This document shows, piece after piece, positions 1 through 64,000 of a stretch of 64,000 nucleotides of DNA. The stretch is from Sandaracinaceae bacterium. GTDB lineage: Bacteria > Myxococcota_A > Polyangia > Polyangiales > Sandaracinaceae. The position numbers and the translations under genes were made by a program. The DNA is taken from the NCBI GenBank assembly GCA_044220955.1, contig JBGAQA010000024.1, positions 1 through 64,000 of the forward strand, read 5' to 3'. The notes beneath the pieces are model-generated. The model saw only the letters and a list, made by a program, of their open reading frames with translations, made no database searches and was not told the origin of the DNA. How positions within the stretch are numbered: position 1 is the first letter of the stretch; each line of letters opens with the position of its first letter.

Positions 1-132
1 GCGTCTGGCATAAGGATCCAGCACATCACTGGCCGCTCCGAACCGGGGCTGCACGCTGAAAACGTAGGCCACCCCGGCCTGCAACTGAGGCATGAACAGC
101 TCCCATACACCACTGTCAGCCAGCGGCCACAT
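1..132 (-). other. Partial GlgB-like (glycogen branching enzyme CBM48 region) coding fragment running off the window edge
   Basis: Manual translation gives MWPLADSGVWELFMPQLQAGVAYVFSVQPRFGAASDVLDPYARR, matching the PM..SGVWELF.P...G..Y.F....DPYA signature. An in-frame TAG lies 5 codons upstream of the ATG, and codon usage is unlike the rest of the window. Confidence 0.55.
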
Positions 133-158
133 GGGCAAGCCGCGCTACCCTCGCCCGC

Positions 159-866
159 ATGATGCGTGCCGCCGTGACGATCGCGCCGCGCCCGCGCTTC
201 TCGCTCGAGCCGCAGGACGTCGCGGGTGCCGCGATCGCGCTGCAGGCGTTCACGCTCTATCTCCTCGCGCTGCTCGCGCTGGCGCCGGCGACGGAGGCCG
301 AGTGGAGCCGCGCCGATCCGATCCTCGCGATCCTGCCGCGCGCGCCCACCCTCGCGCTGGTGCCGCTGCTCGGCATCGCCGCAGCAGCCTTCTGGGTGCG
401 CCGCGCCACGCCGCCACGCGCGGTCCTGCTCCGCTCGCTCGGGCTCGTAGGGGCCGGCGCGCTGGTCGCGATCACCATCGCGTGCGCCGAGCGCGCGTTC
501 GTCGGCCCGCACCTCCCTTCCTTCGTCCCGCCGGAAGAGAGCGCCGGGCCCGGGCTGCTGCTGAGCGAGACGGCCGGCTACGCCGAAGAGGTGATCTTCC
601 GCCTCGGCGTGCTCGCGCTCGTGTTCCCCGCGCTCACCCGGCGCCTGCCGAACGTCCCGGCGGCCCTCGCTGCCGCGCTCGTGACCGGCGTCGCGTTCGC
701 GCTCCTGCACGCGGCCGGCTCTTCGGAGTGGTCGTGGCCCTTCTTCGCCACCCGCGTGATCTTCCCGGGCATGGTGATGAGCCTCGCCTCGCTCGCCCTG
801 CGCCCCAGCTTCGTGATCGGCGCGCACTGCGCCGCGCACGTCGTCATCCCGTTTCTGTTCGTCTGA
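159..866 (+). CDS. CPBP/Abi (CAAX) family intramembrane glutamic endopeptidase
   Basis: Multiple hydrophobic helices with EExxFR (AEEVIFR), FxxxH (FALLH) and C-terminal HxxxH (HCAAH) motifs. Confidence 0.8.
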   Translation: MMRAAVTIAPRPRFSLEPQDVAGAAIALQAFTLYLLALLALAPATEAEWSRADPILAILPRAPTLALVPLLGIAAAAFWVRRATPPRAVLLRSLGLVGAGALVAITIACAERAFVGPHLPSFVPPEESAGPGLLLSETAGYAEEVIFRLGVLALVFPALTRRLPNVPAALAAALVTGVAFALLHAAGSSEWSWPFFATRVIFPGMVMSLASLALRPSFVIGAHCAAHVVIPFLFV

Positions 867-890
867 CGAGTTTCGCGCTAGGCCACGGAC

Positions 891-1901
891 ATGGCCAAGC
901 AGTTCAAGGTTGCGGTGCTGGGGGCGACGGGAGCGGTGGGTGAGACCATGCTCCGGGTCCTCCACGAACGTCGTTTCCCGGCGAGCGAGGTGATCGCGCT
1001 CGCGTCCCCCGCGAGCGCCGGGCGCAAGGTCCGCTTCGGCGACGGCGAGCTCGTCGTCCGTCCCGTCTCGGCCGACGCGTTCCACGGCGTGGACCTCGCG
1101 CTCTTCTCGGCCGGCTCCGGTCCGAGCAAGGAGTGGGGCCCGATCGCGGCGAAGGCGGGAGCGCTCGTCGTCGACAACTCGTCGGCCTGGCGCATGGACC
1201 CCGACGTCCCGCTCTGCGTGCCCGAGGTGAACCTCGCCGCGGCCCGCCACCCGAAGAAGGGCATCGTCGCGAACCCGAACTGCTCCACCATCCAGATGCT
1301 GGTCGCGCTCGAGCCGATCCGGCGCCTCTCGCGGATCCGCCGCATCGTCGTCTCGACGTACCAGGCGATCAGCGGGGCCGGCGCGAAGGCCGTCGAGGCA
1401 TTCCGCGCGCAGTCGCGCGCGTTCGCGGCGGGAGAGACGATCGAGCCGGGCATCCTGAACGGCCAGCTCGCCGGCAGCCTCCTCATGGAGTGGAAGCGCG
1501 ACGCCGCGACCGGCTACCAGGAAGAAGAGCTCAAGATGATCCACGAGACGCGCAAGATCTTCGACGACCCGGAGATCCGTGTCTCGCCGACCACCGTCCG
1601 CGTGCCGGTCGTCAACGGCCACAGCGAGTCGATCGCCATCGAGGCGAGCCGCGCGCTCACCGTGGCCGAGGTGCGCGAGGCGCTCGCGAAGGCTCCGGGG
1701 GTCAGGCTGGTCGACGACTTCGCCAAGGGCGTCTACCCGAAGCCCATCGACGCCGACGGCATCGACGACGTGCTCGTCGGCCGCGTTCGCGAGGATCTCG
1801 GCAACCCCGGCGGGATCCTGCTCTGGGTCGTCGGCGACAACGTCCGCAAGGGCGCCGCCACCAACGCCGTCCAGATCGCCGAGGGCCTCCTGGTCGGCTG
1901 A
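891..1901 (+). CDS. asd: Aspartate-semialdehyde dehydrogenase
   Basis: GATGAVG Rossmann motif, VDNSSAWRM, ANPNCST catalytic Cys, RVPVVNGHSE, DNVRKGAATNAVQIAE. Confidence 0.97.
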   Translation: MAKQFKVAVLGATGAVGETMLRVLHERRFPASEVIALASPASAGRKVRFGDGELVVRPVSADAFHGVDLALFSAGSGPSKEWGPIAAKAGALVVDNSSAWRMDPDVPLCVPEVNLAAARHPKKGIVANPNCSTIQMLVALEPIRRLSRIRRIVVSTYQAISGAGAKAVEAFRAQSRAFAAGETIEPGILNGQLAGSLLMEWKRDAATGYQEEELKMIHETRKIFDDPEIRVSPTTVRVPVVNGHSESIAIEASRALTVAEVREALAKAPGVRLVDDFAKGVYPKPIDADGIDDVLVGRVREDLGNPGGILLWVVGDNVRKGAATNAVQIAEGLLVG

Positions 1902-2044
1902 GACGACCCGAGCCACGGGCCGCCTCTGACGATTCGTCACGGGCGCGAGCGCGCCCGGGGCGGGGTCGTGCCAGAATGACGACGGCGGATGTGCTACGGA
2001 GCCGAGATCTTCGCGCTCCCTTCGCTCCGCGGAGCGAACGAGAC

Positions 2045-3085
2045 ATGGAACATCCCTTGCTCAACACCCGCGCCATGCGTCGCTCCGTCCTCCTGATCGC
2101 AGCCGCCGTGCTCGCGTGCGCGCTTCCCTCCACGGCCTTCGCGCTCTCGCCCACCGTCGGCGCGTTCGGGACCGGCAGCCACGCGGCAGGCAACACCAAC
2201 CTCGTCACCCTGCCGATCGGGACCGCCGAGTGCGCGACCGACATCCCGCTCGCGTTCGCCGGGCTCACCGCGAGCACGACCATGCGCTATCTCGACGTGT
2301 GGTGGGCCTCGTCTGCCGCAGCCGGCTGCCAGACCTCGACGACCCGCGCGAACATGACCAGTCCGGTCTGCCACTACGTGACGAGCATCCCCTACACGAC
2401 CGGCCCCAACACCACCGTCCACGTGTCGGCCGAGACGCTCTTCGGTGGCTGTACGTCGGACCAGCGGACGTTCTACTTCTTCGACACGGCGACGATGGAA
2501 GAGAACTCGATGACCTTCACCGCGTACTGGACGCTCGACGTGGCGATCGACGCGACGGCGCCCGTCGCGCCGGTGATCACGTCGACGCCCGCGGGCGACA
2601 CGCAGCTGCAGATCGCCTGGAACGCGTCGAGCTTCACCGACCTAGGGATGTCGGGGCGCGTGTACGTGTATGCGGACTCGACGGGATGCACCGGCGACGG
2701 TGGGACCAGCTCGCTCGTGCCCGGGGCGACGGCGCCCTCCACGACGCTCGCGTCGCTGGCTGCGTCGAACCCCGCCACGCTCCAGACGTCGCTCCTCGGG
2801 TGGTCGACCGGGACGTACGGTCAGTCCGCGGCCATCGCGATCGCCGTCGTCGACACGGCGGGCAACGTCAGCCCGCTCTCGAACGTCGTCTGCGCCTCGC
2901 ACGTGCAGGTGAGCGGCTTCTTCGATCAGTACTGCGCCGCGCACGGCATGACCGACACGACGGCGTGCGCCAACAACTACCGCGGGTGCTCGGTCGGCCT
3001 CCCGAGCCGGCGCATCGACCTCGCTGCGTGTGCGCTCGGCCTGCTGGTCGCGGGCGTCTTCGTGGCACGCCGGAGGGCGCGATGA
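2045..3085 (+). CDS. Secreted Thr/Cys-rich surface protein with MYXO-CTERM-like anchor (MXAN_2561-like)
   Basis: Start placed at MEHPLL (or MRRS at 2075) inside ORF 1133..3085. Signal peptide ends at AFA, there is an FN3-like DATAPVAP..GDTQLQIAW..AVVDTAGNVS segment, and the C-terminus is GCSVG + hydrophobic helix + RRR. Confidence 0.7.
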   Translation: MEHPLLNTRAMRRSVLLIAAAVLACALPSTAFALSPTVGAFGTGSHAAGNTNLVTLPIGTAECATDIPLAFAGLTASTTMRYLDVWWASSAAAGCQTSTTRANMTSPVCHYVTSIPYTTGPNTTVHVSAETLFGGCTSDQRTFYFFDTATMEENSMTFTAYWTLDVAIDATAPVAPVITSTPAGDTQLQIAWNASSFTDLGMSGRVYVYADSTGCTGDGGTSSLVPGATAPSTTLASLAASNPATLQTSLLGWSTGTYGQSAAIAIAVVDTAGNVSPLSNVVCASHVQVSGFFDQYCAAHGMTDTTACANNYRGCSVGLPSRRIDLAACALGLLVAGVFVARRRAR

Positions 3086-3831
3086 GGCTCATGCCGGCCG
3101 CGACCATCGTGGCCACCCTCGTCGGGGTCTGCATCGCGGCCCCGGGCGCCGCCCAGGCGCAGGAGCGCCGCACGCGCTTCGACACCCCGGCCTACGGCAC
3201 GGAGTGGTCGACGACGCCGCAGTACCGGCCCAGCTCGGAGACGTTCACCGCGGAGATCCGGGTCGGGACGTACCAGCCCGACGTCGGGACGGCGTTCTCG
3301 GCCTTCAACGGCGATCTCGGCCCGATGCTCGGCCTCGAGCTGGACGGGCACGCGTTCCGCGTTCCCTACATCGGGCCGATCGTGTTCGGCGTGGGATTCG
3401 GCTGGGCGGAGTGGAGCGGCCCGGCGACCGCGACCACGACGACCACCGCGAACGTGGGCGACACGGGCCTCAGCCTGGTCATGTTCACCGGGCTGGTCGG
3501 CTGGCGCATCGACGGCCTGGCGCGGAACCTCAACGTTCCGCTCGTGCTGACGCCGAAGGTCGGCGTCGACTTCGGGTACTGGCAGACCGGCGTCACGGGT
3601 CGCACGCAGGCCGACGGCTGGTCGATCGGCCTGCACTGGGGCGCGCAGATCGCCCTCGAGCTCGACTTCCTCGATCCGCGCGCCGCGCACCGCCTCGACA
3701 ACGCGTGGGGGATCAACCACTCCGAGATCTTCTTCGAGGTGTACGGCGCCGACCTCGGGCCCTTCTCGAGCCACATGCTGCCGGTCGGTACGGCCTTCAC
3801 GTGGGCCGCGGGCCTGGGCTTCACGTTCTGA
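3082..3831 (+). CDS. Outer-membrane beta-barrel protein (MXAN_2562-like)
   Basis: ATGA overlap with the upstream gene. Signal peptide, alternating amphipathic strands, LDFLDP..A..LD..WGINHS.IFFE motif and terminal Phe (GLGFTF). Confidence 0.7.
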   Translation: MRLMPAATIVATLVGVCIAAPGAAQAQERRTRFDTPAYGTEWSTTPQYRPSSETFTAEIRVGTYQPDVGTAFSAFNGDLGPMLGLELDGHAFRVPYIGPIVFGVGFGWAEWSGPATATTTTTANVGDTGLSLVMFTGLVGWRIDGLARNLNVPLVLTPKVGVDFGYWQTGVTGRTQADGWSIGLHWGAQIALELDFLDPRAAHRLDNAWGINHSEIFFEVYGADLGPFSSHMLPVGTAFTWAAGLGFTF

Positions 3832-3856
3832 TCGCGCCCCGGCGGCGCTGCGCGGC

Positions 3857-4675
3857 GTGAGCGTGTCCGAGAGCGTGCCGGATCACGCGATCCTCCTGGT
3901 CGTCAGCTACGACGGCGCGGACTTCGCGGGCTTCGCGCGGCAGCCCGATCAGCGGACGGTGCAGGGCGTGCTCGAGGCGGCCATCGCGGGCATGAATGGC
4001 GCGCCCGTCGAGACGCGCGGCGCGGGCCGCACCGACGCGGGTGTCCACGCGCTCGGGCAGCGCGTCGCGTTCGACCCGGCGCGAGCGATCCCGGCGGGCG
4101 GCTGGGTGAAGGGGCTCGACGCGGCGCTGCCCGAGGACGTGGTCGTGCTCGACGCGGAGCTGCGGCCCCGCGGCTACAACCCGCGCTTCGACGCGGTCGA
4201 CAAGACCTACCGCTACGTGCTGCAGCTCACCGAGCACCGCGATCCCCACTGGCGGAGGCGTGCATGGTGGCTCGGCCGCGGGCGCCAGCGTCGCGAGGGC
4301 GGGCTCGATCTCGCGGCGATGCGCGAGGCGGCCTCGCGCTGGGTGGGCACGCACGACTTCCGCGCGTTCCGTGCGGCCGACGACGAGCGCGACAACACCA
4401 CGCGGACGATGCTGGCCTTCGAGGTGATCGAGCGCTGGGCCGGCGAGCCCTCGCTCGTCGCGATCGAGGTGAGAGGCAGCGCGTTCATGAAGAACATGGT
4501 GCGGATCCTCGTCGGCACGCTCGTCGAGGTCGGCCGCGGCAAGCTCTCCGTCGAGGACGCGGCCGGGCTGCTCGGGCCGGGCGGACGCCGGGAAGACGCC
4601 GGAACGACCGCCCCCGCGCACGGCCTCACACTCGTTCAGGTGCGCCTCGGACGCGGCTCGCCACCCGCGGCTTGA
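3857..4675 (+). CDS. truA: tRNA pseudouridine(38-40) synthase
   Basis: YDGADFAGF, GAGRTDAGVHA, GTHDFRAF, FMKNMVRILVG, TAPAHGL. Confidence 0.95.
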   Translation: MSVSESVPDHAILLVVSYDGADFAGFARQPDQRTVQGVLEAAIAGMNGAPVETRGAGRTDAGVHALGQRVAFDPARAIPAGGWVKGLDAALPEDVVVLDAELRPRGYNPRFDAVDKTYRYVLQLTEHRDPHWRRRAWWLGRGRQRREGGLDLAAMREAASRWVGTHDFRAFRAADDERDNTTRTMLAFEVIERWAGEPSLVAIEVRGSAFMKNMVRILVGTLVEVGRGKLSVEDAAGLLGPGGRREDAGTTAPAHGLTLVQVRLGRGSPPAA

Positions 4676-4794
4676 CGCCGGGCGCCGTCCGAACCATTTT
4701 GCGCGTCCTTTTTCCGGGTACGAGAGTTTTTCTCGGGGTCGATCGACCCGACGCCTAGCGCGACTACACGGAAGATCGTCGAGAGAAAACACCC

Positions 4795-5463
4795 ATGAAT
4801 CAGCACCCTGGCCTCATCGGCAAGAAGCTCGGAACCACGCAGATCTTCGAGGACGACGGCAACGTCACGCGCGTCACGGTCGTCGAGGTCGGTCCCTGCA
4901 CCGTCGTCGGCAAGCGCACCGAGGACAAGGACGGCTACTCGGCCCTCGTGCTCGGCTTCGGCGAGCGCAAGGAGAAGGGGCTCACCAAGCCCGAGGCCGG
5001 CTTCTTCAAGAAGCTCGGCATCAAGCCGCAGAAGCACGTGAAGGAGCTCCGCCTCCCGGCGGCCGAGGTCGCCAAGCACGAGGTCGGCGCGGTCATCAAG
5101 CCCTCCGACGTCTTCGAGGTCGGCCAGAAGGTCGACGTGGCCGGCAAGACCATCGGCCGCGGCTTCACCGGCGTCATGACGCGCTGGAACTTCCGCGGCT
5201 CGGCCACGGCGTCGCACGGCACGCACGAGTACCAGCGCCACGGCGGCGCCATCGGCACCAACATGACGCCCGGCCGCACGCTGCCGAACCTCAAGATGCC
5301 CGGCCAGTACGGCAACGAGAACGTGACCATCCAGAACCTGAAGGTCGCGCGCGTCATGGACGACAAGTACCTGCTCCTCATCGAGGGTGCGGTGCCGGGC
5401 GGCCGCAACGCGATCGTCACGGTGCGCGGCGCGATCAAGAAGCGCGGCGGCAAGAAGAGCTGA
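4795..5463 (+). CDS. rplC: 50S ribosomal protein L3 (stand-alone, not in the S10 operon)
   Basis: GLIGKKLGTTQIF, KDGYSA, VDVAGKTIGRGFTGVM, SHG, MPGQYGNENVTIQNL, GAVPG. Confidence 0.97.
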   Translation: MNQHPGLIGKKLGTTQIFEDDGNVTRVTVVEVGPCTVVGKRTEDKDGYSALVLGFGERKEKGLTKPEAGFFKKLGIKPQKHVKELRLPAAEVAKHEVGAVIKPSDVFEVGQKVDVAGKTIGRGFTGVMTRWNFRGSATASHGTHEYQRHGGAIGTNMTPGRTLPNLKMPGQYGNENVTIQNLKVARVMDDKYLLLIEGAVPGGRNAIVTVRGAIKKRGGKKS

Positions 5464-5487
5464 GCGAGGCGAGCGTGAGCTCGAGTG

Positions 5488-5520
5488 ACGCCCCGGTGGC
5501 CACGTTGGCTTCCGGGGCGT
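5488..5520 (+). terminator. GC-rich stem-loop after rplC
   Basis: ACGCCCCGG...CCGGGGCGT 9-bp inverted repeat with inner pairing and only a weak U tail. Confidence 0.45.
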
Positions 5521-5539
5521 TCGCACATCCGGAGCGACG

Positions 5540-6139
5540 ATGAGCAAGCGCCCACAAGATCACTTCGGCCGCCGCGCACGCCGCGAGGGCTTCGCGGCCC
5601 GCTCGGTGTTCAAGCTCGAGGAGATCGATCGACGCGTGCGGCTGCTCGCGCCGGGCAAGCGCGTCCTCGATCTCGGCGCGTTCCCGGGCAGCTGGACGAG
5701 CTACGCGGCGCAGAAGGTCGGCCCGAAGGGCCGGGTGCTCGGCGTCGATCTCACCGAGTTCCGCGGGGCGCTGCCGCCCTGGGCCGAGATCCGCGTGGGC
5801 GACGCGCTCACGCTCGACCTCGCCGCCGAGCACGGGCCCTGCTCGTTCGACGTCGTGCTGAGCGACATGGCACCCGCGACCACGGGCCACCGCTTCGTCG
5901 ATCAGACGCGCAGCTTCGACCTCTTCACGAAGGCGCTGCACGTCGCCGAGGCCGTGCTGCCGCCGGGCGGGCACTTCGTCGGCAAGATCTTCCTCGGCCC
6001 CGACTTCGAGCACGCCAAGAAGGACGTCGCGCGCGTCTTCGAGCAGACCAAGATCATCAAGCCGCCCGCCAGCCGCACGGAGAGCTACGAGACGTTCCTC
6101 GTCGGGCTCCGCCGTCGCGGCAGCATCAAGCCGGGGTGA
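5540..6139 (+). CDS. rlmE: 23S rRNA Um2552 2'-O-methyltransferase (FtsJ/RrmJ)
   Basis: ARSVFKLEEID, VLDLGAFPGSW, DVVLSDMAP, FVGKIF, KPPASR.ESYE (K-D-K-E tetrad). Confidence 0.95.
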   Translation: MSKRPQDHFGRRARREGFAARSVFKLEEIDRRVRLLAPGKRVLDLGAFPGSWTSYAAQKVGPKGRVLGVDLTEFRGALPPWAEIRVGDALTLDLAAEHGPCSFDVVLSDMAPATTGHRFVDQTRSFDLFTKALHVAEAVLPPGGHFVGKIFLGPDFEHAKKDVARVFEQTKIIKPPASRTESYETFLVGLRRRGSIKPG

Positions 6140-6227
6140 TCCATCGGCTCGCCCCTGAGGTCCCTCCCGTCCGCGCGCGTTCGCGCGCTTCCGTCCGGGC
6201 CCTCCGCGGCGAGCACTCCTGCCGAGA

Positions 6228-6767
6228 TCAAGCCCGGCTGACGCGCTTCCAGAGCGGCAGCCGCACGTCCGACGCAGCCTGGTAGTACACGTCGAGCTCG
6301 GCGAACGCGCTCAAGGTGGCCGCCGGATCGCGGCCGCCCGGTCCGTACTTCGGGTCGAGCTCGAACGCGTCGAACCCGCAGCGATGCATGAACAGCAGGT
6401 TGTCGCGCAGCACGTTGCCGACGGCGCGCACCTCGCCGGCGAAGCCGTGTCGCTCGCGCAGCAGCCGCGCCAGCGAGTACCCGCGCCCGTCCGTGTGCTT
6501 GGGAAACTCGATCGCGACGAGCGCGAGGCGCGGGAGGAGCGGCACGATCGGGTCGAGGCCCCGGTCGCTCGGGAGGCGCACGCCCGTACGGCCCGCGCGA
6601 TCGAGGACCGCAGGCTCCGCCTCGAGACGCGCGAGCGTGACGATGACGTCCGTGCCGGCCGCGACGGGCCCGGCGCCCGCAGCCAGCCACGGGTCGCGCT
6701 CCGCGAGCGAATAGCCCCCGCGCGCGCTGCCCTCACTCGGCGGCGCGCTTTTCCGAATGAGCGCCAT
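6228..6767 (-). CDS. DUF934 family protein (sulfite reductase-associated)
   Basis: FPKHTDGRGYSLARLLRER, EVRAVGNVLRD, RCGFDAF, YYQ. Start at MALIRK. Confidence 0.88.
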   Translation of the reverse strand: MALIRKSAPPSEGSARGGYSLAERDPWLAAGAGPVAAGTDVIVTLARLEAEPAVLDRAGRTGVRLPSDRGLDPIVPLLPRLALVAIEFPKHTDGRGYSLARLLRERHGFAGEVRAVGNVLRDNLLFMHRCGFDAFELDPKYGPGGRDPAATLSAFAELDVYYQAASDVRLPLWKRVSRA

Positions 6768-8433
6768 ACACGGCCTCCTTGAATGGCTCCGCCCCGAGGC
6801 GCCGGTGCGCCTCGATGAACGTCTCGTCCTCGCTCGTCCGGAGCGAGACGTAAGTGCGCACGATGCGCTCGATCGCCGGCCCGACCTCGCTCGCGGAGAG
6901 CGCACGCCCGAGGATGCGCCCGAGGGCGGCCTCGGTTCCTCCGACGCCGACGCCGCCCGAGCCGCCCAGCATGAGCTGGTAGAACTCCTCGCCCTGCTTG
7001 TCGATGCCGAGGATCCCGATGTTGCCGACGTGGTGGTGGCCGCACGCGTTGATGCAGCCCGAGATGTTCAGCGTGAGCGGCCCGACGTCGAACACCCAGT
7101 CGAGATCGTCGAAGCGGCGGGTGATGTCCTCGGCGATCGGGATGGAGCGGGCGTTCGCGAGGTCGCAGTAGTCGAGCCCCGGGCAGGTGATCATGTCCGT
7201 GATGCGGTCGACGTTGGGCGTCGCGAAGCCCAGGCGGGCGAGCGCGGCGTGCACCTCGCGGAGATCGCGGACGGCGACGTCGGTCAGGACCAGGTTCTGG
7301 CGGTGCGTCACCACGATCCGACCCATCGAGAAGCGGTCGGCGAGGTCGGCCACCGCGTCCATCTGCTCGGAGGTGACGTCGCCGGGCGGGGCCAGCGTGC
7401 TCTTCAGCGAGAGGTGGACGATCGCGTAGCCCGGCACCCGGTGCGGCGTGAGGTTTCCCTTCGCCCAGCGCGCGATCTCGCGGTCCTTGCTCAGCCGCAG
7501 CGCCTCGACGCTCGTCGTGCCGTCGCCGAGCGTCTCGTACACCGGCGGCGCGAAGTAGCGCTTCATGCGCGCGATCTCCGCCGCGTCGAGGACCAGCGCC
7601 GGCTCGTCGACGATCTTCGCGTGCTCCTGCTCGACGCGACGCCGGAACTCCTCGACCCCGAGCTCCTTCACCAGGACCTTGACGCGCGCCTTGTACTTGT
7701 TGTCGCGGCGTCCCTCGAGGTTGTAGATGCGGAGCACCGCCTCCGTGTAGCTGAGCAGGTCGCGCTCGGGCACGAACGCGCGGATCCGCTCGGCCAAGAG
7801 GGGCGTGCGCCCCTGACCGCCGCCCACGAAGTAGTCGAACCCGATCTCGCCGCGCTCGTTCTTCACCACGCGTATGCCGATGTCGTGCACGGCGATCGCC
7901 GCGCGGTCGTCGCGTGCTCCCGTGAGAGCGAGCTTGAATTTCCGCGGGAGCGCCGCGAGCTCCGGGTGGAACGTGGACCACTGCCGCAGGATCTCGCAGT
8001 AAGGCCGGGGGTCGATCTCTTCGTCCGCCGCGACGCCGGCGAAGGGATCGGCGGTCACGTTCCGGATGCAGTTGCCGCTCGTCTGGATGGCGTGCATCTC
8101 GACCGACGCGAGCTCGTCCAGGATCGTGGGTACGTCCTCGAGCTTGGGCCAGTTGAGCTGCAGGTTCTGGCGCGTGGTGAAGTGCGCGTAGCCGCGATCG
8201 AAGCGGCGGGTGATGTCGGCGAGCTTCCGGAGCTGCGTGCTGGACAAGAGACCGTACGGGATCGCGATCCGCAGCATGTACGCGTGCAGCTGCAGATAGA
8301 GGCCGTTCTGCAGGCGGAGCGGGCGAAACTCCTCCTCGGTCAGCTCGCCGGCCATGCGCCGCCGGACCTGGTCGCGCAGCTGCGCGGCGCGCTCCCGCAC
8401 CAGGCGGCGATCGTGCTCGTCGTAGACGTACAT
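6733..8433 (-). CDS. cysI: Nitrite/sulfite reductase hemoprotein (siroheme, 4Fe-4S)
   Basis: FRPLRLQNGLYLQLHAYMLR, HFTTRQNLQ, TSGNCIRN, LPRKFK and the CPGLDYC...SGCINACG siroheme-FeS motif. Start at MYVYDE. Confidence 0.9.
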   Translation of the reverse strand: MYVYDEHDRRLVRERAAQLRDQVRRRMAGELTEEEFRPLRLQNGLYLQLHAYMLRIAIPYGLLSSTQLRKLADITRRFDRGYAHFTTRQNLQLNWPKLEDVPTILDELASVEMHAIQTSGNCIRNVTADPFAGVAADEEIDPRPYCEILRQWSTFHPELAALPRKFKLALTGARDDRAAIAVHDIGIRVVKNERGEIGFDYFVGGGQGRTPLLAERIRAFVPERDLLSYTEAVLRIYNLEGRRDNKYKARVKVLVKELGVEEFRRRVEQEHAKIVDEPALVLDAAEIARMKRYFAPPVYETLGDGTTSVEALRLSKDREIARWAKGNLTPHRVPGYAIVHLSLKSTLAPPGDVTSEQMDAVADLADRFSMGRIVVTHRQNLVLTDVAVRDLREVHAALARLGFATPNVDRITDMITCPGLDYCDLANARSIPIAEDITRRFDDLDWVFDVGPLTLNISGCINACGHHHVGNIGILGIDKQGEEFYQLMLGGSGGVGVGGTEAALGRILGRALSASEVGPAIERIVRTYVSLRTSEDETFIEAHRRLGAEPFKEAVYGAHSEKRAAE

Positions 8434-8732
8434 CAGGGCGTGTATCCCATGCGGCGGCGGGCGGCGGCGGGTCCGAGCGCGCGCAGGCGCTCCCGAGCCG
8501 ACAAGATGCGGCCACCGCGCGCGTCCAGCTCGCACTCGATCGCGTACGCGCCGCAGACGTCGCGCTCGCGCGTCTTGGCCCACGAGATGGACGCGTCGCG
8601 CTCGACGGGATCGCGTGTCACGGATGCGTCCGCGAGGTCCTCCGACCAGCGCCGGCCGGGCGCCAGATAGACGACCCGGCCGTCACCCAGTCGGTTCGCG
8701 GTCACGATGTACTCGACCTGCCTCTGCGCCAT
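8433..8732 (-). CDS. DUF2849 family protein
   Basis: IVTANRLGDGRVVYL...W...RERLRALGP. Its stop codon overlaps the reductase start codon. Confidence 0.85.
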   Translation of the reverse strand: MAQRQVEYIVTANRLGDGRVVYLAPGRRWSEDLADASVTRDPVERDASISWAKTRERDVCGAYAIECELDARGGRILSARERLRALGPAAARRRMGYTP

Positions 8733-8807
8733 CTTCGATAATCCCCGACCGGAGAACCGTAGTACATCATAGAGGCGCTCTGGCGCCGCGGCAACCATCG
8801 CCTGCGC

Positions 8808-8836
8808 TTGACCGTTCCGGGCCTCCGGCGTAGATA
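8808..8836 (+). promoter_or_regulatory. Putative sigma70-type promoter of the tRNA-Gln/tRNA-Glu pair
   Basis: TTGACC-N17-TAGATA ending 13 nt upstream of tRNA-Gln. Confidence 0.5.
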
Positions 8837-8849
8837 GCCGACCCCGCTC

Positions 8850-8920
8850 TCGGGGATCGTCTAATGGCAGGACAACAGTTTCTGGCACTGTTTATCTAGG
8901 TTCGACTCCTAGTCCCCGAA
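8850..8920 (+). tRNA. tRNA-Gln(CTG)
   Basis: Acceptor TCGGGGA/TCCCCGA, anticodon arm ACAGT-TTCTGGC-ACTGT, T arm CTAGG-TTCGACT-CCTAG. No encoded CCA. Confidence 0.93.
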
Positions 8921-8954
8921 TTCGCTTTCTTCCTGCCCCCTTGCTCCGTTCCTT

Positions 8955-9026
8955 GGCCCCATCGTCTAGTGGTTAGGACATCGGCCTCTCACGCCGGTAA
9001 CCGGGGTTCAAGTCCCCGTGGGGTCG
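8955..9026 (+). tRNA. tRNA-Glu(CTC)
   Basis: Acceptor GGCCCCA/TGGGGTC, anticodon arm TCGGC-CTCTCAC-GCCGG, T arm CGGGG-TTCAAGT-CCCCG. Confidence 0.95.
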
Positions 9027-9031
9027 TCCGC

Positions 9032-9676
9032 ATGGTGCCCGCGCTCGCAGAGGCCGGTGCGCTGCTCCCGCAGAGCTTCTTCGCGCGCGACGCCCTCGAG
9101 GTCGCGCGGGACCTGGTCGGGCGCGTCCTGGCGCGGGACGGCGCGATCGTCCGGATCACCGAGGTCGAGGCGTACCGGTACCCGGGCGACAGCGCGAGCC
9201 ACTGCCGGATGGGACGCACGCCCCGCAACGCGCCGATGTGGGGCCCGCCCGGGCACGCCTACGTGTACCTCTGCTACGGGATGCACTCGATGCTGAACCT
9301 CGTGACGAACGCCGAGGGGGAAGGAGCCGCCGTGCTCGTCCGGGCGGTCGAGCCGCTGGCGGGGCACGCGGTCCTCTCCGAGCGGCGCGGGGGCCGCCTC
9401 GACCTCGCCGGCCCTGGCAAGGTGGCCGCCGCGCTCGGGCTGACCACCTCGTGGAGCGGCCACGCGGTCTACGCCGAAGGCGGACTCGAGTGCCGCCAGG
9501 GCTCGCCGCCGGCGCGCCTGCTCGTGGGCCCTCGGGTCGGGATCGACTACGCTACGGCGCGCGATCGCAGGGCGCTCTATCGCTTCGCCGATCCGGAATC
9601 GAAGTCCGTCACCGTCCGCCGCACGTTGCGACCGGGACGCAGGAGCCACCGATGCCCCCCACCACCACGTCCGTAG
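9032..9676 (+). CDS. mpg: DNA-3-methyladenine glycosylase (AAG/MPG family)
   Basis: ARDLVGRVL, RITEVEAY, DSASH, GHAYVYLCYGMH, AVLVRAVEP, GPGKV, RVGI. Start at MVPAL, after the tRNA. Confidence 0.92.
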   Translation: MVPALAEAGALLPQSFFARDALEVARDLVGRVLARDGAIVRITEVEAYRYPGDSASHCRMGRTPRNAPMWGPPGHAYVYLCYGMHSMLNLVTNAEGEGAAVLVRAVEPLAGHAVLSERRGGRLDLAGPGKVAAALGLTTSWSGHAVYAEGGLECRQGSPPARLLVGPRVGIDYATARDRRALYRFADPESKSVTVRRTLRPGRRSHRCPPPPRP

Positions 9677-10050
9677 CTCTCACCGACGGAATCCGCGTCT
9701 CGGTCACGTCGCGCTACGTCCCCGAGCAGTCCGCGCCGCGGCTGGGTCGGTACGTGTGGTCGTACACCATCCGGATCACGAACGAGGGCACGTCGGCCGC
9801 GCGCCTCTCGAGCCGCCACTGGATCATCACCGACGCCCACGGCAAGATCGAAGAGGTCCGCGGCCCCGGCGTCGTCGGCGAGCAGCCGCACCTGCCGCCC
9901 GGGCAGACCTTCCAGTACACCAGCGGCTGCATGCTGGCGACCGTGCGTGGCACGATGCACGGCACCTACCAGATGGTGCGCGACGACGGCAGCGCGTTCG
10001 ACGCGGAGATCGCGAAGTTCGCCCTCGAGCTGCCGGTCACCCTGAACTGA
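9652..10050 (+). CDS. apaG: ApaG (Co2+/Mg2+ efflux-associated)
   Basis: YTIRITNEG, RHWIITD, EVRGPGVVGEQP, YTSG, GTMHGTYQM. AGGAG RBS upstream. Confidence 0.95.
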   Translation: MPPTTTSVALTDGIRVSVTSRYVPEQSAPRLGRYVWSYTIRITNEGTSAARLSSRHWIITDAHGKIEEVRGPGVVGEQPHLPPGQTFQYTSGCMLATVRGTMHGTYQMVRDDGSAFDAEIAKFALELPVTLN

Positions 10051-10905
10051 CTACGCCACCAGATCGAGCGCCAGGTCGTCGAGCTGCTCGCGGAGCTTCG
10101 CCTTGGCGCGGGCCTCGAGCTGGCGCGCGCGCTCGCGCGAGACGCCGAGCTCGCGCCCGATCTCGGCCAGGGACACCTCTTCGTCGCCCATGTACCGCTG
10201 CTGGACGATGTAGCGCTCGCGCTCGTCGAGCCGCGACAGCGCGCTTGCGAGGCGCTCCTTCACGCGGCCGTCGGTCTCGTGGATGGCCGTGGCCTGCTCG
10301 GGCGTCGCCGCGTCGTCCTCGAGAGCGTCGAGCATCGTCACTCCGGACTCCGGGTGGATGGGCTGGTCGAGCGAGACGTCCCGCGCGTCGAGGCGCCGGA
10401 GCATCTCTTCCATCTTCTCCTCGCTCGTCTCGAAGCGCTGCGCGAGCAGCGCGTTTCGCTCGCCGGCGTCCTCGACGAGGTTGCCGATGCGCGCACGCTC
10501 GCGGCGCAGGCGGAAGAAGAGCTTGCTCCGCAGCGGTCCGGACCCGGCACCGACCATCGTCGAGGCGCGAACGATGAGGTCGAGGATGAGGGCGCGGATC
10601 CAGTAGCCAGCATAGGTGACGAAGCGGGTGCCGCGCTCGGGGTCGAACTTCCCGGCCGCGATCATCAGCCCGAGGTTGCCCTCCGCGATGAGGTCGGCGA
10701 CCCGGATGCCGTACCGGCGGTAGGACAGCGCGATCGCCACCACGAAGCGCATGTTCGCGCGGACGAGCGCCTGACGCGCGCTGCCGTCGCCGGCCGCGGC
10801 ACGCACGGCGATGGCGTGCTCGGTCTCTCGATCGAGGACGGGGATCGCACGGACCCGGCTGATGTAGTGGGAGGTCCCGATGTCGCTCGCGAACGCGTTG
10901 GTCAT
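10051..10905 (-). CDS. Alternative sigma70-family factor, RpoH-like (myxobacterial SigB/C/E-like)
   Basis: ANMRFVV, DLIAEGNLGLM, KFDPERGTRFVTYAGYWIRA, KLFFRLRR RpoH-box-like segment, region 4 LAEIGRELGVSRERARQLE. Confidence 0.9.
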   Translation of the reverse strand: MTNAFASDIGTSHYISRVRAIPVLDRETEHAIAVRAAAGDGSARQALVRANMRFVVAIALSYRRYGIRVADLIAEGNLGLMIAAGKFDPERGTRFVTYAGYWIRALILDLIVRASTMVGAGSGPLRSKLFFRLRRERARIGNLVEDAGERNALLAQRFETSEEKMEEMLRRLDARDVSLDQPIHPESGVTMLDALEDDAATPEQATAIHETDGRVKERLASALSRLDERERYIVQQRYMGDEEVSLAEIGRELGVSRERARQLEARAKAKLREQLDDLALDLVA

Positions 10906-10983
10906 CCACAGAGCTTACGTAACGTTATGTCAGCGGCAACCACCCATTTTGACGTCGAGGCATGTGCCAATCATATCGCAATG

Positions 10984-11014
10984 AAAACGGCCGCTTTCGC
11001 CAGAAAGCGGCCGT
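10984..11014 (-). terminator. Rho-independent terminator downstream of erpA
   Basis: 12-bp stem ACGGCCGCTTTC/GAAAGCGGCCGT with a 4-nt loop, followed by a T run on the minus strand. Confidence 0.75.
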
Positions 11015-11054
11015 CGGCATCCACTGAGCCATCTGTCCCGCTAGGTGATGGATG

Positions 11055-11378
11055 CTACGCGGAGAAGCTCGATCCGCACCCGCAGGTGCTCTTGGCGTTC
11101 GGGTTGCCGAACTTGAAGCCGGCGCCGTGGAGCCCCTCGACGTAGTCGATCTCGGTCCCCTCGAGGTACTGGTAGCTCATCATGTCGACGAAGAGCTTGA
11201 TCCCGAGCGACTCGAACTCCTGGTCGAGATCGGTCGTCTCGTCCTCGAAGAACAGGTCGTAGGTGAACCCGGAGCAGCCGCCCCCGATGACACGGACGCG
11301 CAGGCCTTGCTCCCCGAGGCCCTCCGCCTCGCGGATCTCCTTCACTTTCGCGGCTGCCTTCTCGGTGAGCTGGATCAT
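11055..11378 (-). CDS. erpA: A-type Fe-S cluster carrier (HesB/IscA/ErpA)
   Basis: LRVRVIGGGCSGFTY, LEGTEIDY, NPNAKSTCGCGSSFS. Confidence 0.9.
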   Translation of the reverse strand: MIQLTEKAAAKVKEIREAEGLGEQGLRVRVIGGGCSGFTYDLFFEDETTDLDQEFESLGIKLFVDMMSYQYLEGTEIDYVEGLHGAGFKFGNPNAKSTCGCGSSFSA

Positions 11379-11405
11379 GTTCACTCCTCTCCAGCTATTA
11401 TAGGG

Positions 11406-11954
11406 TCAGCGCCCCGGATCGCCAGAGGGTGCCCATGCCGCGAAGCGCTCGCCCAACATGCGGCAGAGGTCTTCGAGCCGCTCCTGATCCAGCGCGTCGA
11501 ACGCAGCGGGCTCGTTCGAGTCGACGTCCAGCACGGCCAGGACGCGACCGTCCGGCGTCAAGACCGGGACGACGATCTCGGACCGGGTGCTGCTGGCGCA
11601 CGCGATGTGGCCCGGAAACGCCTCGACGTCCGGCACCAGCTGCGTTCGCTTCGTCCGGGCGGCCGCCCCGCACACACCCCGCGCGACGTCGATCCGGAGG
11701 CAGCCGTGGGTCCCCTGGTAGGGTCCGACGACCAGCAGGCGCTCGCTCACGGCGCGGTAGAAGCCCGTCCAGTGGAAGTGGGAGAACGCGTGCGAGAGCT
11801 CGCACACGACCGTCGCCATGGTGGCGATCCAGTCGTCCTCGCCCTCGAGGAGCGCGTCGAGCGCCGCGCGCGCGCGATCGTAGCGCGCGGCCCGCGCGGG
11901 GGTTCCCGCGTCGTGGCCGACGGGGGGCTCGAAGGATGCGCTGACCTCGCTCAT
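11406..11954 (-). CDS. GAF domain protein, free methionine-(R)-sulfoxide reductase (MsrC)-like
   Basis: WTGFY, GPYQG..GC..I...GVCG, VPDVEAFPGHIAC, SEIVVP, VLDVDS. Confidence 0.85.
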   Translation of the reverse strand: MSEVSASFEPPVGHDAGTPARAARYDRARAALDALLEGEDDWIATMATVVCELSHAFSHFHWTGFYRAVSERLLVVGPYQGTHGCLRIDVARGVCGAAARTKRTQLVPDVEAFPGHIACASSTRSEIVVPVLTPDGRVLAVLDVDSNEPAAFDALDQERLEDLCRMLGERFAAWAPSGDPGR

Positions 11955-11966
11955 GCGCTCCTCATC

Positions 11967-12614
11967 CTAGGGCCGCGCGAGGCCGCAGCGGGAGAGGATC
12001 GTCTCGACGAACCGGCGGCGCAGATAGAACGCGCGGGGCAGGGCGAGCACGGGCGCCTCGTCGTCCCCGGTGGCGCGCCAGCGGCTTGCCGCGGTCGCGG
12101 CCTTGGGGCGCACCTGCATGAGCTGGCCGTGGCGCGCCGAGACGTGCTCGTGGCCGTGCGCTCGCAAGAGGCCCGCGAGCTCGGTCCAGTCGCTCGCGAG
12201 CGCGCGATCCTGCTCGTCGTCCGGCGACCAGAGGAACGCCGAGCCGATGCGGCGCGCGCCCGTCTGCTCGATCGGGACGAAGAGCACACGCGCGAGCTTC
12301 GCGTACGGCGCCGACTCCAGCCACGTGCGATCGAGACCCTCGCGCGGGACCATGCAGACGAAGGTGCTCTCGCGCGGCGCGCCGCGCGCGTCGACCGGCG
12401 TCGTCTTGACCTCGATGCCGAGCTCGGGAGCGTCGGGGCCGGCGCCGCGCGCCGCGAGGCCCAGCGCGCGCTCGACGAGCGAGCCCGCGTAGCCCTTGTG
12501 TCCGGGGCTCGCCGGCGCGCGTCCCAGTGCGGCGCCGACCTCGGCGACGGTTCGCCCGGCCAGCGAGAGCGCGCGCTCGAGCAGCTCGTTCTCGCTCGCG
12601 GGCTCGCCCAGCAT
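11967..12614 (-). CDS. mutH: MutH/Sau3AI family endonuclease (MutH-like)
   Basis: HKGYAG.LVE..LG, PD....GIEVKT.P (D-E-K triad), ESTFVC, FLWSP, QVRPKAA, LPRAFYLRR.F. Start at MLGEP. Confidence 0.85.
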   Translation of the reverse strand: MLGEPASENELLERALSLAGRTVAEVGAALGRAPASPGHKGYAGSLVERALGLAARGAGPDAPELGIEVKTTPVDARGAPRESTFVCMVPREGLDRTWLESAPYAKLARVLFVPIEQTGARRIGSAFLWSPDDEQDRALASDWTELAGLLRAHGHEHVSARHGQLMQVRPKAATAASRWRATGDDEAPVLALPRAFYLRRRFVETILSRCGLARP

Positions 12615-12615
12615 G

Positions 12616-13740
12616 TCAGTGCGGCAGTGCCTCGGGGATCGCCGCCGCGCCGACCGGGATCGGCCCCGCCTCGACGGGGTAGCCCTGCTCGATCCACCAG
12701 GGGATTCCCTCGTCGAGGATCGCGGTGTGCGTGAAGCCGCGCCGTCGGAGCTCGTCCACCACGTGGCCCGATGCGGCGTGGGGACACGCGCAATAGGCGA
12801 TGATCCACGTGCCATCGGTCGGCAGGTGCGCGGCGAGCGTGTCGACGTCGTAGAACGGGAAGGGCGCCGCGCCGCGAACGTGCGAGCGCCCCCAGTCGGT
12901 CGGGGCTCGCGCGTCGAGGATGACCATTCGTGCGCTGCGCTCCATCGCCTCGCGCACGGCGCGTCCGGCGACGAAACGGTCCTCGCGCAGCTCGAAGCCC
13001 GGATCCGGGCCCTCGGGGTTCATCACGAGGTGGTCGAGATCCGGCGGCGGGCCGCCCATCGGCACGGCGGGCGTCGTCGCCCCGGGAACGAGCGCGCGCA
13101 CGTAGCTCGTGACGTCGTCGATGGTGGCCGAGTCGAGGGTGTCGCCGAACGCGACCATCGGCGTCCCGCGACGGCCGTGCTCGATGGTGTACCGGATGTA
13201 GCCGACCGATGCCGTCCGCAGGAACACCGGGTTGCGGAGCTGCGGCGCCGTGATGCCTTCACCCTGCGTTCCATGGCACGCGGCGCAGCGCGTCTGGAAC
13301 GCGGTCTCGCCGAGCTCGCGCCGCCCCGAGACGCTCACGTGCGTGAGGTCGATCGGAGCGGTCGTGGCCCAGCTCCGCATGAACGCGATGATGCCGTCGA
13401 TGTCGGCCTCGCTGAGCGGGCCACCGCGCGAGCTCGCCCACGACGACATCGGCGTGCCGGGCCGCCCCTCCTCGATCGCGGCACGCAAGTAGGCGTCGCT
13501 CGCGGCGTCGAGGAAGTCCGGGTTCGACAGCGCGGGCGCGTTGTCGGCGACGTACCCCTCACCGGTTGCGCCGTGGCAGAGCGCGCAGTGGGTCGCGTAG
13601 ACGGCCCGTCCGAGCCCGGCCGACTCGGCGTCGACGGGCGGCACCTCGGGCGGGGGCGCCGCCGACGAGGGCTCGGGGCTCGCGCACGCCGCCAGGAGCC
13701 AGCCGATCCCGAACCCGAACCCGAGCGCGCGCAGCCGCAT
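12616..13740 (-). CDS. Lipoprotein: di-heme cytochrome c fused to a rhodanese domain
   Basis: Lipobox LAAC, CALCH and CAACH each followed by G(R)xGTPM (axial Met), then ILDAR..HVRGA, YCACPH and LDEGIPWW rhodanese motifs. Confidence 0.85.
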   Translation of the reverse strand: MRLRALGFGFGIGWLLAACASPEPSSAAPPPEVPPVDAESAGLGRAVYATHCALCHGATGEGYVADNAPALSNPDFLDAASDAYLRAAIEEGRPGTPMSSWASSRGGPLSEADIDGIIAFMRSWATTAPIDLTHVSVSGRRELGETAFQTRCAACHGTQGEGITAPQLRNPVFLRTASVGYIRYTIEHGRRGTPMVAFGDTLDSATIDDVTSYVRALVPGATTPAVPMGGPPPDLDHLVMNPEGPDPGFELREDRFVAGRAVREAMERSARMVILDARAPTDWGRSHVRGAAPFPFYDVDTLAAHLPTDGTWIIAYCACPHAASGHVVDELRRRGFTHTAILDEGIPWWIEQGYPVEAGPIPVGAAAIPEALPH

Positions 13741-13817
13741 CAGCGCGCGCAAGCTAACGCGCCTCGACGCGCCCGTCACGAGCGCTATGTTCGGAGTCGC
13801 GATTCGTTCTTTCTCAA

Positions 13818-14193
13818 GGGGGTGTCACGGTATCGACGAGGGCAGTGAAACGTCGAGCTGCGTGCCGCCGGACTCGGAGACGGCGTCAAAAACATCCGGG
13901 AACCTGTAAGTGCGAACGACAGCACCTACGCTGTTGCGGCCTGAGTAAGGCTTAGCGACGGCCGTCGAAGGGAAGAGCCCGCCAGTGCTCTCCTGGAGGC
14001 GTAATCGAACTGGCTGGCTCCTCCCGTGCGACTGCGGGAAGGGGCGAGAATCCGGTCTTCATACCGGGCCAGTCGCTGGCGGTTCAGGTAGCCCGTCCGT
14101 GGGGGACCTGCATCGCGACGAAAAACGCGGACTACGCACGTAGTGGCTCGACCGGATCGCCTTCGGACCCGGGTTCGACTCCCGGCGCCTCCA
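13818..14193 (+). ncRNA. ssrA: tmRNA, tag peptide ANDSTYAVAA (13912..13944)
   Basis: 5' GGGGGTGTCACGGTATCGAC, 3' CCCGGGTTCGACTCCCGGCGCCTCCA with G3-U wobble acceptor, and the resume codon GCG followed by an ANDSTYAVAA-TGA tag. Confidence 0.96.
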
Positions 14194-14197
14194 GACC

Positions 14198-14239
14198 CGA
14201 AGAGACGGGCTCCACTCTGCGGTGGAGCCCGTCTTTTTC
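14198..14239 (+). terminator. Rho-independent terminator after ssrA
   Basis: AGACGGGCTCCAC/GTGGAGCCCGTCT stem followed by a T run. Confidence 0.85.
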
Positions 14240-14292
14240 GCGCGATTCTTCGTGCGAACCCGCGGCGCGCCTGGCGCGTCTATAGTCGGGCG

Positions 14293-15480
14293 ATGAGCTC
14301 GTGGCGCGCGCGACTGGCCTTGCTCGGGCTCCTGGTGCTCGGGGCATGCGAGCACCGGCCAGCGGAGCGGCAGGCCACGACCACGAGCGGAGGCGACGAG
14401 CGAGCGCGGGAGCTCGAGGCGCAGCACGAGGAGCGGCCGGCGGGGTCCTCGGGCGCGGTGAGCGGGGAAGCGACGGGGTACCGCGTCGACCTCGAGGCGA
14501 CCGAGGACGTCACCGCAGGCCGGCGCGTCGTGACCGAGGAGGAGGCGCCGCCGGCGCCGGCGGACGTTCCCGTGGAAGCGACCGAGTCGCCCTCGCCGCC
14601 CTCGCCGTCGTACGACGACTCCATGAGCCTCTCGGTGCAGTCGATGGGCACGAGCAGTGGGTCGAGCGCGACGACGATCGACCTCCCGAACATCGGCTTG
14701 CCGTCGGCGCGGGAGCCCTCGCCCATCGAGCTCGTGGGGTACGCGATCGCGCCGAGCGTGCCGACGCGCGTGCTGCTCGGCACCCTCGAGCTGCCGCCCG
14801 GCGAGCGCTTCGTGCCGCCGGTCTCGTCGTGCCAGGACACGCTGCTCTACGTGTCCGCCGGCACGCTCGACGCGAGCGGCACCGGCATCGCGAGCGTCGA
14901 CGCGCCCGCGACGCTCTACGCAGGCGATGCGGTGCGCTTCGGCCCCGAGGGGGATGGGCTCGTGGTGAACACGAGCAGCGAGCCGGTGCGGACGATCGTC
15001 GCGCTCGCACGCTCGGAGGACGGCGGCCCGGCTCGCGTCGCCGTCGACGAGCGCGGCGATCGCGTGCTCTGTCCCGATCACGGCGCGAGCGATCCCCTCT
15101 CGCGCCCGCAGCGCGCGGCGTCGTTCGCGACGAGCCCGCCGCTCGTGGTGATGGACGGCGCGCTCGAGGTGCGGATCCTGCTCGACGCCGACGCGGCGGG
15201 CGCCGAGCACGCGGGCCTCGCGGTGCTCACCGGCGCCTCGAGCTTCGCCGTCCCCGAGCACGTGCACGACGCGGCGGCCGAGATCCTCTACTTCGAGGAG
15301 GGGCGTGGCACGATGCACGTCGGCGATCACGACGTGCAGGTCGCTCCGGGCGTGACGGTCTACGTGGCGGAGGGCACGCCGCACTCCTTCGAGCCCAGCG
15401 GCGCGCAGGGGATGCGCGCGCTCCAGTTCTACGCGCCGAGCGGTCCCGAGCAGCGCTTCCGAGGGATGGCGGCGGAGTAG
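14293..15480 (+). CDS. Lipoprotein with low-complexity linker and tandem cupin domains
   Basis: Lipobox LGAC. C-terminal cupin has PEHVH...EILY..G.G...PH metal motif, while the N-proximal cupin lacks the His ligands. Confidence 0.7.
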   Translation: MSSWRARLALLGLLVLGACEHRPAERQATTTSGGDERARELEAQHEERPAGSSGAVSGEATGYRVDLEATEDVTAGRRVVTEEEAPPAPADVPVEATESPSPPSPSYDDSMSLSVQSMGTSSGSSATTIDLPNIGLPSAREPSPIELVGYAIAPSVPTRVLLGTLELPPGERFVPPVSSCQDTLLYVSAGTLDASGTGIASVDAPATLYAGDAVRFGPEGDGLVVNTSSEPVRTIVALARSEDGGPARVAVDERGDRVLCPDHGASDPLSRPQRAASFATSPPLVVMDGALEVRILLDADAAGAEHAGLAVLTGASSFAVPEHVHDAAAEILYFEEGRGTMHVGDHDVQVAPGVTVYVAEGTPHSFEPSGAQGMRALQFYAPSGPEQRFRGMAAE

Positions 15481-15512
15481 GGGCGAGAGCGAGACGGCGC
15501 CCCGCGTGCTAG

Positions 15513-17655
<2,143 letters not shown>

Positions 17656-17677
<22 letters not shown>

Positions 17678-18051
17678 TCCATCCGGAGGGGCGGTCCGAG
17701 GACGATCGACGCCACGTCGAAGCGCACGTCGACGCGCGGTCCCTCGCGCGCCGCGAGCCAGCCGAGCGCGGCGCGGCGCACTCGCTCGATCTTGCGTCGA
17801 TCGATGCTCTCGTACGGCGCGGCGATCCCGCTGTTCACGCGCGCGCGTACCTCGCAGAACACCACGAGGCTGCCGCGCTGCGCGATGACGTCGAGCTCGA
17901 GGCGGCCGACACGGACGTTGCGCCCGACGATCGCGAAGCCTCGCCGCTCGAGCTCGGCGGCGGCGATCGCCTCGGCGCGATCGCCGGTCGCCTTCGTGGT
18001 GCGCGGGTCGGGAGCGCGAGCGCTCAGCGACAGTGATGGGACTCGTCGCAC
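17656..18051 (-). CDS. yraN: YraN family (UPF0102) nuclease-like protein
   Basis: G..AE..A...L.RRGF.IV.RN.R....ELDVIA....LVVFCEVRAR, RFDVA. Start uncertain (GTG at 18051 or CTG at 18027). Confidence 0.85.
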
Positions 18052-18590
18052 GTCCCGAGCGTCGAGCCGAGGGTGACGCACTCCGCGTCGCTGTTGCAGA
18101 TGCCGGCTTGCAGCGCGAGCGCATCGAGGACGCAGTAGCCGCCGCCCGGGTCCGTGTCCGGAATGCAGCGATAGCCCTGGGTGCACTGGCAGAGCGGCAG
18201 CGAGGCGTTGCCGCCGGCGCTGCAGCGGCACGTGCAGAAGACGCGATCGGGGCTGTTGTCGTCGATCTGAACGTTGGCCGGATCGTCGACCTGGACGCAG
18301 AGGTTGTCTCCGTCCGGAGCCACGCACGAGTTGCCCGGTGCCGGCGGCCGTCCGCAGTCCGCGTCGACGCCCGAGGTGCACTCGGGGTTGCCCGTCAGGT
18401 GGAAGACCATGCAGACGCGCGTGCGGCACTGCACCGAGCTCGTCTCGACGTACACCTCGTTTGCGACGAAGCCATCGCTCGGGATCGACTCCGGCGTGCA
18501 GGGGTCGCCCTGCCCGCTCGGGGCGCAGCCCGCGCCGACGACCGACACACCAAGACTCACCAGCGTCACGAGGATCGCACTGGCCCGCAT
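18024..18590 (-). CDS. Cys-rich lipoprotein, CglC/GltK-like gliding protein
   Basis: Lipobox GAGC, GDPC, E.SSVQC.TRVC, many paired Cys, GGYC. Divergent from gltC. Confidence 0.6.
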   Translation of the reverse strand: MRASAILVTLVSLGVSVVGAGCAPSGQGDPCTPESIPSDGFVANEVYVETSSVQCRTRVCMVFHLTGNPECTSGVDADCGRPPAPGNSCVAPDGDNLCVQVDDPANVQIDDNSPDRVFCTCRCSAGGNASLPLCQCTQGYRCIPDTDPGGGYCVLDALALQAGICNSDAECVTLGSTLGTCDESHHCR

Positions 18591-18665
18591 CACCGACTCC
18601 TGACTTCCGTGGTTCATCGCGCGTGGGTCGCTCGCTCGGAGCGCACCCGACCGCGACGAAGCGGG

Positions 18666-18695
18666 ACCGTAGGTTGGGCGCGATGATCGTGTCAA
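18666..18695 (-). promoter_or_regulatory. Putative sigma70 promoter for the gltK-like gene and yraN
   Basis: Minus strand TTGACA-N18-TACGGT. Confidence 0.5.
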
Positions 18696-18869
18696 GGCAT
18701 GTCGCGCGCGTCGCCACGCCCGGTGCTCGAACGGTCCTTCGATCACGATGACCTCCATCCGCCGGACACCCGCACGAGCCGATCCAGCGCGGCAACCGCG
18801 GCGCGCTCGATCGAGCTCGCCAACTGCGTTGGCGACCGGCGACGGCCGCGCGCGACGAGCAGATCGCTA

Positions 18870-18899
18870 TTGACAACGAGCACCCGGCCTCACTAATAT
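18870..18899 (+). promoter_or_regulatory. Putative sigma70 promoter for gltC
   Basis: TTGACA-N18-TAATAT. Confidence 0.6.
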
Positions 18900-18977
18900 C
18901 CGCGACCATTGCCACGTAAGCGCTCGATTTTCTTCCGGTTTTTGTCGAAGCGAGCTGACTACTCAATGAGGCGTGCC

Positions 18978-20648
18978 ATGAAGCGGGAACGGGCTCTCTA
19001 CGTTGTCTCTCTGCTGAGCGCAGTGCTCTCGCTCGCGATGCTGTTCGCGCCGACCCGCGCGAGCGCGCAGGACATGGTGTTCAGCGTCGAGGACACCGGA
19101 ACGGGCGCCGCGCCGCCACCGGAAGAAGGGCCGCCGTCCGAGGCGCTCGCGAACGCGCTCCGTCTGTACCAGCAGGAGCGGTACATGGAGGCGTCGGTGC
19201 AGTTCCAGCGCGTCGTCGGCGGCGAGACGGAAGACGCGCCGGGCAACGTGCAGAAGGCCCAGTTCTTCCTCGGCAAGTCGCTCTACCACCTGCGCTACTA
19301 CCAGTCGGCGCTCGCGATCTTCGACGAGATCACGCAGATGGGCACCGGCCACATCTACTTCGGCCAGACGCTGCAGTGGCTCGCGCAGCTCGCCTCCCAG
19401 CTGCCCGAGCCCGCCGGCATCATCGAGAAGATCGGCCGCTACCCGGTCGAGGATCTCGAGCAGTTCAACAACGCGGACAGCGCCGACCTCTACAACCAGC
19501 TGCTCTACCTCATGGGCCGCTACCGCTACGGCCAGGGCGAGTTCGACGGAGCGATCGAGCTGTTCCAGCGCGTCGCCGAGGACTCTCGCTACTACGTGAA
19601 CGCGCGCTTCTTCGAGGGTATCTCGCACGTGCGCCTGCGCCGCGCGCAGCCTGCCGTCACGTCGTTCCGCGCCATCATCGACGCGATCGATCACGGCGCG
19701 ACGGGCGTCGAGGACACGGGCCGCATGCGCGACCTCGCGTGGATCTCGCTGGCCCGCGTCTACTACGCCGCGGCGAACCACACGGACGCCGAGACCGGCG
19801 AGCGCGAGGTCGACGGGCGCCTTCTCGGCAACGCCGTCGAGGCGTGGAACCGGGTCGGTCAGAACAGCGAGTACTGGCTCGACGCCCTCTTCGAGGAGAG
19901 CTGGGCCTTCTTCCTCGCCGACGAGTACGCGCGCTCGATGGGCAACATCCACACGCTCTTCTCGCCCTACTTCGAGGACGCCTACTACCCGGAGGCGCTC
20001 GTCCTCAAGGCGGTCGTCTTCTTCTCGGCGTGTCAGATCGAGAACGCACGCGCGATGATCTCGCAGTTCCACGAGCGCTACGATCCGGTGCAGGCCGAGC
20101 TGAACTCGACGCTCGACCAGTTCCAGGACAACCAGCAGTTCTTCGACTTCCTCCAGCAGGTCCGCAACGGCGAGGCGGACCTCTCCCCCGGCATCCGCGG
20201 CGTCGTTTCGTCCGCGCTCTCGGACCGCACCGTCCTGCGCCACCTGGAGTACGTCAGGCTCCTCGAGGAAGAGGAGGCGCGCCTGAACGAGTCGCCGGCG
20301 GAGTTCCGCAACTCGCCGCTCGGTGCGCGCATCCTGCAGGACATCTTCGTCGCGAAGAGCTTCGCGATCGACCAGGCGGGCGATCTCGCTCGCGGCCGGT
20401 ACAACCGCCTCATCGACGACCTCAACGAGCTGCTGACGCAGGTCGACACGGTCGAGCTCGAGATCGCCACCTACGAGCGCGGCGGCCTCAGCGCCGAGCT
20501 CCAGCAGCAGCAGACGGAGCTGCAGCAGTCGGGCGGTCTCGAGGTCCACGTCGACGAGGAGCACCAGATGTGGCCGTTCGACGGCGAGTACTGGCGCGAC
20601 GAGCTGGGCTTCTACCGCCAGCAAGTCACGTCGCGGTGCGGCCGCTGA
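18978..20648 (+). CDS. gltC: Adventurous gliding motility TPR protein GltC (AgnA)-like
   Basis: Signal peptide ASA-Q, TPRs, KAQFFLGK.LY, LFEESWAFF, GNIHTL.SPYF and C-terminal WPFDGEYWRDELGFYR..V.S.CGR. Confidence 0.8.
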   Translation: MKRERALYVVSLLSAVLSLAMLFAPTRASAQDMVFSVEDTGTGAAPPPEEGPPSEALANALRLYQQERYMEASVQFQRVVGGETEDAPGNVQKAQFFLGKSLYHLRYYQSALAIFDEITQMGTGHIYFGQTLQWLAQLASQLPEPAGIIEKIGRYPVEDLEQFNNADSADLYNQLLYLMGRYRYGQGEFDGAIELFQRVAEDSRYYVNARFFEGISHVRLRRAQPAVTSFRAIIDAIDHGATGVEDTGRMRDLAWISLARVYYAAANHTDAETGEREVDGRLLGNAVEAWNRVGQNSEYWLDALFEESWAFFLADEYARSMGNIHTLFSPYFEDAYYPEALVLKAVVFFSACQIENARAMISQFHERYDPVQAELNSTLDQFQDNQQFFDFLQQVRNGEADLSPGIRGVVSSALSDRTVLRHLEYVRLLEEEEARLNESPAEFRNSPLGARILQDIFVAKSFAIDQAGDLARGRYNRLIDDLNELLTQVDTVELEIATYERGGLSAELQQQQTELQQSGGLEVHVDEEHQMWPFDGEYWRDELGFYRQQVTSRCGR

Positions 20649-20653
20649 TCTCT

Positions 20654-20676
20654 CGGGGCGCCTTCGTGGCGCCCCG
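20654..20676 (+). other. Stem-loop between gltC and gltD
   Basis: CGGGGCGCC-TTCGT-GGCGCCCCG with a weak U tail. Confidence 0.45.
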
Positions 20677-20760
20677 CTTCGTTGGGGTGACCACCCAAAG
20701 GTCGCCTCGCTCAGGGTTCCCTTGTTCCTAGACCGACTCCCGTAGCCCGCTCGGGGCCAG

Positions 20761-23700
20761 ATGGTGGACACGATGGGTCATCGAATCGAAAATCGGCCCG
20801 CTGCGCGGGCACTCCAGCCTCGAATCGCACTGTTGCTCCTCGCCTCCGTGGTCGGAGGTGGCCTCCCGATGCTGGTCGGTGCGCAGACGACCGGAGCCTC
20901 GACGACCACTCCGCCGTCGGCCGGCTCGGGCGGCGTGTGCATCTCGTCGACCGCGCAGTCGAGCGCGAACGCGTGCCCGTCGGGCGCGCCGCCGCCGTCG
21001 CAGCGGGCCGGAGCGCCGACGGGGGCCGCGCCCTCGTCGCACCTCCAGCAGGCGACCAAGCACGAGGAGACCAAGCACGAGCAGCAGACGGGCCCGAGCG
21101 TCACGATCGACGTGCGCTCCGAGGCGCTCCAGCAGCACGTCGAGGCCCGCGCGCTCGACCTGCTTCAGCAGGAGATCACGACGAGCGAGCGCATCGTCGG
21201 CCGCATGCGCGCCGGTGACCCGCGCGGCGCCGACTATCTCCTGCGTCTCGCCGAGACGTACTTCGAGCTCCAGACGTACTGGAACAACCACGCTCGCAGC
21301 CTCGACCAGCCCCTCTACGACGCGCAGCAGGCGCAGCAGGCCGACCGCGTCGCCGACATCCAGCGCCAGCAGCACGAGGCCGAGACGCACCTCACCGAGG
21401 CGCGGCAGAACGCGATCCGCACGTACGCCCGCCTCGTCCAGGACTACCCGGACTACACGCGCATGGACGAGGTTCTGTTCTCGCTCGCGTACGCGCTCGA
21501 GGAGATGCACAACTCCGATCAGGCGCTGCAGGTCTACATGCGCCTCATCAAGGGCTACCCGCAGTCGCACTTCATCCCGCACGCCTGGCTCTCGTTCGCC
21601 GAGCACTACTTCAACGACGGCGACATGAGCGCGGCGCGGCAGTTCTACGCGAAGGTGCTCGAGTACCCGCCCGAGACGCCGAACCCGGTGTACGGCTACG
21701 CGCTCTACAAGCAGGCGTGGGTCATGTACAACCTCGAGGACTTCCGGGGTGCGCTCACGCAGTTCGTGAACGTGCTCGAGTTCGTCCAGGAGCACCCGGA
21801 CTCGCGTGACGCGACCAACCTGGCGCGTCAGTCGCGGCACGAGCTGGTCTTGCCCTACTCGCGCGTCGGCAGACCGAACCAAGCGCTCCAGTTCTTCAGA
21901 CGATACGCCACCGACGACGCGCAAGCGTTCGAGATGCTCGAGAGCTTGGCCGAGCTCTATTACGACACCGGCCAGTGGCCCGAGACCATACAAGTCTACC
22001 ACACGCTCATGAGCGAGCAGGCGAGCTCCGATCGCCTATGTTACTGGCAGAGCCGCGTCGCCAACGCGGTGGTCTCGAGCAGACCGAAACCAGAACAAGT
22101 CACCGAGATACAACGCCTGGTCGACGTGATGGATGCGTTCGCCCAGGCCAGCCACCCCGCCGAGTCCCAGACCGAGTGTCGCCAGTCGACGGCGACGGTG
22201 CTCGTCGAGCTCGCCACGGCGTGGCACCGCGAGGCGATCGGCACGGACGAGCAGCCCGGTACGAACGACCGGAACACGATGAACCTGGCGGGGCAGCTCT
22301 ACCGGATGCTCACCGAGCGCTTCCCGGACATGGAGCAGCTCGAGTTCCCCGACATCGACCGGCGGGACTGGCCGACTCTCTACCGGGTCCAGTACTTCTA
22401 CGCCGAGCTCCTCTGGCGCATGGAGAACTGGTCCGAGTGCGGCCCGGCGTTCGATCGCGTCGTCGAGCTGAACCCGCAGGGCGAGTTCACGTCCGACGCC
22501 GCGTACGCCGCGGTGCTCTGTTACAACAGCCTGTACCAGCAGCAGTACTCCGCGACGGAGCGCGACACGCGCACGCACGCCCAGGCGGCCAGCGACTCCG
22601 CGGCGACGGGAGCGCGCGGGAGGCGAGGGCGGCGAGGTCGCGCCGCCGCGGCCGAGCCCGAGGCCCCCGCAGGGCCGCCCGCACCACGCGAGCTGACGAC
22701 GGTCGAGCAGGGCATGCTCGGGGCCTTCACGCGCTTCGTCTGCTACGTCGCGGACAGCGACGAGCTGCCGACGGTCAAGTACCGTCGCGCCCGCATCTAC
22801 TACGAGTCGAACCACTACGAAGAGGCTGCGGTCCTCTTCCGGGACATCGCGTTCAACCACTCGACGAGCGAGCTCGGAGAGTTCGCGGCGAACCTGTATC
22901 TCGACTCGCTGAACACGATCTACACGCGCGACCAGAACTCGGCGTGCGTGAACGAGATCAGCCAGCAGATCGAGCCGCTCGCGCAGCTCTACTGCAACAC
23001 GCAGGAGGCGCACGACACGCACGCGGACCTCTGCCAGGTGCTCGACGACCTCCGCTGCGGCGTGCTCCGCCTGCAGGCGGAGTCGCTCCAGCACGACCAC
23101 AGCTACCGCGAGGCGGCCCAGCTCTACGTCTCCATCGCGCGTGACCACGCGGAGTGCGGGCGGCGCGACGAGATGCTCTGGAACGGAGCGATCAACTACG
23201 AGTCGGCGCGCCTGCTCGGTCGCGCCATCCAGGTGCGCCAGGCGCTGATCCGGAACTTCGGAACGAGCGAGCTGGCGCGGCGCGCGATCTATCTCGTCGG
23301 CGCGAACTACCACGCCCTCGCGATCTACTCGCAGGCCGCCGACTGGTACGAGCGCTTCGCGCGCGAGTACGCGGGCGAGGACGGAAGCTCCTGCACCGAC
23401 GAGCAACGCACCGCAGGAACCTGCGCCATCGCGTACGTCGCGCTCGAGAACGCCGTCTTCTTCCGCCTCGGCCTCGGTCAAGAGGATCAAGCGATCGCGG
23501 ACGCCGAGCTCTACGAGCGGAACTACCGGCGCACACGCGCGAGAGAGACGTCGCAGGTCATCTTCTCGCTGGGCTCGATCTACGAGCGCCGGCGCGACTG
23601 GCTCCACGTCTTCACGCACTACCACGACTTCCTCCACGACTACGGCCGCAGCGCGCTGCCGCACGAGGTCATCCGCGCCAACGTCCAGATGGGACGCGCG

Positions 23701-24576
23701 AAGTGGGAGTCCGACGACGAGGAGCACGCGGAGCCGTTCTTCCGCGCCGCCGTCTCGGCGTGGAACCACAACGCCGCGGACGCCATCGCACACGCCGAGG
23801 GCTCGGACGCCGATCGGGCCCTCTGGCTCGCCCGCGCGAAGGAAGCGACCAGCGAGGCGTTCTTCTACCTCGCCGAGTACCAGTACCAGGCGTTCCGGGC
23901 GATCCACTTCCCGCGCTTCTCCGGGCAGCGGACGCTCTCGTCGGTCATGCACTGGACGCAGGCGGACCTCTTCCCCTGGATGCAGCACAAGTTCGAGGCG
24001 CTGCACACCGCGGAGACCGCCTACAACCTGATCGCGCCGCTCGAGATCCCGCAGTGGCAGATCGCAGGCGCTGCGCGGGTCGGTGAGATGTACCGGACGA
24101 TCGTCGACGACGTGCGCTCGGCGCCGGTGCCCGAAGAGATCGAGAACGACGACGAGCTCTACGGCATCTACACCGACACCCTGGAGCGCGTGCTGAACGG
24201 CAGCTCGCCGGGGCCCGACAACCGCTGGGACACCGCGGACGACATCCAGTGCACCGAGCAGTCCACGGAAGAGACGTGCCAGCACTCGCCCATCCGGCAG
24301 GCGACCGAGCGCTTCCAGTTCTGCCTGACGCTCGCGACCCGCGTGCGTTGGTTCAACGAGTACTCGGCGCAGTGCGAGACCGAGCTGAACCAGCTCGACG
24401 CGGCGCGCTACCCGCTGGCCGCGGAGCTCCGCGGCACGCCCTCGTTCGTGCAGGATCAGACCGCTCCGCTCACTGCGATCGAGCTGACGCACGAGGAGGA
24501 CGCCGAGGCGGACTCGGGCGACAGCGCGGTCACCGGTGGCGCGGAAGCCACGCCCACGCCGAGCACGCCGCAATGA
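20761..24576 (+). CDS. gltD: Large periplasmic TPR protein, GltD (AgmU)-like
   Basis: 1271 aa, N-terminal hydrophobic segment, LLRLAE.Y, Y.RMDEVLF.LAY, YALYKQAWV.YN, C-terminal C...A....WFNEYS..CE..L. Directly upstream of gltE/F/G. Confidence 0.75.
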   Translation: MVDTMGHRIENRPAARALQPRIALLLLASVVGGGLPMLVGAQTTGASTTTPPSAGSGGVCISSTAQSSANACPSGAPPPSQRAGAPTGAAPSSHLQQATKHEETKHEQQTGPSVTIDVRSEALQQHVEARALDLLQQEITTSERIVGRMRAGDPRGADYLLRLAETYFELQTYWNNHARSLDQPLYDAQQAQQADRVADIQRQQHEAETHLTEARQNAIRTYARLVQDYPDYTRMDEVLFSLAYALEEMHNSDQALQVYMRLIKGYPQSHFIPHAWLSFAEHYFNDGDMSAARQFYAKVLEYPPETPNPVYGYALYKQAWVMYNLEDFRGALTQFVNVLEFVQEHPDSRDATNLARQSRHELVLPYSRVGRPNQALQFFRRYATDDAQAFEMLESLAELYYDTGQWPETIQVYHTLMSEQASSDRLCYWQSRVANAVVSSRPKPEQVTEIQRLVDVMDAFAQASHPAESQTECRQSTATVLVELATAWHREAIGTDEQPGTNDRNTMNLAGQLYRMLTERFPDMEQLEFPDIDRRDWPTLYRVQYFYAELLWRMENWSECGPAFDRVVELNPQGEFTSDAAYAAVLCYNSLYQQQYSATERDTRTHAQAASDSAATGARGRRGRRGRAAAAEPEAPAGPPAPRELTTVEQGMLGAFTRFVCYVADSDELPTVKYRRARIYYESNHYEEAAVLFRDIAFNHSTSELGEFAANLYLDSLNTIYTRDQNSACVNEISQQIEPLAQLYCNTQEAHDTHADLCQVLDDLRCGVLRLQAESLQHDHSYREAAQLYVSIARDHAECGRRDEMLWNGAINYESARLLGRAIQVRQALIRNFGTSELARRAIYLVGANYHALAIYSQAADWYERFAREYAGEDGSSCTDEQRTAGTCAIAYVALENAVFFRLGLGQEDQAIADAELYERNYRRTRARETSQVIFSLGSIYERRRDWLHVFTHYHDFLHDYGRSALPHEVIRANVQMGRAKWESDDEEHAEPFFRAAVSAWNHNAADAIAHAEGSDADRALWLARAKEATSEAFFYLAEYQYQAFRAIHFPRFSGQRTLSSVMHWTQADLFPWMQHKFEALHTAETAYNLIAPLEIPQWQIAGAARVGEMYRTIVDDVRSAPVPEEIENDDELYGIYTDTLERVLNGSSPGPDNRWDTADDIQCTEQSTEETCQHSPIRQATERFQFCLTLATRVRWFNEYSAQCETELNQLDAARYPLAAELRGTPSFVQDQTAPLTAIELTHEEDAEADSGDSAVTGGAEATPTPSTPQ

Positions 24577-24593
24577 GCAGCACGGAGAAGACC

Positions 24594-26153
24594 ATGCGTC
24601 ACGTGAATCATCTCTTGGTCGTGGGTGGGCTCGCCGGTCTGATGATCGCGGGCTGTGGCGGCGGTGGGGGCGGCGGCACCACGGGGGGCGGTGGCGACAC
24701 CACCAGCGGCGGCGACGGCACGATCACGACGCCGGGCGGCAGCGTGATCACGCAGGCGGCGCAGGACGACTGGGCCGAGGCTCTGGCGGCCTACACCGCC
24801 GCGATCCCCGACGGGTGGACCCCGGCCGAGTGCTCGAACGTGCAGCACATGTTCGAGCAGGCCAACAGCACGCAGGGCGGCAACTTCACCGAGGCCGTCT
24901 ACATGATCGGCCTGACGTACGAGCAGTGCGGCGACGCGCAGCACGCGCACGACCAGTACCAGCGCGTGCTCGGGATGAACGACCACTTCTGCGGCGCGCG
25001 CGTCGCCATGGGTGTCGAGCAGTACCGGCAAGGGCACGTCGACCAGGCGATGCAGGAGTTCACGCGCGCCGTCCACGACGACACGCGCTGCACCGAGGGG
25101 TACGTCAACCTGGCGATCATCCAGCGGCGCACCCCGGCCTCGGCGGCCGACGCGCTCAACAACCTCCGGCGCGCGCTCGCCATCGACTCGGGCTACCTCG
25201 CCGCGTTCAACCAGATGGCGCTGCTCTACTACGACCAGGCCGTTCGCACGGCGGGCGGCCAGGTCACGGTCCAGGGCGGCGTGCCCGCGGGCGCGGCGGA
25301 CGCCGACGAGGACGCGGATCACCCGCACCACCAGACCGCGCGGCAGCAGCAGGGAAGCCAGATGCTCGACCTCGCCGAGGTCGTCTGCCGCCAGGCACAG
25401 CTCATCAACGGCAACTACGCCCCCATCTACAACACGTGGGGCCTCATCAACATGCAGCAGGGCAACATCATCGCGGCGCTCGCGAAGTTCGAGCGCGCCT
25501 TCCAGCTCGATCCGACGCTGTTCGAGGCGTACATGAACTTCGGCGAGATCACGCTCGGCTTCCGCGGCTACGACGACGCCGCGGGCGCGTTCCAGCATGC
25601 GACCGAGCTCCGGCCGCAGAGCTACGACGCCTTCATCGGCCTCGGCGCCGCCAAGCGCGGCCTTCAGGATCCCGACGCGGCCGAGGCGGCCTACCGCGCG
25701 GCGATCGCCATCGATGCGAACCGTCCGGAGGCGTACTTCAACCTCGGACTGCTCTACCAAGACTACCGCGACGGCGCGGAGACCACGCTCCACCAAGCGC
25801 AGGCGTTCTACCAGCAGTTCGTCCAGCACGCGGGCTCGGACGCCGTGTTCGCGCCGGCGGTCGACGCCGTGATGCACCACTGCACGCCGACCTGCCCGAC
25901 GCCGCCGGAGCAGCGCGGCCACCGCCGCCGCCGACCCGCCGCTGCTTGCACGATGGGCCGCATCCAGCAGATCGACCAGAACATCTGCCTCGTGCACGAG
26001 CTCGCCCAGATGCAGGCCGACATCGCGGCCATGCAGCAGCAGATGGCGCCGCAGGACGGGGCCGCCCCCGCCGACGGCAGCGCACCTCCCCCGTCGGACG
26101 GGTCCACGCCCCCCCCGAGCGATGGAACGACGCCGGCGCCGGCTCCACAATGA
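24594..26153 (+). CDS. gltE: TPR lipoprotein, GltE (AglT)-like
   Basis: GGAGA RBS, lipobox IAGC + Gly/Thr linker, NLRRALAID, APIYNTWGL, EAYMNFG, RPEAYFNLGLLY, Pro-rich tail. Alternative start at 24573. Confidence 0.75.
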   Translation: MRHVNHLLVVGGLAGLMIAGCGGGGGGGTTGGGGDTTSGGDGTITTPGGSVITQAAQDDWAEALAAYTAAIPDGWTPAECSNVQHMFEQANSTQGGNFTEAVYMIGLTYEQCGDAQHAHDQYQRVLGMNDHFCGARVAMGVEQYRQGHVDQAMQEFTRAVHDDTRCTEGYVNLAIIQRRTPASAADALNNLRRALAIDSGYLAAFNQMALLYYDQAVRTAGGQVTVQGGVPAGAADADEDADHPHHQTARQQQGSQMLDLAEVVCRQAQLINGNYAPIYNTWGLINMQQGNIIAALAKFERAFQLDPTLFEAYMNFGEITLGFRGYDDAAGAFQHATELRPQSYDAFIGLGAAKRGLQDPDAAEAAYRAAIAIDANRPEAYFNLGLLYQDYRDGAETTLHQAQAFYQQFVQHAGSDAVFAPAVDAVMHHCTPTCPTPPEQRGHRRRRPAAACTMGRIQQIDQNICLVHELAQMQADIAAMQQQMAPQDGAAPADGSAPPPSDGSTPPPSDGTTPAPAPQ

Positions 26154-26175
26154 GCGCTCGGTCGGCGGAGCCCCG

Positions 26176-26205
26176 TTGACCGCGTCACCCAGAGATCTGT
26201 ACAGT
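26176..26205 (+). promoter_or_regulatory. Putative internal sigma70 promoter for gltF-gltG
   Basis: TTGACC-N18-TACAGT upstream of a GGAGG RBS. Confidence 0.55.
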
Positions 26206-26238
26206 GCCCACGCTCGATCGGAGCTGGCGGAGGCGATC

Positions 26239-26484
26239 ATGAAGAAGCTGTGGATCGGAGTGTCGTTCGGTCTCGTGCTCGGGGTCTCGTCGCTGGGAGT
26301 CCCGGCGCCGGCGTCGGCGCAGGAGTCGACCACGTACGACTTCGAGGACGATCTCGTCACCGGCGATCTCGTCCGTCCCGACGGCGAGATGCTGCAGGTG
26401 CGTCGCCGAGGCCGCCGGGCGTCGCTGATCCGCGTCCGTGAGCACTTCATCCCGGAGATGCTCAAGTCGGTCGAGAATCTCTGA
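26239..26484 (+). CDS. gltF: Small secreted gliding protein GltF (CglF)
   Basis: Signal peptide, then TTYDFEDDLVTGDLVRPDG...SLIRVREHFIPEMLKSVENL. Confidence 0.85.
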   Translation: MKKLWIGVSFGLVLGVSSLGVPAPASAQESTTYDFEDDLVTGDLVRPDGEMLQVRRRGRRASLIRVREHFIPEMLKSVENL

Positions 26485-26593
26485 GCCAACACGCCGCTCG
26501 TTCGGAACCCGTCACCCACTCGGAACCTGGCGCACGACCCGTTGTCTGAGGTCGGCGTGGGGTCCGGTCCCCGGCTCCTCGGAGGGATGAATC

Positions 26594-28705
26594 TTGTCTC
26601 AGTCCAACGCGAAGGTCTCGATGACGTTCAAGATCCAGCAGGGCGACGGCCCTGTCAGGGTCGAGACGCTGTCGCAGGACATCATCAAGGTCGGCAAGCT
26701 GCCCTCGAGCCACCTGCGCATCGAAGACGAAAACGTCTCGCGCATGCACGCGGTCATCGAGGTCACGGGGCCCGACGAGATCTACATCATCGATCTCGGC
26801 TCCGCCGCCGGCACCATCGTCAACGGCAAGAAGGTCAACAAGTGCAAGCTGCAGAACGGGGACGAGATCGTCCTCGGCGGCGCGCGGGTGACCGTCGAGA
26901 TCGGCGCGGCCAGCGCCGCCGGTGACGAGGACATCACGCAGATGGCGTCGCGCGGGGAGGTGCAGGCGGCCGTGGCCGCAGCCGCGCCCGAGCCCGCCAA
27001 GCCTCCCCCCGCTCCCGCGGCCGCGCCGGCAGCCCCCGCCGCCCCGGCCGCCAACCCGTTCGCGTCGGGCGCGGCGCTTCCCATGGGCGCGCTGGCAAAC
27101 CCGTTCGCGGCGCCGGCGAATCCGTTCGCCGCCCCCGCGGCCGCGCCGGTCGAGAGCCACGGCGGCGGACATGGTGGCCACGGCCACGACGACGACGGGG
27201 ATCCGAGCCACTACCAGTACGGCATCGCTGCGAGCCAGCCGCCGGTCAACCCTGCGGACGTCGAGACGGCCGCGTCCGCCGCCGAGGTCGTCGTCATGTG
27301 GGGCGACGTGAGCGTCCTTCACGTGGCGCACCTGTCTCCGCCGCGGAGCTTCTACATCGGCGAGCCGTCGGGGAAGAACAGCCCGGACTACCTGGTCGAC
27401 GGAAGCGTGCTCGGCGGTGATCGGATGCCGCTCGTCGTCGAGTCCGGCGGCAACGTCGGGGTGGTGATCCCGGCCGGAGCAGAGGGAGAGGTGACGGTCG
27501 GCGAGCAGTCACTCTCGTTCGACGACCTCAAGTCGCAGGGCAAGCTCGCGGCGTGCGCCGAGCTGTCCGGCGCCCAGCAGTACATCTTGCCGCAGGGCGC
27601 GACGGCGAAGGTCCGCTACAAGGGCTTCACGTTCGTGACGAAGGCCACCGCCGCGGGCCGCAAGGTCGGCACGGCGGGCGACAACGACTGGACGGCGCAG
27701 ATCTGGACGGGCGTCTCGCTCGCGGTCCACGCCGCCTTCCTGCTGATGTTCTACTTCCTCCCGCCGCGTCCGGCGTCGCTCTCGCTCGATCTGCTCAACG
27801 CGGACTCGCGCCTCGTGCAGTACCTGATGGAGCCGCCCGAGACGGTCGAGGAGGAGACGCCCGAGTGGCTGCAGGAGCAGCAGCAGGAAGACGACCAGGA
27901 AGGCGGCACCGGCAAGCGTCACAAGGACGACGAAGGCGCCATGGGCGAGGAGTCGCACGAGAAGACCACGAACCGCTACGGCATCGAGGGCCCGGAGGAC
28001 AACCCCGACCCGCACATGGCGCGCGAGCAGGCTCGGGAAGACGCTCGGCAGGCGGCCTCGCAGATGGGCGCGCTGCTCCAGATGGCCGGAGCGTGGAACT
28101 CACCGACGTCTCCCTACGGGCAGGAGTCGGCGCTGGGTGCCGATCCGATGAGCGCGCTGGGCGCCCTGATGGGCGACCAGATCGGCGGCAACTTCGGCTT
28201 CGGCGGCCTCGGCCTCCGCGGCACCGGTCGCGGCGGCGGCGGCACGGGTGAGGGCACCATCGGCCTCGGCAACCTCGGCACGATCGGCCACGGCGCGGGC
28301 ACTGGCTCGGGCAGCGGCTACGGCAGCGGCGCCGGTGGCTTCCATGGCCGCGGCTCGGCGGTCCCGCACATCCGGACCGGTGAGGCGGACGTCCGCGGAT
28401 CGCTGTCGCGCGAGGTCATCCGCCGCGTCATTCGCCGTCACATCAACGAGGTGCGGTTCTGCTACGAGCAGGAGCTCGCGCAGCGCCCCGATCTCGCGGG
28501 CCGTATCACGGTCAGCTTCATCATCTCCGCGACCGGCGCCGTGCAGACGGCGAGCGTCATGAACACCACGCTGAACAATGCCCGCGTCGAGGGCTGCGTC
28601 GTGCAGGCGGTTCGGCGCTGGACCTTCCCGGCACCGGACGGTGGCGGCGTCGTCGGCGTCAACTACCCGTTCGTGCTCGACTCGACGGGCGGCGGCGAAG
28701 AGTAG
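26594..28705 (+). CDS. gltG: GltG: FHA domain, TM helix, Gly-rich region and TonB/AgmX-PglI C-terminal domain
   Basis: IIKVGKL.SSHL..EDENVSRMHA..DLGS..GT.VNG FHA domain, TM segment WTGVSLAVHAAFLLMF, GLGL.GTG.GGGG.G, LSREVIRRVI..H..EVRFCYEQEL, WTFPAP.GG.VV.VNYPF. TTG start with GGAGG RBS. Confidence 0.85.
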   Translation: MSQSNAKVSMTFKIQQGDGPVRVETLSQDIIKVGKLPSSHLRIEDENVSRMHAVIEVTGPDEIYIIDLGSAAGTIVNGKKVNKCKLQNGDEIVLGGARVTVEIGAASAAGDEDITQMASRGEVQAAVAAAAPEPAKPPPAPAAAPAAPAAPAANPFASGAALPMGALANPFAAPANPFAAPAAAPVESHGGGHGGHGHDDDGDPSHYQYGIAASQPPVNPADVETAASAAEVVVMWGDVSVLHVAHLSPPRSFYIGEPSGKNSPDYLVDGSVLGGDRMPLVVESGGNVGVVIPAGAEGEVTVGEQSLSFDDLKSQGKLAACAELSGAQQYILPQGATAKVRYKGFTFVTKATAAGRKVGTAGDNDWTAQIWTGVSLAVHAAFLLMFYFLPPRPASLSLDLLNADSRLVQYLMEPPETVEEETPEWLQEQQQEDDQEGGTGKRHKDDEGAMGEESHEKTTNRYGIEGPEDNPDPHMAREQAREDARQAASQMGALLQMAGAWNSPTSPYGQESALGADPMSALGALMGDQIGGNFGFGGLGLRGTGRGGGGTGEGTIGLGNLGTIGHGAGTGSGSGYGSGAGGFHGRGSAVPHIRTGEADVRGSLSREVIRRVIRRHINEVRFCYEQELAQRPDLAGRITVSFIISATGAVQTASVMNTTLNNARVEGCVVQAVRRWTFPAPDGGGVVGVNYPFVLDSTGGGEE

Positions 28706-28728
28706 GGTCGGCCTCGACAGGGCGGCAT

Positions 28729-28767
28729 GCGGGCGCGGCGACCGAGAGGTCCCGCGCCCGTCGCTTT
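28729..28767 (+). terminator. Stem-loop after gltG
   Basis: CGGGCGCGG(C)GACC-GAGA-GGTCCCGCGCCCG followed by TCGCTTT. Confidence 0.5.
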
Positions 28768-28798
28768 CGAGCGTCGGAAAAAATCTCGCGGTTTGCCG

Positions 28799-28828
28799 TT
28801 GAGGCGCGAGCCCGATCGCGACTAGTAT
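28799..28828 (+). promoter_or_regulatory. Putative sigma70 promoter for the TPR gene and gltI
   Basis: TTGAGG-N18-TAGTAT. Confidence 0.4.
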
Positions 28829-28853
28829 CGCCGCGCGTCCGGCGGAGGAACAC

Positions 28854-29762
28854 GTGTCTATGCGATGTGATTTCCCGGGGCTACGCCCCGGACTGAGGCG
28901 GCTCCAGGCCCTCGCTTGCGGGGCATTCCTTCTGGTTTGGCTCAGCGGCGGTCAGTGCTCGCGCGAGCGAGTCGAGTCGCTGAACGAGATGAACGAGGGC
29001 GTCGTCCTCGCCGCGCAGAAGAACTATCTCGACGCGGTCGAGAAGCTTCAGCACGCGGCGGCGATCGATCCCACCAACGATCAGGCGTACTGGAACCTCG
29101 CCATCGTGCACATGGAGATGCAGCGCTTCGATGCCGCGCGCGACGATCTCCAGCGAGCGATCCAGATCAACCCGAGTGTCGCCGGCTACCACGAGAAGCT
29201 CGGCACCGTGCTGATGGAGCTCGAGCAGTGGGACCAGGCGCGGGAGAGCTTCGAGCACGCGATCGAGCTCGATCCCGATCTGTTCAAGGCCTACTACAAG
29301 CTCGGTCAGATCCTCGAGCGGCAGGACGACGCGCAGGGCGCGCTGCAGCGCTACACCGAAGCGATCCAGCACGGACCGCGGTTCATCGAGGCCTACCGCG
29401 CGCTCGGCCGCATGTACGCCGATCTCGGCTACCTCGGCGAGGCGGTGCAGGTGCTCACGAGCGGCCTGCAGGTCGTGATCGACGGCACCGAGGACGAGGC
29501 GGATCTGCACCACCTGCTCGGCACCGTCTACCAGCAGCAGCGCAACTACGACCAGGCCGTGACGGAGTTCCACGCCGCGCTCGACATCGAGCCCGGCATG
29601 CAGGAGGCGATGTTCTCGCTCGGCTGGACGTACGCCCTGCAGAACAACCGCGACGAGGCGCGTCGCTACCTCAAGCGCTACGTCGACGCCGCGCAGGGGA
29701 CTGCGCCGGCGCACTACCTCAAGGCCGCTCAAGACCGGCTCACGCAGCTCGATCAGCCGTGA
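28854..29762 (+). CDS. Exported TPR protein (possible lipoprotein)
   Basis: Hydrophobic N-terminus ending GGQC and about 7 canonical TPRs. Confidence 0.8.
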   Translation: MSMRCDFPGLRPGLRRLQALACGAFLLVWLSGGQCSRERVESLNEMNEGVVLAAQKNYLDAVEKLQHAAAIDPTNDQAYWNLAIVHMEMQRFDAARDDLQRAIQINPSVAGYHEKLGTVLMELEQWDQARESFEHAIELDPDLFKAYYKLGQILERQDDAQGALQRYTEAIQHGPRFIEAYRALGRMYADLGYLGEAVQVLTSGLQVVIDGTEDEADLHHLLGTVYQQQRNYDQAVTEFHAALDIEPGMQEAMFSLGWTYALQNNRDEARRYLKRYVDAAQGTAPAHYLKAAQDRLTQLDQP

Positions 29763-29823
29763 GCCGATCGCGAGCGACGCGCTCGCGGGTGACTTTTCCC
29801 CGGTGATCCTTTGGAGGTGTTAG

Positions 29824-39941
<10,118 letters not shown>

Positions 39942-39945
<4 letters not shown>

Positions 39946-40433
39946 CCACCCTCGCGGCGGTTCCGCTGCCGACGCGTCGTGCGACGCGCCGGCTCGGGGC
40001 CGCCCTCGCGGATGCGAGCTGCCCGGGCGACGTCCTCGTGCTCGAGGGGCCGCTCGGCGCGGGCAAGACGTTCCTGGCGCGAGCCATCGCGCGCGCGCTG
40101 GGCGTTCCCTCGACCGTTCCGGTGGCGTCGCCGACGTTCGGGCTCGTACACCAGCTCGCCGGCCGCGTGCCCGTCGTGCACGCCGATCTCTACCGGATCG
40201 GAGCCGCGGCGGAGCTCCCCGAGCTGGGGCTCGACGAGGCCCGGCTCGGCGCAGTGGCGATCGTGGAGTGGGGCGCCCGCTTCGGGGACGCGCTCTCGCC
40301 CGAGCGCCTCGTCGTCACGATCGAGCGGCCGATCGACGGCGCACGCCGCGCGCTGCTCTCCGCCCACGGCGCGCGTGCGCACGCCCTCGCGGTCCAGGTC
40401 GCATCGACGCTTGCCGCGCCTGGCTCGCCCTGA
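39942..40433 (+). CDS. tsaE: tRNA threonylcarbamoyladenosine ATPase TsaE
   Basis: [33 protein letters not shown] overlap with the upstream gene. Confidence 0.93.
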
Positions 40434-40450
40434 TAACCCGCCGGTCCGAC

Positions 40451-43846
<3,396 letters not shown>

Positions 43847-43847
43847 C

Positions 43848-44750
43848 ATGAGCGGGCGGCGCGCGGCAGTCGTCTCGCTCGCGTGGCTCGCGCTCGGGGT
43901 CGGGCTGACCCGAGGCGTGGCGCAGGCGCCCAGCGACGCCGTCCACTTCCGGCAGGTGCATCTGCGCGCCTGGGATGGCGCCGACGGGCGCGTCCTGGTC
44001 ACCTTTCCTCGTCGCGCCGATGGACGCGAGCACGCGTCGCACGAGCGACTGCCCATCGTGATCGCGCTTCACGGCCAGGGGGAGGCCCGGCGTGGCGCCG
44101 AGCGCGGCGTGCTCGGCTGGGTCTCCGACTACCACCTGCCGGACGCGTTCGCGGCGCTCGCGCGCGGCAGGCTGACCGAGGCCGACTACCAGGGATTCGT
44201 ACGACCGGAGCACCTGGCGGCGCGGAACCGCGCGCTCGCGGCCCGTGCCTTCCAGGGTGTGTGCGTCGTGACACCGTACACGCCGGACCTGATGAGCGAG
44301 CCGCCGGGAGCCGACGCCCTTCGCCGCTACGGGGACTGGCTCGTCGGGCCGATGCTCGCCGCCGTGCGGGCGGAGGTGCCTTTCGTCGCGCTCACGCGTG
44401 ACGGGACCGGGATCGACGGGGTGTCGCTCGGCGGCATGATCGCCCTCGAGGTCGGGCTCCGCCACCCGGCCGAGCTCGGGAGCGTCGGGGCCATCCAGCC
44501 GGCGATCCGTGACCGCGTCGCGGCGCTGGCGGCGCTGGCCGACGGCACGCAACGCCTGCGTCTCGTGTCGAGTGACGACGATCCGTTCCTCGGGGTGACG
44601 CGGGAGCTCTCGGCTGCCTTGTTGGCTCGCCAGGCCGACCACGACCTCGTGGTGACCCCGGGGCCCCACGGCTACGACTTCAACCGCGGGCCGGGCGGCG
44701 TCGAGCTGCTCTTCTTCCACGATCGCGCGCTCGCGCGCGAGGCGATGTGA
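43848..44750 (+). CDS. Secreted alpha/beta-hydrolase (esterase family)
   Basis: Signal peptide, IALHGQGE, GVSLGG nucleophile elbow, DPF, GPHGY. Confidence 0.75.
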   Translation: MSGRRAAVVSLAWLALGVGLTRGVAQAPSDAVHFRQVHLRAWDGADGRVLVTFPRRADGREHASHERLPIVIALHGQGEARRGAERGVLGWVSDYHLPDAFAALARGRLTEADYQGFVRPEHLAARNRALAARAFQGVCVVTPYTPDLMSEPPGADALRRYGDWLVGPMLAAVRAEVPFVALTRDGTGIDGVSLGGMIALEVGLRHPAELGSVGAIQPAIRDRVAALAALADGTQRLRLVSSDDDPFLGVTRELSAALLARQADHDLVVTPGPHGYDFNRGPGGVELLFFHDRALAREAM

Positions 44751-44803
44751 GACCTGTCGCGTCTCGAAACCGCGCGAATTCGGTGTCTTGGCGCGAGTCG
44801 GCG

Positions 44804-44833
44804 TTGACCCGGCCGCCGCGATCGGCATAGATA
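44804..44833 (+). promoter_or_regulatory. Putative sigma70 promoter of greA
   Basis: TTGACC-N18-TAGATA, the same hexamers as the tRNA-Gln promoter. Confidence 0.5.
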
Positions 44834-44843
44834 GTCGACGTCC

Positions 44844-45317
44844 ATGGAGAAGGTCCCGATGACTCCGGAGGGGCACGCTGCCCTCCACGCCGAGCTCGCC
44901 CAGCTCAAGAACGTCGAGCGCCTGAAGATCTCGCGCGAGATCGGGGTCGCGCGCGAGCACGGCGACCTCCGCGAGAACGCCGAGTATCACGCCGCAAAAG
45001 AGAAACAGGGGATGATCGAGGCGCGCATCGCCGTGCTCGAGGACCACATCGCGCGGGCGGACGTCATCGACCCGAAGAACAACGTGGGCGACACGATCAA
45101 GTTCGGCGCGCACGTGACGCTCGAGGACACCGAGACCGGCGACGTGAAGAAGTACCGGATCGTGGGGCCCGACGAGGCCGACATCAAGAAGGGCACCATC
45201 GCGGCGACCTCGCCCGTGGCCCGAGCTCTCGTCGGTCGGCGCGCGGGGGACGAGGTCACGGTGAAGGCGCCGGGCGGCGAGCGCGTGTACGAGATCAAGA
45301 AGATCGCCTGGGAGTGA
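44844..45317 (+). CDS. greA: Transcription elongation factor GreA
   Basis: PMTPEG, AREHGDLRENAEYHAAKE, YRIVGPDEAD, SPVARALVG. Confidence 0.97.
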   Translation: MEKVPMTPEGHAALHAELAQLKNVERLKISREIGVAREHGDLRENAEYHAAKEKQGMIEARIAVLEDHIARADVIDPKNNVGDTIKFGAHVTLEDTETGDVKKYRIVGPDEADIKKGTIAATSPVARALVGRRAGDEVTVKAPGGERVYEIKKIAWE

Positions 45318-45324
45318 GCGGGAC

Positions 45325-45747
45325 GTGTCCGTCCACCAGGCGACCATCGAGCTCGACTTCGCCGTACCGCCGGCGCGCCTCTGGGAGGCGATCACGGACC
45401 ACGAGGGGATGACCAAGTGGGCCGGCGCGCCCGTGCGCCTCATCGCCCGCGGCGACGCCGACGGTGTGGGTGCCGTGCGACGTGTCCGGATGGGCGCCCT
45501 CTCGATCGACGAAGAGGTGGTCTACGCGGACGCGCCGCGACGCCTCGTGTATCGGATCGTGCGCGGCATGCCCGTCAGCTTCCACCGCGGCGAGATGCTG
45601 GTGCTGCCCACGGAGAAAGGGTCTCGCCTCACGTGGAAGATCCTGCTCGCCTCCGACGTGCCCGGCTTCGCCCGGCTCACGGCGAGGACGCTCGAGCGTG
45701 CGCTCGGCCGCGGCCTGCGGGAGCTGCGGGGGCTCATCGGCGGCTGA
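45325..45747 (+). CDS. SRPBCC (START/polyketide cyclase) family protein
   Basis: P...LWEAITDH..M..W, GVGAVRR, EEVV....PRRLVY. Confidence 0.8.
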   Translation: MSVHQATIELDFAVPPARLWEAITDHEGMTKWAGAPVRLIARGDADGVGAVRRVRMGALSIDEEVVYADAPRRLVYRIVRGMPVSFHRGEMLVLPTEKGSRLTWKILLASDVPGFARLTARTLERALGRGLRELRGLIGG

Positions 45748-45767
45748 GCGCCCGGGTCCGCCCGAGC

Positions 45768-47492
45768 TCACCTGAACGGTCCGCGGGTCGGGCGTAGCGC
45801 AACGGCGAGACCGAGCGAGGCGGCGACGATCTCGGAGGCCCGGTCGGGCGCGAGCCCGGCGCCGAGCGGCGCGTCGAGCGTCACCCGGATTCCCTCCGCG
45901 TCCACGCGCACGTGCCCGAAGCGCGCCAGCCGGCCGAGCGCCTCCCGTGCCCCGGGCGCGAGCCGCGCGGCCGTCGCCTCCGCGATGCCTTCCGCGTCGG
46001 TGGTGACCGGCTGCTCGAGGCGCAGCTCCAGCGCCGGCCGCACCGAGACGAGGGTGCCGCTCGGCGTGCCTGCGTCGTCGAAGAGCGTCACGACCTCGAC
46101 CGACGCGTCCGGGCCTGCCGCGACGACGCGCGCGTGTCCAGGCTCGAGCGTTCCGGCGAGGCGCTCGGCGAGCGCGCGCCACGCGCTCGCCGAGTCGACG
46201 AGCGCGGTCGGCATCGGTGGCGCGAGCGCGAGGGCCTCCGCGATCGCCGCCATGTCTCGCACCACGCGCCCGACGCTCGCGCGATCGTTGGCCGGCGTCG
46301 CGATCGCGTAGCGCAGGGTTGTGTCCGTCATCTCGATCGCACGGGCGCGCCGGAGCAAGCCAGCGATGCGCGCGACGAGGACGGCCGCCTGGCTGGGGTC
46401 GCGCGCGCGGACCACGCAGCGGGGGCTGAGGCCCGCGCGCCTCGCGGTGGCGCGGCCCTGCACCGAGAGCGCCGCGAGCGCCGGCTCGTGGACGTGCAGC
46501 CCCAGGTGGAGCGAGGGCATCTCGACGCGGACCGTGAGGCGGGTGCCATCGCGCGTCAGCTCGCGGCTCGCCCTGGCGAGGACCCCGCCGCGCTCGACCA
46601 CGAGGGTCGGGCCACTCTCGACGCGAGCGCCCTCTGCCGCGCCCACGCTGGTGAAGAGCTCGAGCAGGCGGGCCTCGCCGACGTGAGGGGGCACGACGCG
46701 CCTCGCGCCGCGGAGGCCGCCCGGGTCGACCAGCCGGATCGGCAGCGAGGCCGACACGACCGGCCCGAAGCGCCCGCGCGCCTCTCCTTCGAGCCGGTAG
46801 ACGAGATCCAGCCCCGGCATGCGCGTCGTGGGGGTGAGGTCATCGGGCACGCGGAACGCGAACGAGCCGGGCCGATCCAGGGCGACGCTCCACGCGCCGA
46901 CGCGCGTCATGACCCCGTCGCGCTCCTCGTAGAGCGCGAGGGCGACGCGGCTGGCGACGCGCCCCACGTCGCGCAACACGAAGGTCCCGTCGATCACACC
47001 ACCGACCTCCACGGTGTCGGTGCCGATCGCGATCTCGGCGTAGGGGCTGCCGGCCTGGGGCCCCTCGATGCGTGAGACGCCCACGCGGGGTGTGCCCGCG
47101 ACGGGCTCGCTCGGCGGCGCGACGACGTGCAGCGCGAACTCCGAGCGCGCGTCGGGCCACCACGGGATCGACGCGTGGACGCTCACCTCGTAGACGACCC
47201 GCGTCGCCGGCCCCGGGTGCGAGCGCGGCGCGTCCGCGGGGAGGGTCATCCGGCAGGGCAGCTCCGTGGTGCCGACGGAGAGGACGCGTCGCTCGGAGAC
47301 GCGCCCGGCGAGCGTGGCGAGCGTCCGCACCTCCTCCCCCCAGACGAGGCGCCCGGCGAGCGCGAGGTCGCACCACTCGATCTCGACCTCCCGCTCGGCG
47401 TCGAGCAGCACAGCCACATCGAAGGGTCGTCCCGGGACGACGTCGCGAGGGGCGCGCAAGCGCACGCGGGGGCGCGTCCGGAGCAGCGGCAC
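45768..47492 (-). CDS. Hypothetical protein with N-terminal arrestin/SpoOM-like beta-sandwich
   Basis: LP.DAP.SH.G....VVYEV.VHASIPWWPD. Host-like codon usage. Confidence 0.55.
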   Translation of the reverse strand: MPLLRTRPRVRLRAPRDVVPGRPFDVAVLLDAEREVEIEWCDLALAGRLVWGEEVRTLATLAGRVSERRVLSVGTTELPCRMTLPADAPRSHPGPATRVVYEVSVHASIPWWPDARSEFALHVVAPPSEPVAGTPRVGVSRIEGPQAGSPYAEIAIGTDTVEVGGVIDGTFVLRDVGRVASRVALALYEERDGVMTRVGAWSVALDRPGSFAFRVPDDLTPTTRMPGLDLVYRLEGEARGRFGPVVSASLPIRLVDPGGLRGARRVVPPHVGEARLLELFTSVGAAEGARVESGPTLVVERGGVLARASRELTRDGTRLTVRVEMPSLHLGLHVHEPALAALSVQGRATARRAGLSPRCVVRARDPSQAAVLVARIAGLLRRARAIEMTDTTLRYAIATPANDRASVGRVVRDMAAIAEALALAPPMPTALVDSASAWRALAERLAGTLEPGHARVVAAGPDASVEVVTLFDDAGTPSGTLVSVRPALELRLEQPVTTDAEGIAEATAARLAPGAREALGRLARFGHVRVDAEGIRVTLDAPLGAGLAPDRASEIVAASLGLAVALRPTRGPFR

Positions 47493-47548
47493 GCCGCATC
47501 CTACCTGGCTTCCGGAACGCGCGGCCTGCGTGCGATGCTCCGCGCGCC

Positions 47549-49177
47549 ATGACGAATCGTGCTCGCTCGCTCGCCGTCCTCATCGCCGCGCTCGCGGCCT
47601 TCGGGTGCGCCGGGACACCGCACCCTCGCACCGTCGCCCGCGCCGAGCCGCCGCCCGAGCCGCCCCTACCGCGGCTCCCGTGGGAGACGGTGCGCCCGGT
47701 CGCGCCGACGATCGAGTCGGCTCTCGTCGCGATCACCGGGGCTACCGTGATGACGGCGAGCGGGCAGGTGATCGAGCACGGCGTCGTCCTGATCGAGGAC
47801 GGCCGCATCCGCGCGGTCGGTGCGGCCTCGAGCGTGAGCGTCCCGCGCGGGGCGACGATCGTGGACGCGACGGGAAGGTTCGTGACGCCGGGCGTGATCG
47901 ACACGCACTCGCACATGGGCGTGTACCCGGTGCCGGAGGTGACGGCGCACGACGACGGCAACGAAGCGACGTCGCCGGTCACTGCACAGGTGCGCGCGAT
48001 CGACTCGTTCTGGCCCCAGGATCCCGCCCTCGCGCGGGCGCTCGCGTCGGGCATCACGACGATCCAGGTGCTGCCCGGCTCGGCGAACCTGATCGGCGGT
48101 GCCGGCGAGACCATCCACATGCACCTCGGTCGCGCGGCGACGGAGATGGAGTTCCCCGAGGCGCCCGACACGATGAAGATGGCGTGCGGCGAGAACCCCA
48201 AGCGGGTCTATGGCTCGGAGCACCAGTTCCCCTCGACGAGGATGGGCAACATCGCGGGCTACCGGGAGGCGTTCCAGCACGCGGTCGAGTACGGACAGAG
48301 CTGGGCGCACTGGCAGGAGGAGCAGCAGCAGTGGCAGCGCAACCAGGACGCCTGGGCGCGGCACCAGGCGGAGGAGATGGAGGCGGTCGACGCGGCGGCG
48401 AGCGAGGGAGAGGGCGATGGCGATGGCGAGGGCGAGGGCGAGGGCGAGGGCGAGGGCGAGGGCGAGGGCGATGACGACGCCACCGATCCGGGCCCGGCGC
48501 CCACCCCGCCGGCGCGCGACTTCGGCCTCGAGCTCTTGCTCGGTGCCATCGAGGGGCGCGTGCTGGTGCAGATGCATTGCTATCGCGCGGACGAGATGGC
48601 GCGGATGATCGAGATCAGCCACGAGTTCGGCTTCCGCATCCAGTCGTTTCACCACGCGGTCGAGGCCTACAAGATCCGGGACCTGCTCGCGGCCGAGGAG
48701 ATCTCGATCAGCACGTGGGCCGACTGGTGGGGCTTCAAGCTCGAGGCGTTCGACGCCATCCCCGAGAACCTCGCGCTGCTCACGCAGGCCGGCGTGCGCG
48801 GCATCGTGCACTCGGACAGCCCGATGCTCACCCAGCGCTTGCCGCAGGAGGCGGCCAAGGCGATGACCGCCGGGCGAGAGCACGGCATCCCCATCACGGA
48901 CGACCAGGCGCTGCGCTGGATCACCGCGAACCCCGCGTGGGCGCTCGGGATCGACGATCGCGTCGGCACCCTCGAAGAGGGGCGGATCGCGGACGTGGTG
49001 GTGTGGTCGGGCTCGCCGTTCAGCGTCTACACGCACGCCGATCTCGTCTTCGTCGACGGCATCCTCGAGTACGACCGCGCGCGGGACGGGGCCGCGCCGA
49101 TCACCGACTTCGAGGTCGGGATGGACCTCGAAGAGCCCGGCATCCCGCCGGCGAGCACGCTCGGAGGTGGCCGATGA
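47549..49177 (+). CDS. Amidohydrolase family lipoprotein with intact metal site
   Basis: Lipobox AFGC, TPGVIDTHSH, KMACGENPK, QMHCYR, FHHAVE, HSD, GTLEEG..ADVVVW. Confidence 0.88.
   Translation: MTNRARSLAVLIAALAAFGCAGTPHPRTVARAEPPPEPPLPRLPWETVRPVAPTIESALVAITGATVMTASGQVIEHGVVLIEDGRIRAVGAASSVSVPRGATIVDATGRFVTPGVIDTHSHMGVYPVPEVTAHDDGNEATSPVTAQVRAIDSFWPQDPALARALASGITTIQVLPGSANLIGGAGETIHMHLGRAATEMEFPEAPDTMKMACGENPKRVYGSEHQFPSTRMGNIAGYREAFQHAVEYGQSWAHWQEEQQQWQRNQDAWARHQAEEMEAVDAAASEGEGDGDGEGEGEGEGEGEGEGDDDATDPGPAPTPPARDFGLELLLGAIEGRVLVQMHCYRADEMARMIEISHEFGFRIQSFHHAVEAYKIRDLLAAEEISISTWADWWGFKLEAFDAIPENLALLTQAGVRGIVHSDSPMLTQRLPQEAAKAMTAGREHGIPITDDQALRWITANPAWALGIDDRVGTLEEGRIADVVVWSGSPFSVYTHADLVFVDGILEYDRARDGAAPITDFEVGMDLEEPGIPPASTLGGGR
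48404..48472 (+). repeat. In-frame hexamer microsatellite, (GAGGGC)x7 perfect at 48428..48469, encoding (EG/DG)n
   Basis: Read directly from the sequence. Confidence 0.9.
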
Positions 49178-50640
49178 GCTCGCGCTCGATCCTCGTCGTG
49201 CTCGCCGCGACGCTCGCCCTGCCGTCTCCGGTGGCGGCGCAGCCCGCCCGTCCGCCCGCGCACGGGCACACTGGCCTCGCCTCGGCGATCGAGACCTCGA
49301 TCGCGATCACGGGCGGCCGTCTCCGCCTCGGCGACGGGCACGACTTGGAGAACGCGACGATCGTCATCCGCGGCGACCGCATCGTGAGCGTCGCGTCGGG
49401 CGCGGCGGCCCCGCCCGACGCCACCGTCATCGATGCGACCGGACAGAACGTCACCGCCGGGCTCATCTCGCTGATGACGCCGATCGGCCTGGGCGAGATC
49501 GAGCTCGAGACCTCGACGATGGACATCGGCCAGGAGGGCGAGGACGCGGACGCCATCCGCGCCGCCTTCTCCGCGGCCGACGGCTACAACCCGCTCTCCA
49601 CCCTGATCCCGGTCGCTCGTCTCGGGGGTGTGACGTCCGCGCTCTGCGTCCCCGAGGGTGGCCTCGTGCCCGGGACCAGCGCCTGGGTCGACCTCGCCGG
49701 CCGCACCCTCTCCTCGGTCGTCCGCGACGACACGGCCGCGCTCCACGTCAGCTACGACGACACGGGCTTCTCGGCGGTGCACGGGGCGCGCTCGTCCGCC
49801 ATCGAGGCTCTACGCTCGCTCTTCGACGACGCGCGCCTCTACCAGCGCTCGCACGCGCAGTACGACCGCGGCCAGTTCCGCGACACCGACATCTCGCGCC
49901 TGGATCTCGAGCGGGTCGGGGCCGCGATGCGTGGGGAGTTGCCCATCGTGGTCCGCACGGCGCGCGCGAGCGACATCCTGCGCGTGCTCGCCCTCGCCGA
50001 CGAGTACGGCCTCCGCGTGGTGCTCTCCGGGGTCGAGGAGGGCTGGATGGTCGCGCAGGAGATCGAGGCCGCGCACGTGCCCGTGATCGTCGAGCCGATG
50101 GCGAACCTGCCGACCCGCTTCTCCGCGCTGCACACGCGCTACGACAACGCCGCGCTCCTCGCGCAGGCCGGCGTCGACGTGATGATCATGTCTCCCGGCG
50201 CCTGGGACGTGCACAACCTCCGGCAGGAGGCCGGCAACGCGGTCGCCAACGGGATGAACTGGGACGCCGCGCTCCGCGCGGTCACGTCGATCCCCGCGCG
50301 CGTGTTCGGGATGGACGGCCAGTACGGCACGATCGCTCCCGATCACATCGCGAACGTCGTGGTGTGGAGCGGTGATCCCTTCGAGGTCACCACGGTCGCG
50401 CGGCACGTGATCATCCGAGGCCACGACGTGCCGCTCGTCTCGCGCCAGACGGAGCTCTTCGAGCGCTACCGCGCGCTCGACGAGACCCGCCGCGGATACC
50501 GGGAGCCCTGGTCCGTGCCCGTCGTGCCGCCGGACGACGACGCGGAGGACGACGCGGAGGACGACGCGCAGGACGAGAGCGAGGTGAGGGCCGAGGACGC
50601 GGCGAGCGCGGACCCCCTCGGGACCCTCGTCGCGGACTGA
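49174..50640 (+). CDS. Amidohydrolase-fold secreted protein with degenerate metal site
   Basis: ATGA overlap, signal peptide, IDATGQNVTAGLISLMT (HxH lost), GTIAP..IANVVVWSGDPFE, acidic tail with DDAE repeats. Confidence 0.8.
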   Translation: MSSRSILVVLAATLALPSPVAAQPARPPAHGHTGLASAIETSIAITGGRLRLGDGHDLENATIVIRGDRIVSVASGAAAPPDATVIDATGQNVTAGLISLMTPIGLGEIELETSTMDIGQEGEDADAIRAAFSAADGYNPLSTLIPVARLGGVTSALCVPEGGLVPGTSAWVDLAGRTLSSVVRDDTAALHVSYDDTGFSAVHGARSSAIEALRSLFDDARLYQRSHAQYDRGQFRDTDISRLDLERVGAAMRGELPIVVRTARASDILRVLALADEYGLRVVLSGVEEGWMVAQEIEAAHVPVIVEPMANLPTRFSALHTRYDNAALLAQAGVDVMIMSPGAWDVHNLRQEAGNAVANGMNWDAALRAVTSIPARVFGMDGQYGTIAPDHIANVVVWSGDPFEVTTVARHVIIRGHDVPLVSRQTELFERYRALDETRRGYREPWSVPVVPPDDDAEDDAEDDAQDESEVRAEDAASADPLGTLVAD

Positions 50641-50732
50641 CGGGGCCTTCGACCGGCGGTTTCTTGGGCATGGAGTGGATGTGGGATAAAGTCCTACCAA
50701 CGCATCGAGGCGATGCGGTTGGGAGGCCCTTC

Positions 50733-51131
50733 ATGAGCACGTCACGCGTTCCGATTCGCAAGACGACCCGCCACGTCGTTCGCACGCGCGGGCAGATCGT
50801 GGATCTCGAGAGCTTCAAGCTGATCGGGGATCGGTTCCTCGACGTGAGCGCCCAGGGATGCCTCGTCGCGTGCGACCGGGGCGTGATCGCCGGCCAGCGC
50901 ATGCTGATGTCGTTCCGGCTGCCCTCGAGCGGCCTCTGGTTCGACGCGGAGGGCGAGATCGTTCGCGTGGTCGAGGGCTGGCGCGACGGAGATCCCGGGT
51001 ACGCCGCCGGCGTCCGCTTCGTGGAGTTCGAGCGACGCGCGCGGCTCGAGCTGGGGATCGACCTGCGGGCCTTGCCGCAGGCCCCCATGACGCGCTCTCC
51101 GACGCAGCGACTCCGCCAGCTCGCGGCGTGA
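50733..51131 (+). CDS. PilZ domain protein
   Basis: RxxxR (RKTTR) and DxSxxG (DVSAQG) c-di-GMP motifs, then GEIVR..GVRF. GGAGG RBS. Confidence 0.85.
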   Translation: MSTSRVPIRKTTRHVVRTRGQIVDLESFKLIGDRFLDVSAQGCLVACDRGVIAGQRMLMSFRLPSSGLWFDAEGEIVRVVEGWRDGDPGYAAGVRFVEFERRARLELGIDLRALPQAPMTRSPTQRLRQLAA

Positions 51132-51138
51132 GCGTGCG

Positions 51139-51495
51139 TCAGTCCGAGGCCACGCCGCCGCGGAAGACGAAGAACGCCGCTGCGCAGAGGCAGAGCGTGG
51201 CGTAGACGAAGTCCATCCCGACCGGACGCCGGAAGTAGAACGCGGCGAACGCCATGAAGACGCCCATGGTGATCAGCTCCTGGATCACCTTGAGCTGACC
51301 GAGGCTGAGCGCGCCGAACCCGATGCGGTTCGCGGGGACCTGGAAGCAGTACTCGAAGAACGCGATGCCCCAGCTCACGCCGATCGCCACCCAGAGCGGT
51401 CGGTCGCGCAGATCGCGCAGGTGCCCGTACCACGCGAACGTCATGAAGACGTTCGAGACGACGAGCAGGACGACGGTGCGTGCCCAGACCGGCAT
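51139..51495 (-). CDS. DMT family membrane protein (DUF486)
   Basis: SNVFMTFAWYGHL, SWGIAFFEYCFQVPANRIG, QLKVIQE. Confidence 0.9.
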   Translation of the reverse strand: MPVWARTVVLLVVSNVFMTFAWYGHLRDLRDRPLWVAIGVSWGIAFFEYCFQVPANRIGFGALSLGQLKVIQELITMGVFMAFAAFYFRRPVGMDFVYATLCLCAAAFFVFRGGVASD

Positions 51496-51575
51496 GGCCG
51501 CAGATTCCGCGCAATGGCGCGGCAGGGCCAGTTTCCAGCGCGCCCGCGCGAGCGTTTTGGTAGCGTTGCCGCCGG

Positions 51576-53087
<1,512 letters not shown>

Positions 53088-53098
53088 CCCAGCAAAGA

Positions 53099-53132
53099 CG
53101 AACGGCGCCTGGGCTGACCCAGGCGCCGTTCG
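53099..53132. terminator. 15-bp perfect hairpin between the convergent EBP gene and tRNA-Leu
   Basis: CGAACGGCGCCTGGG-CTGA-CCCAGGCGCCGTTCG, followed by TCTTT on the minus strand. Confidence 0.8.
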
Positions 53133-53136
53133 AGGA

Positions 53137-53219
53137 TGCGGAAGAGAGGACTTGAACCTCCACGGGGGTTACCCGCCAGATCCTTAGTCTGGTGCGTCTG
53201 CCAATTCCGCCACTTCCGC
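53137..53219 (-). tRNA. tRNA-Leu with anticodon AAG
   Basis: GCGGAAG-TG-GCG GAATTGGCAGA CGC-A-CCAGA CTAAGGA TCTGG-long variable arm-GGAGG TTCAAGT CCTCT-CTTCCGC-A. Loop reads C32 U33 A34 A35 G36 G37 A38, discriminator A73. Confidence 0.93.
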
Positions 53220-53233
53220 GTAGCAGGGGGCGG

Positions 53234-53261
53234 ACTGTATTCGGCGATGCTCCGAAGTCAA
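53234..53261 (-). promoter_or_regulatory. Putative stable-RNA promoter of tRNA-Leu(AAG)
   Basis: Minus strand TTGACT-N16-TACAGT followed by GC-rich CCGCCCC. Confidence 0.6.
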
Positions 53262-53277
53262 GGCCTGCGGGGCCGCG

Positions 53278-53601
53278 TCAGCGCCCGACGGCGCGGGCCA
53301 GCAGGCGCTCGTAGCGATCCTGGAAGCGTCCGAGCCGAGCCTGCTCGCGCAGCGTCAGCAGGCCGTCCGAGTAGGCGCGCTCCTGATACTGCTGGATGCG
53401 CAGCATCTGCTGGTTCAGCACCGCCGCCTCGCGTGCGTCGATCCGACCGGCCGCGATCGCCTGCTGGTATCGGGTCTCCTGGTCCCGCTGTCGCTGCTCG
53501 GTCGTCGTCTGCCCCGTGGGCGTCACGACCGTCTGAGCCGATGCCATGGTGGGCAGGGCGAGCGCGAGGGTGAAGCCGAGGATGCCGAGCGTACGGGACA
53601 T
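53278..53601 (-). CDS. Small secreted helical protein
   Basis: GGAGG RBS, signal peptide ASA-Q, two xGx(I/L)xxRExxxL repeats. Confidence 0.65.
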   Translation of the reverse strand: MSRTLGILGFTLALALPTMASAQTVVTPTGQTTTEQRQRDQETRYQQAIAAGRIDAREAAVLNQQMLRIQQYQERAYSDGLLTLREQARLGRFQDRYERLLARAVGR

Positions 53602-53737
53602 GGGAAGCACCTCCACCCGCCACGCGAAGCAGGCCCCGTGCCGGCGGCGGCGCCCCACGATCACCGCGTTTCCCTGGGGTCGCCGCCGACGCGCGCGAAC
53701 TCCCGTTCTCAGGACGTGAACGAGCGTGCCGGGGTGG

Positions 53738-55102
<1,365 letters not shown>

Positions 55103-55148
55103 GGGGCAACGATAGCGGCCCCCGGCACCCCAGGTAAACGCCGTTCGG

Positions 55149-55583
55149 TCAGGCGATCTGCATGACCTCGCCGAACGCGAGCAAGAGAGGGAGCCCGCGC
55201 GGCAGGCCGTGGACGCGGAGCTGACCACTCCGGACGGCCCTCCACATCGAGCGGTTCACCTCGCCGCGCGGGTCCGGGAAGTGATGGAGCACGCGCCCCT
55301 TCAGGTTCTCCATCCGCGACATGTCGCCGATCGGCTCGAAGCCGCCCCGGATGGTGAGATCGGGGATGCCGATGACCCCGTCGTGCACGGTGGCGCGGCC
55401 GCGCTCGAAGACCCAGGTGACGGCGACGTCCGCGTCCTCCGCGAAGATCGCCAGCCGTCCGACGAGTCCGTCGAGCACGCGCGCACGGTCCGGGTGGTCC
55501 TCGAGGTTCTGGCGCATGATGGTGGCCAGCATGTTCGCCAGGCCGTTGTCCTCGGCCGACGGGGCGACGTCGATCGTGGCCAT
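55149..55583 (-). CDS. SCP2 sterol-binding-like domain protein
   Basis: DNGLANMLA..., DADVAVT..F..G.., PDLTIRG, SGQLRVHG. TGATG coupling to the upstream SCP2 gene. Confidence 0.55.
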   Translation of the reverse strand: MATIDVAPSAEDNGLANMLATIMRQNLEDHPDRARVLDGLVGRLAIFAEDADVAVTWVFERGRATVHDGVIGIPDLTIRGGFEPIGDMSRMENLKGRVLHHFPDPRGEVNRSMWRAVRSGQLRVHGLPRGLPLLLAFGEVMQIA

Positions 55584-56008
55584 CAGACGGGGGGATACGC
55601 GGTGTCGATCGCGAGCGCGCTCCGGACGAGCTCCTTGCTCGCGATGACGAACTTCACGATCGTCGGCAGGTGCCCCTTCTCCAGCTTGAGCTTGTTCTGC
55701 ATCATGGCCTTGGTCGGATCGACCGCGCCGCCGAGCACCTCGCGCCACTTCGGGTACTCGGCGACGATCACGAAGTCGGCCGCCTTGGCCGTCTCGCCGT
55801 CCACGTACTCGGCGCCGCGGCACGCGCCTTGGTGCAGGTCGAGCACCATGGCCATGTCCTTGTCCGTGCCGAGGCGCGCGTCGGCCTTGATCACGTAGGC
55901 GACCTTGCCGTGGACCCAGTCCTTGCCGGCCTGCCGGTAGGCCGCGTTGGCGTTGACGGCGTCACGAAATGCGTGGGTCCACTCGAGCGAAGGGAAGGGC
56001 AGGGCCAT
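55583..56008 (-). CDS. SCP2 sterol/lipid-binding domain protein
   Basis: FPSLEW...F..AVN....Y..AGK.W, ADFVI.A.Y.KW, DPTKAMMQNKLKL.KG. Confidence 0.75.
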   Translation of the reverse strand: MALPFPSLEWTHAFRDAVNANAAYRQAGKDWVHGKVAYVIKADARLGTDKDMAMVLDLHQGACRGAEYVDGETAKAADFVIVAEYPKWREVLGGAVDPTKAMMQNKLKLEKGHLPTIVKFVIASKELVRSALAIDTAYPPV

Positions 56009-56191
56009 GGGTCCTCGGAGGTGGGCGAACGTAGGCCCGGCGACGCGGGCGCGCAAACATCGGTCGTTCGCCGCGCGGCGCGTCCCGCCGGAAAGCCGCG
56101 GGTTTCTGCTTGAAGGCGGTCGATCTCCGCTACACACCGCCGCGGGGGCCAAGCTATCGGCCCCGCGTCCCGTACACTGTCGAGAGTAGAA

Positions 56192-57298
56192 GTGCGCGTG
56201 GTCTCGGATCGGAACAAGCTGGGCATCTCGGCGAGCATCTCGCTCGTGGGGCATGGCCTCGCGGCGCTGCTGCTCGTCCTGGCGCCGGCCCCGGCGGAGA
56301 TCCTGATCCGGCAGGCCGACGAGATCGCCATCGACATCGCGGACGCGCCGCCCCCTCCGCCGCCGCCCGCGCTCGTCGTCACGCCCCCGGACACGCCGCC
56401 GATCGGGGCGGTCGTGCGGCCCCGTCACCCGGACGCGATGCCGGCGACCACGGCGAGCTCCCCGACGACACCCGAGCTCGCGCCGACCACACCGCTCGTG
56501 GCGATCCCGCTCGACGGCGCGCACGAGCCGACGCCGCACGACACGGTCCCGGTCACGCCCGAGCAGCTGCACGAGCTGCTCGACCCGGCGCACATCGCCG
56601 CGGCGTCGGCGCTCCACGACGACACGGGTCCCTCGCAGCCGGGGCCCCCGGCCGAGCTGAACCCCGAGGGCCCGGAGCACGGGCCCACCGCGGAGGAGGC
56701 CGTCGCGCAGACGGAGGCCTATCTCGGCGCCGCGGCCGCCGCCAAGACGTACATCACGCACCGCTCGTTCCACCCCGTGCCGCGTACCGACGGCACGTAC
56801 CACTGGCAGGGAAGCGGGTTCGAGGCGGTCATCCACCCCGACGGCTCGGTCACGTTCAGCGATCACCCCGACATCAGCGTCGACTGGGCGCACGGCTCCG
56901 GCGGCTTCGACATCACCGACGCCATCATGCACAGCGCCGGACAAGATCCGTATCAGGCCGAGCGCGAGTGGTTCATGGAGCAGAGCGAGACCCTGCGCGA
57001 GCGCCTCGAGACGCAGGCGCGCGCGCAGCAGCAGGCGCACTCGCTGACGGGCGTGCGCTCGCAGGTGCGGACGCTCTGGGAAGACGCGAGCCGGCCCGCC
57101 GCCGATCGGCGAAGGGCCATCTTCGAGCTCTGGGACGAGTGCGCCGACGGCGACGAGGGCGCTCCGGCGCGCGAGGCCATCGTCGCGTTCATCCGGCGCG
57201 AGATCCCCGACAGCAGCCCCGACTCGTTCACGATGATCGAGCTCGCCAGGATGAACGCGCACCGCCAGAGCGCCGAGCGGTTCGATCCTTATCCCTGA
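56192..57298 (+). CDS. Membrane-anchored Pro-rich hypothetical protein
   Basis: TonB-like SLVGHG anchor, Pro-rich spacer, DGSVTF.D, GQDPY, IFELWDEC..A..AI..FIR C-terminal domain. Confidence 0.6.
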   Translation: MRVVSDRNKLGISASISLVGHGLAALLLVLAPAPAEILIRQADEIAIDIADAPPPPPPPALVVTPPDTPPIGAVVRPRHPDAMPATTASSPTTPELAPTTPLVAIPLDGAHEPTPHDTVPVTPEQLHELLDPAHIAAASALHDDTGPSQPGPPAELNPEGPEHGPTAEEAVAQTEAYLGAAAAAKTYITHRSFHPVPRTDGTYHWQGSGFEAVIHPDGSVTFSDHPDISVDWAHGSGGFDITDAIMHSAGQDPYQAEREWFMEQSETLRERLETQARAQQQAHSLTGVRSQVRTLWEDASRPAADRRRAIFELWDECADGDEGAPAREAIVAFIRREIPDSSPDSFTMIELARMNAHRQSAERFDPYP

Positions 57299-57316
57299 GC
57301 GCGCTAGGGTCGGCGC

Positions 57317-58099
57317 GTGTCCGACGCCCCCCTGATCCTCCGCTCGCCGCTCCTCGACGCGAGCGGCTTCGCACACGGCTTCTCCACGCGCGTCGGCGGC
57401 GTCAGCGTCGGCCCCTACGCGTCGATGAACGTCGGCTGGGCGCTCGGTGACGATCCACGCGCGGTCGAGGAGAACCACCAGCTGCTCGCCGCTGCGATCG
57501 GCCACGCGCGCGCGGCGCTCCGGCTGGCGACGCAGGTGCACGGCGCCAGCGTCCTCGACACCGACGTCGTGACCCGCGATCGGCGATCGGAGCCGCCGGG
57601 CTCCGGCCACGATGCGCTCGTGGCGCGGACGGCGGGCGTCGCCGTGGGGGTGCGGACCGCGGACTGCGTTCCGATCCTGGTCGCCGATCCGGCGACCGGG
57701 GCCGTCGCGGCGATCCACGCGGGCTGGCGGGGCGTCGTGGCGGCGGTCGTGCCCGCCGCCCTCGAGGTGCTCGCGCCCGACCGGGCGACGCGCGGCCGCC
57801 TGCTCGCGGTGATCGGGCCGCACATCCGGCCGGACCGCTTCGAGGTCGGGCAGGACGTCGCCGAGCAGATCGCGCGCGCGAGTGACGCATCCGTGGTGCT
57901 GCCGCGCTCGCCGCGTCCGCACGTCGACCTCGCCCGCGCCATCCGGGTCCAGCTCGAGCGCGCCGGGCTCGACGCCTCGCGCATCGACGACGTCGGAGGC
58001 TGCACGCTCGGCGAGCCCGAGCGCTTCCACTCCCACCGGCGCGACGGTGAGCGCAGCGGGCGCATGCTCTCGGTCATCGTCGCGCGCGCGGCGGGCTGA
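57317..58099 (+). CDS. pgeF: Peptidoglycan editing factor / purine nucleoside phosphorylase YfiH
   Basis: HGFSTRVGGVS, QVHG, TADCVPIL, HAGWRG, IGPHI, CT....F.SHRR. Confidence 0.93.
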   Translation: MSDAPLILRSPLLDASGFAHGFSTRVGGVSVGPYASMNVGWALGDDPRAVEENHQLLAAAIGHARAALRLATQVHGASVLDTDVVTRDRRSEPPGSGHDALVARTAGVAVGVRTADCVPILVADPATGAVAAIHAGWRGVVAAVVPAALEVLAPDRATRGRLLAVIGPHIRPDRFEVGQDVAEQIARASDASVVLPRSPRPHVDLARAIRVQLERAGLDASRIDDVGGCTLGEPERFHSHRRDGERSGRMLSVIVARAAG

Positions 58100-58129
58100 G
58101 CGTCCCGGCACGCACGCTCGCGGCGCCGA

Positions 58130-59332
58130 TCAGAGGTCCGTGCGGTGCAGGTCGGCACCGACGCACTCGTAGCGGCGCAGCAGGACCTCGCGCCCTCCCG
58201 ACGGTCCGATCGGCGACGCGACGAGCACCGCCTCGCCCGTCCAGACGGCGCGAGACCCCTCGGGTGCGAGGGCGGGGGGCAGCCATGCCTCGACGCGGCT
58301 CTCGCTCTCGGTGAGGCGGCGCGCCACGGCGCTCTCGCCCTCGCGCGCCTCGAGCACGGGGCGACCCGCGTCGCATCGGGTCGTCAGCGTCACGCGCCGC
58401 AGCTGGTGTGTCGCGCGGCCCATCGGATCGATCCGCGCGAAGGCCTCGTCGTCGCCGCACCGCGCCCGGAGCACCGCGCCCGTGTCCGCTCGCGCGATCG
58501 ACACGGGCGTGCAGCCGGCGAGCAGCTCGGTCGCAGCGGCGTACTGGCTCGCGGGGTCCGGGTTGATCACGAACATCGTCGTGGCGGGGCTCTCGCCGTG
58601 GCAGACGCCGTAGAACCAGGGCTGAGCGCCTCCGCCCCCGGAGAGGGCACCCGGGAGGAAGGGCGAGCACGGGCTCGCGACCTCCGACGCACCGTCGCCG
58701 CGCACGGAGTCGCCGCCGGGAAGCATCGTGCGCGCGAAGCGCGCGCACTCGGTCGCACCCCCGCTGGTGTCGTGACATGGACCACGCATGATCCGGTGCG
58801 CCACGTAGAGCTCGCCGCTCGCGAGCGCGGCGACCACGAGGTTGCCGCGCCCCGACGAGCCGAGCTCCATCGGCGCGAGCTCGACCGCTCGGCCGAACGC
58901 GGGCGCCGTCGCCGCGTATGCGGCCTCGGTGCGCAGGCCGTCCAGGACGATGACCGACCAGGCGACCCCGAGGTGCGTCCCGCTCTCGGCCATCGCGAGC
59001 TCCACGACCTGGTTCGGCGCCTGGTCCGAGGAGCCGCCCGCCGCGAGGCTCCCGCCGGCGATCTCCGCCTCGCTCCCGCGCGCGGCACCGCCCGGCCCGA
59101 GCTCGAGGACCCGGACGCCCGCCCCGTCGCTCGCGGGGACGCCCCACGCGAGGAAGGTGCCCGCGGGGCCGGACACCAGGTCGAACGCGGCCGCCGTCGC
59201 GATCGCGCGCGCCGCGGCGATCGGCGCTGGCGGCGGCGGCGGGGGCGGCCGGGGCGGCGGCGGCGGCGGCGGGTCCTCGAAGAGCGAGCATCCCGACAGG
59301 AGCACCAGGGCGAGCGAGGAGGCGGGCCGCAC
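58130..59332 (-). CDS. Hypothetical lipoprotein with poly-Pro linker
   Basis: Lipobox LSGC, then PPPPPPPRPPPPPPP and a beta-rich domain with paired Cys. Confidence 0.65.
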   Translation of the reverse strand: MRPASSLALVLLSGCSLFEDPPPPPPPRPPPPPPPAPIAAARAIATAAAFDLVSGPAGTFLAWGVPASDGAGVRVLELGPGGAARGSEAEIAGGSLAAGGSSDQAPNQVVELAMAESGTHLGVAWSVIVLDGLRTEAAYAATAPAFGRAVELAPMELGSSGRGNLVVAALASGELYVAHRIMRGPCHDTSGGATECARFARTMLPGGDSVRGDGASEVASPCSPFLPGALSGGGGAQPWFYGVCHGESPATTMFVINPDPASQYAAATELLAGCTPVSIARADTGAVLRARCGDDEAFARIDPMGRATHQLRRVTLTTRCDAGRPVLEAREGESAVARRLTESESRVEAWLPPALAPEGSRAVWTGEAVLVASPIGPSGGREVLLRRYECVGADLHRTDL

Positions 59333-59424
59333 CGCTGCAGCGTACACGAGCGCCCTGGGGCCGGTGGACGGCTCTATCGAGCGTCGGTGCCTCGTGAGAA
59401 CATGCGCGCTCGTCGGAGGTCGCC

Positions 59425-61425
59425 ATGCTCCAAGTCCGTCGCGCACTCGTGGTCCTCGCGCTCGGCGCCGCTGGGATGGGAAGCGCCCTGCTCGCCGGCT
59501 GTAGCGGCGGCGGCGATCAGCCGCCGATGGACGCCGCCGTCGTCGTCGATGCGCTGAACGACGGCGGCCGTGCCGACGTGGGCCGCGACGGCGGACCGAG
59601 CTGCGCGATCGGGCTCTCGCGGGCCATGACGGACATTCCCGTCTGGCCCGCGCTCGAGGTGCTCACCGATGATCCGGACACCGAGACCGGGTACCGTCTC
59701 GCGTTCGATCCCACGACCCATCCGTCGATCGGGATGCGCCTGGCCGGTTACCTGCCGACGTTCACGGACGACCTCTCGACGGTCGACGGGTTCGGGATCA
59801 CCGCCGAGGCGTTCTTCTCGTTCGCGCGCCACTTCGACGACGCGATGCTGGCCGCGCGGCCGCTGACCACGGCCGAGGGGGCCGGGTTCGTCGTCGTCTC
59901 GCCCGGGCCCGCCCGCTTCGTGCCGGCGCTGCTGCACACGACGGACGGCGGAGCCACGCTGCTGCTCGAGCCGCTGACGCCGCTGCCCGAGCAGGCGGAG
60001 GTCGCGGCGTTCGCGACGCGCTCGCTGACCGACGCGGCCGGCGGCTGTCTCGAGCCCTCGTCCGATCTGAGGGCCGAGCTCGCGGCGCCCTCGGCGCGCG
60101 CGCAGGCCGCCATCGCGGCGCTGACGAGCCTGGGCGCGATCACCTCGACGGCCGACCTCGTGGGCTTCGTCGCGTACCCGACGCAGTCGACGACGCCGGA
60201 CTCGATCGCGGTCGCGGCCGACGTCGCGACGCGGAGCTTCGACTGGATGGTGACGCCGACCTGCGTGGACGAGGCGAGCTGGCGCCACTGCGAGGGGAGC
60301 TTCGTCGCCGGGGACTACCGCGGCGCGGACGGCGTGCTGCGGCGCACGGCTGGCGCTCCGGCGGCTCCGGTGTCGAGCTACGTGCTGCCCGTCTCGATGT
60401 GGCTGCCGCTGCACGCCACGGCGCCCGCCCCGATGCTGATCTACGGGCACGGCCTGAGCGGCGGGCGCGATCAGGGCCGGGTGCTCGCGGAATTCGCCGC
60501 GCCCATGGGGATCGCCACCATCGCGATCGACGCCCAGGCGCACGGCGAGCACCCGACGGCTCAGCATCCGGGCGACGCGCTCAACACCGTGTTCGACTTC
60601 TTCGGCCTGAACCTCGACATGGCGAGCACGCGGGCGCTCGAGGCCGCGCGCCTGCGCGACAACTTCCGCGGCAGCACGTTCGACAAGCTGCAGCTGCTCC
60701 GGCTCCTGCTCGCGCACCCCGACGTCGACCGAGACGGGACGGTCGATCTCGACACCACGCGCTACGCCTACCTCGGCGTCTCCCTCGGCGGGATCATGGG
60801 CCCCGAGCTGCTCGCGCTCGCCGACGAGCTGACGGCGGGCGTGCTCGTGGTGCCCGGCGGCCGCGTGTCGTCGATCATCTCCGACGGCCCGCAGTTCGGC
60901 CCGCTGATCTCGGCCGCGCGCCCGCGCGGGACGACGGAGGGCGACGTCCGCAGGTTCTTCCCCGTCCTGCAGACGATCATCGAGCGCGGCGACTCGGCGA
61001 GCTACGCCGGGCACCTGCTCCGGAACCGGCTGGTCAGCGCGCCGCGGCCCCAGAGCATCCTGACGGGCATCGTCCTCGACGACGACACGGTCGGCAACGT
61101 GTCGAACTACGTCCTGGCGCGCGCGCTCGACGGTGTGCCCATCGTCGAGCCGGAGCTCGATCCCGTACCCGGGCTCACCACGGTCGCGGGCCCGATCATG
61201 GGGAACTTCTCCTCGGGCTCGGGGACCGCGGTCACCGGCGGGATCCTGCAGTTCGACGTCGTCGGCGACGGCATGGGCGGCAGCGAGATGGCGACCCACA
61301 GCAACGTCGGCGACTCGGACGTGGGGGTGTCGGCGTGGCTCGACTTCCTCGACACGCACTTCCACGGCTCGGTGGCGCGCATACGCGACCCCTACGCCGC
61401 GATCGGCCTGGCCCACGCGCCCTGA
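59425..61425 (+). CDS. Lipoprotein alpha/beta-hydrolase (extracellular lipase-like)
   Basis: Lipobox LAGC, DGFG N-terminal domain, IYGHGLSG, AIDAQAHG, YLGVSLGG, D.TV.N, C-terminal His. Confidence 0.75.
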   Translation: MLQVRRALVVLALGAAGMGSALLAGCSGGGDQPPMDAAVVVDALNDGGRADVGRDGGPSCAIGLSRAMTDIPVWPALEVLTDDPDTETGYRLAFDPTTHPSIGMRLAGYLPTFTDDLSTVDGFGITAEAFFSFARHFDDAMLAARPLTTAEGAGFVVVSPGPARFVPALLHTTDGGATLLLEPLTPLPEQAEVAAFATRSLTDAAGGCLEPSSDLRAELAAPSARAQAAIAALTSLGAITSTADLVGFVAYPTQSTTPDSIAVAADVATRSFDWMVTPTCVDEASWRHCEGSFVAGDYRGADGVLRRTAGAPAAPVSSYVLPVSMWLPLHATAPAPMLIYGHGLSGGRDQGRVLAEFAAPMGIATIAIDAQAHGEHPTAQHPGDALNTVFDFFGLNLDMASTRALEAARLRDNFRGSTFDKLQLLRLLLAHPDVDRDGTVDLDTTRYAYLGVSLGGIMGPELLALADELTAGVLVVPGGRVSSIISDGPQFGPLISAARPRGTTEGDVRRFFPVLQTIIERGDSASYAGHLLRNRLVSAPRPQSILTGIVLDDDTVGNVSNYVLARALDGVPIVEPELDPVPGLTTVAGPIMGNFSSGSGTAVTGGILQFDVVGDGMGGSEMATHSNVGDSDVGVSAWLDFLDTHFHGSVARIRDPYAAIGLAHAP

Positions 61426-61449
61426 GGCGTGTGGTACCGTTCGTCCGCT

Positions 61450-61866
61450 GTGGCAGCCGCTGAATTCGAGATCGACTACGACGCCGCCTACGTGATGTAC
61501 ACCCAGCGCTTCGCCGAGCGCTTCGGAGAGCGCGCCGAGGGCGCGTTCGTGAAGTTCGGCAAGCACATGGTCAAGAACCTCGCCCGGCCCGAGTTCGAGC
61601 GCCGGCTCGACACCTACGTGCGCCTCCACAAGGCGTGCAAGAAGATGCTCGAGAGCGGCTCGACCATCTCGGACGCGCTCGTGCTCGACTTCGACGAGTC
61701 GGCCGCGTGGATCGCCGTCGAGGCTCCGAACGTCCACGCGATGTTCCGGGGCGAGATGGGCGACCCGCGCCTCGCTGCGCCGGAGCTGATGCGGACCGAT
61801 CCCGATCCGAACGCGAAGACCTCCGAGATGGACGCCTCCAGCCTCAAGGTCACGCGGAAGGCCTGA
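61450..61866 (+). CDS. Hypothetical protein
   Basis: Natural-looking composition (EFEIDYDAAYVMYTQRF...) and host codon bias. GTG start at 61429 or 61450. Confidence 0.6.
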   Translation: MAAAEFEIDYDAAYVMYTQRFAERFGERAEGAFVKFGKHMVKNLARPEFERRLDTYVRLHKACKKMLESGSTISDALVLDFDESAAWIAVEAPNVHAMFRGEMGDPRLAAPELMRTDPDPNAKTSEMDASSLKVTRKA

Positions 61867-61887
61867 CGCGCAAGCGCGCCGCGGCCC

Positions 61888-63639
61888 TCACGACTCCTCG
61901 ATCCGGATCGTCCGCGTGGGGCAGTGCTGCGCGGCCGCGCGGACCTTCGCGTGCAGCTCCGCCGGAGGCTGGGGCACCTTGAGCATCACCTTGTTGTCGC
62001 GCCCGAGGGCGAACACTTCGGGCGCCTCGCCGACGCACACCGCGTGACCCTGGCAGAGGTCGCGGTCGACGCGGATGCGCAGGGTCGTGGCGTCGGCGGC
62101 AGCAGCCTCGCTCGCTCCGCGCTCCGGCGCGTGGACGTGTGCCGGGCACCCGGCGGCGGCCGCCCTCGCGGCGTCGCTCGGCCCTGCCGGCGCGGCCGCG
62201 CTCGCGGCGAGCTGGCTCAGCTCCGCGCCCATGGCCATCGTGACGCTCGGGCGGGCACGGCGACGGTACCGGACGCGACACGGCTCCTTCGGGCCGATCA
62301 CGAGCCCGCGGAAGTCGGCCTGGATCGCGTCGCCGCAGAGCCCGAATTCGAACTGCCCCAGGAACAGCGCGAGGATGGCCTTGATCTGGAGGATCGCGAA
62401 CGCGTTGCCGAGGCACTTGTGGCGGCCGCCGCCGAACGCGATGTACGCGAAGTCCTTCTTGTCCTCGCTCCGTGGCGGCAGGAAGCGCTCGGGATCGAAC
62501 GTGTCCGGCTCGGGGAACACGGCCGCGAGGCGGTGGGACACGGTGGGCGAGACCACGACCCAGGTGCCCTCCGGGATGAAGAACGACTTGTACGTGAAGT
62601 CCTGCATCGCGACGCGCACGAGCATGAAGAGCGGCGGGTGCATCCGCAGCGCCTCCTTCACGCAGCACTCGAGATAGGTGAGCTCGCGCAGCGCCGCGTG
62701 GCTCACGGGGCGCCCGCCGCCGAACACGCGATCGACCTCCTCCACCGCGCGCCCCAGCGTGATCGGGTTCTGCAGGAGCTCGAGGAGGGTCCACGCCGTC
62801 GTCACGGAGCTGGTGTGGTGGCCCGCGAAGATGGCCGCGAGCAAGAGCCCCGTGATCTCGTCGTCGTTGAGCGCGCGGCCGTCGGCGTACGTCGAGTCCA
62901 TGAGCGTCTGCAGGAAGTCCTCGCCCTTGCGGTCGTGCTTCTTCCGGTCCCGAACGATCTCGGAGATCATCTCGACCATCCGCACGCGGGCCTTGTCGCG
63001 CTTGCGGAAGCTCGGGATCGGTAGGTGAGCGTTGACGTACGCGAGCGGCGTCACGCCTCCCTCGAGGTCGTGGTACACGCGCGCGAACTCCTCGCTCATC
63101 CCCTCGCGGAATTCCTTGCCGAGGAGGCAGCGGCTGGACGTGAAGCTCGTGAGCGCGCGGCAGAGCTCGACGAATTCGATCACGCCGGTCTGCCCCCAGG
63201 CGCGCGTCGCATCCTCGGTCTCGAGGACGACCGCCTCGCCGTACGTCCGCATGCGCCGGTCTTGGAGCGCCGGCAGCAGCATCTTGAGCTGCTCGGCCAT
63301 CTTCTCCGGCGAAGCGTCGTAGACGATGTCCTTGCCGAAGACCGGCGTCATGATCTTGTACGCCTCCATCGGGCTCAGGTGTGCGTCGGGCGCGCGGAAG
63401 ACGGCCTCGTGCGCCTCGGGACCGAACACGGCGACCATGCGCCGGCCTGCGACGTCGAACGCCGCGATCTCGCCGTGCTCGCGGCTCGCGCGCGCGAGCA
63501 GCTCGATCGTGCCGCGGACGAACTCCACGGTGTGACCGACGACCGGCAGACCGCCCGAGAGGAGCGGTGCGGGCGTGAGCCCGGCGGGCACGGGCGCCTT
63601 CTTCGGGCTGGCGCTCCTGAGGACGTCGGTGAGCTGCAT
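61888..63639 (-). CDS. cyp51: Sterol 14-alpha-demethylase CYP51 fused to a C-terminal ferredoxin
   Basis: CYP51 SRS1 AYKIMTPVFGKDIVYD, I-helix AAIFAGHHTS, KEALR, DPERF and FGGGRHKCLG heme motif. Ala-rich linker, then IRVDRDLCQGHAVC..EAPEVF...CP ferredoxin. Confidence 0.92.
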   Translation of the reverse strand: MQLTDVLRSASPKKAPVPAGLTPAPLLSGGLPVVGHTVEFVRGTIELLARASREHGEIAAFDVAGRRMVAVFGPEAHEAVFRAPDAHLSPMEAYKIMTPVFGKDIVYDASPEKMAEQLKMLLPALQDRRMRTYGEAVVLETEDATRAWGQTGVIEFVELCRALTSFTSSRCLLGKEFREGMSEEFARVYHDLEGGVTPLAYVNAHLPIPSFRKRDKARVRMVEMISEIVRDRKKHDRKGEDFLQTLMDSTYADGRALNDDEITGLLLAAIFAGHHTSSVTTAWTLLELLQNPITLGRAVEEVDRVFGGGRPVSHAALRELTYLECCVKEALRMHPPLFMLVRVAMQDFTYKSFFIPEGTWVVVSPTVSHRLAAVFPEPDTFDPERFLPPRSEDKKDFAYIAFGGGRHKCLGNAFAILQIKAILALFLGQFEFGLCGDAIQADFRGLVIGPKEPCRVRYRRRARPSVTMAMGAELSQLAASAAAPAGPSDAARAAAAGCPAHVHAPERGASEAAAADATTLRIRVDRDLCQGHAVCVGEAPEVFALGRDNKVMLKVPQPPAELHAKVRAAAQHCPTRTIRIEES

Positions 63640-63762
63640 GGCTGGCCCGTCTGCCACGTTCCGGCCGAGTTGCAAAACGAACGAATCGGCCCTGAAACCA
63701 GATAGTTTGTCGCCGCAAACGTTGCGAAACGCGCGCAACTCGGCGCATGCTCCACGCGCGCG

Positions 63763-64000
63763 ATGCAGACCTCGCTCGTGGTGCTCGGGGCCGTGCTCGC
63801 GGTCCTCGCCGTCATGGGGGTCGGCGCGCTCGCTCGGCGGCGCGGGCTGCTCGACGACGGTGCGGCCAGGGCGCTGAGCCGCCTGGTGGCCGACGTCACG
63901 TTCCCCGCGCTCTGCCTCGACGGGCTCGCGCGCTCGGACGGGGCCACGGTCGCGCAGGGCTGGATCGCGGTCGGCCTCGGCTTCGGGACGCTCGGCCTCG
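63763..64000 (+). CDS. AEC family (auxin efflux carrier-like) transporter, 5' part only
   Basis: Manual translation MQTSLVVLGAVLAVLAVMGVGALARRRGLLDDGAARALSRLVADVTFPALCL. Truncated by the window end. Confidence 0.7.
   Translation, partial: MQTSLVVLGAVLAVLAVMGVGALARRRGLLDDGAARALSRLVADVTFPALCLDGLARSDGATVAQGWIAVGLGFGTLGL

Follow-up and report, generated by a model that had tools for sequence, protein, structure and literature searches.

The window, a stretch of 64,000 nucleotides from one contig of a Sandaracinaceae genome (G000; assembly of 7.5 Mb, 72.5% GC, 87.9% complete), carries on its minus strand a class II tRNA-Leu gene with the anticodon AAG. The features of the locus are listed below, where the two protein-coding neighbours are given as context only:

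53137..53219, minus strand: tRNA-Leu(AAG) gene, class II, with A73; CCA is not encoded
53181..53187, minus strand: anticodon loop C32 U33 A34 A35 G36 G37 A38, with A34 at 53185
53261-53234, minus strand: sigma-70-like promoter candidate TTGACT-16-TACAGT, then a GC-rich stretch (a consensus match only)
53132-53099, minus strand: terminator-like hairpin of 15 pairs with a U-rich tail, between the tRNA gene and the convergent gene
51576..53087, plus strand: gene for an FHA plus sigma-54 activator protein, convergent neighbour
53278..53601, minus strand: ORF of 107 aa, upstream neighbour, whose start resembles a signal peptide; Pfam gives no match

The identity of the gene is agreed upon by ARAGORN, whose minus-strand call for 53137-53219 is tRNA-Leu(aag), by a match to Rfam RF00005 covering the full model at 54.5 bits (gathering score 29, E 5.6e-10), and by direct reading of the loop, so that the initial annotation of an intact tRNA-Leu with an AAG anticodon stands. 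The features by which a class II tRNA-Leu is recognized, G18G19, G37, A73 and a long variable arm, are all present in the cloverleaf. Taken on its own, the folding free energy is not significant (z −1.31), as is usual for tRNAs. The promoter-like sequence upstream and the 15-bp hairpin downstream that had been described were both recovered above their shuffle means, the promoter candidate matching the consensus at 9 of 12 bases (0.1 as the shuffle mean), the hairpin having 15 pairs (0.2 as the shuffle mean). CTC, which had been named as the dominant leucine codon, indeed makes up 66.8% of the leucine codons in 46 genes of the window. The further RNA genes of the window, at 8850-9029 and 13818-14193, are an ordinary tRNA-Gln(CTG), tRNA-Glu(CTC) and tmRNA (tag ANDSTYAVAA), and a tRNA-Sec(TCA) gene is found elsewhere in the host genome (G000:C232:30469-30563). 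One protein of the window groups with clusters in which Myxococcota is the most frequent phylum.

The tRNA-Leu(AAG) gene is real and conserved. Of 40 relatives, 7 from 3 genera carry a copy with 100% identity, in many others it gives the top match, and the 20 best-matching loci all read AAG. Since identical copies occur in 7 other genomes, the gene is not an assembly error, and position 34, for which the initial annotation had allowed for a different base in close relatives, is A in all 20 of these loci.

Distribution and origin of the AAG anticodon

Among 201 genomes of the order (rows counted by hand), 100 carry AAG, 89 carry GAG and 12 yielded neither, with AAG in 99 of 200 when the unpublished genome G115 is left out; AAG predominates in 18 of the 22 sampled families. 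Outside the order, 1 of the 3 genomes sampled from the class has it, as do 17 of 113 from the rest of the phylum, and its occurrence in the phylum beyond the order includes all 13 genomes of family f29 and all 3 of family f44. An RpoB tree made with FastTree only, which covers 56 of the 60 searched genomes with several rows partial and G000 absent, contains an AAG branch of 40 rows, 37 of them AAG (support 99), and the sister of this branch consists of 12 rows, 11 of them GAG. The anticodon labels require 5 changes on the tree vs. 14.8 in shuffles. On this topology one large branch of the order, spanning 18 of the 22 sampled families, had A34 as its ancestral state, and the GAG rows within that branch (one genus of f3, and f13) are read as returns to G34 in at least two lineages. 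The backbone of the f13 GAG gene is not the same, and this gene may have come in as a replacement. The AAG genes of G187 and G281 are read as separate gains, and AAG was also gained in other parts of the phylum.

The AAG and GAG genes of f3 have a common backbone and common neighbours, and the same is seen when G281 is compared with G302 and G319. Judged by locus and backbone, Leu(AAG) is the orthologue of Leu(GAG) and took its place, as the initial annotation had proposed; the second part of that proposal, an origin independent of the lactic acid bacteria, is supported by the same backbone and synteny comparison together with the RpoB tree. Descent from Leu(UAG), a candidate prompted by similar anticodon stems, was ruled out by backbone and synteny. 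What does not survive from the earlier reading is the idea that the replacement is peculiar to this organism, as it appears ancestral and widespread across the families of the order, and the loss of Leu(UAG) discussed below had been overlooked.

The anticodon is also less rare than the initial annotation stated. A pattern scan of GTDB gave at least 120 loci, for 118 of which the ARAGORN call is Leu(AAG), and the 80 titles listed include streptococci, lactobacilli, Akkermansiaceae, Cloacimonadota, Planctomycetota and Synergistales as well as Clostridia, Actinomarina, Micavibrio, Mycoplasmopsis and Lujinxingiaceae. Since many phyla are represented among these listed matches, the anticodon is recurrent across bacteria, contrary to the initial annotation, in which it was mainly a feature of lactic-acid Firmicutes. 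In recent papers, Leu(AAG) is placed almost only in Bacilli, plus Mycoplasma and Prochlorococcus (PMC13249217), and Firmicutes are named for it (PMC8007984). The Leu(AAG) of Mycoplasma and Prochlorococcus (PMC13249217) and of the phyla in the GTDB scan has the same anticodon as the tRNA described here, and the loops in the scan are the same as well, partly because the search pattern required that loop. Our literature search found no paper on Leu(AAG) in myxobacteria, although the Rafels-Ybern 2018/2019 surveys and Fig. S1C-D of PMC13249217 may list it.

The anticodon loop and TadA

Five bases differ between the GAG and AAG genes of f3, with C31 U32 G34 U38 G39 in the former vs. A31 C32 A34 A38 U39 in the latter, and the AAG tRNA of G187 has retained C31-G39 and acquired C32 and A38. 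When 63 distinct leucine tRNAs are compared, the loop is YU-AAG-GA in all 31 distinct AAG tRNAs, and A38 occurs in 0 of 15 GAG tRNAs. This comparison shows that the ancestral Leu(GAG) changed to AAG at the base of the large branch of the order, with the switch accompanied by U32>C, U38>A and, usually, C31-G39>A31-U39. The loop of the window tRNA, CU-AAG-GA, fits YUAMGRA, the consensus for S. pyogenes TadA, and position 35 is its sole difference from the loop of the same cell's Arg(ACG) (CU-ACG-GA). The C32-A38 pair is described as contacting TadA, and the anticodon loop as remodelling against helix alpha-5 of the enzyme (review, PMC11802342). The change at 32 and 38 can also be explained without TadA, as ribosomal tuning for A or I34 vs. 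G34 (PMC7293025).

One TadA is encoded in G000, beyond the window (G000:C222:83758-84198), and scores 155.2 bits against NF008113 (cut-off 150). The HAE and PCxxC motifs are intact in 69 of 69 aligned myxobacterial proteins, and the 68 genomes searched contain one copy in 66 cases, two equal copies in G007 and none that was found in G036. The check on TadA sequence and copy number suggested in the initial annotation thus yields a single host copy with intact catalytic motifs, and with TadA present in G000 and in 67 of the 68 genomes the case of a TadA-less bacterium with A34 tRNAs is not matched. Duplication or transfer of TadA as a route to AAG was rejected on the single copy in 66 of 68 genomes and on a tree in which streptococcal TadA does not cluster with the myxobacterial proteins, this being a quick and poorly resolved tree with 10 label changes.

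Position 147 of TadA, which belongs to the C-terminal helix and follows the conserved FF, is I or V in 27 of 38 AAG genomes (I 24, V 3, L 10, R 1) and in 0 of 31 GAG genomes (L 22, R 9). The residue tracks the anticodon switch in f3, G187 and G308 and does not do so in G281 or f44; it is L in G000. This column is the best of about 160, picked after the fact among related genomes and confounded by their kinship, and we treat it as a lead only.

The tadA gene of most relatives is surrounded by tRNA genes, in a cluster of the type Ser/Arg(ACG)/Ser/Ser. That of G000 has no tRNA within 1.5 kb, and the Ser/Arg(ACG)/Ser/Ser cluster is found on C268 instead. In f44 (G240:C60:117000-119950; G261:C36) the Leu(AAG) gene itself lies about 2 kb or less from tadA and the Ser/Arg(ACG) cluster, and in G007 the tadA/tRNA cluster occurs twice in near-identical form (G007:C1:1-2100 and 599500-601500), once at the contig start, which is possibly an assembly repeat.

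The leucine tRNA set and the codon CUA

The leucine tRNAs of G000 (87.9% complete) are AAG, CAG, CAA and TAA only, and no Leu(GAG) was found in this genome. The complete genome G023 gives 57 Rfam tRNA matches. All were placed, 3 of them only as second copies (two) or as a weak match (one), and no Leu(TAG) is among them. The A34 tRNAs of G023 are Arg(ACG) and Leu(AAG) only, and no other ANN tRNA in G000 or G023 is credible. The genome-wide view that the initial annotation had recommended therefore shows no core Leu(GAG) in either genome, with Arg(ACG) as the sole other A34 tRNA.

The loss of Leu(UAG) in the host family (f1) is seen as its absence from the assemblies. Among 31 genomes of the family that are at least 80% complete, AAG is found in 29 and TAG in 1, with no match in 2 (AAG 28 of 30 and TAG 1 of 30 without G115). 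A DNA search with a relative's TAG gene gave no match in 5 of 5 genomes of the host family and none in G119, G184, G146 and G112 of f9, and it recovered the TAG gene of G028 that our strict tRNA pattern had missed. Because the pattern misses genes, among them those of G028 and the GAG genes of tRNA arrays, absence of Leu(UAG) is claimed only for the host family and these four f9 genomes. Extra motif matches occurred in G006, G191, G049 and G186; ARAGORN, applied to those of the first two genomes, did not call them tRNAs. Most other AAG families of the order keep Leu(UAG).

Besides the host family, Leu(UAG) also went undetected in a group made up of the four f9 genomes and four more from f9, and their AAG loop has U32 instead of C32; G140, on the same branch, has C32 in its AAG loop and keeps UAG. 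G119 is a single contig with 62% GC and 3% CTA, and no TAG gene was found in it. The sole TAG gene in the host family (G017:C118:1019-1103) closely resembles the TAA gene of the same genome (G017:C39), which is still kept. G017 has a lower GC content (61%), and CTA makes up 2% of its CUN codons vs. 0.1-0.6% in four other members of the family. Leu(UAG) of G017 was apparently re-made from Leu(UAA) by duplication and anticodon shift, and contamination of the bin is another possible source.

Leu(GAG) is part of large, divergent tRNA arrays in G023 (G023:C1:9952400-9955800), G011 (G011:C263) and G119 (G119:C1:3454000-3459000), and no array bearing Leu(GAG) was seen in G000. Such arrays are probably accessory and often silent. 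The Leu(GAG) of the G023 array is atypical, and the same array holds a short 'Leu(CAG)' without the long variable arm (L266 2403-2479). Arg(GCG), an anticodon outside the enumerated core set of G023, is present in two of the three arrays, and for Gln(CTG) and Lys(CTT), G023:C1 also carries a second gene each, divergent in sequence (L272 64-216).

The codon counts that follow rest on a crude custom gene caller. In G000 (208,009 leucine codons in 5687 genes) CTC accounts for 65.1%, CTG for 31.4%, CTT for 1.0%, CTA for 0.36% and UUA for 0.01%. The 739 CTA codons are spread over 673 of the 5687 called genes and occur in AspRS-, SecA- and LeuRS-like genes (named by eye). CTA still codes for leucine, as 71% of 28 conserved paralogue sites show vs. 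79% for CTC and CTG, and reassignment of CUA is ruled out by this alignment of CTA with leucine. Relative to other NNA codons, CTA stands at 0.07-0.26 in four host-family genomes without UAG and at 0.25-0.81 in three f9 genomes without UAG, at 0.10-0.55 in six genomes with AAG and TAG, and at 0.19-0.37 in four with GAG and TAG. With these small samples and crude gene calls there is no clear extra depletion of CUA as a signature of UAG loss, and codon use shows no clear difference between AAG and GAG genomes in 20-120 kb samples of 18 genomes.

Decoding by Leu(AAG) and comparison with known systems

We favor, with a probability of roughly 0.8, the reading that Leu(GAG) became Leu(AAG) with remodelling of its loop, that TadA edits the tRNA, and that the IAG form reads CUC and CUU and, following the loss of Leu(UAG), CUA. 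Editing of A34 to inosine by TadA is itself quite probable; the single homodimeric enzyme would deaminate A34 on both Arg(ACG) and Leu(AAG), and Leu(IAG) would then read CUC and CUU. Leu(UAG) was subsequently lost in the host family, a loss that would be tolerated because CUA makes up only about 0.1-0.6% of CUN codons at 70-73% GC. With Leu(UAG) lost, IAG also has to read the rare CUA codon, presumably through an I:A pair. The A34 tRNA appears to be the only one left for CUU, CUC and CUA in the host family and the sole plausible reader of CUA; the Leu(GAG) genes in the accessory arrays of G023, G011 and G119 count against this reading. From the gene sequences we infer expression of the tRNA, formation of I34 and reading of CUA by IAG.

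An alternative that is compatible with editing, and that we regard as unlikely, is that IAG reads CUC and CUU and that Leu(CAG), with C:A pairing or a modified C34, is the main reader of CUA. Bacterial tRNAs whose anticodon stem has only 4 bp have been suggested to form C:A pairs at the third position (PMC13092985), the retention of Arg(UCG) beside Arg(ACG) suggests that I:A reading is weak, and G017 has seemingly re-made a UAG tRNA. Leu(CAG) does not match the superwobble C34 tRNA with its 4-bp stem (PMC13092985), however, since it has a full anticodon stem of 5 pairs in G000, G184, G146 and G112, and I:A pairing is the textbook route.

It seems about as unlikely that A34 is unmodified or partly edited and that CUU, CUC and CUA are read by relaxed two-out-of-three pairing helped by C32-A38. 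B. subtilis is described as reading all four CGN codons with an unedited ACG tRNA and without TadA (PMC10454642), tRNA-ANN genes replace native tRNAs in E. coli (10.64898/2026.05.15.725136), O. oeni is reported to leave two of its four A34 tRNAs unedited, and the Leu(AAG) of S. pyogenes is reportedly not edited by E. coli TadA. Among metatranscriptome contigs from 4 runs, one covers position 34 and has the genomic base A, at a depth of 2.8 and possibly from DNA or precursor; the other contigs at this match are different leucine tRNAs. Against an unedited A34 stand the reported editing of Leu(AAG) in O. oeni, S. pyogenes and S. mutans, the three bacteria compared (with complete editing by TadA in S. 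pyogenes), and the agreement of the loop with the TadA motif in 31 of 31 AAG tRNAs. It would also leave CUC to an A:C mismatch. Without editing, two thirds of leucines would be read through A:C, which is unlikely but possible on the E. coli data, where the codons read by A34 tRNAs mostly end in U and where an orthogonal AAG tRNA, for the most part unedited, gave 4.3% at CUU, 1.5% at CUC and a value below detection at CUA (PMC11066159).

The reading that the locus reflects an error of assembly, a private mutation or a pseudogene, and that a normal Leu(GAG) is simply not captured in a bin that is 87.9% complete and lacks several other tRNAs, has next to no chance of being correct and is, on the sequences compared, already refuted by conservation, given the identical gene in 7 other genomes, AAG in 100 of 201 genomes of the order and the complete genome G023 without a core GAG gene.

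The closest known system to the edited Leu(AAG) that we favor is that of the Lactobacillales, in which conversion of tRNA-Leu(AAG) to IAG by TadA is known from Streptococcus pyogenes, S. mutans and Oenococcus oeni (PMC13249217, 10.1101/2023.09.19.555891). As there, an A34 gene replaces Leu(GAG), the loop CU-AAG-GA has the same 7 nt as in streptococcal records, and one TadA is present per genome. The myxobacterial case differs in its separate origin, in a host of 72.5% GC and in a codon usage with CUC at 65% and CUU at 1% of leucine codons. TadA position 147 differs as well, being Arg in Streptococcus and Lactococcus and mostly Ile in myxobacterial AAG genomes. Inosine at position 34 is reported for the Lactobacillales, whereas we infer it for the myxobacterial tRNA, which is known here from genes. 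Unlike the host family, the Lactobacillales keep Leu(UAG), and reading of CUA by IAG is not required there (PMC13249217). The trait is explained in that source by recoding of UUA in AT-rich genomes that keep Leu(UAG), and the attendant rise of CUU and CUC at the expense of UUA is not seen in G000 (CUU 1.0%, UUA 0.01%). A lineage of 72% GC that has lost UAG is at odds with this model, and in such a lineage one leucine codon would have to be decoded by an I:A pair.

We hold only tentatively, at a little short of an even chance, the combined proposal that one inosine tRNA-Leu is the sole reader of CUU, CUC and CUA in the host family and that several switches between G34 and A34 in the phylum are reversible and coupled to changes in the loop (31-32, 38-39) and in a residue of the TadA C-terminal helix. 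If it is true, the family would use a three-codon strategy like that of eukaryotes or of the Arg box, with I34 on leucine being essential, and the coupled changes would point to how TadA gains or loses a second substrate. The way in which homodimeric TadA came to accept a second tRNA is described as an open question (10.1101/2023.09.19.555891), for which sister genera differing in G34 vs. A34, reversals included, offer natural pairs for comparison, with one residue as a candidate. If TadA has broadened, mRNAs would also be expected to be edited at UAAG sites, as they are in S. pyogenes.

Leu(AAG) resembles bacterial Arg(ACG), which TadA edits to ICG, in that an A34 tRNA serves the U-, C- and A-ending codons and a C34 tRNA the G-ending one. 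The pattern is swapped in G000 and G023, however, where the Leu box is without UAG and the Arg box keeps UCG (G000:C22:102899-102973; also G023:C1) beside ACG and CCG, the reverse of the Leu box; CGA makes up 4.8% of the arginine codons in G000.
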